From contig CBDCMT010000001.1 in the NCBI GenBank assembly GCA_965219095.1, positions 2,333,095 through 2,397,094 on the forward strand: a stretch of 64,000 nt of DNA, given 5' to 3'. The stretch comes from Bdellovibrionales bacterium (GTDB taxonomy: Bacteria; Bdellovibrionota; Bdellovibrionia; Bdellovibrionales; UBA1609). The number at the start of each line of letters is the position of its first letter. Position 1 is the stretch's first letter. The translations under genes and the position numbers were made by a program. Below are positions 1 through 64,000 of the stretch, piece by piece. The notes beneath the pieces were generated by a model. That model made no database searches. It was not told the DNA's origin and worked only from the letters and a program-made list of their open reading frames with translations.

Positions 1-322
1 CTGCGGAGAGCAATTTCTAAGAGTGGTATCGATACGGCAATGAGGAGAAGTGCGGTGGCTGGCGCTAGTACGTTAATAGCATCACCAATATTACTATCAT
101 TAGCATCAATAGGGAAAACATTGACAGGCAAAGTTGTAGTAGCAGCAGGTTCTGTAATGATTGCATCAGCATCGGTAGCGGGATCAATATCTGCAATGGT
201 TTGTAGTAAAGTAACTTTATTTTTTTCAAAAAAGAATTAGAAATCAAAAGAACTCTTGTTTTTAAATAGGCCTCTATTCAAGCATGCGGGGGCTTCTCTG
301 TTATAACTTTAAGTGCAACTAA

Positions 323-840
323 AGCAATGTTAAAAACCAACTTAGATATTTCAGATTTTATGTCATAAAATTTACATATGTTCTTCGAGAAAGATTGTCA
401 ATTAAGATTAAAGCTCACAACGACTTTTTATTTATTAAACGAAAAGCAAATGAGGATTTTAGCTACGGCAAAATCGAAAGCCTAGGGTTGCGGTGGCATA
501 AGCAAGGTATCAAAGTTTACAGATTTATGTCGTCAGACTATTTACAGAGGATTAGAGGAGCTTTCTAAAAGAAGGAATGGTCAAAAAGAAATGTCTTTTT
601 TCGTATATTTCAAAAAACTGGAGAGGACGTCCTTTGATTAATTATATGACTGTAATCAATTTAATATCTAAGACGAAAATCAAGCCTAAAAGTTAAAGCT
701 TGTTTAGATAGAAGAAAATACAAAAAAGGAGAAACAGCGTCTAAAAAGGAGATGGAGTTTATAAAAATTAAGAGAGAAGCATTTCAGGACAAGTGGAATT
801 ATAAAATACTATTACATTTAAGTTATTTTTTAACAGTTCC
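323..840 (+). mobile_element. Degenerate, internally deleted ISAzo13-family remnant
   Basis: Aligns by eye to both ends of the intact element at 3610-4895 (IR GGAACTGTTAAAAAATAACTTAG), with large internal deletions and stop codons. Confidence 0.9.
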
Positions 841-846
841 TAAAAG

Positions 847-1227
847 TTAGGCAATGAGATCTAAAAAACACTGTCTCCAATACAAGGGAGTTTTTGATGA
901 AAACTTTAGAACCAGCTCAAAAATTTTTTGATCCACTCGGGAAGATCTAATCACAATACCATCTAAATTCAAATTCATATCAGGTAAAAACAAATTAAGG
1001 TGTTCTCCTATGAGGTTGTCTAAACTCAAACGTTGCCTTAAATCAACACGCACAAGATCACATCTTGAAATATGAATACAAAAAGCAGTTAGACTTATAT
1101 TTAATAGTACCCCATATTGAGCAATTACACTCTTGTCATAGAGACTTGTAACCTCTTGAATGCCTATCTTTTCAATACATTTTCTAGGTTCTTTTCTATC
1201 TATAAAGTCTAACTTCCTAGCTGACAT
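847..1227 (-). CDS. PilZ-like domain protein
   Basis: Likely start MSARKL after AGAGG; RKEPR (RxxxR) motif and degenerate N-x-S-x-x-A in place of D/N-x-S-x-x-G. Confidence 0.55.
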   Translation of the reverse strand: MSARKLDFIDRKEPRKCIEKIGIQEVTSLYDKSVIAQYGVLLNISLTAFCIHISRCDLVRVDLRQRLSLDNLIGEHLNLFLPDMNLNLDGIVIRSSRVDQKIFELVLKFSSKTPLYWRQCFLDLIA

Positions 1228-1340
1228 ACAAACACCTCTCTTACCTCTCACTATCTTTATCGTCATAAAAAATAAAAACATTAAGATTTTTAAAAAAATC
1301 ATGTAAATTAAGAGGCATTTTGTTTTTGAAATAAAGAGTG

Positions 1341-1589
1341 TTAAAAAATGATCCAACTATCTAAAACAGGAGCTGCCACAAACACAATTAAACTCATATT
1401 GATCCATATAAAAAACTTTTTCCAATGGCTAAAGTCATTTTGACTCATAGTAAGACAAATCTCTTTTTTAAAGTACTTTAAAAATTCATAGCCTGTCTTT
1501 AAAGCTATAGGAACCACTAAGATTAAATACATCATATGTGCTGAAACAAAAAGGGGTGAAAGAAGAACTAAAAAGAGATAAAAAAACAA
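1341..1589 (-). CDS. Hypothetical small membrane protein
   Basis: 82-aa ORF with hydrophobic segments; start uncertain. Confidence 0.4.
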   Translation of the reverse strand: MFFYLFLVLLSPLFVSAHMMYLILVVPIALKTGYEFLKYFKKEICLTMSQNDFSHWKKFFIWINMSLIVFVAAPVLDSWIIF

Positions 1590-1714
1590 AACTTGTCATT
1601 TATGAGGATGAGGGTCATGGTATTAAAAAAAGAAAAAATTTTCTTGATTGTTCTCAAAAGATTTTAGATTTTTTAAAGACCTCTAAACTATCTATCTCAG
1701 AGGGTTGGAAGTAG
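1562..1714 (+). pseudogene. C-terminal fragment of an S9 (prolyl oligopeptidase-type) peptidase
   Basis: Manual translation EELKRDKKTKLVIYEDEGHGIKKRKNFLDCSQKILDFLK; Y-x-D-E-G-H-G catalytic His motif; no start or N-terminus. Confidence 0.6.
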
Positions 1715-1809
1715 ATCAAGAACTCTGCAAATAAAGATAACCATTTAAATCCATTTTAGAAGACCTAAAGCCATTGATCAGGTTTATAGGGAAAGTCAAT
1801 AGGACTTTA

Positions 1810-2951
1810 TATAGTGCTTCCGTTTAGGTTTTCAGTTTCCTAAGATAGAGAAGTTATCAGTTATCAAAGTTTCTAATTTAGGTCTGTGTTTTCGTATTCC
1901 TCTAAAAAATTGACTTAAACTTCCCTTGAAATCGTCATAGTTTTCATAATATCGATTCGCCGTGACCTCTTTTTTCATAAACTTCCAAAGCCTTTCTATA
2001 GGATTTAAATTCGGTGAGTACGGAGGAAGATAAATAAGCTTTACATTCAACTCTTTCGCTAACTTCTTGACAGACTTCGATCTATTGTATCCGGCCCCAT
2101 CTAAGATAAGATGAATCTCTTTTTCATCGGGATGCTTCTTAATGAATATGATGGAGCATATCACATAGGAAAACTTCGTTGACTGTCTTATAACTCCTGA
2201 CTACCGTCTTCAAACTATTGATCTCAATAGCTCCACAAACATTCACTCTTTTTCTCCAGCCTGAATTGGTCTTCACTTCAAACTTCTTACCCTCTCTTAT
2301 CCAACCATATGAAATCGTAGGGCCCCACTCAGGATGTGTGGAATCAGCAAAGTAAACAGGACCGTCTTTCTTCTTAATTCTCTTGTATTTACGCACAAAC
2401 TTTTTCTGCTCTTCTCTCTTTGCCTTACCCGGTATCGCTGTGGCTTTTTTATAAGAAAAACTAAGGCGATGGAGAAGATCAATTACACCACTTGTTGAGT
2501 ACGTAACACCAAAATTCTCCTCAATGAACTGAATAACGGTCTGTGATGATGGAAAAATTCTTTTCTCTAATTCCTTTAAAAGCATTTTCTCCTCTTTCTT
2601 AGTTAAAAAGGAGCTTTTAGGGTTGTAATTGTCGTTGATTAAGCACTCTATCCCACCTTTGTTATAACGATCTCTACAGGCTCTTATCGTGCCCTCATCA
2701 ATGAAAAGAAAGCAGGCAATATCTTTACACAACTTACCTTTATCTAAATGGAGAATTGTCATAATCCTTTTTGCGTATTTAAGATTTTTCTCTAGAGATA
2801 GTTCATAGAGTAAATCTTTTCGCTCTTTTTTTGATAGAAACCCTGACATATGAAACTATTTTTAAAAATAAATGACTTTTTATCAAGGCCTTAGAATAAA
2901 AACTAGACCTCAACTCAAAAAAAAACGGAAAACCTAAGCGGAAGCACTATA
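1810..2951 (-). mobile_element. IS630-family element A, copy 1
   Basis: IRs TATAGTGCTTCCG, TA flanks; split transposase 2139-2849 and 1832-2164 with YLPPYSPNLNPIERLW motif. Confidence 0.95.
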
Positions 2952-2999
2952 TATGGACATTATATGTGTTAACAAAAACAATCAAAGGAAAGGAATACT

Positions 3000-3279
3000 A
3001 TGAAAATAAAAATTCTACTTATGGCTATTATTTGCCTTTTTATATTCAAGCAAAGTGCATTTGCTTTATACCATAATGTTTATTTTAAAGCAGGCTGGCA
3101 GGGGAAGATACCAAAAGACATTAAAAAAGAGATTAATGGTATCACTAAAAACATCGAGAATTGTAATCTCCCTACTCCAAACACTTCATACACATGTCCA
3201 ATGAATGATCAATACTACATTTATTTTTCGGGCTTCATATGCCCAAAAAAGAAAAACAGAAGTAGAAGTATACGACATA
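3000..3279 (+). pseudogene. Secreted hypothetical protein interrupted by IS630 (3' part at about 5709-5767)
   Basis: Signal peptide MKIKILLMAIICLFIFKQSAFA; frame resumes after the IS as INIRESYLSNEFDTLFTRT*. Confidence 0.6.
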
Positions 3280-5708
3280 TAGTGCTTCCGTTTAGGTTTT
3301 CAGTTTCCTAAGATAGAGAAGTTATCAGTTATCAAAGTTTCTAATTTAGATCTGTGTTTTCGTATTCCTCTAAAAAATTGACTTAAACTTCCCTTGAAAT
3401 CGTCATAGTTTTCATAATATCGATTCGCCGTGACCTCTTTTTTCATAAACTTCCAAAGCCTTTCTATAGGATTTAAATTCGGTGAATACGGAGGAAGATA
3501 AACAAGTTTTATATTCAACTCTTTCGCTAACTTCTTGACAGACTTCGATCTATTGTATCCGGCCCCATCTAAGATAAGATGAATCTCTTTTTCATCGGGA
3601 TGCTTCTTAGGAACTGTTAAAAAATAACTTAGACATTTCAGATTTTATATCGTAAGATTTACATGTGCTATCAGAGAAAGATCGTCAATTAAGATTAAAG
3701 CTCACAACGACTTTTCATTTATTAAACGAAAAGCAAAGGAGGATTTTAGCTGCGGCAGAGTCGAAAGCCTATGGTCGTGGTGGCATAAGCAAGGTATCAA
3801 AGTTTACAGGTTTATGTCGTCAGACTATTTACAGAGGATTAGAAGAGCTTTCTAAAGGAGTTAAAGATTCAAAGATTCGTTCAAAAGGAGGGGGAAGGAA
3901 GAAGAAGACTGCAGAGTATCCAGAGTTAGTTTCCGTTCTTGAAAGTTTAATGGAGTCTAGCACAAGAGGGGATCCTGAGAGTCCGCTAAAGTGGAGCAGT
4001 AAAAGTGTAAGAAATCTTAGTGAGGCCTTAAATTCACAAGGTTATAATATAAGCCCTCCCACTGTTGCAAGCATTTTACACGAACTGGATTACAGCTTGC
4101 AGGCCAATAGAAAGGTTTTGGAAGGAAAAAAAGCTCATGCAGATAGAAATGAACAATTTGAGTTCATTAATAACAAGGTAAAGAGTTTTTTAAGAAGAGG
4201 GCTACCTGTTATTTCTGTAGATACAAAGAAGAAGGAGATTCTTGGAAATTATGTTAGTAAGGGGAAGGAATGGTCAAAAAAGAAAAATCCCATAGAAGTT
4301 TTAAGCCATGATTTCCCAGATCCAGAAGTTCCAAGAGTGATACCTTACGGTGTTTATGATTTGTCTTTAAATGCAGGATGGGTCAATGTAGGGGTAAGTG
4401 CTGATATAGCAGAATTTGCTGTTTCAAGCATTAAAAAGTGGTGGAGGTATATGGGAAAAAAATCTTATCCTAATGCTGCACAAATTTTAATTTGTGCAGA
4501 CAGTGAGGGAAGTAATGGATATCGTCTTCATCTATGGAAGTATGAGTTACAGAAATGGTGTGATGTAGTAGGATTAAAAGTTCATGTTTGTCACTTTCCT
4601 CCTGGAACAAGCAAATGGAATAAAATTGAACATCGTCTTTTTTCGTATATTTCAAAAAATTGGAGAGGACGTCCTTTGATTAATTATATGACTGTAGTCA
4701 ATTTAATATCTAAGACGAAAACAAAATTAGGCCTAAAAGTCAAAGCTTGTTTAGATAGAAGGAAATACAAGAAAGGAAAAACAGTGTCTAAAAAAGAGAT
4801 GGAATCTATAAAAATTAAGAAAGAAGTATTTCATGGCGAGTGGAATTATAAAATACTACCACACTAAAATGTCTAAGTTATTTTTTAACAGTTCCTTAAT
4901 GAATATGATGGAGCATATCACATAGGAAAACTTCGTTGACTGTCTTATAACTCCTGACTACCGTCTTCAAACTATTGATCTCAATAGCTCCACAAACATT
5001 CACTCTTTTTCTCCAGCCTGAATTGGTCTTCACTTCAAACTTCTTACCCTCTCTTATCCAACCATATGAAATCGTAGGGCCCCACTCAGGATGTGTGGAA
5101 TCAGCAAAGTAAACAGGACCGTCTTTCTTCTTAATTCTCTTGTATTTACGCACAAACTTTTTCTGCTCTTCTCTCTTTGCCTTACCCGGTATCGCTGTGG
5201 CTTTTTTATAAGAAAAACCAAGGCGATGGAGAAGATCAATTACACCACTTGTTGAGTACGTAACACCAAAATTCTCCTCAATGAACTGAATAACGGTCTG
5301 TGATGATGGAAAAATTCTTTTCTCTAATTCCTTTAAAAGCATTTTCTCCTCTTTCTTAGTTAAAAAGGACCTTTTAGGGTTGTAATTGTCGTTGATTAAG
5401 CACTCTATCCCACCTTTGTTATAACGATCTCTACAGGCTCTTATCGTGCCCTCATCAATGAAAAGAAAGCAGGCAATATCTTTACACAACTTACCTTTAT
5501 CTAAATGGAGAATTGTCATAATCCTTTTTACGTATTTAAAATTTTTCTCTAGAGATAGTTCATAGAGTAAATCTTTTCGCTCTTTTTTTGATAGAAACCC
5601 TGACATATGAAACTATTTTTAAAAATAAATGACTTTTTATCAAGGCCTTAGAATAAAAACTAGACCTCAACTCAAAAAAAAACGGAAAACCTAAGCGGAA
5701 GCACTATA
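3278..5708 (-). mobile_element. IS630-family element A, copy 2 (interrupted by ISAzo13)
   Basis: Near-identical to copy 1; ORFs 4896-5606 and 3300-3518; same IRs. Confidence 0.95.
3610..4895 (+). mobile_element. ISAzo13-family element, intact transposase 3665-4867
   Basis: 400-aa transposase (ISVDTKKKE, HFPPGTSKWNKIEHRLFS); 29-bp perfect IRs; 3-bp TTA duplication. Confidence 0.95.
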
Positions 5709-5952
5709 TAAACATTAGAGAATCATATCTTTCCAATGAATTTGATACACTCTTTACCCGTACTTAAAAGTTATAAATTTCTAGAAGTAAAAATCCAAAC
5801 TTATACATGAAAATATAGAATTAACTTTTGGAATTGGTATAGCTCTAAGCATTTCACTTTTATTCTTTTTAATATAAAAATAATTTAATAAAATGACCTG
5901 GATTAAAGGCTTGAAAATTGTGAAAAAATTTACTGGTCAGAACACTAGATTA

Positions 5953-6531
5953 CCCAAATTCCACGCTAAAAATGATCACTACATTGCTCTAACATAGGAT
6001 AAGTTCCATAAGACAGAAATTTTCCAGTAAAAATGGGGTTATTGCCCTTTTTTTCTGTGAAAAGCTCTTGCCATTCTATTTTTAAGTAGTTACCATAATG
6101 GTAACTACTATGAGTTTTATAAAGAAGATTAAAAGAGGAGGCAGCACTTATTTAGCAGAGGTGAGAAATATCCGAGTCAAGGGCAAGGTCGTACATCAGA
6201 ATTTTAAAAGGAGTTACAAATTTAAATCCTGTACGACACTGGCTTTGCAACAGAGTAGTGGCTCATTTTTTTATTTGTTATTTATCTTATCTTCTGCTTT
6301 CCGTATTAAAGTTACATCTCTACAATTTGGATTTGGATATTTCGCCCATTCAAGCATTAAAAGAGCTAGAAAACCTGTACAAAGTTTATTTTTCTGATAA
6401 AAAGAAAAAAGTTCAAATGTCTCGGACAGTTGCTCTAAGCAAAATTCAAGAAAATATCATAAAGGCTATTGACAAAAAGCTTCTCAGAGAAATGAAAACC
6501 AGTAGTGATCATTTTTAGCGTGGAATTTGGG
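5953..6531 (+). mobile_element. Internally deleted IS1634-like element A (MITE-like)
   Basis: IRs CCCAAATTCCACGCTAAAAATGATCACTAC; TAGATTA duplication; N- and C-terminal transposase pieces joined. Confidence 0.9.
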
Positions 6532-6598
6532 TAGATTAAAAACCCTTGTTCAAGTTGAAAAAGGTTGGACTGTGCTGAAAAAGAAAAAAGATTTAATT

Positions 6599-8596
6599 CT
6601 ATAGAAGAGGGGCTAATATAAGAGCTACAATGGACATCACTTTAATCAGTATATTCATGGAAGGCCCTGTTGTGTCTTTAAAAGGATCTCCCACTGTATC
6701 TCCAATTACAGCAGCTGCATGAGTGTCACTCCCTTTTGTCTCTCCTTCAATGTCACCCTTTTCAATGTATTTTTTAGCGTTATCCCAAGCTCCTCCAGAG
6801 TTACTCATAAAAAGAGCGAAAACAATTCCTACTAACAAAGAACCAGCTAACATACCTCCTAGAGCTTGGGCTCCTAAAAGAAGACCAACACAAACAGGAG
6901 AGGTGACTGCAATCATGCCTGGTAAGATCATTTCCTTTAAGGCGGCGTTTGTAGAAATAGAAACACAACGAGTAGTATCAGGTTTTCCTTCACCTTTGAG
7001 AAGGCCGGGGATTTCACGAAATTGTCTTCTGATCTCATCAACCATATGTGAAGCTGCTTTTCCCACAGAACTCATAGTTAAAGAGGCCACTATAAGAACT
7101 ATCATAGCCCCTAGTAGAAGTCCCATAACAACAGAAGGATTGGTTATATCCATGACAAGTTCCTGGGGCAATTGCTCTTTAAAGGATACAAAAAGTGCTA
7201 AAGCTGTAAGAGCTGCAGAACCAATGGCAAATCCTTTTCCGATTGCAGCTGTAGTGTTTCCTACAGCATCTAAATTGTCAGTGATTTGACGTACTTCAGG
7301 TTTTAATTTCGCCATTTGGGCAATGCCTCCGGCATTATCTGCAATAGGACCATAAGCATCAATAGTCATAGTGATTCCTACAGTAGCCAACATACCTACA
7401 GCAGCCATAGCAATTCCATAAAGGCCTGCAAAATGATGGGAAGTAAAGATGGAGAGTACAATTATCAAAAGGGGAATGGCACAAGACTCTAAACCTACAG
7501 CGACTCCTGATATGATATTTGTAGCAGGTCCTGTCTTAGAAGCATAAATAATTTTATAAACAGGTTTTGAAGCCGTATAAAATTCCGTAACTTTTCCAAT
7601 TAAAATACCGCAAAGAGAGCCTGCTAAAACAGCCCAGAAAACATGAGTGGATATTTCAAGAGTTTGAAGTAAGAAAAAAGAAGCAACTAAAAATAAAATT
7701 CCTGAGACATACTCAGAACCATTGAGAGCTTTTGAAGGGTTAAGGTTTTTGAAAAGATTCATGCCTAAAATACCTAGAATAGAGGCAAATAAACCTAAAA
7801 CACAGATCAATAAAGGAAGGATCAGAAGATCGGAGCGGTTTCCTGATAAAGAAAGATCGTAAACAGCTTCAAGTCCCATGGTGGCTGCTATGGTTAGGGT
7901 AGCTACTGTAGCACCTACGTAGGATTCAAAGATGTCTGCTCCCATACCTGCTACATCTCCCACATTGTCTCCTACATTGTCAGCAATCACACCAGGATTT
8001 CTAGGGTCGTCCTCAGGAATACCTGCTTCTACTTTTCCTGCCAAATCAGAGCCCACATCAGCAGCTTTTGTAAAAATACCCCCTCCAATGCGAGCAAATA
8101 AAGCAATAGAAGAAGCTCCCATAGAAAAGCCCGCAATCACTGCAATAGAATCTTGGTAAAAATAAAACAAAACTCCTAGCCCTATTAATCCTAAACTTGC
8201 TACTGAGAGTCCCATCACTGCACCACCATTAAAGGCAATAAGTAAGGCTTCAGATAGACCTTTAAAGTTAGCAGCATTAGCAGAACGAACGTTACTTTTT
8301 GTAGCAGCCTTCATCCCAATAAAACCAGCAAGAGCTGATGTAAGAGCCCCTGTTATAAAAGCTACAGAATGGTTGATTCCAAATTGCCAGTACATAAGAC
8401 AGGCTACAAAGATCACAAAGATTGAAAGTTTAGAGTACTGAGCTTTTAAAAAAGCCATGGCTCCAAGATGAATTTGCGAAGCTATAAACTTCATGTTGTC
8501 ATCCCCTTGGTCTTGTTTGATGACTATAATGTAAAGAACAAGAGCCATAATAAGACCAAGGACTCCAACAGCCGGGATGCTAAGATATGAAAACAT
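6599..8596 (-). CDS. hppA: Membrane-bound pyrophosphatase, K+-dependent (probably Na+-translocating)
   Basis: [29 protein letters not shown] and [10 protein letters not shown] motifs. Confidence 0.95.
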
Positions 8597-8597
8597 T

Positions 8598-8849
8598 TTA
8601 CTTCCTTTCCTTTTGTTGTTGTAAAAATTCTTTTAAAATCTTTTTGTTAAAATGAGTGGCATATAATGAGGGGTGGATAGGGAGTAGTTGTTTTTGTACC
8701 TTTAACTGTTCTAACTGTTTTTGTTTTTTAACTTCTTCTATAGAATCTATATGGGGAAGGAGTATTTCAAAATTCTTTTGAATGATGTCTGCAAAAACTA
8801 AATAAGCAGTAAAGAAACTGAGGAAAGCTATACGTTTTAGAAAACCCAT
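8598..8849 (-). CDS. Hypothetical protein with N-terminal membrane anchor or signal
   Basis: Tightly packed ORF in operon. Confidence 0.55.
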
Positions 8850-8862
8850 AATTTCTTTTAAC

Positions 8863-9717
8863 CTAATCTTGAAAAAGCTTCAATGGAATTTGACGATTTT
8901 TCTCTATGGGCAGGCGTTTTCTTATCTCATTGACTGTTTGCTTCTTGAGATCTGAGATTAATAAATCAGAAGTGTTAGGTGAGCCTTCCTCTATAACCTC
9001 ACCCCAAGGATCAACAATGAGGCTATGGCCGAAGCATTGTTTTTTCCCTCCTTTGATTCCTTTAAGGAGGCCTGCTTGGTTACAGGCTAAGGCAAAGGAT
9101 TGAAACTCCATAGCTCTTGCTTTTATAAGAGTGTGCCAGTGTGAAAGCCCTGTGAAATGTAAAAAAGCACTAGGTATGAGAAAGGCATCAACTCCTTGAG
9201 TTCTGTAGAAATAAAATAGCTCAAAAAACCTCACATCATAGCAAATAGAAAGGCCGAATTTCCAACCTTTGTAGATTTTGACATAGGGGTTTGTTCCTGC
9301 TTCATAGGTTTGACTTTCTCTGACTTGATGACCTGATACATAAAAGTCGAACAAGTGTATTTTCCGGTAAATCACTTCAATACCTTGAGAGTCTATCCAG
9401 ATCGAGGCATTAAAGATTTTTCCATCAGAGTCTTTCAAAGGGCTACCGCCTACATGAAAGGCGAAGTCATACTGGGTGGCTATTGATTTTAATTCCTTAA
9501 AATAAGGCGAGTGTATGTAGAGAGGTTCAAAATGTTTGTGGATTTTATAAAATAGAGCGTTCTCTGGAAGAGAAACTAGGTCTAGTTTTTCAGGACTCTT
9601 GATGGTTTCAAAAATTTTGATAATTTGTCTAAAGTTTTTTTCTGTATCATCAACAGACTGCAGTTGGAAAAGGGCTACTTTTAAATTATCTTTTAGAATA
9701 TTTGAAGTATTTTTCAT
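8863..9717 (-). CDS. Carbon-nitrogen hydrolase (Nit1/deaminated glutathione amidase-like)
   Basis: LPEN, YRKIHLFD, ICYDVRF, GHSLIVDPWG motifs. Confidence 0.9.
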   Translation of the reverse strand: MKNTSNILKDNLKVALFQLQSVDDTEKNFRQIIKIFETIKSPEKLDLVSLPENALFYKIHKHFEPLYIHSPYFKELKSIATQYDFAFHVGGSPLKDSDGKIFNASIWIDSQGIEVIYRKIHLFDFYVSGHQVRESQTYEAGTNPYVKIYKGWKFGLSICYDVRFFELFYFYRTQGVDAFLIPSAFLHFTGLSHWHTLIKARAMEFQSFALACNQAGLLKGIKGGKKQCFGHSLIVDPWGEVIEEGSPNTSDLLISDLKKQTVNEIRKRLPIEKNRQIPLKLFQD

Positions 9718-9728
9718 AGAAGAAAAGC

Positions 9729-10055
9729 TTAAGTAGTAATTTCAATCTTACCTTTAATGTCTTTACATTCCCATTTGTTTTTTTCTAAATTTGTTTGTGT
9801 TTTTGCTAAAATTTTTTGACAAGAAAGAGGCCATTTACATTTTCCTATGAAGTGTGAAATTCCTTTTTTTGTATAAATGACTTTATAAAAAAACTCTTGA
9901 GTTTTTTGTTTTATTTTGGGGATTTTGTGAAGGCTGATAGTCCTAATCTCACTTTGCTTTTCACATTCTACAAATTTTAAAAAGAATTTTTCAATTTGAG
10001 ATACTGAATTGATTGAGTAAAAAAGTGAAGCGAGAAAAAAGCATGTCTGTATCAT
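9729..10055 (-). CDS. Hypothetical secreted protein
   Basis: ORF in operon; signal-like N-terminus; paired Cys. Confidence 0.55.
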   Translation of the reverse strand: MIQTCFFLASLFYSINSVSQIEKFFLKFVECEKQSEIRTISLHKIPKIKQKTQEFFYKVIYTKKGISHFIGKCKWPLSCQKILAKTQTNLEKNKWECKDIKGKIEITT

Positions 10056-10058
10056 TTT

Positions 10059-10313
10059 TTAGCTTTCCTTCTTTGTTGATGATTCCTTTTGTGCTTTCTT
10101 TATTAAAGCTACATTTGAGTAGTCAATAAAGCCTTCTTTCTTGAAAATTTGACTTTTCTCTTTATCAAAATGTGTCTGAAGGTGGACTCCTCTTACTTTC
10201 ACTTTAAAAGGTGGGTTTTTACGTATTTGAATGACCTCTGCTGTAATTCCTTTATCATTTCCTGCAATGATTTTTACAGTATCCCCAACACGGATTTTTA
10301 TTTTTTTTGCCAT
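10059..10313 (-). CDS. rplX: 50S ribosomal protein L24 (KOW)
   Basis: IRVGDTVKIIAGNDKG and EGFIDYSNVAL motifs. Confidence 0.8.
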   Translation of the reverse strand: MAKKIKIRVGDTVKIIAGNDKGITAEVIQIRKNPPFKVKVRGVHLQTHFDKEKSQIFKKEGFIDYSNVALIKKAQKESSTKKES

Positions 10314-10315
10314 AA

Positions 10316-10609
10316 TCAACCTTTCTTTACTTTATTTAATTTTTTTATGATGGTTTGTTTGATTTTCAAAGCTTTTTTTGAAAGTTTTGTGCTATCTTGT
10401 TTGAGTAAAAAAGCATCTAAGCCCCCCTGTTTTTCAAGAGTGCGAAGTGTTCTTGTTGAAATTTTTAAAGGAAATGATTTTTTAAGACTTTCGCTTATAA
10501 GAGTTTTTTTTTGAATGTTTAGAAAGGCTCTAGAGCGAGTACGTATCTTCGAATGGCTTACTTTATTTTTTGAAACAGGTGTTTTCCCTGTGAGTTCGCA
10601 ACCTGGCAT
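10316..10609 (-). CDS. rpmB: 50S ribosomal protein L28
   Basis: CELTGK...NKVSHS...RTLEKQGGLD. Confidence 0.9.
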   Translation of the reverse strand: MPGCELTGKTPVSKNKVSHSKIRTRSRAFLNIQKKTLISESLKKSFPLKISTRTLRTLEKQGGLDAFLLKQDSTKLSKKALKIKQTIIKKLNKVKKG

Positions 10610-10733
10610 GTTCAATGACTCCTCTCAAAAGCTCTATCCCATCTTATACAGGAAAATTAAGTCTTTTGGCAAGTTTTTCTTGACTTGTGAAAGAGTTTTT
10701 TAGTAAAGATATGCTGTAGGAGGTGTTTTTCCG

Positions 10734-10979
10734 TTGAAAGCAAAAAAAGAGGGTGTAGTTTTTGACTACAAAGAGCCTGTTATTCTCAGTCGTTATTTGG
10801 ATCTTGGTAGAATTCTTCCTGCTCGACTAAGTAAATTAACTCATAAGCAGCAAAGAAAGTTGTCTTCAGCGATTAAAAAAGCTCGTAATTTAGCACTTCT
10901 TCCTAATGGGATGCAGGTGGCTAGTGATTTTGGCCGTAGAGCTAAGCCTATTTCCCCTGTTCCTTTTGAATTTGAGTAA
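10734..10979 (+). CDS. rpsR: 30S ribosomal protein S18
   Basis: DYK...GRILPAR...QRKLSSAIKKARNLALLP; TTG start after AGGAGG. Confidence 0.9.
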   Translation: MKAKKEGVVFDYKEPVILSRYLDLGRILPARLSKLTHKQQRKLSSAIKKARNLALLPNGMQVASDFGRRAKPISPVPFEFE

Positions 10980-10991
10980 AGGTAAAAAAAC

Positions 10992-11110
10992 TGCGATAGT
11001 TGTTGACTTAATCTGAAACGTCTCGGAATGTCAAAGAGATGAAAAAAGGTTACCCTTTCTGGGTTAATAAAAAACTGTCTGTCAGCTTGCGTCCTGTTCA
11101 ATCATCTTTT
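10992..11110. mobile_element. IS481 end remnant (chimeric left/right ends)
   Basis: Matches reverse complement of 37120-37182, then 35995-36056. Confidence 0.75.
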
Positions 11111-11121
11111 GAGAATTAAAT

Positions 11122-12789
11122 TTACGGTACAGGGTCTTTGTTTTCATGATCTTCGTAAGAAGATTCCTCGTCATCGTAACTTTTTCTTTTAGGATAAACA
11201 TGATGGCAAGCTAAACTAGAGATTCTTCCATACTCTGTAAGAATATCCATATAAATAGAACTTGTGTTCACAGTCTCTTTTTGTCCTTCTATAAAGCGAA
11301 CTAAGTGGTTTTCTCTTGCTTTTTTTTCTTGTTTTCTTATATGCTTTTTTTTATCAAGAATCTCTATTTTTAATTTCTCAGAAGGCTGTTGAAAATAAGT
11401 CAGAGACAGTTGTATAAGAATACAAATTTCCTCATGAATTCTAAACAAGTCAGACTGTCCTTCTTTACTAAACTGAACCTTTAATGTATGTTTTTTTCTG
11501 CATAACCTAGAGATATTCTTATCAATCACATCCGCAATGCTCTCTAAATCACTAGCAAAAAGCAAAACACGAGTCATATCATCAGTTAAACGACCTTCTT
11601 TACTAAAATCGGCTAAGAAGTTATAAACAGCCCCATACAAAAAATCCACCTTGTTATCTTTATCATGTAAATTTTCCTCATAAGATTCGTCATCATCCAT
11701 AACAAAATTAATAGAGTGCCTTACCATATCCCCTACAGTATCCCCCATTCTTAAAACTTCTCTCTCAGCATGAGCTAAGGCTACAAAAGGTGAACTGATA
11801 TTTCCTTTGTAGAGATACTTAGGACGTATTTTCCTTTCCTTATAGGAAGGTTGTACAATTTTTTTTATAAGTTTGACACCCACACTTAAAAAAGGAAACA
11901 ACAAAACTGCTGATAAAAAATTAAAAGCCATATTTGCATAAGCTACATAATGACCAGAACGTGAAGGAATGTTTCCAAACAAGTCTACAAAGTAACCTGT
12001 AAAGCTTAAAAAGATTAAAACACTTACTGTTTTGTAAAGCAAATGAGCCCAAGCTACTTGCCTTCCTACAACGTTACTTCCTACAGAAGAAATGAGAGCT
12101 GTAGATGTGGTCCCTATATTAGCCCCATAAATCCAAAATACAGCTTCATAAAGTGTAATTAAATCTGAAGACATTAAGCTGACAGCAAATAAAATCACCA
12201 TAGCACTACTATGAACTAAAATTGTCAAAGCACAGGAAATAAGAACAGTTAAAAGGGGGCTTTCTTTTAAAACAGAGAGAGTTTGTTCAAAAAAAACCAC
12301 ATCCTTCATAGCCTCTGTGCTTAAACTGACAAACTCTAAACCCCAGTACATAAGACCAACTCCCATAACAACAGCAAAAATTTTCTTTAAAATCTGTTGA
12401 CTTGAGAAAAAATAAACAAAGAAACCTAAACAAAATATACTTAAACCCCATTGTTGAATGTTAAAAGTTAGTATTTGCACGATCAAACTACTGCCCACAG
12501 CCGTCCCTATAACTACACCCATCACTCGCTTTAAACTAATCACACCTGCAGAACCTAGGCCTACTAAAACAGATGTAATAGCTCCTGAACTTTGAAAGAT
12601 AAAAGTGATAAGAATTCCTGAAATAAAACTAAAAATAGGTTTGTGTGTAAAGTGAACTAAAAAATCCCTTATAGTATTCGAAGCAAAACTTTGCAAATTA
12701 TCACTGACAAAAGAAATTCCCAATAAAAAAAGAGCTGTCCCTGAAAGAATAAAAATAAAAATAGAATGAGTCTCTAATAAATTTATCAC
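11122..12789 (-). CDS. Na/Pi cotransporter family protein with PhoU-like C-terminus
   Basis: QSSGAIT and GANIGTT repeats; DLESIAD C-terminal helical domain. Confidence 0.9.
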   Translation of the reverse strand: MINLLETHSIFIFILSGTALFLLGISFVSDNLQSFASNTIRDFLVHFTHKPIFSFISGILITFIFQSSGAITSVLVGLGSAGVISLKRVMGVVIGTAVGSSLIVQILTFNIQQWGLSIFCLGFFVYFFSSQQILKKIFAVVMGVGLMYWGLEFVSLSTEAMKDVVFFEQTLSVLKESPLLTVLISCALTILVHSSAMVILFAVSLMSSDLITLYEAVFWIYGANIGTTSTALISSVGSNVVGRQVAWAHLLYKTVSVLIFLSFTGYFVDLFGNIPSRSGHYVAYANMAFNFLSAVLLFPFLSVGVKLIKKIVQPSYKERKIRPKYLYKGNISSPFVALAHAEREVLRMGDTVGDMVRHSINFVMDDDESYEENLHDKDNKVDFLYGAVYNFLADFSKEGRLTDDMTRVLLFASDLESIADVIDKNISRLCRKKHTLKVQFSKEGQSDLFRIHEEICILIQLSLTYFQQPSEKLKIEILDKKKHIRKQEKKARENHLVRFIEGQKETVNTSSIYMDILTEYGRISSLACHHVYPKRKSYDDEESSYEDHENKDPVP

Positions 12790-12795
12790 TTTCTC

Positions 12796-13821
12796 CTAAG
12801 AAAGAATTGAGTATACAAACTCTAAAGGATGAAAGGCACTTAAGTCCTCTATCTTTTCCCCTATACCAATAGCTTTTATAGGAAGTTTATACTCAGACTC
12901 TAAGCCTAATGCAACACCACCTTTTGCGGAACCATCCAGTTTAGTTAAAATCACTCCTGTCAAATCTAAAATTTCATGGAACTTCTGTGTCTGCACTAAA
13001 GCATTTTGTCCTGAATTAGCATCTAGAACTTGTAAAATCTCTTCGGGAGCATTTTTAAAAACTTTTTGAATCACACGTTTTGATTTCTCCAACTCACGTA
13101 TCAAAGGCTCTTGGGTATGAAGTCTTCCTGCCGTATCCACAATCACAAGATCATAAGAGATTTTTTTAGCCCTCTGACAGCCGTCAAAAATCACAGCTGA
13201 AGGATCTTTAACTCCCAGAGGATTGAACAGTTCAGCATGAGCTCTCTTAGTCCACACTTCAAGCTGACTTTCTGCTGCGGATCGAAAGCGATCTCCTGCA
13301 ATCACCAAAGTTTTCAAGCCTTTCTGACACGCTTGAAACGCTAATTTTCCAATAGTTGTAGTCTTTCCCACTCCATTGACTCCTACAATCATCCAAACAA
13401 ATGTTGTAGAGCCTTTCTTAGGAAAAAGTAAATCCCTTTCAGATTTTTGAAAAGCCTCTAACATATAATGCCTTAAAGACTCTTTAAGCTCATTAAAGTT
13501 ACAAAAAGGCACTTCAGAGTTTTTAAAACGAAGACTTTCCACAATACGTTCCACTGTTTTAACTCCCAAATCACTTGTATAAAGAATCTCTTCTAATTCA
13601 TCAAGTTCTACCGAAGAAAACTTAAAAGAACCTGAAAAAACTTTTTTTACACGTCCAAAAAAATGCTCTCTTGTACAATTCAAAGCTTCCTCTAAAGAAT
13701 GAGGCTTTGAATCAAATGTCTTTTCTTTAAAATAAAATCGAAAAAAATAATAGAGGCCACTAGCTAAAAGACCTAACAAAACTAAAACGAGAACAACCAA
13801 AAAAAGTTTCGACTCTATCAT
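12796..13821 (-). CDS. ftsY: Signal recognition particle receptor FtsY
   Basis: GVNGVGKTTTIGKLA, DTAGRLH, TKLDGSAKGG. Confidence 0.97.
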   Translation of the reverse strand: MIESKLFLVVLVLVLLGLLASGLYYFFRFYFKEKTFDSKPHSLEEALNCTREHFFGRVKKVFSGSFKFSSVELDELEEILYTSDLGVKTVERIVESLRFKNSEVPFCNFNELKESLRHYMLEAFQKSERDLLFPKKGSTTFVWMIVGVNGVGKTTTIGKLAFQACQKGLKTLVIAGDRFRSAAESQLEVWTKRAHAELFNPLGVKDPSAVIFDGCQRAKKISYDLVIVDTAGRLHTQEPLIRELEKSKRVIQKVFKNAPEEILQVLDANSGQNALVQTQKFHEILDLTGVILTKLDGSAKGGVALGLESEYKLPIKAIGIGEKIEDLSAFHPLEFVYSILS

Positions 13822-13824
13822 TTT

Positions 13825-16800
13825 TTAAATAGATGCTTCTTGGGAATTTATTTTTTTATTTTGAGAAAATTCTTCAGTCCATTTCTCAGCTGCTTCAAGT
13901 TCTACAGAAACTAATTTGGAAACACCTTTTTCTTCCATGGTTACACCATAAATCTTATCTATCACTTTCATAGTGTATTTATTATGAGTGATAAGGATCA
14001 CTTGGCTACGTTTAGCCATTTGTTTTACCAAATCATTAAACCTCATAACATTGACATCATCCAAAGGAGCATCCACTTCATCTAAAAGACAAAAAGGAGA
14101 AGGTTTAATAAGAAAGATGGAGAAAATAAGAGAAATAGCTGTAAGAGCTTTTTCTCCCCCGGAAAGAAGACTAATGTTTTGTAGCTTTTTACCCTCAGGT
14201 TGTGCTTCAATACCAATTCCCGGTTCATGAGGGTTTTCTAGATTCTCAACCAAACAAAGTCTTGCTCTCCCGCCATCGAATAAAATAGGAAAAACCTCTT
14301 GGAATTTTTTGTTAATTTTCTCATAGGACTCTTTAAATCTTCGAGTACAAACTTTATCAATCTCTTCTATAACCTTATTCAATTTATTTTTCGACTCCAC
14401 AAGATCCTCATACTGCTTCTCTAAAAACTCATACCTCTCCTTAGTCTCCTCACGCTCTTTAAAAGCCACCAAATTTACCTCTCCTATCTGAGCTAACTGT
14501 TTTTTTAGTTTAATAACCTCTTCAGCAATTTCATTTTGATTATAGTCTTGTGTACAAAGATAAGCTCTTTCAGATAAATTAATAGAGTATTTTTCTTCTG
14601 TTTGCTCTATTAAATGTTGCATCTTCATTTGAGCCTGCTCCTGTCTTAAATTGAATTCATTAAGTTTAGATTGAAAGTGAGACAAACTTTTACCCTCCTC
14701 ATAAATTTCATCTTCTAGAAGACGACACTCTTGGGAGGTTTTTTCATACCTCTCCCTAGCTTGAAAAAAGAGTGTTTCAGCTTTCTTTGCCATACCAATC
14801 AATCCATCAAGTTTTGACTGAATATTTTTAATGTCTTGATTCCTCATAAAACAAGTCTCTTTGTTTTTCTTTGACTTCGTCTGCAAATCATTCAAACGAA
14901 ACAAGACCTGTTCAAAATCTTTTTTAGATTTAAAAATTTGTGTTTCCAAATGGTTCTTTTTTTCCTCATAAGACATTTTGCGAAGTTCAAGATCATTAAG
15001 AGTTTTCTGATCTGAATGGAGTTTAGCTTTCAATGTTTGACAAGCTAAAACTAGAGATTCCTTCTCCTTTTCAAAAGTGTTTATCGTTTCTTCTATTTGA
15101 AATAAAGATTTGCGGTCCTTTTCGATTTTGTTTAACAAAGAATCAAATTTAGCTTTCTGATCACTCATTTCCGATTCTTCTATAGAGTAGTGCTTCTGCA
15201 TGTCTATTAATGCTTTATCTAACAGTTCCATATCTTTTTTTAATGACACAGTTTCAAGATCATTATCAGACTGCAATTTTTTTAGATTTTCTTTCTCTTG
15301 TGCCAATTTACGTTCTTCTGCCTTAAGTTTTTTAAACTTTTCGTTCATAAGATTCATATGAGTTTCAAGCCTATTTTTCTCAACTAAAAGTTCTTTGATC
15401 TTTCTTTTTCTTCTCAAAAGCCCGCCCTCATTTTCTTTTTGAAAACCTCCCGTTAAAACTCCACTGGAGTGAAGCTTTTCCCCCTCTAAGGTAACAAAAG
15501 TACACTCAGGACAGGAATCTCTTAGACGAAAGGAATCATCTAATGAAGTAACAACAACAATGTTCCTTAACAAATAGGAAACTTGAGAAAGGGATGTGTT
15601 TTTTACTTGCTCTGAAAGAAAGGCTACAAATCCAGAATCCCCTCTTAAGGAACGATACCCTTCTTGATCATCTTTTAGTTGTTTCATCATGTCCTGAGAC
15701 AAAAAACTGCAACGCCCTAGCTTTTCTGTCTTCAAATGCTTTAAAGCTTCCAAAGAATCATCCAAAGAATCTGCTAAAAGAATTTGCAGAGCATCGTTCA
15801 AAGTACATTCTACTGCTTTTTCAAATTTCTGAGGAACTTCTAAATCTTGTAAAAGAGGAGTGAAGTCTTTTTTATTTTCCATTTTTCCTCCTAAAATGTA
15901 CCTTGCACCTTTTTCAAAGCCCTCAAAAGCCTCTTGAAGACTTTCAAGCCCAAAGAGTTGACCTGAAACTTCATTGTGCTTTTTCTTAAAACCATCTAAC
16001 TCATTGATACTCTCATGCACTTCAGATTCAATTTTTGAAATGTCAACATCATAAACTTTAGAGTCATTTAAAATTTCTAAACGCATTTGTTTTACTTTTT
16101 CTAATTTAGAAATACATTTTTTTTTCTTATAAGACCATGCCTCTCGTTCTTCAAAGTAGCTTTTTAATTTCTCTTCTTTTTCAGAAAGGAAAGCTTTTTT
16201 CTCACTTAAAAGAGCCTCTTGACCTTCAATTTTTGCTTTCAAATGAGAGCGCCTTTCTGTATGAGAAGCTATATCACTTTTAAGTGCTTCTAAACAATCC
16301 TCTTTTTTAGAAACTTCTTTTTCATAAGAAAGGAAGCTTTCTTTTTGTCTACCATAATCTTCTAAAAAAAACTCTTCTCTATGAAGACTTTCTTGTTTTT
16401 GAAGAAGCTGTTTTTTCTCTTCTTCTAACTCCTTTTTTTTCAAATCCTCATCTTGAAAAAAAGACATATTCACTTGTTCATCTCTTTCAGCCTGCTTCAT
16501 CTCAAATTCAAGTTCACGAAGCTCTTTTTCCTTTTGAACAACAGTTTGTCTTAGGGTCTCAAGCTCTTCTTGCTTTGTGTGAAGATCTCTTTCTTTCTCC
16601 CCTACTACATGCTTTAAAGACTCTACTTTCATTTGCCTTGTGTTGTGTTCTGCTAACTGACCCTCTTCTTTTTCTTTGTAAACATTCCACTCTTTTTGAC
16701 TTTCTTCTAATTCTTTCTTCAACTGCAAGAACTTCTGAGAATTAAGCCAAATTTCTTTTTCTTCTAGTTTAGTTTTTATATCTCTATATTTCTCAGCCTT

Positions 16801-17439
16801 TTGGCTTTGTCTTTCCAGACTTGCAAGCTGCCTTTTCTGTTCTGATAAGATATCCTGTAAACGAATTAAATTCTCTTCGGTAGATTTAAGCTTTCTTTCT
16901 GATTCCTTTTTACGCACTCTAAACTTTGTGATCCCTGCAGCCTCTTCAATTAAAACTCTTCTTTCTTCAGGTTTTGCCGTAACTACATAACTAACGGCCC
17001 CTTGTTCAATAATACTAAAACCCTTGGCCCCAGCACCTGTATCCATAAACACTTCATGAATATCTCTTAGAAGAACTGGTTGATTGTTAATCAGATACTC
17101 ACTCTCACCGTTACGATGAAGACGTCTTGTAATCACCATTTCACTTAAGCGAGAATACGCTGCAGGAAAAGGTCCTCCATCATTTTCTAAAAACAAACTT
17201 ACTTCAGCAAAACCCGAAGAAGCATAATTTTCTGAACCCATAAAAATGAGATCACTCATAGACTGGCCTCGTAGGTGCTTAGCCGACATCTCTCCCATCA
17301 CCCATAAAATAGCATCTACAATGTTGCTTTTTCCACAACCATTAGGCCCTACGACACCTGTAATTGTGGGATGAAAGTAAACAAAAGTCTTATCTTTAAA
17401 GGACTTAAACCCTATAGCCTCTAATTTTTGAACTCTCAT
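13825..17439 (-). CDS. smc: Chromosome segregation protein SMC
   Basis: GPNGCGKSN, hinge, LSGGEK, LDEVDAPLD; smc-ftsY synteny. Confidence 0.97.
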   Translation of the reverse strand: MRVQKLEAIGFKSFKDKTFVYFHPTITGVVGPNGCGKSNIVDAILWVMGEMSAKHLRGQSMSDLIFMGSENYASSGFAEVSLFLENDGGPFPAAYSRLSEMVITRRLHRNGESEYLINNQPVLLRDIHEVFMDTGAGAKGFSIIEQGAVSYVVTAKPEERRVLIEEAAGITKFRVRKKESERKLKSTEENLIRLQDILSEQKRQLASLERQSQKAEKYRDIKTKLEEKEIWLNSQKFLQLKKELEESQKEWNVYKEKEEGQLAEHNTRQMKVESLKHVVGEKERDLHTKQEELETLRQTVVQKEKELRELEFEMKQAERDEQVNMSFFQDEDLKKKELEEEKKQLLQKQESLHREEFFLEDYGRQKESFLSYEKEVSKKEDCLEALKSDIASHTERRSHLKAKIEGQEALLSEKKAFLSEKEEKLKSYFEEREAWSYKKKKCISKLEKVKQMRLEILNDSKVYDVDISKIESEVHESINELDGFKKKHNEVSGQLFGLESLQEAFEGFEKGARYILGGKMENKKDFTPLLQDLEVPQKFEKAVECTLNDALQILLADSLDDSLEALKHLKTEKLGRCSFLSQDMMKQLKDDQEGYRSLRGDSGFVAFLSEQVKNTSLSQVSYLLRNIVVVTSLDDSFRLRDSCPECTFVTLEGEKLHSSGVLTGGFQKENEGGLLRRKRKIKELLVEKNRLETHMNLMNEKFKKLKAEERKLAQEKENLKKLQSDNDLETVSLKKDMELLDKALIDMQKHYSIEESEMSDQKAKFDSLLNKIEKDRKSLFQIEETINTFEKEKESLVLACQTLKAKLHSDQKTLNDLELRKMSYEEKKNHLETQIFKSKKDFEQVLFRLNDLQTKSKKNKETCFMRNQDIKNIQSKLDGLIGMAKKAETLFFQARERYEKTSQECRLLEDEIYEEGKSLSHFQSKLNEFNLRQEQAQMKMQHLIEQTEEKYSINLSERAYLCTQDYNQNEIAEEVIKLKKQLAQIGEVNLVAFKEREETKERYEFLEKQYEDLVESKNKLNKVIEEIDKVCTRRFKESYEKINKKFQEVFPILFDGGRARLCLVENLENPHEPGIGIEAQPEGKKLQNISLLSGGEKALTAISLIFSIFLIKPSPFCLLDEVDAPLDDVNVMRFNDLVKQMAKRSQVILITHNKYTMKVIDKIYGVTMEEKGVSKLVSVELEAAEKWTEEFSQNKKINSQEASI

Positions 17440-17794
17440 TCTCTAACCTCCTTGTAAAGTCAAACCTAGTTCTAAAGTTTAAAGTACAACTTAGGATAAG
17501 AAAACCAACTCACACAGTTTAAACCAATATGGTAAAAAAAGAAATGCTTAAAAAAGCTTCTCTGGCTTCAATTATAGCTATTTTAACGCATAGAGATGTA
17601 AATTCCTTATCTCAAAAGAACAACAGCACCTGAAAATCTCATCAAAATGATAAAAGCACTTAGATGTTATGATCTGACAGTTACCTTGAATCCAAACTGA
17701 CTCCATGATCCTTACCGTCTTTTTCCCATTCGACTTTTTTGTAACTCTAGTGGACATACAAAAAGCTTAAACAATTCTAACTGTCTTGTAAAAT

Positions 17795-18111
17795 GGGCTA
17801 GGGTCACAGGAATCACCAAAAACCCCCTTTTTTCGGCCTCAAATAAAAGCTATGACTAAATAAACTCAAAAAAAGTTTTTATAACATGTGTTGTGTCGAA
17901 GCCAGGAAAAGAGTAGTTCAAATCAGAGTTATAAAAGAAAGGCGAAGTCCTTTTTATCCAAAAATGCTCGTTATGCTCATACAAGGAAGATACGTTTGGC
18001 TAAAAAGCAACAGAGGAAGCTTCGTACGTTGATCTTTCCCCCAAAAAATCAGTTACACAATTTAATTTACAGGCTCAATTTAATTTACAAGCTCCTCTGA
18101 TTTACAGGCTC
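17795..18111 (+). mobile_element. Cluster of IS scraps: IS5-like transposase fragment, IS3 end, IS256-like ends
   Basis: QSYKRKAK...RYAHTRK...KLRTL resembles IS5-family transposases; TGATCTTTCCCCCAAAAAA resembles the IS3 end at 56634-56651; repeated TTTACAGGCTC. Confidence 0.55.
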
Positions 18112-18339
18112 AAAGTTCATGATTTTCTTAGGGATTAAAAAAACTTTCCCCGAATGACATCTAAAAAAATCATAAAAATACTTTTTTACGTTCGACTAAC
18201 CTAACTTTTGGCAATTTTTCACGTTCGACTAACTATGAAATTACATATTTTTTATAGTTACTTACTGCATCAATCTAGGACGCTAAAATGTGTCGTACTG
18301 GTATAAAGTTGGGTGTTTTTTCCTAAAGCCTTAAAAATT

Positions 18340-18600
18340 TCAAATCTCAGGAAAATAGGCTTGAAAATAGTCTTTCCCTGAAGTCAACCCAACACTGCTA
18401 AAGTCCTTCTTCCAGTGATGGACTGTTGAACTGCTGATTCCTGTTTTTTTACAAAATTGAGAAACTTTCATGTTTTCTTTCTTTAAGAAAATTAGAATCT
18501 TCTTTTTAAGCTCTTTGGAGTAATGAACCGACCTCTTGTTCCTACTCCTTTGATGATGGCACTCAATTTTTTCCTTTAACAAATCTAAACCCTCTGACAT
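18340..18600 (-). pseudogene. Transposase-associated HTH protein (IS66 TnpA/IS3 OrfA-like), orphan
   Basis: YSKELKKKIL...SQFCKKTGISSSTVHHWKK HTH pattern. Confidence 0.6.
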
Positions 18601-18659
18601 ATGCGAAATTAAATCTGTATAGGACTGTCAAAAAACCGAGTTACCTATTTTTAGTATTT

Positions 18660-20642
18660 TTATGTTGTAATAGGATCTGGCTCTCCTAAAGATCCTTTTT
18701 TCTTTTCTAACCTCTTGGTCTGTTTTTTCTTCCTAGATCTAGAGGTTTTTAGTTTTTGCTTTTTATTTTCCTTTTCTCTTTGAGAAGTCAACTTCTCTCT
18801 TTCATTTTCAAGCTCTTCTACTCCAGCACCCTTTGAGACCTTATCGATCTCCTCCCCTGTTAAAGTTTCTAATTTTAAAAGAGCTAAAGAAAGATTGTCT
18901 AAAATGGTTCTTTTTTTTGTCAAAATATCTTTAGCCACTGTATAAGCATCACTTAAAAACTTGTTGACAAGAAGATCAATTTCTTGAGCCTTCGCTTCAG
19001 AGTAGGTCTTCTTTTTTTGCTGTTGAAGACCTAAGAACACAGGTCCATCGTTTTCTTCTAAGGCGATAGGACCTAAATCACTCATACCCCATTCACAAAC
19101 CATACTGCGAGCTAAAGAAGTGGCCTTTTTAATGTCATCACTAGCACCTGTTGTATAATCTCCAAAAACAATTTCTTCAGCAGCTCTTCCCCCAAATAAA
19201 AAACTTAATAAATTCACAGCCTTCTTTTTAGATACATTAAGAGTCTCTTTTTCCTGTATTGTTTGTGTGAGACCTAAAGCCATACCCCTAGGAATAATAG
19301 TCACTTTATGAATCGGATCTAAATGCTCCAAACTTTTCCCCACTAAAGTATGTCCTGCCTCATGATAGGCTGTGACTTTGCGATCCTCTTCACTGATGAT
19401 CATAGATTTCCTTTCAGAACCCATAAGAACTTTATCTTTAGCTTTTTCAAAATCATCCATATCCACCTTATGTTTATCAAACCGAGCCGCCATAAGAGCT
19501 GCTTCATTGACAAGATTAGCTAAATCAGCACCTGAAAAACCAGGAGTTCCTAAAGCCAAAGTTTTTAAATTCACATCCGAAGTTAAGGGGACTTTTTTAA
19601 CATGCACTTTTAAAATTGCTTCCCTTCCTTTTAAATCAGGTTTATTGACAACAACTCTTCTGTCAAATCGTCCTGGTCTTAAAAGTGCAGGATCTAAAAC
19701 ATCAGGACGGTTTGTAGCAGCAATAAGAATAACACCTTTAGAACTTTCAAAACCATCCATCTCCACAAGGAGCTGATTTAAAGTTTGCTCTCTTTCATCA
19801 TGGCCTCCCCCCATACCAGCTCCTCGGTGTCTTCCGACAGCATCGATTTCATCCATAAAGATGATACAAGGAGCTTGCCTTTTTCCTTGTTCAAACAGAT
19901 CGCGTACACGACTGGCTCCTACGCCTACAAACATCTCTACAAAGTCTGAACCTGAAATCGTTAAAAAAGGAGCATTTGCCTCTCCTGCCACAGCTCTTGC
20001 CAAAAGAGTCTTTCCTGTACCAGGACTACCTACCAATAAAACACCTTTAGGAATTTTACCCCCTAAACGACTAATTTTTTTAGGACTCTTCAAGAACTCT
20101 ACAATCTCCTGCAAATCCTCTTTAGCTTCATCCAAGCCCGCTACATCTTTAAAAGACACTTTCTTCTTATCTTGAGGAGAAAAAAGACGTGCTTTACTCT
20201 TTCCAAAACTAAAAGCCTTTCCTCCACCTGCTTGAATTTGACGTATGAAGAAAACAAACATAGCAACAATAATGATTAAAGGAAGCCAGTTAATAAAAAT
20301 GTTCATAAAAATAGAGTTTTCCGAAGTTTTGTACTTAGGTGTCAAACCATATTTTCGAACAAGTTTAAATCCTTCTGTTCCTGTGTTTCCTTTAATAGAG
20401 AAATTTGTAGCCTTGTTATATTGATCAGAAAATTCCTTTTTGATAGTTCCTGTGATCTCCTGTGTTCCTTCATTAAAAGTAACACTTTCTATCTGGTCTT
20501 TTTCTAAAGCCTGTAAAAACTTAGGGTAGTTAAAGTCAGAAATAGTTTGCTTCTTTCTTTTTTCATAAACTTGAAAAATCAAAAAAGCTGAAATAATGAT
20601 CAGAAGCCAAAAAGCTAAAGTTTTTTGTGAAGAAGAATTCAT
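18660..20642 (-). CDS. ftsH: ATP-dependent zinc metalloprotease FtsH
   Basis: [28 protein letters not shown]. Confidence 0.98.
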
Positions 20643-20743
20643 AACTTAATTATACCACCTTTCTATTTTCAGAGCAAACTTTAAGAACCTGTCTTTTACG
20701 ACTCACCTCTTATATAAAAGTAAAACATATTCTCTATTCCAAA

Positions 20744-21673
20744 TTAACACAAAACCGCTTGAATGGTTTTAGGTCCTAAAATCCACTTTCTCCCTAACAT
20801 ATAAAAATCATCACACTTTTGAGCCTTTGTTTCAAGTCTTTTTAACAGTTCTTCTACATGACTTGCTCCATAATTTTTAAGATTTAAGCTTTTCATATAA
20901 GCTATAAGAAGCCTCTTTTTTTGTCCGTAAGAGAGCTTATAAAAACTTTCTTTTTCAATCCCTTGTTCAAAACAAAAAAAAGGAGTAGAGTAGCTTTCAG
21001 ATAAAATCTCAAAAGACTGGGCTAACCTCTTGACAGAACCTGGTTTATAAGTTTCTAAATCAAAAAGCCATTTATGGCGAATCCAATTGCGAAAGAATTT
21101 CAAATCTTTGTTAGAGGGATCCTCTTTGTAAGGTATGTTTTTTTTCTCTATATAAATTTTAATGTCTTCAAGACTTCTTGAAAGAAAAGGTCTTAAAAGT
21201 TTTTCTTTTAAGACTTTCATAGAACTAAAACCATCGCTTCCTACACCTCTTATCAAACGCAAGAGGCGTGTTTCTAACAAGTCTTGGCTGTGATGTGCTA
21301 TAACTAAAAACCCCCTTTCCCTCCACTTGTTAAAGCAAAAATAACGAAAATGTCTTAAATCTTGTTCACTAAAAACCGGAGGAGGAGATAAAGTAAAGGC
21401 TCTACTATCATAATTAGAAATAAAGGGAATATGAAACTGTTCACAAACCCTCCTAACTAGTTTATAAGATTCCTCTCTGTATTCTTTGTTAGAATGGAAA
21501 CCATGGTGTACGAAGGCGACTGAAAAAGAAAACTTCAAAACGCCCTTTAAAGTTTGAAAAACATAAAGCAAAGCCATAGAATCCTTTCCTCCCGATACTC
21601 CTAATAAAAAGGACTCTTTTTCAAGATGATTCTTTTTTAAAAGATCTAAAGTGCGATGTTCTAAGTTCTCCAT
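20744..21673 (-). CDS. tilS: tRNA(Ile)-lysidine synthetase
   Basis: SGGKDS PP-loop, AHHSQD, DPSN, RNWIR; tilS-ftsH synteny. Confidence 0.93.
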   Translation of the reverse strand: MENLEHRTLDLLKKNHLEKESFLLGVSGGKDSMALLYVFQTLKGVLKFSFSVAFVHHGFHSNKEYREESYKLVRRVCEQFHIPFISNYDSRAFTLSPPPVFSEQDLRHFRYFCFNKWRERGFLVIAHHSQDLLETRLLRLIRGVGSDGFSSMKVLKEKLLRPFLSRSLEDIKIYIEKKNIPYKEDPSNKDLKFFRNWIRHKWLFDLETYKPGSVKRLAQSFEILSESYSTPFFCFEQGIEKESFYKLSYGQKKRLLIAYMKSLNLKNYGASHVEELLKRLETKAQKCDDFYMLGRKWILGPKTIQAVLC

Positions 21674-21690
21674 AATCTCTTTAACAGTGG

Positions 21691-22413
21691 TTATAAAATC
21701 TGACTTAAAAACTCTTTTGTTCTCTTGTGTTTAGGAGATGTAAAAAAAACTTCAGGAGGGGCTTTTTCCACAATACACCCTTCGTCCATAAAAATGATTT
21801 CATCGGCCACCTCCCTTGCAAAGCCCATTTCATGGGTGACACAAACCATAGTCATTCCTTTCTGTCCTAATTCTTTCATCACTTCTAAAACCTCTTTTAC
21901 CATTTCGGGATCTAAGGCTGAAGTAGGCTCATCAAAAAGCATAACTTTCGGATTCATACAAAGACTCCTAGCAATAGCCACCCTTTGTTTTTGTCCTCCT
22001 GAAAGCTGCCCTGGGTATTTTTGAGCTTGTTCCGCAATTTTAACCACCCTTAAGTAGTTCATAGCCACCTCTTTTGCTTCCTTTAAAGACTTTTTTTTGA
22101 CCCACACAGGAGCTAAGGTTAAATTCTCTAAGATTGTCAGATGAGGAAACAAATTAAAGTGTTGAAAAACCATACCCACTTCTTCTCTGATTTTAGAAAT
22201 ATTTTTAACATTATCTGTCAGTTCAAGACCACCCACAAAAATTTGTCCCTTTTGATGGACTTCCAATCGGTTCACACAACGAATCAGTGTTGACTTTCCT
22301 GATCCACTAGGACCGCAGACAACAACCTTTTTCCCTTTTTTAACTTCTAAGTCAATATCCTTTAAGACATGAAAATCACCAAACCATTTGTTAACCTTTT
22401 TTAATACAATCAC
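21691..22413 (-). CDS. aapP: Amino acid ABC transporter ATP-binding protein
   Basis: [24 protein letters not shown]. Confidence 0.9.
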
Positions 22414-22434
22414 ATCACACTCCTTTTTAATTTT

Positions 22435-23466
22435 TTACTTCACAAGCTCTGTTTCTAAACGTCTTGAATATTTACCCATAGAAAAACAAAAACCAAAATA
22501 AATAAGAGCTACAAACAAATACACTTCAACACTAAAACCTAACCACTCTGTATCTTGTAAAGACGTTTTAGCTGTCATCAAAAGATCGAACAAAGCAATG
22601 ATCAAGACCAAAGAGGTATCTTTGAAGGTGGAGATAGAAACATTCACAGTAGGAGGTATAACTTTTTTTAAAGCTTGAGGTAAAATCACCCATCTCATTA
22701 GTTGGTAATAATTAAGCCCTAAAGATTGAGCTCCTTCGTATTGACCCTTAGAAATTGCCGCCAATCCTCCTCTTACCACCTCAGCCATATAAGCTGATGT
22801 AAACATAGTCATAGCAATTAAAGCTCTTAAAAGTTTATCTATACTTATTTCTTCAGGAACAAAAAGAGGGAACATCACTGATGCCATAAACAAAATGGAG
22901 ATAAGGGGAACTGCTCTAATAAGCTCAATATAAACAATACAAAAAACCTTCAGTATAGGTAAAGAAGAACGACGACCTAAAGCTAGTAAAATCCCTAAGG
23001 GATAAGAACATGTTAAACTCACAAAAGCCATAATAAGCGTCAAAGGTAAGCCTCCCCAATTAGAAGTGGGAACACTTTTTAAACCCAGACCTCCTGCTAA
23101 GAGCCAATAGAAAATGATAAGACTAAAAACCCACAAAACAAAAGTCTTTTTTTCCCATCGCAAGGGTTCTCGAGAATAATAAACAAGACTTAAAAAACCC
23201 ACTATAGCTGAAATAGGTCTTAACAGCTGATCCTGAGGGTAAAAACCAAAAAGTATGAAGTTCATCTTTTCTATAAGAAAGGCAATACAAGCTCCCCCTT
23301 TTTTGCGACACATTTCAGCATCTCCATAAACAACACTATCTACAAATAACCAATTAAAAAAAGGTATAAAAAAATAAAAAAACATGCTGACTAAAAAAGC
23401 TGTAATAAATGTGTTGACCCAAGAGGAAAAAAGATTCTTTTTAAGCCAAGAAGGTATTTTTCTCAT
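22435..23466 (-). CDS. aapM: Amino acid ABC transporter permease
   Basis: WGGLPLTL, AYMAEVVRGGL, EAA-like loop. Confidence 0.88.
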   Translation of the reverse strand: MRKIPSWLKKNLFSSWVNTFITAFLVSMFFYFFIPFFNWLFVDSVVYGDAEMCRKKGGACIAFLIEKMNFILFGFYPQDQLLRPISAIVGFLSLVYYSREPLRWEKKTFVLWVFSLIIFYWLLAGGLGLKSVPTSNWGGLPLTLIMAFVSLTCSYPLGILLALGRRSSLPILKVFCIVYIELIRAVPLISILFMASVMFPLFVPEEISIDKLLRALIAMTMFTSAYMAEVVRGGLAAISKGQYEGAQSLGLNYYQLMRWVILPQALKKVIPPTVNVSISTFKDTSLVLIIALFDLLMTAKTSLQDTEWLGFSVEVYLFVALIYFGFCFSMGKYSRRLETELVK

Positions 23467-24611
23467 TTTTCCACCAGTTGTATCTTTCTGTTATACCAGC
23501 CCATAAAAGAAGCAGTTATTATGTTAAAAACAAAGTAAACTAACATAATTAACAAAATAAGCTCCACAGCCTGTCCTGTTTGATTCAAAGTTGTATTGGC
23601 CACATTTACAAAATCTGGATAAGCAATAGCAACAGCTAGAGAAGAGTTCTTTGTTAGGTTCAAAAACTGACTTGTAAGAGGAGGAACAATGACCCTTAAA
23701 CCCTGAGGTATGATAAGAAGCCTTAGAATATTCACTCGACTTAAACCCAAGGATCGCCCAGCCTCCCATTGTCCTTGATCCACAGCCTCTAAACCTGAGC
23801 GTACAATCTCTCCTGTAAAAGCTCCCGTATACAAAATCAGTCCTAAAAGCAAAGCACTTAACTCTGGAGATAAAGAGCTTCCTCCTTCAAAATTAAATCC
23901 TTCTAATTGAGGCAGACTCCAAGAAAAACTTTGACTTTGGCTTACAAAAAACCAAAAAAGCAAGACAAGAAGCACAAAAGCTCCTCCTAAGAGAGAATGA
24001 AGAGGAAATTTTTTAGACGTTCTCTCTTTATAACTAGTAGCCCATCGACGTAGAAAAAACCAAAGTACAAGAATTAAAAACAAAGCTATAAAACAAAAGT
24101 ACAAAACATCAGACCAAGGAAAAAAAAGTCCTCTGTTAGAAAGAAAGACAAAGGGTAAAACTTCATAAGCCTCTCTTACGCTAGGAAGCCCTTGATTGAA
24201 AAGGGAATACCAAAAAAAAAGTTGCAATAAAAGAGGAGTGTTTCTAAACAAATGTACATAAGAGCGACAAATGAATCTTAAAAGAAAGTTTTCAGAGAAA
24301 CTCAATATACCAAATAGAAACCCCAGAATGAGAGTAAAAATATTTCCTATAATAGCCACCTTTATAGTGTTTAAAATTCCTATACCAAGGGCTTTTAAAT
24401 ACGTATCATCACTGCTATAAGGTATGAAAGTTTCGCTAATTTCAAAACCTGCATTTTGAAACAAAAAACCAAAACCTGAAGCAATATTTTGCCTTTTAAG
24501 ATTCTCTTGTAATTGAGAAAATAAAGTAAAAAGCACAAAACCAACACAAAAGAGAAAAAGAGCTTGTAATAAAATGGAACGTTTTTTCTCTCCGTAAAGC
24601 CAGCTTTTCAT
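23463..24611 (-). CDS. aapQ: Amino acid ABC transporter permease
   Basis: RNTPLLLQL, GQWEAGRSLGL, LNLTKNSSLA. Confidence 0.88.
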   Translation of the reverse strand: MKSWLYGEKKRSILLQALFLFCVGFVLFTLFSQLQENLKRQNIASGFGFLFQNAGFEISETFIPYSSDDTYLKALGIGILNTIKVAIIGNIFTLILGFLFGILSFSENFLLRFICRSYVHLFRNTPLLLQLFFWYSLFNQGLPSVREAYEVLPFVFLSNRGLFFPWSDVLYFCFIALFLILVLWFFLRRWATSYKERTSKKFPLHSLLGGAFVLLVLLFWFFVSQSQSFSWSLPQLEGFNFEGGSSLSPELSALLLGLILYTGAFTGEIVRSGLEAVDQGQWEAGRSLGLSRVNILRLLIIPQGLRVIVPPLTSQFLNLTKNSSLAVAIAYPDFVNVANTTLNQTGQAVELILLIMLVYFVFNIITASFMGWYNRKIQLVEK

Positions 24612-24629
24612 TATTGCAAACGAAAGAGA

Positions 24630-25640
24630 TTAACGAACAGGGGGGGAATAATGAAGCCCTCCTTTTGTCCATAGATTGTTAAGACCTCTTTTGATATTTA
24701 GCTTTGTTTTTGAACCTAAATTTCTTTCAAAAATCTCGCCATAATTACCTACGTGCTTTACTACATGATAAGCCCAACGTTCATTTAAACCTAAAGCTTT
24801 TCCATTTCCTTTAATAACACCTAAAAACCTTTTCACATCAGGGTTTCGACTTCTTTTCATAGAAGATACATTTTTAGATGTAATTCCCATTTCCTCTGCA
24901 GCTATAAGAGCAAAAACGGTCCACTTTACAACATCAAACCACTGATCATCTCCATGACGAACAACAGGTGCCAAAGGCTCTTTTGAAATGATCTTTTTTA
25001 AAATAACATATTGTTTAGGATTCTGCAGTTTAGTTCGATCTCCTGCTAAACTAGAAGCATCAGCTGTTACCACATCACAACGTTTTTTCACAAAAGCATG
25101 AACCATCTCATCTCTCGATTCAAAAACAAGAGGTTTAAATTTCATTTTATGACTTTTAAAATAATCAGCTAAGCCTAATTCTGTTGTTGTTCCTTGAGAA
25201 ACACAAATAGTAGCACCATTTAGTTTTTTTAAAGTTTTAATTTTTGCAGACTTTCTCAACATAAAACCCTGGCCGTCGTAATAAGTTACAGGAGCAAAGT
25301 TAAGTCCTTGAGCTGTATCTCTTTGCAGATTCCAAGTCGTGTTTCTTGAAAGTACATCAACCTCCCCCGATTGCAAAGCTGTAAACCTTTGCTGTGTCGT
25401 TAAGGGAATGAATTTTAATTGATTAGGTTTTCCAAAAACAGCAGCAGAAACAGCACGACATATATCCACATCCAAACCTTTCCACTTTCCTTTACTGTCA
25501 GAACTGGAAAAACCCGGTAACCCCGTATTTACCCCGCAAGCAATATAACCTCTTTTTTTCACTGTACCTAAAGTATTTCCGTAGGATACAGAAAAACTTA
25601 GAAAACATAAGATGATGATTAAAAATTTGATAGTTTTCAT
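24630..25640 (-). CDS. aapJ: General L-amino acid ABC transporter substrate-binding protein
   Basis: RFTALQSGEVDVLSRNTTW, GNYGEIFERNLG. Confidence 0.92.
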   Translation of the reverse strand: MKTIKFLIIILCFLSFSVSYGNTLGTVKKRGYIACGVNTGLPGFSSSDSKGKWKGLDVDICRAVSAAVFGKPNQLKFIPLTTQQRFTALQSGEVDVLSRNTTWNLQRDTAQGLNFAPVTYYDGQGFMLRKSAKIKTLKKLNGATICVSQGTTTELGLADYFKSHKMKFKPLVFESRDEMVHAFVKKRCDVVTADASSLAGDRTKLQNPKQYVILKKIISKEPLAPVVRHGDDQWFDVVKWTVFALIAAEEMGITSKNVSSMKRSRNPDVKRFLGVIKGNGKALGLNERWAYHVVKHVGNYGEIFERNLGSKTKLNIKRGLNNLWTKGGLHYSPPVR

Positions 25641-25772
25641 ACTTTTAACTCCTTTCAGATAAACATAATAGCATTATTGTTATGCATATTTCAAATAGAA
25701 AAAACGTCTTAAAAAAAATTATGCAGTGTGGTATCTCATGAAACTTCAAGCTACAAAAGCTAGACTAAAGAT

Positions 25773-26072
25773 ATGGCACTGTTTTTAAGTTCCTTATGTA
25801 TAATCGTATGTATTTGCATAACCTTTATTTTCCCCCTTATCCTTAGAGACTTCTTTTCGAATCAAACAACTTTATCCACTACATCTACATTTATAAGGTT
25901 TACATTCATAAGCCTTCTTTCTCTTCATAGTTTATTAATGTTCTTAGATTACCTTAAAAGGCCCCACTCAACATCTAAGCTTTGGCTTTTTATTATCTTT
26001 ATTCCTTTTACTTCACTTTACTATTTCTTCTTCACCTATATACCCAGTGAAATCAGAAAAATAAAAAGATAA
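25773..26072 (+). CDS. Hypothetical membrane protein
   Basis: 99-aa ORF with three hydrophobic segments. Confidence 0.55.
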   Translation: MALFLSSLCIIVCICITFIFPLILRDFFSNQTTLSTTSTFIRFTFISLLSLHSLLMFLDYLKRPHSTSKLWLFIIFIPFTSLYYFFFTYIPSEIRKIKR

Positions 26073-26093
26073 ACTATTGATAGTGTTGATATC

Positions 26094-26184
26094 TACACTG
26101 ATTGCACTTCAAAATCCACACATTAATTTTTTAGGAAGAATCATACACATGGAAGTTGTAGGTCAAGAGGCTGCTTAATTCTTT
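26094..26184 (-). mobile_element. IS630 element B right-end remnant
   Basis: Reverse-complement match to about 48972-49063. Confidence 0.85.
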
Positions 26185-27718
26185 GTAACTGCTCACTCTC
26201 GTAAGTTTTTATTTAAAGCCATAGAGATGGCTTCTAAAGAAGAATACCCTCTATTTCTCATTGTTTTAACATAGCTGGTAATGCGACAAAAATATTTCGC
26301 CATTTCTTCTGTTCTGAAACACCCTGACACTTTCTTTTTCACTTTAGTCATTCTTAGATCTCTTTCAGCTCTGTTATTAGTAGGATCTACGTTCTTTCTT
26401 TTAGAAAAACACAGTATTTCTGCTTCATACTTTTTAAATCGCAGCCAAAGGTTTTGAGCTTGTGTATGCTTTATTCGTCCTTTCTTGCCATTTTTTTTAG
26501 GAAATTCTGGAAGCTCTTTTAAGCCTTTTGTAAGAATACTCCTATACCTTCTCTGAAGAGTTTCGTACTCTTTTTGAGTCAGAACTCTTGACTCTTTTTT
26601 ATGAACTAACTCCACAGTCTCTTTAAGAAGTTTTTTGAGATTTATAGCCCATTTGAATCCATTGCTTTCTTCTATAAATTTAAGCTCTCTCAAAAGGTGA
26701 GCCACACACAAAGCATGAGTTATCTTATCATAACAAAAGTAAGGACTCCAACAATCATGCACAAGCACTCCTCCATATCTATCCAAGAGACCAATATCTT
26801 TTATGGCTTCCCTTCCACCTGAAAGGTGGAGAAACTGCAAGACTAATTCTCCTGAACTATAAGTATGAATCCAGTAGTTTTTACCCTTAACCCTCATAGA
26901 GGTCTCATCAACATGAATGACCTCTGATTCAAGTATCTTTTCTTTCATCTGCTCTTCCCAACTTTTAAGAAACTCTCCTAATTCAGCAATGTATCTCAAC
27001 ATAACTGCAGGAGAAATCATTCGACCTATAAGCCCCATGTAATGTTCCCCAACACGCTCTAAAAGACAGCATCTGAACTATAATGAAATTGATGATGGAA
27101 GCTCTAATGCCTATACCATACTGAAGAGGACCACTCATACCTTTAGGGAATTGACCTTTATTTCTAGCTCCACATGAGGGACAATCCTTAACTTCAGAAG
27201 TTACAGTATGGGTCTGAATTTCATAAAAAATATCAATCTTTTTACGCTTCTCAAGGCTTTTTACCTCTGCTGTCTTTAAACACATCCCACACTGAGAACA
27301 CTCTGAGGGAGAGACAGTCTCCTCACTGTTTTGTATCTTTACTGTTATCAAGTCTAGAGCCCTTTTTCTGACTCCCACTAGCTTTCTTATTACGATTCCC
27401 TTGACGACTAAAATCTTGCGAAGGAGGAAGACCGCTGTTGCTGGAATTTTTTCGAACCTGTTTTTCTAAAAACACAACAATCAGAATGTTCACAACCTTA
27501 AAGAGAGATTCAACAATCACAGAAATCTCAGTAGGCACAGAACCTTTCTTTGCAAACTTATCAAAGTCACTTCTTATATTTTCAATCTCATTTCTGATGG
27601 AGGTCTTATTTATTGTCATTTGAAAAAAGTATTTAAAAGAAAATCTGTAAGAACAAGACTTTTATCTTAAAACAGGTCTAAAGTTAGGGATAACTGAACA
27701 ATGTAGGTGAGCAGTTAC
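26185..27718 (-). mobile_element. IS66-family element A (single-ORF type), transposase frameshifted twice
   Basis: GTAACTGCTCAC IRs; NSSNSGLPPS, zinc finger, HVDET, NNRAERDLR motifs across three ORFs. Confidence 0.93.
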
Positions 27719-28417
27719 AAAGGATTTACCATACTGGAACTTTTAGTTACAGTGGCTGTAGTAGGTGTTTTAGCCAGCATAGCACACTCAGCTTATGACA
27801 ACTACAAAAGAAGAGCTATTGCTTCTAACGGAAAAGTCTTAGTATCTGGTCTTTTTAAAATGTATAAAACTTTGCTTTATGAAAGAAATGTTGGAACATT
27901 AGTACAAAAATACGGAAACCAGCTTTATTTTCCGGCTCAATTTAAACTTGATAGTTTTACGGAGGATTTTTATGATTTAGCATGTCCAAATGATGGATCT
28001 GTATCTTATTTTACAACTTTTTTATCGATTTATGCTGGTACAGGAGGTATTGCTATACAATTAAGCAGTCTCCCAAAGTCGCAAATCTCATTGGAAATAA
28101 AACATAGGTGGTGTAATCATAAATACAAAGCTAACAGAGGAGCTACAGATATTACATCTTGGTCAAGCTTCCCATTAAGCCCTTATCCTGGGAGTGCAAA
28201 TCCTCATATGATTAATCCTAACCGTTTGGAGTTTCATTCGTACTGTAAAAACACAGTAGGAAAAACGTTGTACAGTCCTAATGCAATTTTTTGCTTCGAT
28301 GGAGTTGGTGTCCGCATGTGGGGTGATAAAACCATAAGAGTATGCCCTAAAATGAATCCAATGAGTCCAAATCCCGGAATTTGGACTCCCGATACTTGTG
28401 GCGGGCCTGTTCAATAA
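27707..28417 (+). CDS. Type IV pilin-like protein with IS-derived N-terminus
   Basis: KG|FTILELLVTVAVVGVLASIA prepilin motif; Cys-rich C-terminal domain. Confidence 0.85.
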   Translation: MSSYKGFTILELLVTVAVVGVLASIAHSAYDNYKRRAIASNGKVLVSGLFKMYKTLLYERNVGTLVQKYGNQLYFPAQFKLDSFTEDFYDLACPNDGSVSYFTTFLSIYAGTGGIAIQLSSLPKSQISLEIKHRWCNHKYKANRGATDITSWSSFPLSPYPGSANPHMINPNRLEFHSYCKNTVGKTLYSPNAIFCFDGVGVRMWGDKTIRVCPKMNPMSPNPGIWTPDTCGGPVQ

Positions 28418-28439
28418 ATTTAAGAAACCCTCTGAACTG

Positions 28440-28680
28440 TGTGGTAGTATGAGTCGAAATAGTGAACTTTTTTTAAAAGGTCTCATCCTTATTTCCTGAT
28501 TTTTTTCAAATTCTAAAGGGGTTTTTCTAAATAGAATGAAGGTGTTGAGTATTGTAATAAAAGCTTCAATCCACTCAAAAATTTCTATTTCAACTTGCTT
28601 GAAAGAGGTCTACTTCTTAAATCCCAGTTCTCGTTTCAGTTGAGAAAATAAAAAGCTTTCACTATAGGTATTATCTTCGT
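28440..28680 (-). pseudogene. IS3-family integrase C-terminal remnant
   Basis: Manual translation DNTYSESF...QLKREL...IFEWIEAF... Confidence 0.6.
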
Positions 28681-28696
28681 TACACAATTTAATTTA

Positions 28697-30384
28697 CCCA
28701 AATTCCACGCTAAAAATGATCACTACTGGTTTTCATTTCTCTGAGAAGTTTTTTGTCAATAGCCTTTATGATATTTTCTTGAATTTTGCTTAGAGCAACT
28801 GTTCGAGACATTTGAATTTTTTTCTTTTTATCAGAAAAATAAACTTTGTACAGGTTCTCTAGCTCTTTTAATGCTTGAATTAGCGAAATATCCAAATTGT
28901 AGAGATGTAACTTTAATACGGAAAGCAGAAGATAAGATAAATAACAAATAAAAACATGAGCCACTACTCTGTTGCAAAGCCAGTGTCGCACAGGATTTAA
29001 ATTTGTAACTCCTTTTAAAATTCTGAAAGCTCTTTCTACGACATCTTTATCAAAATAAAGTTTGACCATATCTTTACCAGAAATATTCTTTGTAGAAAAT
29101 ATACAGGAGTACCCATCAAATTCTTCTGCTTTTTTCAGCTCCTGATCCCTGATCTTTCCTGTGGGAGTTAGATATTTTTTCAGCCCCTCCTTAATGGACT
29201 TGTTTTGAGATAGACAGTTTTGAGCAGCAACTATCTCATCATATCTCGCCTCTCGAATTGCATCCTTTCTTTTATGGTTGTAGCAGATTGCCAGTTTTCC
29301 TTTAACTTGGCCAAATGTATAATTCATGCTTTTAACGTAAAAAGTATTCTTGTTCAAAATTACCCTATTTGAAACGTTTACTATAGAACCGGACTTTAAA
29401 AAATTTCGTACTGTCTTCTTCTCAACCTCTCTCATAGGAATTCCGCACAATGTATTCCAACCCAATTCCCCTGTAAGAAAGGTTTTTAGACGATGCTATA
29501 CCTCGATCATACACCAATAGGCCAGAACGAAGATTGTATTCTGAAAAACTATTAACAAGTGCCGTCAATGTCCTGCTATCGTGAATGTTACCCTTAAAGG
29601 TCTTGTGAAAAACAGGAATCCCTTCTTCTTGAGTTACAGCAAGACCTATCTGAATCAGAGGACTCTTCCTTTTCCCATCTTTGCTGTACCCTGGGTTACC
29701 TAGTTGACATTTACTTCCATAAAAATAAGTGTTAGTAACATCAGACAATTTTATTAGATGATAACTTGTATTCTTTTTTAACATTTTCAAAAATACGTTT
29801 CTGCAAAGATGGAGCCTTGGATTCGTTAAGCTGATCGAGAGCTGAAAAAAGCCTTCTTTCAGTCAGCCCATCTAAGTTTAAAATGCTGTTTAAATCTGTT
29901 CGTTCATACCATGATGGCATATTATTGACGCTTCTGTAATCCAAGCAATGAGCATAGACCATACTTAGTATTTCATCTGAATAATTGCCAAGAACTTCGG
30001 GAAGACCAACTTTTTTTGCAAGGGCATGAAGAACAATCAAGGGACCACTGATCTTAACTTTATCGAATTGAATGTTCTCGGAAGATATAGAGATAACACG
30101 CTTATGATTCACCTCCTTTCCAAGATATCTCAAGTACTTCTGTACGACCTTGCCCTTGACCCGGACATTTTTCACCTCTGCTAAATAAGTGCTGCCTCCT
30201 CTTTTAATCTTCTTTATAAAACTCATAGTAGTTACCATTATGGTAACTACTTAAAAATAGAAGGGCAAGAGCTTTTCACAGAAAAAAAAGGCAATAACCC
30301 CATTTTTACTGGAAAACTTCCATCTTATGGAACTTATCTTACTGTTAGAGCAATGTAGTGATCATTTTTAGCGTGGAATTTGGG
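28697..30384 (-). mobile_element. IS1634-like element A, full length, transposase in three ORFs
   Basis: IRs as at 5953; TAATTTA duplication; DVT...GYSKDGK, DRG, VERAFR motifs. Confidence 0.92.
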
Positions 30385-30438
30385 TAATTTACAGACTTAC
30401 TTTTCTTGCTTGACTTACTGGTCATCCATATGAGTATA

Positions 30439-32964
30439 TTAACAGTCACTTAAAACAACATGCATATCATTGGCAGAAACTTTTACTTTTTTAAGTTTTT
30501 TTATATCCTCTGAAATGATCTTCTGACTTAAAGGGTTTAAAATTTCTAATTGTAAAGCTCTCTTTAAAGGCCTTGCTCCGTAAACAGGATCATAACCTCT
30601 TTTAGCAATAAACTCTACAACCTTTTTATCAAATTCTAATTCAATATTTTTCTCTAGAACTCTTCTTTTTATATCTTCAAATTGAAGCCTTACAATGGTT
30701 TCAATGGATTCTTTTCCTAAAGAATCAAAGACAATAATTTCATCAACACGGTTTAAGAATTCAGGACGAAAATGATTCTTTAACTCCCCTTTAGGAAGAT
30801 TAGAGGTCATCACAATAACACTGTTTTTAAAGTTTACCTTACGTCCTTGGCTATCGGTAAGATGTCCTTCATCTAAGATTTGTAACAAAGTGTGAAAAAT
30901 ATCAGGGTGAGCTTTTTCAATTTCGTCAAAAAGAATAACAGAATAAGGCTTTCTTCTCACAGGCTCTGTTAATTGCCCTCCCTGTTCATAACCTACGTAG
31001 CCGGGAGGTGCTCCTAAAAGTCTTGCCACAGAATGTTTTTCCATATATTCGCTCATATCAATACGAATGATCTCATCCTCATCATCAAACAAAAACTCTG
31101 AAAGAGCTTTTACAGTCTCTGTTTTTCCCACTCCTGTAACTCCTAAAAACATAAAACTTCCAATAGGTCTTTTCGGATCAGAGATCTCAGCTCTTGCTCT
31201 TCTTATGGCATGAGAAATAAGAGACAAGGCTTTACCCTGGCCTATCACTCTTTTAGATAAGCTCTCCTCCATATTCATAAGCTTTTTTTTCTCTGAATCG
31301 AGCATTTTTTGAACAGGGACCCCTGTCCACTGGCTTACGACTTGAGCAATTTCCTCAACCCCTACCTCCTCTTTAAGAAGTTCATAGTTTTTATTTTTCT
31401 TAAGGTTCTCTTGAGTAAGTCCCTTTAATTCTTTTTCTAGCTTAGGGAGAACTCCATATTTTAATTCTGCTGCTTTAGAGAGATCACTTTTCCTCTCTGC
31501 TTGTTCAATATCAATTTTTACTTTTTCAATATCCTGTTTTAAAGCTTTAAGCTTTGAAATCTTAGACTTCTCTTTTTCCCAAAGAGCTGAAAACCTCTTT
31601 TGTTCTTTAAGTTTACTTTCTAACTCCTTATTTACTTCTTTTAGCCTTTCTTCATACTGGGAGTCCTTTTCTTTTTTTAAAGCTTCTTTTTCAATCTGAA
31701 GATGACGAATTTTCCTTCTTAAAGAATCAAGGCTTGCAGGTACACTGTTGATTTCAATATTCAAACGGCTTGCAGCTTCATCTACAAGGTCAATAGCCTT
31801 ATCAGGAAGAAATCTATTCGAAATATAACGATCAGATAATTTCACAGCCTGTATTAAAGCACTATCTTTAATGCTCACACCATGATAAAGTTCGTACTTT
31901 TCTTTTAAACCTCGTAAAATGGTGATAGCATCTTCTAGACTGGGTTCTTTTACTAAAACAGTCTGAAACCTTCTTTCTAAAGCTTTGTCTTTTTCAATAT
32001 ACTGTCTATACTCATCTAAAGTAGTCGCCCCAACGGCTCTTAACTCCCCTCTTGCTAAAGCAGGTTTTAAAATCTGACCTGCATCCATAGCCCCCTCTGT
32101 TTTCCCTGCACCTATAAGAGTGTGAAGCTCATCAATAAATAAAATAATCTCTCCTTGAGAGTCAGTGACCTCTTTCACCACAGCCTTAAGCCGATCCTCA
32201 AATTCACCTCGGTATTTTGCTCCAGCAACAAGACTTGCTAGATCCAAAACTAAAACTCTTTTGTTAAACAAAACATGGGGAACGTCTTTGTTGCAAATTC
32301 TTACTGCTAAACCCTCAGCAATAGCTGTTTTCCCTACACCAGCTTCTCCTACTAAAACAGGATTATTCTTAGTGCGACGGGATAGAATCTGAATTACACG
32401 TCTAATCTCACTATCTCTTCCTATAACAGGATCCAATTTAGACTGACTGGCCAATTGAGTAAGATCACGAGTATATTTTTCTAAAACTTGGCACTTGTTT
32501 TCAGGATGAATGTCGGTCACTTTTTTATCTCCTTTTATTTTTTGGATTTGAAGTTGAAAGTTTTCTTTTGTGATATCATAATTTTGATAAATCTCTTTAA
32601 AGTCATCAAAAGAAGAGAGGAAAAAGTGTTCTGTAGAAATGAACTGATCCCCTGAATTTCGAGCTAAACTTTCAGAGCTTTTCAAAGCTTCTCCTAAACT
32701 TAAACCTAGATCTGTTTGATAAACTTGCTTTTTTTGAACCTGAGGTAAAATTTCTATCTTTTTTTTAAACTCTCTTTTTATAAGGTTTAAGTCCTGTAGT
32801 CCACAAGCCTTAAAAGCTTGAGAGGGAATGCTATCACTGTCTTTTAAAATTTCAAACAAAAGATGAACAAGTTCTACTGAAAGATTCTTATGAGACTGGG
32901 CTAAAAATAAAGCCTCCTCAAAAGCTTCTCGACTTTTTTCAGTTAATTTTTGTAAAGCTTTCAT
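30439..32964 (-). CDS. clpB: Chaperone ClpB
   Basis: Two AAA+ modules ([16 protein letters not shown]), coiled-coil M domain, GYVGY. Confidence 0.96.
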
Positions 32965-33020
32965 CTCAAACCTCCTTATGTTAACCTTGTGTCGTATTTT
33001 TAATTTGTCAATAAAAGCCT

Positions 33021-33245
33021 ATGAATAAGAAGTTAAACAAAGGAATAATTTACGATCCCGTTTCTCCTGGCGATTTTCTAAAACTCAACTTCACTTACTG
33101 CTGTGAACAATGCAGTTACTTTGATTGGTCTGAACAAAAGTGCTCTTTAGGACATGTTCATGAACTTCACCTCAGAAGAAATCAAATCAAATCTTATGTC
33201 GAGTGGGGACATATGGCTTTTTGCAGAAGCCATGAGATTGATTAG
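33021..33245 (+). CDS. Small Cys/His-rich hypothetical protein
   Basis: CCEQC...C...H...C pattern. Confidence 0.65.
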   Translation: MNKKLNKGIIYDPVSPGDFLKLNFTYCCEQCSYFDWSEQKCSLGHVHELHLRRNQIKSYVEWGHMAFCRSHEID

Positions 33246-33332
33246 GCATGTCATAAAGAAAAAATTCTTTTCATAATTTTTTTTTTAGGCATAATAAATT
33301 AAGACAGTAAGAAATATTAAGGAGTTAAGTAT

Positions 33333-33890
33333 ATGACCAAGAAAAGAAAAAAAACCACAAAAAAATCAGTAAAAAAAGCAAAAAAAACATCAAAAAAATT
33401 GAAGAAAAAACTCTCAAAAAAAAGAAGACAAACTGCAAAAAAACGTGTCCTCAAACGAAAGAGAAAAGTTTCTAAAAAGAAGTCTCTAACAAAGAAAAAA
33501 AGAAAAACTCAAAGTAAAGTCAGTAAAAAAAAGCATCTAAAAAAGAAGAAAAGAAAAAGTACAAAAAAATCACATTCAAGCTCTAAAAAGAGGAAGGCGA
33601 AAAAAAAGACTCTTTCTAAAAAACCAAAATCATTGTTGAAAAAAGGCACTCAATTTACATCTCAGAAAGAGTTGTCAGAAAAAGAGATTCAAAAAGAAAA
33701 GTCCATAAAAGATATTTATCTCAATTCCAACGTAAATAAAGGAAGTTTAGATAATGTTTTAAATGATCAAAGTGATCCCCTAGAAGAGGGTTCATTAGGT
33801 GACAATTTTGATCCGGAAGCTCAAAACGATGAGTCTTTATACCAAGACGATGATTATGATGAAGAGGACGACGAAGAAAATTATTTCTAA
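33333..33890 (+). CDS. Lysine-rich histone H1-like protein with acidic tail
   Basis: About 100 aa K/R-rich N-terminus, D/E-rich C-terminus; AAGGAG RBS. Confidence 0.75.
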   Translation: MTKKRKKTTKKSVKKAKKTSKKLKKKLSKKRRQTAKKRVLKRKRKVSKKKSLTKKKRKTQSKVSKKKHLKKKKRKSTKKSHSSSKKRKAKKKTLSKKPKSLLKKGTQFTSQKELSEKEIQKEKSIKDIYLNSNVNKGSLDNVLNDQSDPLEEGSLGDNFDPEAQNDESLYQDDDYDEEDDEENYF

Positions 33891-33947
33891 ACTTTTTTAC
33901 ATGAGAATAATACTTCATTCTCATCTAAAAAAGTTTGCTCTATCTTT

Positions 33948-35027
33948 TTATGGCCTTGTCTTCTTGCGACCTTCTTGCATAGCAAAACGTTCAAACTCAC
34001 CGTACTCATGGAGCTTATTATAAAGTGTTTTAATGGTAATACCTAAAGCATTAGCCACTTGAGTTTTATTGCACTTAAAGTAAGTAAGAGCTTGAAGAAT
34101 GTATTGTCTTTCTAATTCTGCAAGAGTTATAGAAGAATCATACTCCACTAGATAAAACCTCTCAGAATCTATGGTCTGATTTTTCACAATCTCATAAGGT
34201 AAGTGTTCAAGACGAATAGTACTATTGCTTTCGCAAGTAACATGAAGCCGTTCACACAAATTTTGAAGCTCACGAACATTTCCTGGCCATTTGTATTCTT
34301 CTAGAACTCTATAAACTTTAGAATCAACTTTTAAACAAGGAGAGATAACTTGACTTCCCTTGGCTTTTTGAGACATAAAGAAATTAAAAAGAGGCTTAAT
34401 ATCCTCTCTACGACGACGCAGAGGACTTGTTTTTAAAACAATAGTGTTAATGCGATAAAATAAATCTTCACGAAATTGACTGACTTCAACTTCTTTTTCC
34501 AAGGCTTTATTTGTGGCACTAATCAAGCGAATATCAACTTTTAAAAGCTCTTTTCCTCCAACACGATAAAATTCACCGCTTTGCAAAAATCGAAGAAGTT
34601 TACTTTGAATTCCAAGACTAAGTTCTCCCACTTCATCTAAAAATAAAGTTCCTTGATGAGCTTTTTCTACAAAACCTACTTTTTGACTATAAGCTCCTGT
34701 AAAGGCACCTTTTTCATGTCCAAAGAGTTCACTTTCTAATAAAGATTCCTGAAGAGTCCCACAGTTGACCATAATAAAGGGAGCTTTTTTTCTATTAGAA
34801 CTCTCATGGAGGGTTTGAGCGATTAACTCTTTTCCTGTACCACTTTCTCCTAAAATAAGAACAGAAGATTGAGAGGCTGCCATTTTATAAACCATACCCA
34901 AAAGACGACTCATAACCTCTGATTTATAAATCATTTTCTTATTCCCCGTTTGAAAATCCTCACTTTCTTTCTGAGGTTTAATACCTTTTTTTATGACTTC
35001 ATTAAATTCTCTTTTATTGTCTGACAT
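33948..35027 (-). CDS. Sigma54-dependent transcriptional activator (AAA+ and Fis HTH, no sensory domain)
   Basis: GESGTGKE, GAFTGA, WPGNVREL, C-terminal HTH. Confidence 0.93.
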   Translation of the reverse strand: MSDNKREFNEVIKKGIKPQKESEDFQTGNKKMIYKSEVMSRLLGMVYKMAASQSSVLILGESGTGKELIAQTLHESSNRKKAPFIMVNCGTLQESLLESELFGHEKGAFTGAYSQKVGFVEKAHQGTLFLDEVGELSLGIQSKLLRFLQSGEFYRVGGKELLKVDIRLISATNKALEKEVEVSQFREDLFYRINTIVLKTSPLRRRREDIKPLFNFFMSQKAKGSQVISPCLKVDSKVYRVLEEYKWPGNVRELQNLCERLHVTCESNSTIRLEHLPYEIVKNQTIDSERFYLVEYDSSITLAELERQYILQALTYFKCNKTQVANALGITIKTLYNKLHEYGEFERFAMQEGRKKTRP

Positions 35028-35348
35028 ATTGACTCCTTTACATTTTGTTTATTTTTATTTTCTCTTCCCTTTCTTTTTTGCACTAGATTTAAGCTCTGGT
35101 TTCAATCTTATGCTATGCATTAGACTATACGCATTAAGTAACTTTTTCAAGTTTTTTTTTATGAAATAGTAAAATTTACAATAAAAATCCCTGTAACCTG
35201 ATTAAAAGGGTCAACAGTTAGTTTCTAGGCTTATAATTGAAGTTTCTGATCAATTTTCAAATCAAAGCTATAATACTTCTGAAGTTTAAAAGCCTGGTTG
35301 TCAAATTTTTAAACACTGTTAACAATTTTTGTCATTTCAGGTATTTGT

Positions 35349-35480
35349 TGTAATAGACGTGTCAGATCATAACGTAAGTCGGTTTCTTAATAGCCCTTGA
35401 CTCCTACGAGGAGGATATTTCTTAGATTTTAAAGGTAAAGTTGTTCAGAAATACATCCGTCATATTGGAAAAGAAGTTAA
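35349..35480 (+). mobile_element. Stacked IS scraps: IS481 end, IS66-B end, IS1634 fragment
   Basis: TGTAATAGACG; GTAAGTCGGTT; codes KVVQKYIRHIGKEVN. Confidence 0.7.
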
Positions 35481-35614
35481 TAATACCAATTACAGAAATT
35501 AATTCGACATTTTCATGTTCAAATTTAAAATTTTAAAATTGACTTAAGGAAAAGCTTCAGTTAGGAGATTTTAAAAAAACTTCTTTTGAGGGGAGGTTAA
35601 GTTTTCATAAGATA
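35481..35614 (+). mobile_element. End of an unclassified IS (TAATACCAATT terminus); empty IS110 target site
   Basis: Equals the joined flanks of the IS110 copy at 60311-61574, with a single GAC at 35506-35508. Confidence 0.8.
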
Positions 35615-35741
35615 AGTTTATTTCAGGTATATCTATTTGTTGTGTGAATCGATTGATGGGTTAAAATAAGTGAAAAAGTGAGGGTAAAATTTAAAATGAC
35701 AAAAATCAGTTAAACAATTTAATTTATAGGTTCAAATTAAT

Positions 35742-35968
35742 TTACAAGCTTGATTCATCTTGTTGTTTTCCCCAAGATCGAGTGCATAATTTTTTAATCC
35801 TGCCCTCCTGATCGCAAAAAGTATTCCAGGCCTCACAACAAGTATTCACTATATGGTCATAGTTTTTAAAACATGCATTCGATAATTTGATCCTTCGTAA
35901 TTGTTGCCAGACTTGTTCCATGGGATTTAATTCTGGACTATAAGGAGGTAAAGGCATCAGGGATAAAT
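35742..35968 (-). pseudogene. IS630-family (third type) transposase C-terminal fragment
   Basis: LPPYSPELNPMEQVWQQLR. Confidence 0.8.
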
Positions 35969-37182
35969 TGTAATAGACGTTATATGATCTGACAGTTACC
36001 CTTTCTGGGTTGATAAAAAACTGTCTGTCAGTTTGCGTTCTGTTCAATCATCTTTTGCCTTACTTTTTGTTTTCCGTCAAGGAAAGTTTCCATAGGTGTT
36101 CGACCACAACACATTTTTCCCTGATGAGTTCTCCTTTCATTATATTTCACAAGCCACAAGTCAAGGTCAGACTGCAACTCTTCTATGCTTTTGTACACTT
36201 TTTTTCTAAACTCCACTTGATAAAACTCCTCTAAAATTGTTCTATGAAATCTTTCACAGATGCCATTGGTTTGAGGATGTCTTGCCTTTGTTTTTGTGTG
36301 TTCTATATCATTGATAGCCAAATAAAGCTCATAATCGTGACGATCTTGAACTCCACAGAACTCTGTACCCCTATCTGTTAACATACGAAGCAGGGGCACA
36401 TCATGGTCTTCAAAAAAAGGAAACACTCTATCATTGAGAAGGTCAGCTGCTGTAATAGGTGTTTTCGTTTTATAGAGCTTACAGAAAGCAATTTTTGAGT
36501 AAGTGTCCACAAAGGTTTGTTGATAAAGACGTCCTACACCTTTCATAGTTCCCACATAAAAAGTGTCCTGTGAGCCTAAATAACCAGGATGAGCTGTCTC
36601 TACCTCTCCGCACTCTAAATCCTCTTGTTTCTTCTTCTCTAGGGCTTGTAACTGCTCCTCTGTGAAAACCAAGCCTTCCTCTGCAGACTTCTTTTCTAAA
36701 GCTTTCAAACGCTTTTTGAAAGTCTCTAAATTATTTCTCAGCCAGACCCCTCTAACTCCTGCAGGAGAAATAAAAATTCCTTTTTTCCTTAACTCATTGG
36801 ACGCTCTCAACTGTCCATAGGCAGGAAGTTCTATAGCGATCCTTAAACAAGCCTCTTCTGTCGTTTGATCAACTCTGTTTTTTAAATTAGGCTTTCTACG
36901 ACTTTGCTCTCTTAATGATTCTAAACCTCCTTCCTCTTTGAGTGTCTTGTAACGATAAAATGTATCTCTTGAAAAGCCCATCACCTTACAAGCTTGAGAT
37001 ACATTGCCTAACTCTTCTGCTAATTGCAAAAGACCTACTTTTGATTTTATAATTCTTTCTTGATATGTCATTTTTGTTATCCTTTCTCCACCCTTTGGGG
37101 TGGTATTGTTTATTTAAAAGGGTAACCTCTTTTCATCTCTTTGACATTTCGAGACGTGTCAGATTAAGTTGCGACTATTACA
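35969..37182 (-). mobile_element. IS481-family element, intact transposase 36028-37071
   Basis: TGT...ACA ends with imperfect 26-bp IRs; TDRGTEF, PQTNGICERF. Confidence 0.95.
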
Positions 37183-37242
37183 GCTGATTGATGATTGGTA
37201 TGGCTCTCCCATTACTTTTTCAAAGGTTTATGAAGACATTCA

Positions 37243-37770
37243 TCAAGGATTTTTAAGCTGGTTTATGGATTTACCTTCTATTAAAAAATCTTTAACTTGG
37301 GCTTTACCATTAGCTATGACTGATATCACAATTTGTAGGTTTTTTTTCTGTAAGGATAGATTTCGTAAAGTAGAGTTCCAATACTTAGCTTTCTTTTCAG
37401 GAAGATAATACCTTTCAATACCTGCTTTAAACCCTCCATAAGAACACACTCCCTTTACCATAATCTGACAAAATCTAGGCTTCTCATAAGAAAATCCAAG
37501 AGGTTTTAAACAAATGTACGCTCTTTTAGAAATAACTTCCTGATTTTTTTGAGAATTACAGATCTCAGAAGAGCTTAATTCATAATCCACAGTGTAACGT
37601 AAATAATAACCTGAGAGAAAAGATCTGGGATCATAAGGCTTAACGGAAAGAATAACACTTTGACCTTGCATAAGAATGTATTTTTTATAAAAAGTAAGGC
37701 TTACAAGAGCGACAAAAGGAAATAAAAGAGCTAAAAGAAAAAGTGCTTTTTTCTGTTTCACAAAGCCCAC
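37243..37770 (-). CDS. GDYXXLXY domain membrane-anchored protein
   Basis: PYDPRSFLSGYY motif; GIERYY; downstream of a DUF2157-like gene. Confidence 0.75.
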   Translation of the reverse strand: MGFVKQKKALFLLALLFPFVALVSLTFYKKYILMQGQSVILSVKPYDPRSFLSGYYLRYTVDYELSSSEICNSQKNQEVISKRAYICLKPLGFSYEKPRFCQIMVKGVCSYGGFKAGIERYYLPEKKAKYWNSTLRNLSLQKKNLQIVISVIANGKAQVKDFLIEGKSINQLKNP

Positions 37771-38876
37771 CTCTTAAACCACTCTGTCATAGCTTGACTG
37801 TATTGATTCCATAAAACACTGACTAAAATAAAAACTGAGCCATAAATCATTAAGCTCAAACTTGTACTCAAAAGCCCTAAAGAAGCTATAATAAAAAAGA
37901 TAAGAAACCGAAGCTGAATAGCAATTAAAAAATATCTGAAAAGCCTTTCATAACCCCTCCTTAAAAACACAAGGCTAAGAGAAAAAAGCCCTAAAAGAAG
38001 AACAGTCATATGAAGAGGGAAAAAAAAGCTTATAAGAAAAACCAAAAGAAAGCATTTATCTTTCATATCAAAAGACGATTTAAAAAACAAATAAAGACTC
38101 ATAAAAAAAGCAAGAAAATAGCTTAAAATATAAACAGAGTTTGAAAAATCAAGAAGAGAAGATTCCTCGCCATGGATTAGAGTGGCATGGGTTAGGCCTA
38201 CTTCTTTATAAATAAAACTAAGAACAAAAACAAGAAGAGTCCATCCCCATAAAACTTTTGTTTGCTGTATGTTTTTAAAAAACAGATCTGAACTCATAGT
38301 TAAGAAAGCACTTATAAGGGGTAAAAATACAAAAATCGTAATGATTTCCTGATGGGCAAAAAAGTTAGTGTTTAATAAAAAATGAGCGAAGCCGAAAAAA
38401 AATCCCATAAGCCATAAAAAAAAAGCTACCGGTTTTTTAGAAAAAAGCACAACTCCAAAAGTAATCAAAGACCAGAAAAGAAGTGCATCAGGCAATTCAC
38501 CCCCTGTATTATAAACTTGAGAGATAAGACCAATAGAAGCTAGACAAAAAAGTAAAAAAGCTAAGAGAATACTCTCAAAATAGAGGGGGTTTTTTTTCTC
38601 CCAAAAATAAAAACTAAAAGATCCTAAGACCATAAGAATGAAAAAATCAGCCACTAATTTAACAGTGTCAGATAGATCGTTCCAGTTGCTTGCTATGAAA
38701 GAAATAACACCTAATAAAAAGGTGATCACTCCTATAGTAAGAAATCCTGCAACAAAACGACGGCCTGCAGGCTTTTGGTTTCTTTCTAGTAAAATGATCT
38801 CTTCAGCCTGCTTTGATGTAATTAACTTCTCCTTCACCCATTTCTGAAGGTTTTTTTCAAGTTGCTTTATTTTCAT
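37758..38876 (-). CDS. DUF2157-like membrane protein
   Basis: W...LIT..QA, GVISFIASNW, LISQVYN motifs. Confidence 0.8.
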   Translation of the reverse strand: MKIKQLEKNLQKWVKEKLITSKQAEEIILLERNQKPAGRRFVAGFLTIGVITFLLGVISFIASNWNDLSDTVKLVADFFILMVLGSFSFYFWEKKNPLYFESILLAFLLFCLASIGLISQVYNTGGELPDALLFWSLITFGVVLFSKKPVAFFLWLMGFFFGFAHFLLNTNFFAHQEIITIFVFLPLISAFLTMSSDLFFKNIQQTKVLWGWTLLVFVLSFIYKEVGLTHATLIHGEESSLLDFSNSVYILSYFLAFFMSLYLFFKSSFDMKDKCFLLVFLISFFFPLHMTVLLLGLFSLSLVFLRRGYERLFRYFLIAIQLRFLIFFIIASLGLLSTSLSLMIYGSVFILVSVLWNQYSQAMTEWFKRWAL

Positions 38877-39325
38877 GCTCTTTTAAGAGTACCAAATATT
38901 TTTTCTTTTTAAAATCTCCTTTCTTACATCAACAAAAGTCTTGAAACATAGACTAAAGGGGAAAAGATTTACAACTTATTGAAATTTATAGTCTTTTTTG
39001 TCACGATAAAGAGAAGCCCATCTTATGACAAAAAAAGCCATCTTAGCCCTTTTAAAATACCTTCAAAAGTTTCATAAAGATACCCCTTTTTTAAACACTC
39101 TCTTTAGTAAGAAGAATCTTGAACATCTTTTGTGCCAAATTAAAAAAATAAAGAAATCAAGTCCTATGTATAAAATTCAACAAGCTATCTAAAGATAAAG
39201 ATTATGGAAAAAACTCTACAAGCCCCTTTATCCTTTCATTCAACGAAACAACAGATCGTAAAAAAACTTAAAAAAAATATAAACCATCAAAGAAATCAAA
39301 ATTATTTTTTTAGTTTGTAAACTTT

Positions 39326-40681
39326 ATGAAATTAAGAGATTTTTTATCAGAACAGCAAATATCAAAAGAGCCTGAAATCCTAGCAATTTACGGTAGAGAC
39401 TGGAACTCCCATTACAAAGCCCATCCTTCTTGTGTGATTTTTGTGGAAACTACCGAACAAGTGCAAAAACTGGTCCATTACGCTAGAGAAAAAAAAACTT
39501 CCTTAGTCCCTTCAGGAGGTAGGACAGGGTTAAGTGGTGGAGCTACTGCAACACAACAAGAGATGATTGTTTCTTTTGAAAGAATGAACAAAATTTTAAA
39601 CTTTAACCCCATAGATCGTATTTTAACTTGTCAGGCAGGCACAATTACAGAAGAGATCCAAAATTTTGCAAAAACAAAAAATATTTACTTTCCCGTTGAT
39701 TTTGCCTCTAAGGGTTCAAGCCATATTGGGGGCAACGTAGCAACTAACGCAGGAGGAATGAAAGTCATTCGCTACGGACTTATCCGTCAATGGATCACAG
39801 GACTTCAGGTAGTCACAGGAAAAGGAGATGTTCTTCATCTAAACAACTCTTTAGTCAAAAACGCTACGGGTTATGACTTAAGACATCTATTCATCGGAAG
39901 TGAAGGCACTTTAGGTTTTATTACTGAAGTCTCTTGTCAATTGACAAAGCCTTTCTGCTCTTTGCAAGTTCTTGTTCTTTCGCTCCCCACCTTAGACAGT
40001 CTTATGAAAGTGTTTGAAGCTTTTCGAGTATTTGATTTAACAGCTTTTGAAATGTTTTCCCAAAAAGCTTTACAGATCACTTTAAAATCTCTCAAAATCA
40101 AAAACCCCCTCTCTTCCCAAACCCCTTATTACGTTCTTATTGAAATAGAAGCCCCTCCACAAAAGCATCTTTTAGAGGTTTTTGAACACTGTCTCTCAAA
40201 AGGTTGGACTCTGGGAGGAGAGATGAGCCAAAACCAACAACAATTTCGGACCCTTTGGAGCTTAAGAGAGGGCGTGTCAGAAGCTCTAGCCTTTTTACAG
40301 CCTTATAAAAATGATGTTTCTGTAAAAATTTCTGACATTCCTGATTTTTTAAAGAAGGCAAATGAGCTTCTTTATAAAAATTATCCTGATTTTGAGGTTC
40401 TATGGTTTGGGCATATTGGAGACGGAAACCTGCATATTAACATTTTAAAGCCCCCTTCTTTAGATTTAAAAGAGTTTCTTAAAACTTGTAAAAAAACAGA
40501 CGAGCTTCTTTTCTCCGTTCTCAAAGACTATAAAGGAAGCATTTCTGCAGAACACGGAGTTGGTCTTTTAAAAAAAGACTTCCTTTCCTTTACTCGCTCA
40601 AAAGAAGAGATTGAAATTATGAAATCCATTAAATCTGTTTTTGACCCCTCAGGAATTTTAAACCCAGGAAAAATCTTTTAG
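39326..40681 (+). CDS. FAD-binding oxidoreductase (D-2-hydroxyacid dehydrogenase, GlcD-like family)
   Basis: GGRTGLSGG, GSEGTLG, GHIGDGNLH, SAEHGVG, NPGK. Confidence 0.92.
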   Translation: MKLRDFLSEQQISKEPEILAIYGRDWNSHYKAHPSCVIFVETTEQVQKLVHYAREKKTSLVPSGGRTGLSGGATATQQEMIVSFERMNKILNFNPIDRILTCQAGTITEEIQNFAKTKNIYFPVDFASKGSSHIGGNVATNAGGMKVIRYGLIRQWITGLQVVTGKGDVLHLNNSLVKNATGYDLRHLFIGSEGTLGFITEVSCQLTKPFCSLQVLVLSLPTLDSLMKVFEAFRVFDLTAFEMFSQKALQITLKSLKIKNPLSSQTPYYVLIEIEAPPQKHLLEVFEHCLSKGWTLGGEMSQNQQQFRTLWSLREGVSEALAFLQPYKNDVSVKISDIPDFLKKANELLYKNYPDFEVLWFGHIGDGNLHINILKPPSLDLKEFLKTCKKTDELLFSVLKDYKGSISAEHGVGLLKKDFLSFTRSKEEIEIMKSIKSVFDPSGILNPGKIF

Positions 40682-40689
40682 AAGCTTTC

Positions 40690-42291
40690 CTATTGTTTCA
40701 ACTGCCAATAATTTCTACCTATAGTATACTTGTAGGTGTCTTTTTCCATGCTGACACGATCACTTACAGCATAGAGATCATAAATACGATTGAACATAAA
40801 AATATAAGGAGCATCGTAAGCTATCTTTCTATAAATTTTTTTATACACTTTGATACGTTTGCTTCTATCGAGAATGTTCCTTCCCTTATCAATGAGTTTA
40901 TCCACCTTAGAGTTGGAATAGGAGATAAAGTTAGAGCCTCCTTTTTTTATAGAAGAAGTATGCCAAATTTGTTTGGGATCATTGTCCACAGAACCAGCAC
41001 TCCATCCCAGGTTAACAGCATCAAACTCTTTTTCATCAAGTTTTTTCAAAAAAGAACTCCACTCCAAATACTGAAGCTTCATATCAATGCCGGATTTTTT
41101 TAAATCTTCTTTATAAATCGTAAAATACTTTTCTCTTTCTTTATTAACTAAAAGAAGTGTAAATTTGAAATCCACCCTCTTGTCTTTGATTTTCTTATCT
41201 AAAATGCCGTCCTTATTAGAATCAGCCCAACCTGCTTTTCTCAACAGCATTTGAGCTTTTTTAGGATTATACTTAAAAGGTTCAACTTTAGCAGCATAAG
41301 GGCTTTGCTGATACCAAGGACCTGTTGCAAGTAAACTCATATCAAACAAAAACTTTTTGATCATAAGACGTCTATTCATCAAATGGGCTAAAGCCCAACG
41401 CACCTTTCTATCTTTAAACAGCTCTTTTTTAAGATTCCAACCTACATAACCATAACCTTTAGGGGCAGAGTTCTGTGTTTTTTTCTTAAAGTACTTTTTT
41501 CCCCACTGAGTTCCTTGTGTTTTTGTTACATAGTCTTCGACTCTTAGGCCAGTAAAATCCAATTGGCCCTTTTTAAAAACCTCAAGACTTACTAGGCTTT
41601 CTTTAATGAAACGAAAGTAAATTTTGGGAATCCTATAAGTTGTTTTTAAATCTTTAACCTTATGACCCCACCACTGAGGATTTTTTTCTAAAATGATAGA
41701 GCGTCCTTTGTTGTATTTTGCCAACTTGTAAGCTCCCGATCCTACTAAAATTTTATTGTTTTTCTTATCATTATTATAAATATGACGAGGAATAGCCGTT
41801 AATCCCGCCATGGTAGCAAAGTTTCCAAAGTAGTTGTTTTTTAAGCGAATTTCCAAAGTATAATCATCAATAACTTTTACCGATTTTAAGCCATCATAAT
41901 AAGGTATAATATTATAGGCCTCAAATTTAGGATCATGAATAGCATCATAAAAAAACTTAACATCATAAGCTGTAACGGGTTTTCCATCATGAAATTTTGC
42001 ATTTTTTCTTATATAAAACCTATAGGTTTTTTGATCAGGACTCATCGTATATTTATAAGCTAGGTAAGGCTTAAACTCATAAGTATCAGGATCCCTTATC
42101 ATCAAAGAATCGAGAACATAGCTTTGTATTTGGCTTGAATAGTAATCAGAGCTTTTAATAGGATGAAGGGTTTCGGGCTCTAATTGCAGATTATCAAAGA
42201 AAACACCCTTAGGCCTTTTATCAGAACCTGCATATGTAAAAAAGCCTAAAAAGAAAAAACCTAAAGTCCATACCACTAAAATAAAACGCAT
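40690..42291 (-). CDS. Peptide ABC transporter substrate-binding protein (family 5)
   Basis: FHDGKPVTAYDV, GSGAY, FKDRKVRWAL motifs. Confidence 0.9.
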   Translation of the reverse strand: MRFILVVWTLGFFFLGFFTYAGSDKRPKGVFFDNLQLEPETLHPIKSSDYYSSQIQSYVLDSLMIRDPDTYEFKPYLAYKYTMSPDQKTYRFYIRKNAKFHDGKPVTAYDVKFFYDAIHDPKFEAYNIIPYYDGLKSVKVIDDYTLEIRLKNNYFGNFATMAGLTAIPRHIYNNDKKNNKILVGSGAYKLAKYNKGRSIILEKNPQWWGHKVKDLKTTYRIPKIYFRFIKESLVSLEVFKKGQLDFTGLRVEDYVTKTQGTQWGKKYFKKKTQNSAPKGYGYVGWNLKKELFKDRKVRWALAHLMNRRLMIKKFLFDMSLLATGPWYQQSPYAAKVEPFKYNPKKAQMLLRKAGWADSNKDGILDKKIKDKRVDFKFTLLLVNKEREKYFTIYKEDLKKSGIDMKLQYLEWSSFLKKLDEKEFDAVNLGWSAGSVDNDPKQIWHTSSIKKGGSNFISYSNSKVDKLIDKGRNILDRSKRIKVYKKIYRKIAYDAPYIFMFNRIYDLYAVSDRVSMEKDTYKYTIGRNYWQLKQ

Positions 42292-42385
42292 AGAAATCTC
42301 CTCTTTTTTATGAATCTCTTGACTTGTTTAATAGAATAAACATAAAACAGCACTATTGTAAAGGGAAAAAAGAAAGAAGATTAAA

Positions 42386-42964
42386 ATGTTCAGTTTTTTC
42401 AAAAAAATGTACAACCAGGCTATGAATAAAGCTCGAAACAATCCTAAAACATCAGCTTTTTCCTTGGGTCTTCTCAGCATGGGGGAAAGCGTTATCGTTC
42501 CTATTCCTGTTGACCCTTTCCTTATTTTCTTAGCTTTAGCCCAACAAAAAAAAGCTCTCAAACTTGCCACTATAACAACTCTCAGTTCTACACTAGGAGG
42601 TGTCATAGGCTATTTTTTAGGTTTTTTCTTTTGGTCTCAAATATCAACTTATGTTCCAGAACACATCCACCTCCATCTCAATACGGTTTTTGAGTACTTT
42701 AGAAAATACGATGCTCTATCGATCTTTATTGCTGGATTTACCTATATACCCTATAAAATCTTCACTTTAGGAGCAGGAATCGCTCAAATTTCTTTTATTA
42801 ATTTTGTTATCTTTTCACTTCTTGGAAGAGGGCTTAGATTTTTTATCATAGGAGGCTTGATTTATTGGAAAGGGCCCTTTATTGAGCCTTTCTTGAAGAA
42901 GCACATAGGAGTCATTATCATAGCTATTACTACTTTTATCCTTCTTATCTACTTTCTTTCTTAA
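42386..42964 (+). CDS. DedA/YqaA (VTT) family membrane protein
   Basis: ESVIVPIPVD, IPYKIFT, GRGLRFF. Confidence 0.88.
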   Translation: MFSFFKKMYNQAMNKARNNPKTSAFSLGLLSMGESVIVPIPVDPFLIFLALAQQKKALKLATITTLSSTLGGVIGYFLGFFFWSQISTYVPEHIHLHLNTVFEYFRKYDALSIFIAGFTYIPYKIFTLGAGIAQISFINFVIFSLLGRGLRFFIIGGLIYWKGPFIEPFLKKHIGVIIIAITTFILLIYFLS

Positions 42965-42967
42965 AAG

Positions 42968-44002
42968 ATGACCTCTTTAGAAAACCATGGCAATTCTTTT
43001 AAAACTCTTTTCGGACTTCCTCCGGAAAAAACAGCACCTGTTATCGTTTTACCTGTCTTATGGGATGTGAGTACATCTTTTCTGCCAGGAGCACATAAAG
43101 CTCCTGAAGCTATTTTAAAAGTAAGTGATCAAATGGATCTTTTTCACCCTTGTTGGCAGGATTTCAAAGTCACCATGGAAACCTTTTGTCAAAAACAAAA
43201 AAAACAAAATAAAAAGTTAAGAAAGATTTCAAAAAAAATCTTTCAAGCTTTAGAATCAAAATCAAGCCTCACACACACACTCCAAAAAAAACTCCAATAC
43301 ATAAACCTAGCTTCAGAAAAACTCAACCAATGGGTTTATAACAAAAGCTCACACTACCTTCAACAAGAACGTTTTGTGGGAGTGTTAGGAGGGGATCACT
43401 CCTCTCCTTTAGGATTGGTCACAGCACTTTCAGAAAAATATAAGAAAGAGGGTTTTGGTATTTTGCACATTGACGCTCACGCTGATTTAAGAGAAAATTA
43501 CTGTGGCTTCACTCACTCTCATGCCTCGTTTGTAAATCAAGTTCTTAAACTCCCCTATCCCCCCTTAAAGATAGCTCAAATAGGTTTAAGAGACTTTTCA
43601 GCTTCAGAGTACAAACGAATCCAAGAGGATAAGAAATTAGAGCTTTTTAGTGATTTTGATTTAAGACGAAAAAAGTCACAAGGTCAACTATGGCATAATT
43701 TATGCTTAGATATACTTCATACACTTCCTAAAAACATCTACATATCTTTGGATGTGGACGGTCTTGAACTCTCCTGTTGTCCTGATACAGGCACTCCTGT
43801 GCCAGGAGGTTTGAGTTTTTCTGAAGTGATTTACCTTTTAGAACTGTTAGCAGGTACTCATAAGCCTTTTTGTGAGAAAACCATCATAGGCTTTGATCTT
43901 GTAGAGGTACGCCCTGTGAAGCACAATCAAGTCAATGAACTTGTAGGGGCTAAGCTTCTTTTTTATCTTTGTGGCTGGATTCAAAATCAAAAAACGAATT
44001 AA
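42968..44002 (+). CDS. speB: Agmatinase/ureohydrolase family protein
   Basis: GGDHS, DAHADL, SLDVDGL...PDTGTPVPGG, DLVE. Confidence 0.8.
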   Translation: MTSLENHGNSFKTLFGLPPEKTAPVIVLPVLWDVSTSFLPGAHKAPEAILKVSDQMDLFHPCWQDFKVTMETFCQKQKKQNKKLRKISKKIFQALESKSSLTHTLQKKLQYINLASEKLNQWVYNKSSHYLQQERFVGVLGGDHSSPLGLVTALSEKYKKEGFGILHIDAHADLRENYCGFTHSHASFVNQVLKLPYPPLKIAQIGLRDFSASEYKRIQEDKKLELFSDFDLRRKKSQGQLWHNLCLDILHTLPKNIYISLDVDGLELSCCPDTGTPVPGGLSFSEVIYLLELLAGTHKPFCEKTIIGFDLVEVRPVKHNQVNELVGAKLLFYLCGWIQNQKTN

Positions 44003-44008
44003 TTGTCT

Positions 44009-44380
44009 TTAATTAACCGCCTTTTTTCTTTTTAAATCTAATTCTCTGATTTCAGCACCCTCAATACTTAGGCGAGTCCAAGGAATAGCCAGAAGACGTT
44101 GCTTTTCAATAAGCTCCTCTGTTTCTTCACAAACACCATACACACCATTTTCTATGCGATGCAAAGCTAGATCGATTTCCCTGATTTTAAAACGAAGTCG
44201 ATCATTAGCTTGTAAATTCGCTGTTTCATCTTGAGCACGTAAACTTTGATCAGCTTCATCACCCCCTCTTTCAATTTGATGGCTCATTTGCTCCTGCAAG
44301 AGACGTTGCTGACTGAGTAAATCTTCTCTTTCTTGAAGTAGCTTTTCTTTGCAAGCATAGATTAGATCATTTCTTTTCAT
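44009..44380 (-). CDS. dksA: DksA/TraR family protein
   Basis: DEADQ coiled-coil tip, YGVCEET, RLLAIPW; start after G-rich RBS. Confidence 0.8.
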   Translation of the reverse strand: MKRNDLIYACKEKLLQEREDLLSQQRLLQEQMSHQIERGGDEADQSLRAQDETANLQANDRLRFKIREIDLALHRIENGVYGVCEETEELIEKQRLLAIPWTRLSIEGAEIRELDLKRKKAVN

Positions 44381-44759
44381 ATCCCCCCCTGTTTGTTCAT
44401 ACATAACTACTCTATATTATAAATATAGAAAAAGCATTTAATGAGTATTTACACACCTAAAAGAAAAAAATCAACTAAAAAAATAAAAATCTCTCTCTTT
44501 GTTTCCTTTAGTCCTATTTTTTATTGTGAAATAAGATCAAAAAAACCACAAATTAAATTTTCTCTTTGTATCAACATAAGACACTTTTATATTAAATTAA
44601 TACAGATCAACCTTGTGACTATTTATAATTCTCTGCAGAAAACCCTCTACACACTGTAAGCCATAAATAGTACAGCAAAATAAGTTACAAAAATTAAACC
44701 GACCACGTCCCCTATATAGGGGGGAGTTTTTTTCTAATACCAATTACAGAAATTAATTC

Positions 44760-47259
44760 GACGGTAAATCAAAAAGACAGGTCACTGGTTTAAGCCATGA
44801 TAGTGACCCTAAAGTACTTGCAGAAGGAGGTGATTTTCGAGACAAATTCTAAACCCTTTAGCTGTCCTGTTTTTTAAGTCCTCAAAGGGTGTTTCCCCTT
44901 TTTTTCGATTAAGCCTGTATTTTTGTGAAGGCTTACTCGAAAAAAAGGAAAAAGCAAAAACAAAGATGTAAAATAGGATTTCAAGACTTTATTTATAAAT
45001 AACCCAAATTCCACGCTAAAAATGATCACTACTGGTTTTCATTTCTCTGAGAAGTTTTTTGTCAATAGCCTTTATGATATTTTCTTGAATTTTGCTTAGA
45101 GCAACTGTTCGAGACATTTGAATTTTTTTCTTTTTATCAGAAAAATAAACTTTGTACAGGTTCTCTAGCTCTTTTAATGCTTGAATTAGCGAAATATCCA
45201 AATTGTAGAGATGTAACTTTAATACGGAAAGCAGAAGATAAGATAAATAACAAATAAAAACATGAGCCACTACTCTGTTGCAAAGCCAGTGTCGCACAGG
45301 ATTTAAATTTGTAACTCCTTTTAAAATTCTGAAAGCTCTTTCTACGACATCTTTATCAAAATAAAGTTTGACCATATCTTTACCAGAAATATTCTTTGTA
45401 GAAAATATACAGGAGTACCCATCAAATTCTTCTGCTTTTTTCAGCTCCTGATCCCTGATCTTTCCTGTGGGAGTTAGATATTTTTTCAGCCCCTCCTTAA
45501 TGGACTTGTTTTGAGATAGACAGTTTTGAGCAGCAACTATCTCATCATATCTCGCCTCTCGAATTGCATCCTTTCTTTTATGGTTGTAGCAGATTGCCAG
45601 TTTTCCTTTAACTTGGCCAAATGTATAATTCATGCTTTTAACGTAAAAAGTATTCTTGTTCAAAATTACCCTATTTGAAACGTTTACTATAGAACCGGAC
45701 TTTAAAAAATTTCGTACTGTCTTCTTCTCAACCTCTCTCATAGGAATTCCGCACAATGTATTCCAACCCAATTCCCCTGTAAGAAAGGTTTTTAGACGAT
45801 GCTATACCTCGATCATACACCAATAGGCCAGAACGAAGATTGTATTCTGAAAAACTATTAACAAGTGCCGTCAATGTCCTGCTATCGTGAATGTTACCCT
45901 TAAAGGTCTTGTGAAAAACAGGAATCCCTTCTTCTTGAGTTACAGCAAGACCTATCTGAATCAGAGGACTCTTCCTTTTCCCATCTTTGCTGTACCCTGG
46001 GTTACCTAGTTGACATTTACTTCCATAAAAATAAGTGTTAGTAACATCAGACAATTTTATTAGATGATAACTTGTATTCTTTTTTAACATTTTCAAAAAT
46101 ACGTTTCTGCAAAGATGGAGCCTTGGATTCGTTAAGCTGATCGAGAGCTGAAAAAAGCCTTCTTTCAGTCAGCCCATCTAAGTTTAAAATGCTGTTTAAA
46201 TCTGTTCGTTCATACCATGATGGCATATTATTGACGCTTCTGTAATCCAAGCAATGAGCATAGACCATACTTAGTATTTCATCTGAATAATTGCCAAGAA
46301 CTTCGGGAAGACCAACTTTTTTTGCAAGGGCATGAAGAACAATCAAGGGACCACTGATCTTAACTTTATCGAATTGAATGTTCTCGGAAGATATAGAGAT
46401 AACACGCTTATGATTCACCTCCTTTCCAAGATATCTCAAGTACTTCTGTACGACCTTGCCCTTGACCCGGACATTTTTCACCTCTGCTAAATAAGTGCTG
46501 CCTCCTCTTTTAATCTTCTTTATAAAACTCATAGTAGTTACCATTATGGTAACTACTTAAAAATAGAAGGGCAAGAGCTTTTCACAGAAAAAAAAGGCAA
46601 TAACCCCATTTTTACTGGAAAACTTCCATCTTATGGAACTTATCTTACTGTTAGAGCAATGTAGTGATCATTTTTAGCGTGGAATTTGGGTAAATAAACC
46701 AACAAAGGAGGAAAATAAAATGTATGATCACTATATAGCCGTAGATTGGGCACAAAGTAACATGGCCATTGCAAGGATGACAGGCAAATCAAAAGATATT
46801 AAGACTATGGACACGATTTCAGATCTTGGAAATCTTCGTGCCTATTTAAAAACTCTGAAAGGTAAGAAGATATTGACTATCGAAGAGACTACAACTTCGA
46901 TAGTGGTTGTATTCAGAATTAAAGGATAGTGTTGATGAACTCATAGTCTGTGATCCTCTTTGGAACAGACTTTTAAGTGAAGGGGCTAAAATAAGTGAAG
47001 GGGCTAAAATTGATAAAATTGATGCTGAAAAACTTATTTTATTGTTACGCTCTGGCCTTTTGAAACCAGTTTTTCACTCAGGTGATGAATTCATTTACCT
47101 TCGTAAGATTGTCAGTGGGTATGAAGATGTGGTTAAAAGAGGAGTTCGTGTTAAAAACCAAAGATCAGCTCTGTTTCGAGCTTCCCATCTTGATGCTAAG
47201 AAGCAGACTCAATTAAAACGGGCGGAAGATATATTTGTTCTAGAAGGCTTAGATAAAGC
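44760..47259 (+). mobile_element. IS110/IS1111 element copy A (interrupted by IS1634-like A, truncated by IS66-B end)
   Basis: DEDD RuvC-like N-terminus YIAVDW...EE...KIDKIDA at 46720-47263 (frameshifted); left end follows TAATACC...TTC-GAC. Confidence 0.85.
45003..46690 (-). mobile_element. IS1634-like element A, second full-length copy
   Basis: Same three ORF translations as 28697-30384; TAAATAA duplication. Confidence 0.93.
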
Positions 47260-47420
47260 GTAAGTCGGTTATCTGACCGCCCTTGACTCCTACGAGAGGT
47301 ATATTTCTTAGATTTTCAAGGGGAAGTTTTTATGGATCTTATTGTAAAACGTTTTCCTAATGCCTTTCCCATTACAAAAATATTAGAGAAGTTCTTCTAG
47401 AATAATTCTTAGTTTTTTTT
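47260..47420 (-). mobile_element. IS66 element B right-end remnant
   Basis: GTAAGTCGGTT end; reverse-complement similarity to about 57405-57580. Confidence 0.8.
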
Positions 47421-47477
47421 GCCTCCTCAAAAGAATCTGTGATTCCCGGAGGTTCTGGCAGTTTTCCAAGCTTGTGA

Positions 47478-49063
47478 TATACTGATTGCACTTCAAAATC
47501 CACATACAGAGAGTGAGGTCTAGTTTTTGTTAAAATGTCTTGATAACACAGAGTTTTATGTAAACAATATTTTTTATGGGAGCCTTGTTATCAAAAAAAA
47601 AAGCGTCAAGAGCTTTCATCAGTATTAAAGCGAGAAGATAAGAAAAGATATGCTTATCGGATCCATATCATTCTTCTGTTGGATGATAGTTATAGTCAGC
47701 GTAAGATATCGGAGCTATTTTTTCTTGATCCTGGTTCTATTAACCGATGGCTTCAGAAGTATAAAGAAGGAAGAATAGACCTTTTAATAGCAGATTCCCG
47801 GGAGGAGGCGAATCTTTATCATAAAGCCAAGGACATTGGTGTGTATATAAAGAAAACTTTCGGAGTAGAATATTCAGAAAGTGGCATAACCACCTTACTT
47901 AACCGTCTGGACTTTGTTTATAAGAAGACCAAAGGAGTTCCAGGAAAAGCTAAAAAAGAAGATCAATTAAAGTTCATTAAGAAGCTTTGTCTAAAGAAGA
48001 AGGAAAAAGAGTGATATTTACTTTTTGGATGTGACTCATCCAACCCATAACACAGTACTCTCTTATGCATGGATCAAGAAGGGTGAGGAGAAGGAAGTTT
48101 TAACTAACTCAGCTGGTCGCAGGATCAATTATTTAGGAGCAATCAATATTAACAATCATAAACAAATCATCAGGGGTTATAAGACGATTAATCAGTTTAC
48201 GGTGTCTCGGTTTTTAAAAGATCTGAGACGTCAATCTGGTTCTTCCAAAGAGCTTGTTGTAGTGTTAGATCAAGCACGAACTCATCAGTCAGATTTACCT
48301 AAATTTGGGGTCAAAAATATACACTACATTTTTCATTTCAAAAGACTTTTATCTTTTGAGTAATTTCCCAATAGATCCGGAAGCTTGATTTTTTTGGCTA
48401 TTTTGTCTAAAACAATAAGGGGTCCATGGATTTTAACTTCAGAAATTTGAAATCTTCTGAGTTGAGGGAAATCACTTTTTTATTGTTGACTTCTTTTCCC
48501 ATATAACGGATGTGCTTTTGTATAACCTTGCTCTTAATTCTTTTGTTTTCTACTTCAGCCAAACAAATCTTATCACCCTTTTTTATCTTTCTTACTAAGC
48601 TCATAATACCTTCCTAATGTAGTGTATTCTATATACACTACATTAGGAATTAGTCAATAGCAAATCTCTTTTACCTCTTTCTCAAATTTTGTCTTTATTA
48701 GAGGGAAAATGGCCCTTCTCAAACTTTAAAGCTCTTAGAGGGCTTATAGTGTATATTTTTAACCCCGAATTTAGGAGATTTAGTAAAGAAAACAGCTAAA
48801 AAACTAAATATAACGTTATTTTTTTTGCCAGCTTACAGCTCTAATCTTTAATCTCATAGAGAGATATTGGAAGTTTTTCAAGAAAAAGGTTCTTTACAAC
48901 AAATATTATGAAACATTTAATGAATTTCAAACTGCTTACATCTCTTTTTTTCGATCCTCAAGAAAATATAACAAAGAATTAAGCAACCTCTTGACCTACA
49001 ACTTCCATGTGTATGATTCTTCCTAAAAAATTAATGTGTGGATTTTGAAGTGCAATCAGTATA
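47478..49063 (+). mobile_element. IS630 element B, decayed and interrupted
   Basis: IRs TATACTGATTGCACTTCAAAATCCACA; transposase pieces 47679-48014, 48025-48297 and 48783-49026. Confidence 0.88.
48298..48775 (-). mobile_element. Internally deleted IS1634-like element B
   Basis: IRs CCTAAATT(T/C)GGGGT(C/T)AAAAATATACACTA; AGATTTA duplication; N-terminal ORF 48407-48604 homologous to element A. Confidence 0.88.
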
Positions 49064-50196
49064 TAGTGCTTCCGTTTAAGTTTTCCGTTTTTTTTGAGTT
49101 GAGGTCTAGTTTTTATTCTAAGGCCTTGATAAAAAGTCATTTATTTTTAAAAATAGTTTCATATGTCAGGGTTTCTATCAAAAAAAGAGCGAAAAGATTT
49201 ACTCTATGAACTATCTTTAGAAAGAAATCTTAGGTACGGAAAAAGGATTATGACAATTCTCCATTTAGATAAAGGTGAGTTGTGTAAAGATATTTCCCGT
49301 TTTCTTTTCCTTGATGAGGGCACGATAAGAGCCTGTAGAGATCGTTATAACAAAGGCGGGATAGAGTGCTTAATCAACGACAATTACAACCCTAAAAGGT
49401 CCTTTTTAACTAACGAAAGAGGAGAAAATGCTTTTAAAGGAATTAGAGAAAAGAATTTTTCCATCATCACAGACCGTTATTCAGTTCATTGAGGAGAATT
49501 TTGGTGTTACGTACTCAACAAGTGGTGTAATTGATCTTCTCCATCGCCTTGGTTTTTCTTATAAAAAAGCCACAGCGATACCGGGTAAGGTAAAGAAAGA
49601 AGAGCAGGAAAAGTTTGTGCGTAAATACAAGAGAATTAAGAAGAAAGACGGTCCTGTTTACTTTGCTGATTCCACACATCCTAAGTGGGGCCCTACGATT
49701 TCATATGGTTGGATAAGAGAGGGTAAGAAGTTTGAAGTGAAGACCAATTCAGGCTGGAGAAAAAGAGTGAATGTTTGTGGAGCTATTGAGATCAATAGTT
49801 TGAAGAAGGTAGTCAGGAGTTATAAGACAGTTAACCATGTTTCCATATCTGATATGCTCTATCATATTCATTAAGAAGTATTCCGATGAAAAAGAGATTC
49901 ATCTTATCTTAGATGGGGCCGGATACAATAGATCGAAGTCTGTCAAGAAGTTAGCGAAAGAGTTGAATATAAAACTTGTTTATCTTCCTCCGTACTCACC
50001 GAATTTAAATCCTATAGAAAGGCTTTGGAAGTTTATGAAAAAAGAGGTCACGGCGAATCGATATTATGAAAACTATGACGATTTCAAGGGAAGTTTAAGT
50101 CAATTTTTTAGAGGAATACGAAAACACAGATCTAAATTAGAAACTTTGATAACTTCTCCATCTTAGGAACCTGAAAACCTAAACGGAAGCACTATA
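49062..50196 (+). mobile_element. IS630 element A, copy 3 (divergent, extra frameshift)
   Basis: IRs; ORFs 49163-49492, 49428-49874, 49837-50166. Confidence 0.93.
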
Positions 50197-50268
50197 TAGT
50201 GAATACGCTTAGATTTTCCGGTCGATTCTATAGAAAAAAAACCTGAAAACTTAAACAGAAGCACTATA
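50195..50268 (+). mobile_element. 74-bp miniature derivative of IS630 element A
   Basis: Degenerate IRL and IRR separated by about 20 bp. Confidence 0.75.
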
Positions 50269-50447
50269 TAGCTTTAAGTGTGATAGTTTTAATGTTGAAA
50301 TTATATTTTTGAGGCTGTCCAAAATAACTGAGTACACAATTAAAAGGGTATGAGCAAGGAATTTTCCTTGCTTTTTTGATTAGCTTAATTATAATAAGTT
50401 TATGGAGATTTATCTTTTTTAGATAATATTAATTAAAAAGGCTATAT

Positions 50448-51617
50448 ATGGACCCTAGAATTAACCCTTATTCTCCTGGAGCAGGAACTATTCCTCAGAC
50501 ACTGGCAGGAAGGGATCAACTTTTTGAAAACGTAGACATAGAGCTTGATCGATGTTGCAGAGGTTATTCTTATAGAGGGCAAATTTTAGTAGGTCTTCGA
50601 GGTGTAGGTAAAACAGTGTTACTCAATAAACTATTCAATGAAGCCGAGTCGAAAGGTTATTGTTCTATACTTATAGAAACCCCTGAAAATCGATCCCTTC
50701 CATCTATGTTGATCCCTCCTTTCAGAAATATCTTGATTTCTTCTAGTTTAACTTCAAAAACAGCAGTTGGTGTAAAAAAAGTTCTTAGACTCTTAGGAGG
50801 TTTTGTTAGTGCTATGAAGATAAAATATAAGGACATTGAATTTAGTTTGGACACTGAAAACGAAAAAGGAGCTGATACTGGTGATTTAGAAAACGACTTA
50901 ACAAGATTGTTAATAGAAATGGGAAGTCTTGCTCAAAAACAACAGACTTCTATAGTTTTATTTATTGATGAAATTCAGTACATTAAAGAAGAACAATTAG
51001 CCTCTCTGATTGTAGCCTTACATAAATGCACTCAAAAACAACTTCCAGTAATTCTCGTAGGAGCTGGTTTGCCTCAAGTTCGCTTTAAGGCCGGACGAGC
51101 TAAATCATATGCAGAAAGACTCTTTGAATATCCCAAAGTTGGACCTCTTGATAGAGAGGCTGCCATTCAAGCTATTAGTGAACCAGCAGAAAAGCAAGGA
51201 GTGAGGTTTCAGAAAAATGCCTTAAATGAAATTTTTAAAATAACAGAAGGCTACCCATATTTTATTCAGGAGTGGGGTAGGCATTGTTGGAAGGTTGCTA
51301 AATCATCTCCTATCACTTTGAACCATGTAAAAACGGCAACTGATTTAGCTTTAAATGAATTAGATAATGGTTTTTTTCGTGTGCGTCTTGATCGTTGTAC
51401 TCCTCTTGAAAAAACTTATTTAAGAGCTATGGCTACATTAGGTCTGGATGATCAAAAGTCAGGGGATATTGCCAAGGAAATGAAAAAAACTTCTCAGCAA
51501 GTAGCTCCCATTAGAGCAAGTTTAATGAGCAAAGGAATCATTTATAGCCCAGCTCACGGTGATAATAAATTTACCGTTCCCTTGTTTGATGAATTTATGA
51601 AAAGAGCTAAGCTGTGA
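50448..51617 (+). CDS. Stand-alone AAA (STAND-like) ATPase with probable C-terminal winged helix
   Basis: NPYSPGAG..P..LAGR, GLRGVGKT, FIDEIQ, GYPYFIQ. Confidence 0.88.
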   Translation: MDPRINPYSPGAGTIPQTLAGRDQLFENVDIELDRCCRGYSYRGQILVGLRGVGKTVLLNKLFNEAESKGYCSILIETPENRSLPSMLIPPFRNILISSSLTSKTAVGVKKVLRLLGGFVSAMKIKYKDIEFSLDTENEKGADTGDLENDLTRLLIEMGSLAQKQQTSIVLFIDEIQYIKEEQLASLIVALHKCTQKQLPVILVGAGLPQVRFKAGRAKSYAERLFEYPKVGPLDREAAIQAISEPAEKQGVRFQKNALNEIFKITEGYPYFIQEWGRHCWKVAKSSPITLNHVKTATDLALNELDNGFFRVRLDRCTPLEKTYLRAMATLGLDDQKSGDIAKEMKKTSQQVAPIRASLMSKGIIYSPAHGDNKFTVPLFDEFMKRAKL

Positions 51618-52016
51618 TAGTCGCAACTATCACAGTTTAAGGATCGCTATAGAACTTTCTGCCTATGGACAGTTGAGAGCGTCCAATGAGTTAAGGAAAA
51701 AAGGAATTTTTATTTCTCCTGCAGGAGTTAGAGGGGTCTGGCTAAGAAATAATTTAGAGACTTTCAAAAAGCGTTTGAAAGCTTTAGAAAAGAAGTCTGC
51801 AGAGGAAGGCTTGGTTTTCACAGAGGAGCAGTTACAAGCCCTAGAGAAGAAGAAACAAGAGGATTTAGAGTGCGGAGAGGTAGAGACAGCTCATCCTGGT
51901 TATTTAGGCTCACAGGACACTTTTTATGTGGGAACTATGAAAGGTGTAAGACGTCTTTATCAACAAACCTTTGTGGACACTTACTCAAAAATTGCTTTCT
52001 GTAAGCTCTATAAAAC
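51613..52016 (+). pseudogene. IS481 left end plus internal transposase fragment
   Basis: Near-identical to part of 36028-37071. Confidence 0.88.
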
Positions 52017-52169
52017 GGAAGCACTATATACACTACTACAGATAGTAGTCAATGGCAAACCCCTTTCTTTTTCAAGAAATCTTGTCTTTTCTCAGAGGCA
52101 GAAAGACCGTTTTAAGATATTTTAAATGTTAGGATGTTTGTAGTGGATATTTTTTGCCCCGAATTTAGG
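52012..52169. mobile_element. IS630-A end and IS1634-like B-type end remnants
   Basis: AAACGGAAGCACTATA; TAGTGGATATTTTTTGCCCCGAATTTAGG. Confidence 0.7.
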
Positions 52170-52174
52170 TAATT

Positions 52175-54099
52175 CCTGAAATCTGTTAATTTTGGTACTA
52201 GGTTTCAGGACTAAGAGCCTGTTTTTTTTCAACAGAATACTCCTGATAAATCATAAGAACGAGTTAATTTAGTCTCATTGAGTTTTTCTGGAGAACTTAT
52301 AACACACTATTTTTATAGGTCTTTTTAAAGCTATGTTTTTCATAGGCTCTGTTTTTGGATTGAAATTTGATCCTGTCGTTAAGAGTTTTGAGCCATCAAC
52401 AGGGAGTTGACAAAGCCCCTAAAACATAGTTCAATTTGAACTATGTCTTATAGGTATGAAGAGAAAAGAAATGGAAGCATCTATGTGTATGAGATAAGCA
52501 GTTACTGGGACAAAGAAAAAAAACAATCTCGTCAGAGAAGAGTTTATTTGGGCAAGAAGAATCAATCTACGGGGAAGCTTGAAGCCAAGTTGAACAAACA
52601 TCCTATAGGTTCTGTAGGTGTTGGGGGGGTGCATCTTTTGCGAGAGATCAGCAAGCAATTAAATTTAGTGAAGGTGTTAAAGAAAGTTTTTCCGAAAGAA
52701 TATGAGAAGGTTCTTTATTTGTCTTTTTTTAAAGTGATTAGGGGGGAAGCTTATTATCTTTATCCGTATTGGTGTCAAGAATCCTTTGTTTCTTCCAAGA
52801 ATTGTCTTAATTCACCGGACATAAGTAATTTTCTTTTATCTATAGGTTTAGACGAGCAGAGAGTGGAGAGATTTTTTATGGAGTGGATTGGTGTACACAG
52901 AGAAAGCTCCAGAGTTTTTATGTTTGATATTACATCTATATCTTCTTATGGTGTTGAGAATGAGTTTTTAGAAAGGGGTTATAATCGAGATGGTGAGTCT
53001 TTGGATCAAGTCAATTTAGGAGTTTTAAGTCAGAGCAAGGAAGGTTTAGGCAAAGGAAGTTCAAGCCTTCCTTTGGGTTATCGATTGTATCCGGGCAGTA
53101 TTACTGATGTTGTGTCATTAAGGAGCGTGTTACAGTTAGCCAAGGAATACGATTTAGATTTGAAGTGTTTTGTTTTAGATAAAGGGTTTTACAGCCAAGA
53201 AAACATAAAAGATTTAAACAGGGAGGCTTCATCGTATATCGTCCCTATGAGCTTTAGTACGAGTCTATCCCATGCTTTATTGGGATCTGTGAGTAAGGAG
53301 CTTGATTCAATTCCCTCTTCGTTTGTATTCCGTGGTCAAGTTTATTCTTACTGCAAACGAGAAATTAAAATTGGAAAGACTCGTTGTATGGCTCATATAT
53401 ATTTGGATGAAAAGAGAAGGGTGTCTAAAAAAAATGAAATGCTATTGAAGTTGGATTGTTTTGAGCGAAGATTTTCTAAGAAGAAATTTAGGACAAAGAA
53501 AGAGTGCGATGAGTGCATAGCAGAAACCTTAAAGAGTGCCAAGAAGCGCTTTACAGTTGTCAAGAAAAAGGGAGGTTTTTTTATTTCGAAAGATTTGGAT
53601 TATATTAAAAAGCAGATGCGAAAAATGGGTGTGTTGATTTTACTTACCGATTGCGATCAAAAGCTTTCAAAAGATGAGATCTTAGATTTGTATAGAAACA
53701 AAGATAGCATTGAAAAGATTTTTTTGTCTTTCAAGCATGATATAAATGAAAAGCGAGCGAGGACTCATTCGCTACAAACCATGAGAGGAAGTTTATTTAT
53801 TAACTTTATAGCTTTAATTTTAATCTCTCACATAAACAATGTGATGAAAGAAAAGAATCTGTACAAGAAATTTTCAAAAACAGAGGTCTATAAAATTTTA
53901 GATAAATTAAAGTTCTATAAATTGGCCACAGGACAAACAAGATTAGGAGAGTTGTCCGGTAAGCAAAAGAGCCTTTATAAAGCTTTTAATGTGACTCGGG
54001 AAATCCCACACAGCTTTAAGTTGTAAAATCCCCTCTGACTAATGCGACGCATTACGAGGGCCGAATAAAAACCTAGTACCAAAATTAACAGATTTCAGG
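52175..54099 (+). mobile_element. IS1634-like element C, intact transposase 52443-54026
   Basis: 31-bp perfect IRs CCTGAAATCTGTTAATTTTGGTACTAGGTTT; GTAATT duplication; FDITS, GYNRD, LDKGF, IEKIF. Confidence 0.93.
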
Positions 54100-54476
54100 G
54101 TAATTGACTTTCTATCTTTTGAAAAATAAATGTCTCCGTACACAAAAGACTTCCATTTTAAACAATCATTTAGTATAGTCTTCAAAAGCATCTTTTCCCT
54201 CCTTTGTTTTTTTGAATAACATTTTAAGGCATCTGGGAAGTAGGTGCTTCTTTTTTAAAATTTTAATGTAACACAGCAAATAAAATGAATGTTTTTGAGT
54301 TCAATCACCGGAGGTGATAGAGGCCAGTAAGGGCCTCAAAGAACTCAAAAATACAAGATAGGATGTCTTACTCTTACTTTGATTAATATGAGCCTTTTTG
54401 GGGGATTTCTACTACTTTTCACCCACAGATTCTTTTGAGGAGGCAAAAGCTTTAATTGATCTTCTTTAGCCTTTTT

Positions 54477-54939
54477 CGGTAAATAGAAAAAGCAAGGTCA
54501 CTGGTTTAAGCCATGATAGTGATCCTGAAGTACTTGCAGAAGGAGGTGAGCTTCTCGAGACAAATTCTAAACCCTTTAGCTGCTATTGCTTTTTAAGGCC
54601 TCAAAGGGTGTTTTCCCTTTTTTTCGATTAAGCCTGTATTTTAGGCTTACTCAAAAAAAAGGAAAAAGCAAAAAAAAGATGTAAAATAGGATTTCAAGAC
54701 TTTATTTATGAACAACCAACAAAGGAGGAAAATAAAATGTATGATCACTATATAGCCGTAGATTGGGCACAAAGTAACATGGCCATTGCAAGGATGACAG
54801 GCAAATCAAAAGATATTAAGACTATGGACACGATTTCAGATCTTGGAAATCTTCGTGCCTATTTAAAAACTCTGAAAGGTAAGAAGATATTGACTATCGA
54901 AGAGACTACGACTTCACAGTGGTTGTATTCAGAATTAAA
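54477..54939 (+). mobile_element. IS110/IS1111 element copy B (left end and N-terminal fragment)
   Basis: Homologous leader and MYDHYIAVDW ORF at 54737; truncated at GAGGATGTCCC. Confidence 0.85.
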
Positions 54940-55028
54940 GAGGATGTCCCATTTCTCGGTGGAATTAGTTAGAGGGCGATTTCATGTTTAAGCGACCTTT
55001 CTTTGTTTTGCAACCATTTTTTCTAAGT

Positions 55029-55400
55029 TGTAATAGACGTTATATGATCTGACAGTTACCCTTTCTGGGTTGATAAAAAACTGTCTGTCAGTTTTCGTTC
55101 TGTTCAATCATCTTTTGCCTTACTTTTTGTTTTCCGTCAAGGAAAGTTTCCATAGGTGTTCGACCACAACACATTTTTCCCTGATGAGTTCTCCTTTCAT
55201 TATATTTCACAAGCCACAAGTCAAGGTCAGACTGCAACTCTTCTATGCTTTTGTACACTTTTTTTCTAAACTCCACTTGATAAAACTCCTCTAAAATTGT
55301 TCTATGAAATCTTTCACAGATGCCATTGGTTTGAGGATGTCTTGCCTTTGTTTTTGTGTGTTCTATATTGTTGATAGCCAAATAAAGCTCATAATCGTGA
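55029..55400 (-). mobile_element. IS481 right-end fragment
   Basis: Near-identical to 35969-36340. Confidence 0.9.
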
Positions 55401-56651
55401 TGAACTTCCCCTGTTTTTGCGGACAGTCAATTTTCTCTTAAAGTCTCCATAAAATGGAGGTAAAAGAAAGAATGGAAAAAGTAAAACAGTACTCGGAAGA
55501 GTTTAAAAAGCAAGCCATTGAATTGGCAGAGGAAATAGGTGCAAAGGAAGCCTCAGAGAAGCTAGGACTGAGAAATTTCCAAGTGATAAGCTCTTGGAAG
55601 CGTTTTCTAAAGCCTGAAGTAGAAAGACAAGCTTCCCATGACTTGGCTTCGGCATTGGAGGAAATAAAGAGGTTAAAAAAGGAGCTGGTCTATGAGAGGC
55701 GGAGTGTAGGTATATTGAAAGAGGCAGCGGCTTTTTTTTCAAAGGAAATCCTGAAATGAGATTTAAGGCTATGTTTTATGTAAAAGAGAAAGGGCATCCA
55801 GTGCTTCGCATTTGCGAATTATTAAGAGGATCTCGTTCTGGTTTTTATAGTTTTTTAAAAACCAGGGGAAAGCTTGAAAAGGATAAAAATCTGGAGAAAA
55901 ACATAGAATCTATTTTTAAAAAAAATAAAGGCTGTTATGGTTCCCCCAGGGTGTATAGGGAATTAAAGCGTTGCGGAGTGAGTGCTGGAGAAAACAAAGT
56001 AGCTCGAATTATGAAACTAAAGAATCTCAGTGCCCGTCAGAAAAAACCCTATGTTCCTAGAACAACAAAGAATAACCCTCTCATGATTAAGTCTCCTCGG
56101 TTGTTTAAGACAGGACAGAGCCAAGCAGGAAAAGAAAACCAGGTATGGTGTTCGGATTTAACCTATATTCCTTTTAGAGATAAATTTCTGTATTTGGTTG
56201 TATTTTTAGATGTCTATAATCGAGAGATTAAGTCTTGGAAGCTCTGTGAGAGCTTGGACGGGGTTCATTCAAAACAGGCTCTGAGAGCCGCAGTCCAATC
56301 TGTTTCTGGGAACTTAGAGGGCTTGATAATCCACTCGGATCAAGGGGTTCAATATTGTTGTGAAGGGTTTAGAAAAGAATTGAAATTCTTTGGCCTCAAG
56401 CAATCTATGTCTAGGAAAGGAAATTGTTATGATAATGCGTTTGTGGAGAGCTTTTTCCATACGTTGAAGGATGAACTGGAATACAAAGACTGTACAACAA
56501 AGGAAGAGTTGGAAAAAAAAATTGCAATTTACATGGATTGGTATAACAAGGTAAGAATGCATTCTTCCTTGAAATACATGAGCCCAAAAGAATTTAAACA
56601 AAGGAGGGCTTTAAGAACATAAAAACTGTCCACTTTTTTGGGGGAAGATCA
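55401..56651 (+). mobile_element. IS3-family element (OrfA 55454-55759, OrfB 55756-56622)
   Basis: TGA...TCA IRs; ATGA overlap; T-TTT-TTT run; HSDQGVQY, GNCYDNAFVESFF. Confidence 0.95.
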
Positions 56652-57128
56652 CTTACGCTTCTCAAGGCTTTTTACCTCTGCTGTCTTTAAACACATCCCA
56701 CACTGAGAACACTCTGAGGGAGAGACAGTCTCCTCACTGTTTGTATCTTTACTGTTATCAAGTCTAGAGCCCTTTTTTTGACTCCCACTAGCTTTCTTAT
56801 TACGATTCCCTTGACGACTAAAATCTTGCGAAGGAGGAAGACCGCTGTTGCTGGAATTTTTTCGAACCTGTTTTTCTAAAAGCACAACAATCAGAATGTT
56901 CACAACCTTAAAGAGAGATTCAAAAACCACAGAAATCTCAGTAGGCACAGAACCTTTCTTTGCAAGCTTATCAAAGTCACTTCTTATATTTTCAATCTCA
57001 TTTCTGATGGAGGTCTTATTTATTGTCATTTGAAAAGAGTATTTAAAAGAAAATCTGTAAGAGCAAGACTTTTATCTTAAAACAGGTCTAAAGTTAGGGA
57101 TAACTGAACAATGTAGGTGAGCAGTTAC
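56652..57128 (-). mobile_element. IS66 element A left-end fragment
   Basis: Near-identical to 27242-27718, without the first frameshift. Confidence 0.9.
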
Positions 57129-57580
57129 AAAATTCCTATGATCAACAATGAAGCAGAAAGAACGATTCGGCATTCTGTGATGGGAAGAAAGAACTTTCAT
57201 GGGTCAAGGACTCAGAGAGGAGTTGAAACAGCATCAGTACTTTACAGTATTGTGGAAAGTTGTAAGAAGGTGGAATTAGATCCTAAGGACTATATTTTAA
57301 TGGTTGTGGGAAACTCCCTCGATAAGATACCTATTAAAACGCCTTTTGAGTATACAAGTGAGCTTCGTTCTTAAAGAATAAAGCACAAAGAAAATCAAAA
57401 TTACGAAAAAAAACTAAGAATTATTCTTTTAAGAACTTCTCTAATACTTTTGTAACGGGGAAGGCCTTAGGAAAACGTCTTACAACGCTGTTTTACAACA
57501 AGATCAATAAAAACTTCTCCTTTAAAATCTAAGAAATATCCTCCTCAGTAGAAGTCAAGGGCGGTCATATAACCGACTTA
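57129..57580 (+). mobile_element. IS66 element B TnpC C-terminus and right end
   Basis: NNEAERTIR..VMGRKN..GS motif; ends AACCGACTTAC. Confidence 0.85.
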
Positions 57581-57629
57581 CAAAGAAAATACTTTAAAAT
57601 CTAGATTAAAGTTAGGGGATTTTTTTACA

Positions 57630-59636
57630 ATGGCAGTCAATTTTTTTCTATTCAGTCCGATAAGTTGTTATATGAATGGAAAGAAAATCAATGTTTTAGT
57701 CTTAGAAGATCATTCAGAAAGTGCTGAAGCCATTAAAAAAACTTTGGAAAGAGAAGGTGTTAATGTTTATGTCTCAGGTGATCCTTATAAAGCTTTAAAT
57801 TGGATGCGCATGAGGCCTTTTCACTTGTGCTATATTGATTGTCTTCTTCCTAAAATGAACGGTATGATGGTAGCAAAACAACTTAAAAAACAAAACGAGG
57901 CTATCTTTATTTGCTTATTAAGTGGAATTATGAAAGAAGGTCTTGTAAAATCTTTTCCTCATGATATTTTTTTTAAAAAACCTATCACTTCGGAAATGAT
58001 ATTAAATGTTTTTAAACAGTTTAAAAAAAATTTTCTTTCAAATATTGAGAAAGAAGAAGAACAAGAAACAAGTATTTCTCAAATTTTCTCTCATCCTACC
58101 TTCTTGGAGGGAATAGTAGAAGGGGGTTTTTTTCAAGGCAAAGATGATCTTAAAGGCTTCCATGTTTTTTATATTTTAAGTTTGTATTTGAATCAAAAGA
58201 AAAAAGGTTGCTTGAAGGTTACAAAAAAAGATGGTAGCATTACTTCTTTTATTTATTTTAAAAATGGCCTTCTTTATGACATGAAAGGCACTGAATCTCA
58301 AGAAGAAGTTTTTTCTAAACTTATCATTAAAAACAAGATTTTATCTGAGGAAGAGTGGAATGTGCTTGATAAAAGACAAATCATTGTTAATTTAGAAAAA
58401 CATAAAAAAGTGAAAAAAGAGCATTTAGAAAAAATCAGAGAATTTCAATTTAATCATTCTTTAAAAAAAATATATTTGAATCAAAGTCAGTTTTATTTTA
58501 AAGTGATCGAACATGAAACAGAGGCTTCTCAGTTTCCTTTTAGAAAAAACTTTTGGCCTCAGATTCTTAAAGAGAATGTATCTCAGTCCTTTCTAGGTAA
58601 CTATTGGCTTGAGTTTTTTAAACAGTTCTCTACAGCAAAGGTTTTTTTTAAAAAAGATATCTCTTTAGAAGAAGAGGATTTATGGTGGCCATTTTCAAAA
58701 AAAATGAAAGAGGTTTTAGCTAAAGATATGTCAATTTCAAAGGTTATTTCTTCTTTTCCTGATAGAACAGAAGAGGCTATGTTTTATTTAGGTTATTTAA
58801 TTTTAAGGGGAGTGCTTGAATTTGTTGTAGATAAGAAAATAAAAAACCCAGAGAGTACTCTAAAGAATGTTGGAGGAGTGCAAAAAGACATTTTTAAACC
58901 AAGATTAGAGTTGATGTTTAAAAAATTCCAAGGCAGAAGTCCTTATGAAATTTTTCAGTACTTTGGAGCTTCTTCTAAGAGTTCTCCGGAGGATTTAAAA
59001 AAGCTTTATAGAGAGTTTGTAGATTATAACCATGTAGATAAATTGCCAATAGATACAAAGAAAGAAGTTCTAGAGTTGAACAAAAGGATATTTCAACTTG
59101 TTAAAGAAGCCTACGAAACTTTAACTGATCCTAGTAGAAAAGCTGATTATGAAAAAGCTTATGAGAGCAAACAAAGGAAATTGAGGCTGTATGCAGAAGG
59201 GTGTTATGAAAAAAGCGTTCTTTGTATTAGGAAAAAAGAATGGAATAAATCTATTGAATTCTGTGAAAAAGGTTTGGAATTAACTCCTAAAAACAGTGAA
59301 CTCAATATGCAGTGGATTTTTTCTCATCTTTTAAAGGCAAACGTATTAAAAGAACGCCTTTCTCAAAAGATTCTTGATCAAATTGATGGACGCTTAAAAA
59401 TTCTTAAGAAAAAAGACATAAATTTAGAAAAATACTATTTTATAAAAGGGCTTTACTACAAACAAATGAAAGACTTTAAAAAAACTAAAACATATCTAGA
59501 AAAAGCTATTGAGTTAAAACCTGATTTTGTTCAAGCTAAAAAGGAATTAGAGTTTGTCAAATACGCTATCAGAAAAAAAGAGAATGAAGGCACGGAGACT
59601 ATTATTACAAGATTCTTTAGGAAAAAAAGTAGTTAA
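57630..59636 (+). CDS. Response regulator receiver / J-domain / TPR protein
   Basis: LVLED...DCLLPKMNG...KP receiver; J-like PYEIF...YR...HVDK...EAYETL.D...R..Y; C-terminal TPRs; start may be 57672. Confidence 0.82.
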   Translation: MAVNFFLFSPISCYMNGKKINVLVLEDHSESAEAIKKTLEREGVNVYVSGDPYKALNWMRMRPFHLCYIDCLLPKMNGMMVAKQLKKQNEAIFICLLSGIMKEGLVKSFPHDIFFKKPITSEMILNVFKQFKKNFLSNIEKEEEQETSISQIFSHPTFLEGIVEGGFFQGKDDLKGFHVFYILSLYLNQKKKGCLKVTKKDGSITSFIYFKNGLLYDMKGTESQEEVFSKLIIKNKILSEEEWNVLDKRQIIVNLEKHKKVKKEHLEKIREFQFNHSLKKIYLNQSQFYFKVIEHETEASQFPFRKNFWPQILKENVSQSFLGNYWLEFFKQFSTAKVFFKKDISLEEEDLWWPFSKKMKEVLAKDMSISKVISSFPDRTEEAMFYLGYLILRGVLEFVVDKKIKNPESTLKNVGGVQKDIFKPRLELMFKKFQGRSPYEIFQYFGASSKSSPEDLKKLYREFVDYNHVDKLPIDTKKEVLELNKRIFQLVKEAYETLTDPSRKADYEKAYESKQRKLRLYAEGCYEKSVLCIRKKEWNKSIEFCEKGLELTPKNSELNMQWIFSHLLKANVLKERLSQKILDQIDGRLKILKKKDINLEKYYFIKGLYYKQMKDFKKTKTYLEKAIELKPDFVQAKKELEFVKYAIRKKENEGTETIITRFFRKKSS

Positions 59637-59666
59637 AAGAATGTCGAATTAATTTTTAGAAATGGT

Positions 59667-60210
59667 ATAAGATAACTCATGCTTTGTGTGTGGCTCACCT
59701 TTTGAGAGAGCTTAAATTTATAGAAGAAAGCAATGGATTCAAATGGGCTACAAATCTCAAAAAACTTCTTAAAGAGACTGTGGAGTTAGTTCATAAAAAA
59801 GAGTCAAGAGTTCTGACTCAAAAAGAGTACGAAACTCTTCAGAGAAGGTATAGGAGTATTCTTACAAAAGGCTTAAAAGAGCTTCCAGAATTTCCTAAAA
59901 AAAATGGCAAGAAAGGACGAATAAAGCATACACAAGCTCAAAACCTTTGGCTGCGATTTAAAAAGTATGAAGCAGAAATACTGTGTTTTGCTAAAAGAAA
60001 GAACGTAGATCCTACTAATAACAGAGCTGAAAGAAATCTAAGAATGACTAAGGTGAAAAAGAAAGTGTCAGGGTGTTTCAGAACAGAAGAAATGGCGAAA
60101 TATTTTTGTCGTATTACCAGCTATGTTAAAACAATGAGAAATAGAGGGTATTCTTCTTTAGAAGCCATCTCTATGGCTTTAAATAAAAACTTACGAGAGT
60201 GAGCAGTTAC
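59667..60210 (+). mobile_element. IS66 element A right-end fragment
   Basis: Near-identical to reverse complement of 26185-26728. Confidence 0.9.
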
Positions 60211-60310
60211 CATATCTTATGAAAACTTAACCTCCCCTCAAAAGAAGTTTTTTTAAAATCTCCTAACTGAAGCTTTTCCTTAAGTCAATTTTAAATTTGA
60301 ACATAAAAAT

Positions 60311-61574
60311 GTCTATTAAAAAGTATGTCAAGAAAAAACACTTCTCCATTTACAAAAAATATAAAAAATTTTTTTTGCATACAGTCACGAATATTCTAAT
60401 CACCTAAGAAAAAACTTCCTGCATTTCCTTTCCATTTTTTAATGACTCTTCCTTTACACATTGTAAAAAAAACATATTCCTATTATGCGTCTATCTGAAC
60501 CTTTTTTAGTTTTAAATCATGAATTCCAAAGATTTAAAACCTTAGATTATAGTAAATTTCAGGAATAGAGGATGTGCTATTCGTCGAAATGAATTTTTTA
60601 TAAATATCACTCTACTTAAGCTATCTATCCTCACCTCATAAAGTCATTATTTGTATTGTTACTTACTATGCAAGAAACTTTAAACAGATGATTTTATAAG
60701 GTTGTTTTATTATTATTTACATTTTTACGTTCTCCATAAGGTTTATATTTTTTCCCAGACTTGAAAACACCTAAAGTTAAAGCTGCAATTCTTCTAGTTG
60801 GTAGCATTTCTAGCAGTGTGTGGTGGTAAATTTTTTTTGATCAATTCTTCATAAAAATCATTAAATTCATTGTTATTTCCTATAACTGAGAGTGCAGCTA
60901 TCTTAAAAACACTTTTCATTTGTGGGCAAAACCTAGACTTCTTAGTTCCATAAGACCTTCCACTACTCATTTTATGTAGCTTTACAAGTCCGCAGTCCAC
61001 TCCACCAGGAATTACGTTTAAATCGGTGAGGCACTACAACCCTGGCTACAATCTTGATAGCCTTGATAGAACCAATTCCTGGAATGCTACTAAGATTGCT
61101 AATATCTTTGTGTTTTTTACTTAGCCTCTTAAACTCTGCTTCATATAGTCAATATCTTCTTACCTTTCAGAGTTTTTAAATAGGCACGAAGATTCCCAAG
61201 ATCTGAAATCGTGTCCATAGTCTTAATATCTTTTGATTTGCCTGTCATCCTTGAAATGGCCATGTTACTTTGTGCCCAATCTACGGCTATATAGTGATCA
61301 TACATTTTATTTTCCTCCTTTGTTGGTTTATTTATAAATAAAGTCTTGAAATCCTATTTTACATCTTTTTTTTGCTTTTTCCTTTTTTTCGAGTAAGCCT
61401 TCACAAAAATACAGGCTTAATCGAAAAAAAAGGGAAAACACACCCTTTGAGGCCTTAAAAACCAGGCCAGCTAAAGGGTTTAGAATTTGTCTCGAAAAGC
61501 TCACCTCCTTCTGCAAGTACTTTAGGGTCACTATCATGGCTTAAACCAGTGACCTGTCTTTTTGATTTACCGTC
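60311..61574 (-). mobile_element. IS110/IS1111 element copy C, both ends intact, recombinase internally deleted
   Basis: GAC core at both junctions; N-terminus at 61306; IPGIG, CGLV...SSG, RRIA C-terminal motifs at about 60700-61145. Confidence 0.88.
60330..60700 (-). ncRNA. Candidate bridge RNA / seekRNA in IS110 right non-coding end
   Basis: Target-like TTCGAC and donor-like ATAGAC each followed by a hairpin; 10-bp stem between; boundaries unknown. Confidence 0.55.
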
Positions 61575-61730
61575 GAATTAATTTCTGTAATTGGTATTAT
61601 CCCTTATTTTCTTTTTTGTACTCCTAGGGGTTTTGTTCAGATTCTCTCTTGAAACAAAGCTGTCCCTAAACAAGTCTTTTAGCGAGTAGGGCTTTTTTTT
61701 TGGTGGAAATCCTATAGAATAAAAAGAGGG

Positions 61731-62399
61731 ATGAAAGGAATGAAAAGAGGGTTTTTAGCACTTAGTGTTTTGCTTCTTGGTATGGCTTTAGGGGGATTTT
61801 TTACTTTAAACTCTTGGGATGGAAAGGTCTTTTTTTATCCTTTTTCGGAAGAGGGAGGAGATCATCGTGAGCTTGCGGCCATTGAATCTAAATTAGATAT
61901 CTCTCAATTTAAGGGTGTTCATTTTAAGAGTGCAAGTATCAGAAGATTGTTGCTGGGAGCTAAAACGATTCAAAAAGGAGATCAACAATCCATTGCTTTA
62001 GGGCATTTTATAAGAATTAACGCTTTAGGGAAAAAAGAGTTTGCCTGCGATTTTTATCGCTTCATAAAACTTAAGTTTCATGGAGATGGACTTTCCGTTT
62101 CAGGAGCACCTGTGGAAATGCATATTGTGATTCCTTGCCAGTACAATAGAAACTCTGAGATGATCAAAGAGGTTTTGCTACCTAATAAAAAGGAGTTGAA
62201 GAAAGCCGACCTAAGGGTTCCTGTTTTGTTAGGGGAACAAAGCACTTTGACCATGAAGAATTTTTATGGTTTTTGGCCTAAAAGGTGGGTACTTTATTCA
62301 TTAAAAATGGTAAGAGCCCCTTCGTCAAGAGACAACCTCGTTCTTAAAAAGAAAGAGATCAATAAAGTTTTAAAAGGTCATTTTACATTATTTTGGTGA
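61731..62399 (+). CDS. Hypothetical membrane-anchored or secreted protein
   Basis: 222-aa ORF, hydrophobic N-terminus. Confidence 0.75.
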   Translation: MKGMKRGFLALSVLLLGMALGGFFTLNSWDGKVFFYPFSEEGGDHRELAAIESKLDISQFKGVHFKSASIRRLLLGAKTIQKGDQQSIALGHFIRINALGKKEFACDFYRFIKLKFHGDGLSVSGAPVEMHIVIPCQYNRNSEMIKEVLLPNKKELKKADLRVPVLLGEQSTLTMKNFYGFWPKRWVLYSLKMVRAPSSRDNLVLKKKEINKVLKGHFTLFW

Positions 62400-62494
62400 T
62401 AAAGGTGTTTTTTTACTCCTAACTGCTTTTTATCTTGACTTATAAAAAACTTACATCTATTCTGAAGAAAGAAAAAAGGAGGAGGTACGTATGT

Positions 62495-63124
62495 ATGACA
62501 TCTCTTACGCCTAAAGAGAAAGATTTTTTACAATTTGTAGAAACGTTTTATGAAGATCGAGGTTATTCCCCTTCTTTTATAGAAATACAAGAGCACTTTC
62601 AATATGCTTCTATCAATTCAGTGCAAAAATACATTAAACAACTTCAAAAGAAAGGATACCTTTATTCTCCGGGGCAAAATAAAAAACGTGCCTTAAAAGT
62701 TTTACGTTCTCACAACTTTAAACCCTCAAAGAATGAAGCTTTTTCCGCAAACGTCATTGCTTTTTTAGGAAAAGTCGCTGCAGGACGTCCTTTAGAAAGA
62801 GTTCACTCAGGTGAATTTATAGAGGTTTCAGATCATTTGACACAAAATCATAAAGATATTTTTGCTCTTGAAGTGGAAGGACAATCTATGATCGATGAAG
62901 GTATTTTAGAAGGAGATGTTCTTTTGATCCGAAAAAAGATTCACTACGATAACGGAAGCCTTGTTGTAGCTAGTGTTGAAGAAGGTGCTACAGTTAAAAA
63001 AATGTACAAACATAAAGATTGTATTGAATTAAGACCTTCTTGTGAAGGTATGGAATCTTTGTACTATAGTTATGATCAGGTTCGTATTGAAGGTTTTGTA
63101 GTAAGCTTGATGAGACGTTTTTAA
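62495..63124 (+). CDS. lexA: SOS repressor LexA
   Basis: LT..E...GYSPS..EI winged helix, VAAG cleavage site, G.SM and TVK catalytic dyad; ATG after AGGAGG. Confidence 0.93.
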   Translation: MTSLTPKEKDFLQFVETFYEDRGYSPSFIEIQEHFQYASINSVQKYIKQLQKKGYLYSPGQNKKRALKVLRSHNFKPSKNEAFSANVIAFLGKVAAGRPLERVHSGEFIEVSDHLTQNHKDIFALEVEGQSMIDEGILEGDVLLIRKKIHYDNGSLVVASVEEGATVKKMYKHKDCIELRPSCEGMESLYYSYDQVRIEGFVVSLMRRF

Positions 63125-64000
63125 ATGAAAACCCATAGGTTAAAAATTAAGAAAAAAGAAAATATATCAGATAACGCAACTATTTTCACTCTAGAAATAC
63201 CTAAGGAATTAAAGTCAGTTTTTCATTATGTCTGTGGCCAATATTTAACAGCTATTTTAAACATTGATGGTCGTAAAATTGGAAGAGGCTATTCTATTGC
63301 CTCATGTCCTTATACAGATCAAGACATGGAATTTGCTGTAAAAAAAATCCCTCGTGGCAAAACCTCTGTTTATGTAGTCGATAGTCTTAAAGAAGGAGAT
63401 TTTTTAGAGGTTACAACTCCTCAAGGTCATTTCTTTGATACAAGTGAAAACATAGAATCTCTTCATTACGTTTTAATAGGGGCCGGAAGTGGCATCACCC
63501 CTCTTTTTAGTATTTTGAAAACAGTACTTATTGAGAACAAAGATAATAAAGCAACACTTTTTTACGGAAATCGATTTGAGGAAGATATCATTTTTAAAAA
63601 GGAGTTAGATTCTTTAGAAGAAAAGTATAAAAATCGTCTTTTTGTAACACATTTTTTAAGCCAAGCCTCTAACAAGTGGGAAGGTCGAAGAGGCAGAATA
63701 TCAGAAGAAGATATAAAAGAAATGGTTGAGGACTTAAAAACAAAAATACTTCCTATGACATTTTATATTTGCGGTCCTGAAATCATGATGAAAACAGCTC
63801 AAAAAACTATTCTTGATTGTGGAATTGAAGAGAAAAGAATTCATATAGAATGGTACCATGCTCCTCATCCTACAGAGCCTAAGAAAGAACTTTCAGATCA
63901 TCATTCTAAAACTTTGTTAGATTCTGAAAGTGTATTTATAGGTACGGGAGAACCCTCCCTTTCTCCAGAAACTTTAGTGGCTTTTTTAGATGGTGAGGAA
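63125..64000 (+). CDS. FNR-like oxidoreductase (PaaE/KshB-type), runs off window
   Basis: Manual translation: GQY, RGYSIAS, GAGSGITP, YGNR, YICGP. Confidence 0.85.
   Translation, partial: MKTHRLKIKKKENISDNATIFTLEIPKELKSVFHYVCGQYLTAILNIDGRKIGRGYSIASCPYTDQDMEFAVKKIPRGKTSVYVVDSLKEGDFLEVTTPQGHFFDTSENIESLHYVLIGAGSGITPLFSILKTVLIENKDNKATLFYGNRFEEDIIFKKELDSLEEKYKNRLFVTHFLSQASNKWEGRRGRISEEDIKEMVEDLKTKILPMTFYICGPEIMMKTAQKTILDCGIEEKRIHIEWYHAPHPTEPKKELSDHHSKTLLDSESVFIGTGEPSLSPETLVAFLDGEE

Follow-up and report, generated by a model that had tools for sequence, protein, structure and literature searches.

IS4321 and IS5075, IS1111-family elements that Partridge and Hall reportedly described in 2003, are said to have the 38-bp repeat of Tn21-family transposons as their host. 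The element described here, called ISX, resembles them in that it occupies the terminal inverted repeat of a different mobile element at a fixed position and in a fixed orientation, and differs from them in that its host is an insertion sequence (IS) of the IS630 family, with a second site at the transposase start codon. For the IS1111 elements ISEc11, ISKpn4, ISPa11 and ISPst6, which use a seekRNA or bridge RNA, the consulted parts of PMC11187229 describe a DEDD recombinase of ~330-350 aa, subterminal inverted repeats, a long non-coding region downstream of the gene, natural retargeting through replaced matching bases and a promoter formed from the joined ends, and ISX is like them in these respects. 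Unlike these elements, ISX is dead, targets an IS630-family IS and has an RNA without an Rfam family, and its clade scores just under the NCBI equivalog cut-off for IS110 transposases. The likeness to IS1111 concerns the ends, the RNA layout and the non-coding region.

The second system for comparison is IS621, whose bridge RNA, according to the sections of PMC11208160 drawn on here, consists of a target and a donor module and has left guides that repeat flank and core, as in ISX. In IS621 and in the ISX clade, the left-target guide is followed by bases that match the start of the left end, which can be compared with the ‘handshake guides’ in the consulted part of Hiraizumi et al. 2026 (PMC13626964), and the recombinases are homologous. 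Unlike in IS621, the RNA of the ISX clade is located in the right end and not in the left, its target guides follow each other in the opposite order, and the elements have long inverted repeats. In this clade, donor and target have a single core base (C) in common, and the search for a right-donor guide found none. The mechanism is already known (Siddiquee et al. 2024, Durrant et al. 2024) and knowledge of it is unchanged by ISX, which is a well-documented new example.

The window, meaning the whole analysed stretch of 64,000 nucleotides, belongs to a genome of 3.11 Mb in two contigs with 34% G+C. Copies of ISX were collected by BLAST using copy C of the window and a full-length copy as queries. 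ISX is an IS110-family element of ~1.66 kb that occurs genome-wide in ~72 chained fragments, with only one uninterrupted full-length copy of 1,657 nt in the whole genome. A second copy lacks 58 nt of the leader, and two further complete copies contain nested ISs. A DNA search with the full ISX in 40 related genomes gave no real match beyond the source genome. A survey of sequencing runs gave four from a single study that contain this DNA and none of RNA. Copy C is best explained, with a probability of about 0.85, as the fossil of an IS1111-type IS110-family element that once inserted by its own guide RNA into two fixed sites of an IS630-family IS. This explanation draws on the observed anatomy, flank statistics, complementarity of guides and flanks, recurrence in homologues and covariation of a stem. 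It agrees with the sequence-only reading of the locus, which had proposed an RNA-guided IS110/IS1111 element targeting the end of a co-resident IS and which is now backed by the flank statistics, the identification of the IS630-family target, and the guide conservation and covariation in homologues. The copies of ISX in the window, the parts of copy C and the corresponding empty site are as follows.

35481..35614, plus strand: empty site 1, uninterrupted, with a single GAC
44760..47260, plus strand: copy A, with the left end and the leader to ~45005, a nested IS1634-family element at ~45006-46690, and the 5' part of the recombinase, truncated at ~47260
54487..54915, plus strand: copy B, the left part of a diverged ISX subfamily (94% identity), with another left flank and a TTC junction
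60311-61574, minus strand: copy C, a broken ISX inside the inverted repeat of an abundant IS630-family IS
61575..61599, minus strand: left target flank of copy C, TA and the outer ~20 nt of the IS630-family inverted repeat (..TACCAATTACAGAAATTAATTC)
61572..61574, minus strand: left junction GAC, of which the final C is the effective common core, AC being common here
61548..61571, minus strand: ISX left end, GGTAAATCAAAAAGACAGGTCAC, with one half of the subterminal inverted repeat and the -10-like TAAATC
61306..61547, minus strand: 5' untranslated leader, with a long palindromic hairpin that some copies lack (58 nt)
60694..61305, minus strand: remnant of the DEDD recombinase gene, with ATG at 61305, an internal deletion of ~390 nt near 61143 and frameshifts in common with other copies
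60311..60331, minus strand: ISX right end, with the -35-like TTGACA (60331-60326), the other half of the subterminal inverted repeat and the terminal ..AATAGAC
60213..60310, minus strand: right target flank of copy C, IS630-family interior, then cut by an IS66 fragment

The IS66 fragment beside copy C (59684-60202) was considered as the target and rejected, as the target encodes an IS630-family transposase.

Copy C has lost ~390 nt from the middle of its gene, and the ISX recombinase as a whole is readable only in pieces, to which a homologue aligns in frames 3, 1, 3, and 1 along the element. With the gene split across frames, the ISX fragment reached 24.6 bits (E 2.5e-5) against DEDD_Tnp_IS110 (PF01548), under the cut-off of 29, which was passed by the intact homologues P0003 and P0024 with 40.3 and 40.6 bits, respectively. 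Both homologues also passed PF02371 with 49.9 bits. A 68-aa piece of ISX gave no Pfam match, and a whole-genome search with PF02371 recovered no ISX copy. This piece aligns to residues 206-300 of P0003 with 36% identity and reads GLVKLHKMSSG where the homologues read GLVxxxxxSGG. A HMMER search of 1.84 billion proteins with the ISX fragment found 463 relatives at E<=0.001, and the full-length homologues P0002 and P0003 share 61 and 59% identity with this fragment. Full-length relatives are 325-355 aa long. On NF033542, ‘IS110 family RNA-guided transposase’, P0003 scored 134 bits, below the cut-off of 140, and it matched the IS621 transposase in the PDB (8wt6) with an E-value of 2.4e-7.

Four frameshifts of the recombinase gene are common to 16/17, 12/13, 14/14, and 14/16 of the copies that cover the respective position, and only fragments of the diverged subfamily differ there. 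Genome-wide, no open frame of at least 200 aa resembles the ISX recombinase, and the assembly holds no intact copy. With frameshifts in common and the intact recombinase gone, ISX is therefore a dead fossil, a record of past activity in which nothing is functional now.

The right junction of copy C reads ...TTTTTAATA-GAC-ATTTTTATGTTC. The subterminal inverted repeats of ISX start 5-8 nt from the tips, with ATCAAAAAG..GTCA read both in the left end and in the reverse complement of the right end; for the IS1111 group, subterminal inverted repeats of 7-17 bp are given in the consulted part of PMC11208160. The non-coding regions comprise 383-384 nt after the stop codon and 268 nt upstream of the gene. 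When the ends are joined they read TTGACA, 17 nt, TAAATC, with the spacing counted from the sequence, and a junction promoter arising from joined ends is the general description for IS1111 elements in the portions of Siddiquee et al. (PMC11187229) that were consulted.

The target IS is a 1.43-kb element between TA that encodes a 354-aa IS630-family transposase (NF033545 with 211 bits at a cut-off of 100; DDE_3 domain). It contains two sites for ISX that lie ~1.3 kb apart. Site 1, ..AATTAATTC-GAC-ATTTTTAT, is located ~20 nt inside the IS630 inverted repeat. Site 2, ..TTTTTTC-GAC-ACTCTAA, lies at the second codon, in the start region of the transposase gene, and was absent from the sequence-only reading. 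Either insertion would be expected to disable the host IS630. Among 43 ISX left ends, 25 abut ..CCAATTACAGAAATTAATTC-GAC and thus carry the same ~24-nt flank, as a targeted insertion had led that reading to expect, and four abut ..AAATCTTTTTTC-GAC. The 25 right ends are followed by ATTTTTATG in seven cases and by ACTCTAAAAA (also written ACTCTAAAAATTT) in twelve. Site 1 occurs 137 times in the genome, of which 86 are uninterrupted, 25 continue into an ISX left end and two into left-end remnants. Site 2 occurs 126 times and is mostly empty, with 13-14 occurrences after an ISX right end and five preceded by a right-end remnant that adjoins a third IS. No relevant report emerged when the literature was searched for IS110-family elements lying within IS630 repeats, which is not to say that there is none.

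Copies A and C had been described as starting after the same flank, and the arms at 44735-44833 and 61501-61599 are 100% complementary over 99 nt. The joined flanks of copy C, said to reproduce 35481-35614 with a single GAC, do so with 99% identity over the 86 nt compared (35529-35614 with 60213-60298), apart from two small differences that had been omitted, one T/C change and an 8-nt indel. Insertion is site- and orientation-specific and involves no terminal inverted repeats. It leaves no target duplication beyond the common GAC, as had likewise been stated, with one GAC in empty sites and one at each junction. Some flanks count against a guided insertion. Four left ends (..CAGATCATAT-AAC) as well as the sole uninterrupted full-length copy have surroundings without a match to the left guide, and several copies have mixed flanks, the left one from site 1 and the right one from site 2.

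The right-end region of copy C contains the following candidate RNA features, which were placed with the help of homologous elements.

60617..60632, minus strand: 5' strand of the closing stem, GAGGAT, and the degenerate anchor GATAGATAGCTTA (family block AGAGAGCTCA), from the alignment, the consensus stem and the MFE fold of ISX
60608..60614, minus strand: T segment (predicted right-target guide), allele b TAGAGTG, complementary to C+ACTCTA of site 2
60582..60593, minus strand: B segment (predicted left-target guide), TTCATTTCGAC + G, in which TTCGAC matches the left flank of site 1 and TTTCGAC that of site 2
60568..60573, minus strand: 3' strand of the closing stem, ATCCTC, from the consensus and the ISX fold
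60545..60562, minus strand: conserved block CTGAAATTTACTATAATC (family consensus CTnnAATTTATCGTAGCCC), from the alignment
60509..60540, minus strand: variable hairpin with a perfect 10-bp stem (60540-60531 with 60518-60509) between the target and donor modules, at a place where the family is variable
60488..60495, minus strand: D segment (predicted left-donor guide), GATAGACG, equal to the right end GATAG + AC + the first G of the left end, with AATAG at the end of copy C itself

The motifs named by the sequence-only reading, CATTTCGAC (60591-60583), ATAGAC (60494-60489), the hairpin GAATAG/CTATTC and the 10-bp stem, all lie at the positions given for them. Its proposal that two of them are guide segments fits the sequence, in which CATTTCGAC would be B, the left-target guide, and ATAGAC a part of the donor segment GATAGACG. 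The sequence of the GAATAG/CTATTC hairpin is present, but this hairpin competes with the long-range closing stem that is conserved in the family. No support was found for the second-strand guides suggested earlier (GAAAT/ATTTAC and TTTAC/AATGT), which are located where the family is either conserved or unaligned. The place assigned to the second-strand target guide is instead 5' of the first guide, at 60614-60608.

The T segment occurs in two alleles. Allele a, ATAAAAATG, is complementary to C+ATTTTTAT of site 1 and is found in seven copies, and allele b, TTAGAGTG or TAGAGTG, is found in nine copies, among them copy C and the duplicate of it on the other contig. The match is 9 nt between allele a and site 1 and 7 nt between allele b of copy C and site 2, compared with 3 nt for the cross matches. 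The alleles differ at three positions, which are exactly those that follow the differences between site 1 and site 2. Judging by the bases, allele b could pair with site 1 too, through two G-T wobbles. Between the left guide and the left flanks, 5-6 nt and the C agree. Computed at family-defined positions, the chance probability against random genome words was ~0.001 for allele a and site 1, 0.004 for allele b and site 2, and 0.0003-0.0006 for the left guide.

Other features of the ISX copies count against guided insertion. The T allele of a copy is uncorrelated with its own right flank: the seven copies with allele a have site 2 on the right in three cases, site 1 in one, and another or no flank in three, and copies with allele b have site 2 in four and site 1 in two to three. 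ISX is also off the family pattern after B, with the trinucleotide GAA against GGT in the left end, and both anchor blocks are degenerate. A second donor guide, pairing with the left end, was not identified, and a permutation test for it was uninformative as the ends are too conserved in the sample.

The predicted right-end RNA is without an Rfam family. At gathering thresholds, Rfam gave 0 matches in the whole 64-kb window, and permissive searches gave only sub-threshold matches of ISX to miRNA, leader, sRNA and snoRNA models, all on the leader hairpin, and two unrelated sub-threshold matches in the homologue L018.

Two sites, each matched by its own T allele, require at least two guided events. 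How many of the ISX copies arose in this manner is a separate matter, and it is an even question whether real insertions were few and most copies passive, with ISX moved as cargo of IS630 or by segmental duplication. The repeated flank would then say little on the frequency of targeting, and such a history is compatible with RNA-guided founding events. It is favored by the frameshifts common to nearly all copies and the lack of an intact recombinase, as well as by the arrangement of the copies. At 14 loci, the ISX right end is followed by 86 nt of IS630, nearly always of one subtype, then by the right inverted repeat of IS630, TA and unique flank, and two complete ISX lie between an outer left repeat and a right repeat of IS630. 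At least five copies at different loci carry an IS1634-like element nested at one and the same point of ISX, shortly before the T segment, and these copies occupy both kinds of site. The final 8.6 kb of the window, including copy C, are repeated in the other contig with 99.99% identity. A single IS630 subtype (..GATTAAAAAG), seldom seen at empty sites, accounts for nearly all flanks of occupied site 2, and independent insertions are thus far fewer than copies.

Against a mainly passive origin, clean site 1 insertions are present in at least three IS630 sequence variants, so several guided events occurred. Insertion at site 1 also splits the IS630 repeat ~20 nt from its tip, which may block movement mediated by IS630, and trans mobilisation by a lost intact ISX explains the common frameshifts equally well. 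Part of the ISX copy number is probably passive, carried as cargo between IS630 inverted repeats or in IS630-bounded composites. In the simplest account, dead copies kept spreading in trans via a lost intact copy, passively between IS630 repeats, or both, and homologous recombination scrambled the ISX flanks.

The guided founding insertions of the preferred explanation were further compared with homologous elements. Of 79 homologue loci fetched, the 50 with RNA anchors caught by regular expressions were analyzed. Most of the nearest Bdellovibrionales loci are among the other 29, which the guide tests left out. Exact ends and flanks come from five families that are present in multiple copies in other genomes. 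In 4/5 of these families, a stretch of 8-9 nt is the reverse complement of the right flank from the crossover C. It is placed 270-320 nt from the tip in the right-end region, and the same position in ISX is taken by ATAAAAATG. The first half of the family RNA runs from the conserved block AGAGAGCTCA over T and a variable hairpin to B, which repeats the left flank and the core and leads into the first bases of the left end. The second half consists of TTAGCC with a conserved block, a hairpin, a second AGAGAGCTCA and the segment [GA]ATAG + core + G, a repeat of the right end. In ISX and in the homologues, T is located on the 5' side of B, which is the order reported for IS1111-type seekRNAs in the consulted part of Siddiquee et al. 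(PMC11187229).

The covariation between guide and target that the sequence-only reading implied is found in these loci, related members of which are not independent: T matches its own right flank by at least 7 nt in 26/28 distinct T sequences (one with 6 and one with 3; mean 7.96), compared with 1.3% of 756 mismatched pairings (mean 3.31), and B has at least four contiguous matches to its own left flank beyond the conserved bases in 14/23, compared with 1.4% of 506 mismatched pairings. In 26/26 rows, the three bases following B are identical to those that open the left end, with two states, and the variable base of the donor segment after ATAG equals the last base of the right end in 21/21 rows. 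The donor-side handshake match to the right flank is weak, reaching at least 2 nt in 57% of 30 rows against 21% of mismatched pairings. Between donor and target, the family junctions have only the C of the core in common.

A consensus stem of 14 pairs closes around T and B, and 12 of the pairs show compensatory changes. In this structure, which was derived from the same alignment on which covariation was scored, 93.8% of cells are paired, compared with 77.2% in shuffles and 39-62% in slid controls, and the observed value was reached by 0/500 shuffles for pairing and by 0/500 for the covariation score. The ISX sequence alone folds into the same closing stem, and its single-sequence fold is no better than that of shuffles (z -1.4).

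These results also bear on recognition by the protein only, in which the recombinase would have read TTCGAC-type sites and the matches in the right end would be fortuitous or serve translation control or termination. TTCGAC is short, and the AT-richness of ISX makes matches such as ATAAAAATG easier to obtain by chance. Such recognition is nevertheless very improbable given chance probabilities of 0.001-0.004 and 0.0003-0.0006 at positions fixed by the family, where unrelated targets are matched in 26/28 and 14/23 homologous elements, and given that all three allele differences are compensatory to the site differences. RNA dependence has moreover been shown for members of IS1111 and IS110, according to the consulted parts of PMC11187229 and PMC11208160.

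The ends are kept in homologues of other genomes as G[GA]TAAA..AAAG..GGTC on the left and CTTGAC..CTTT..ATAG on the right, although the flanks of these homologues are unrelated. Their subterminal repeats covary, as in ATGAGAAAG, ATGGGAAAG, and TTAGTAAAG, and their non-coding regions measure ~440-460 nt downstream and 120-145 nt upstream of the gene. That the 24-nt left flank, identical in most copies, is a longer ISX left end with no targeting of another IS can hardly be entertained and is refuted by the empty site 1 copies, 86 of which run straight into the IS630 interior with one GAC and no ISX, by the identity of the flank with the terminal inverted repeat of an IS630-transposase element beside TA, and by the left end G[GA]TAAA.. 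of the homologues.

As a guided element, ISX would have followed the established cycle of IS110 and IS1111 elements, from which transcription, RNA-protein binding, the circle intermediate and the chemistry are taken by analogy. ISX would have been excised as a circle, in which the joined right and left ends would form the promoter TTGACA, 17 nt, TAAATC. A transcript from there would cover the DEDD recombinase gene and continue into the right-end non-coding region of 383 nt, and this region would fold as a bridge RNA or seekRNA. Its target module would be an internal loop closed by the conserved stem and containing two guide segments. The 5' T segment would pair with the target top strand to the right of the crossover C, and the 3' B segment, which repeats left flank and core, would pair with the bottom strand. 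The second module would carry GATAG+AC+G, repeating right end and core. Insertion would then take place in one orientation and without target duplication at site 1 and site 2 of the IS630-family IS.

A broader reading joins natural guide reprogramming in one genome, IS630 cargo transport after the death of ISX, a single-base core and a compact RNA scaffold absent from Rfam, and as a whole it is doubtful. Within it, three T substitutions may switch ISX between the IS630 inverted repeat and the start codon, and the G-containing allele could read both sites via G-T wobble pairs. Dead ISX may have survived as cargo of IS630 composites, so that one element would have used two unrelated transposition systems. 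The homologue clade may need only one common core base and, if this is true, it would provide a compact RNA scaffold that is not yet in Rfam.

ISX represents a clean natural case of RNA-guided parasitism of one IS on another, with two positions of the host IS used and two guide alleles side by side in one genome. The intact homologues have a conserved RNA layout of ~200 nt with clearly delimited programmable segments and are raw material for cataloguing and engineering bridge recombinases. Their clade is widespread in assemblies of uncultured Bdellovibrionales, Desulfobacterota, Nitrospirota, Bacteroidota, and Chlamydiia. In the source genome, the load of nested ISs is heavy, and ISX forms one layer of it.

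Among the homologous elements of other genomes, the base preceding the C shared by element and target has a split origin at the junctions of loci L026–L037 and L018–L020: at the left junction it derives from the target, at the right junction from the element (for example, CC with GT; AC with GC). This split origin suggests that the strands are exchanged between the two “core” positions, with only a single base having to be shared. In addition to its score on the IS110 model, the homologous recombinase P0003 produced, over residues 121–249, a match to the NCBI “TIGR-Tas system RNA-guided endonuclease” model of 51 bits, which is below the cut-off of 100.

A diverged right-end region resembling that of ISX, the decayed IS1111-type element present in many copies in this genome, was found on contig 2, and a second fragment resembling it lies at ~625716 of the same contig.

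Contig 2, ~1616980–1617330, minus strand: L094, diverged ISX-like right-end region

The B segment of L094, corresponding to the left-target guide of the predicted right-end RNA, is CATTCTATC and matches the left junction of L094 itself (..CTATC). At the position of the T segment, the right-target guide, L094 carries a stretch complementary to the left end of the element itself (..CTATTTACCG), 26 nt away from this end. Given these two matches, the target module of L094 would be predicted to recognise an occupied left junction.

Complete ISX copies occur on contig 2 around 1748055–1749760 and 1168759–1171930. On one side these copies adjoin the outermost ~20 nt of the left IS630 repeat, and on the other side a stretch of 86 nt that closes with the right IS630 repeat and TA. 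This arrangement forms an IS630-bounded composite, which the IS630 transposase could mobilise.

Other insertion sequences are nested in ISX or adjoin it. The leader of copy A holds an IS1634-family element (window 45006–46690), and a related IS occupies one common ISX position in at least five other copies, which lie at separate loci and represent both kinds of target site.

ISX element positions 1344–1352: insertion point of the related IS (9-nt overlap), directly upstream of the T segment

A third IS, one end of which reads ..GGCTGGTCATCCATAT, directly borders a 16-nt ISX right-end remnant at several loci (5 sites preceding the sequence of site 2, at the IS630 transposase start codon), and in two other ISX copies it breaks the right end at the same position. 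Nested ISs make the window largely a mosaic, in which a further transposase gene and a transposase fragment were identified.

36028–37071, minus strand: IS481-family transposase gene that looks intact (283 bits against a cut-off of 224)
59684–60202, plus strand: C-terminal fragment of an IS66-family transposase

The ISX leader also contains a 58-nt palindromic hairpin (window 61380–61440, minus strand), which is found at the same place in other copies and is cleanly missing in ~10. Leaders of the homologues from other genomes measure only 120–145 nt.

The terminal 8.6 kb of the window (55401–64000), which reach the contig end, recur in the interior of the other contig, inverted and at 99.99% identity. 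This repeat reflects a large duplicated segment or else overlap in the assembly, and copy C and its counterpart on the other contig are consequently not independent.
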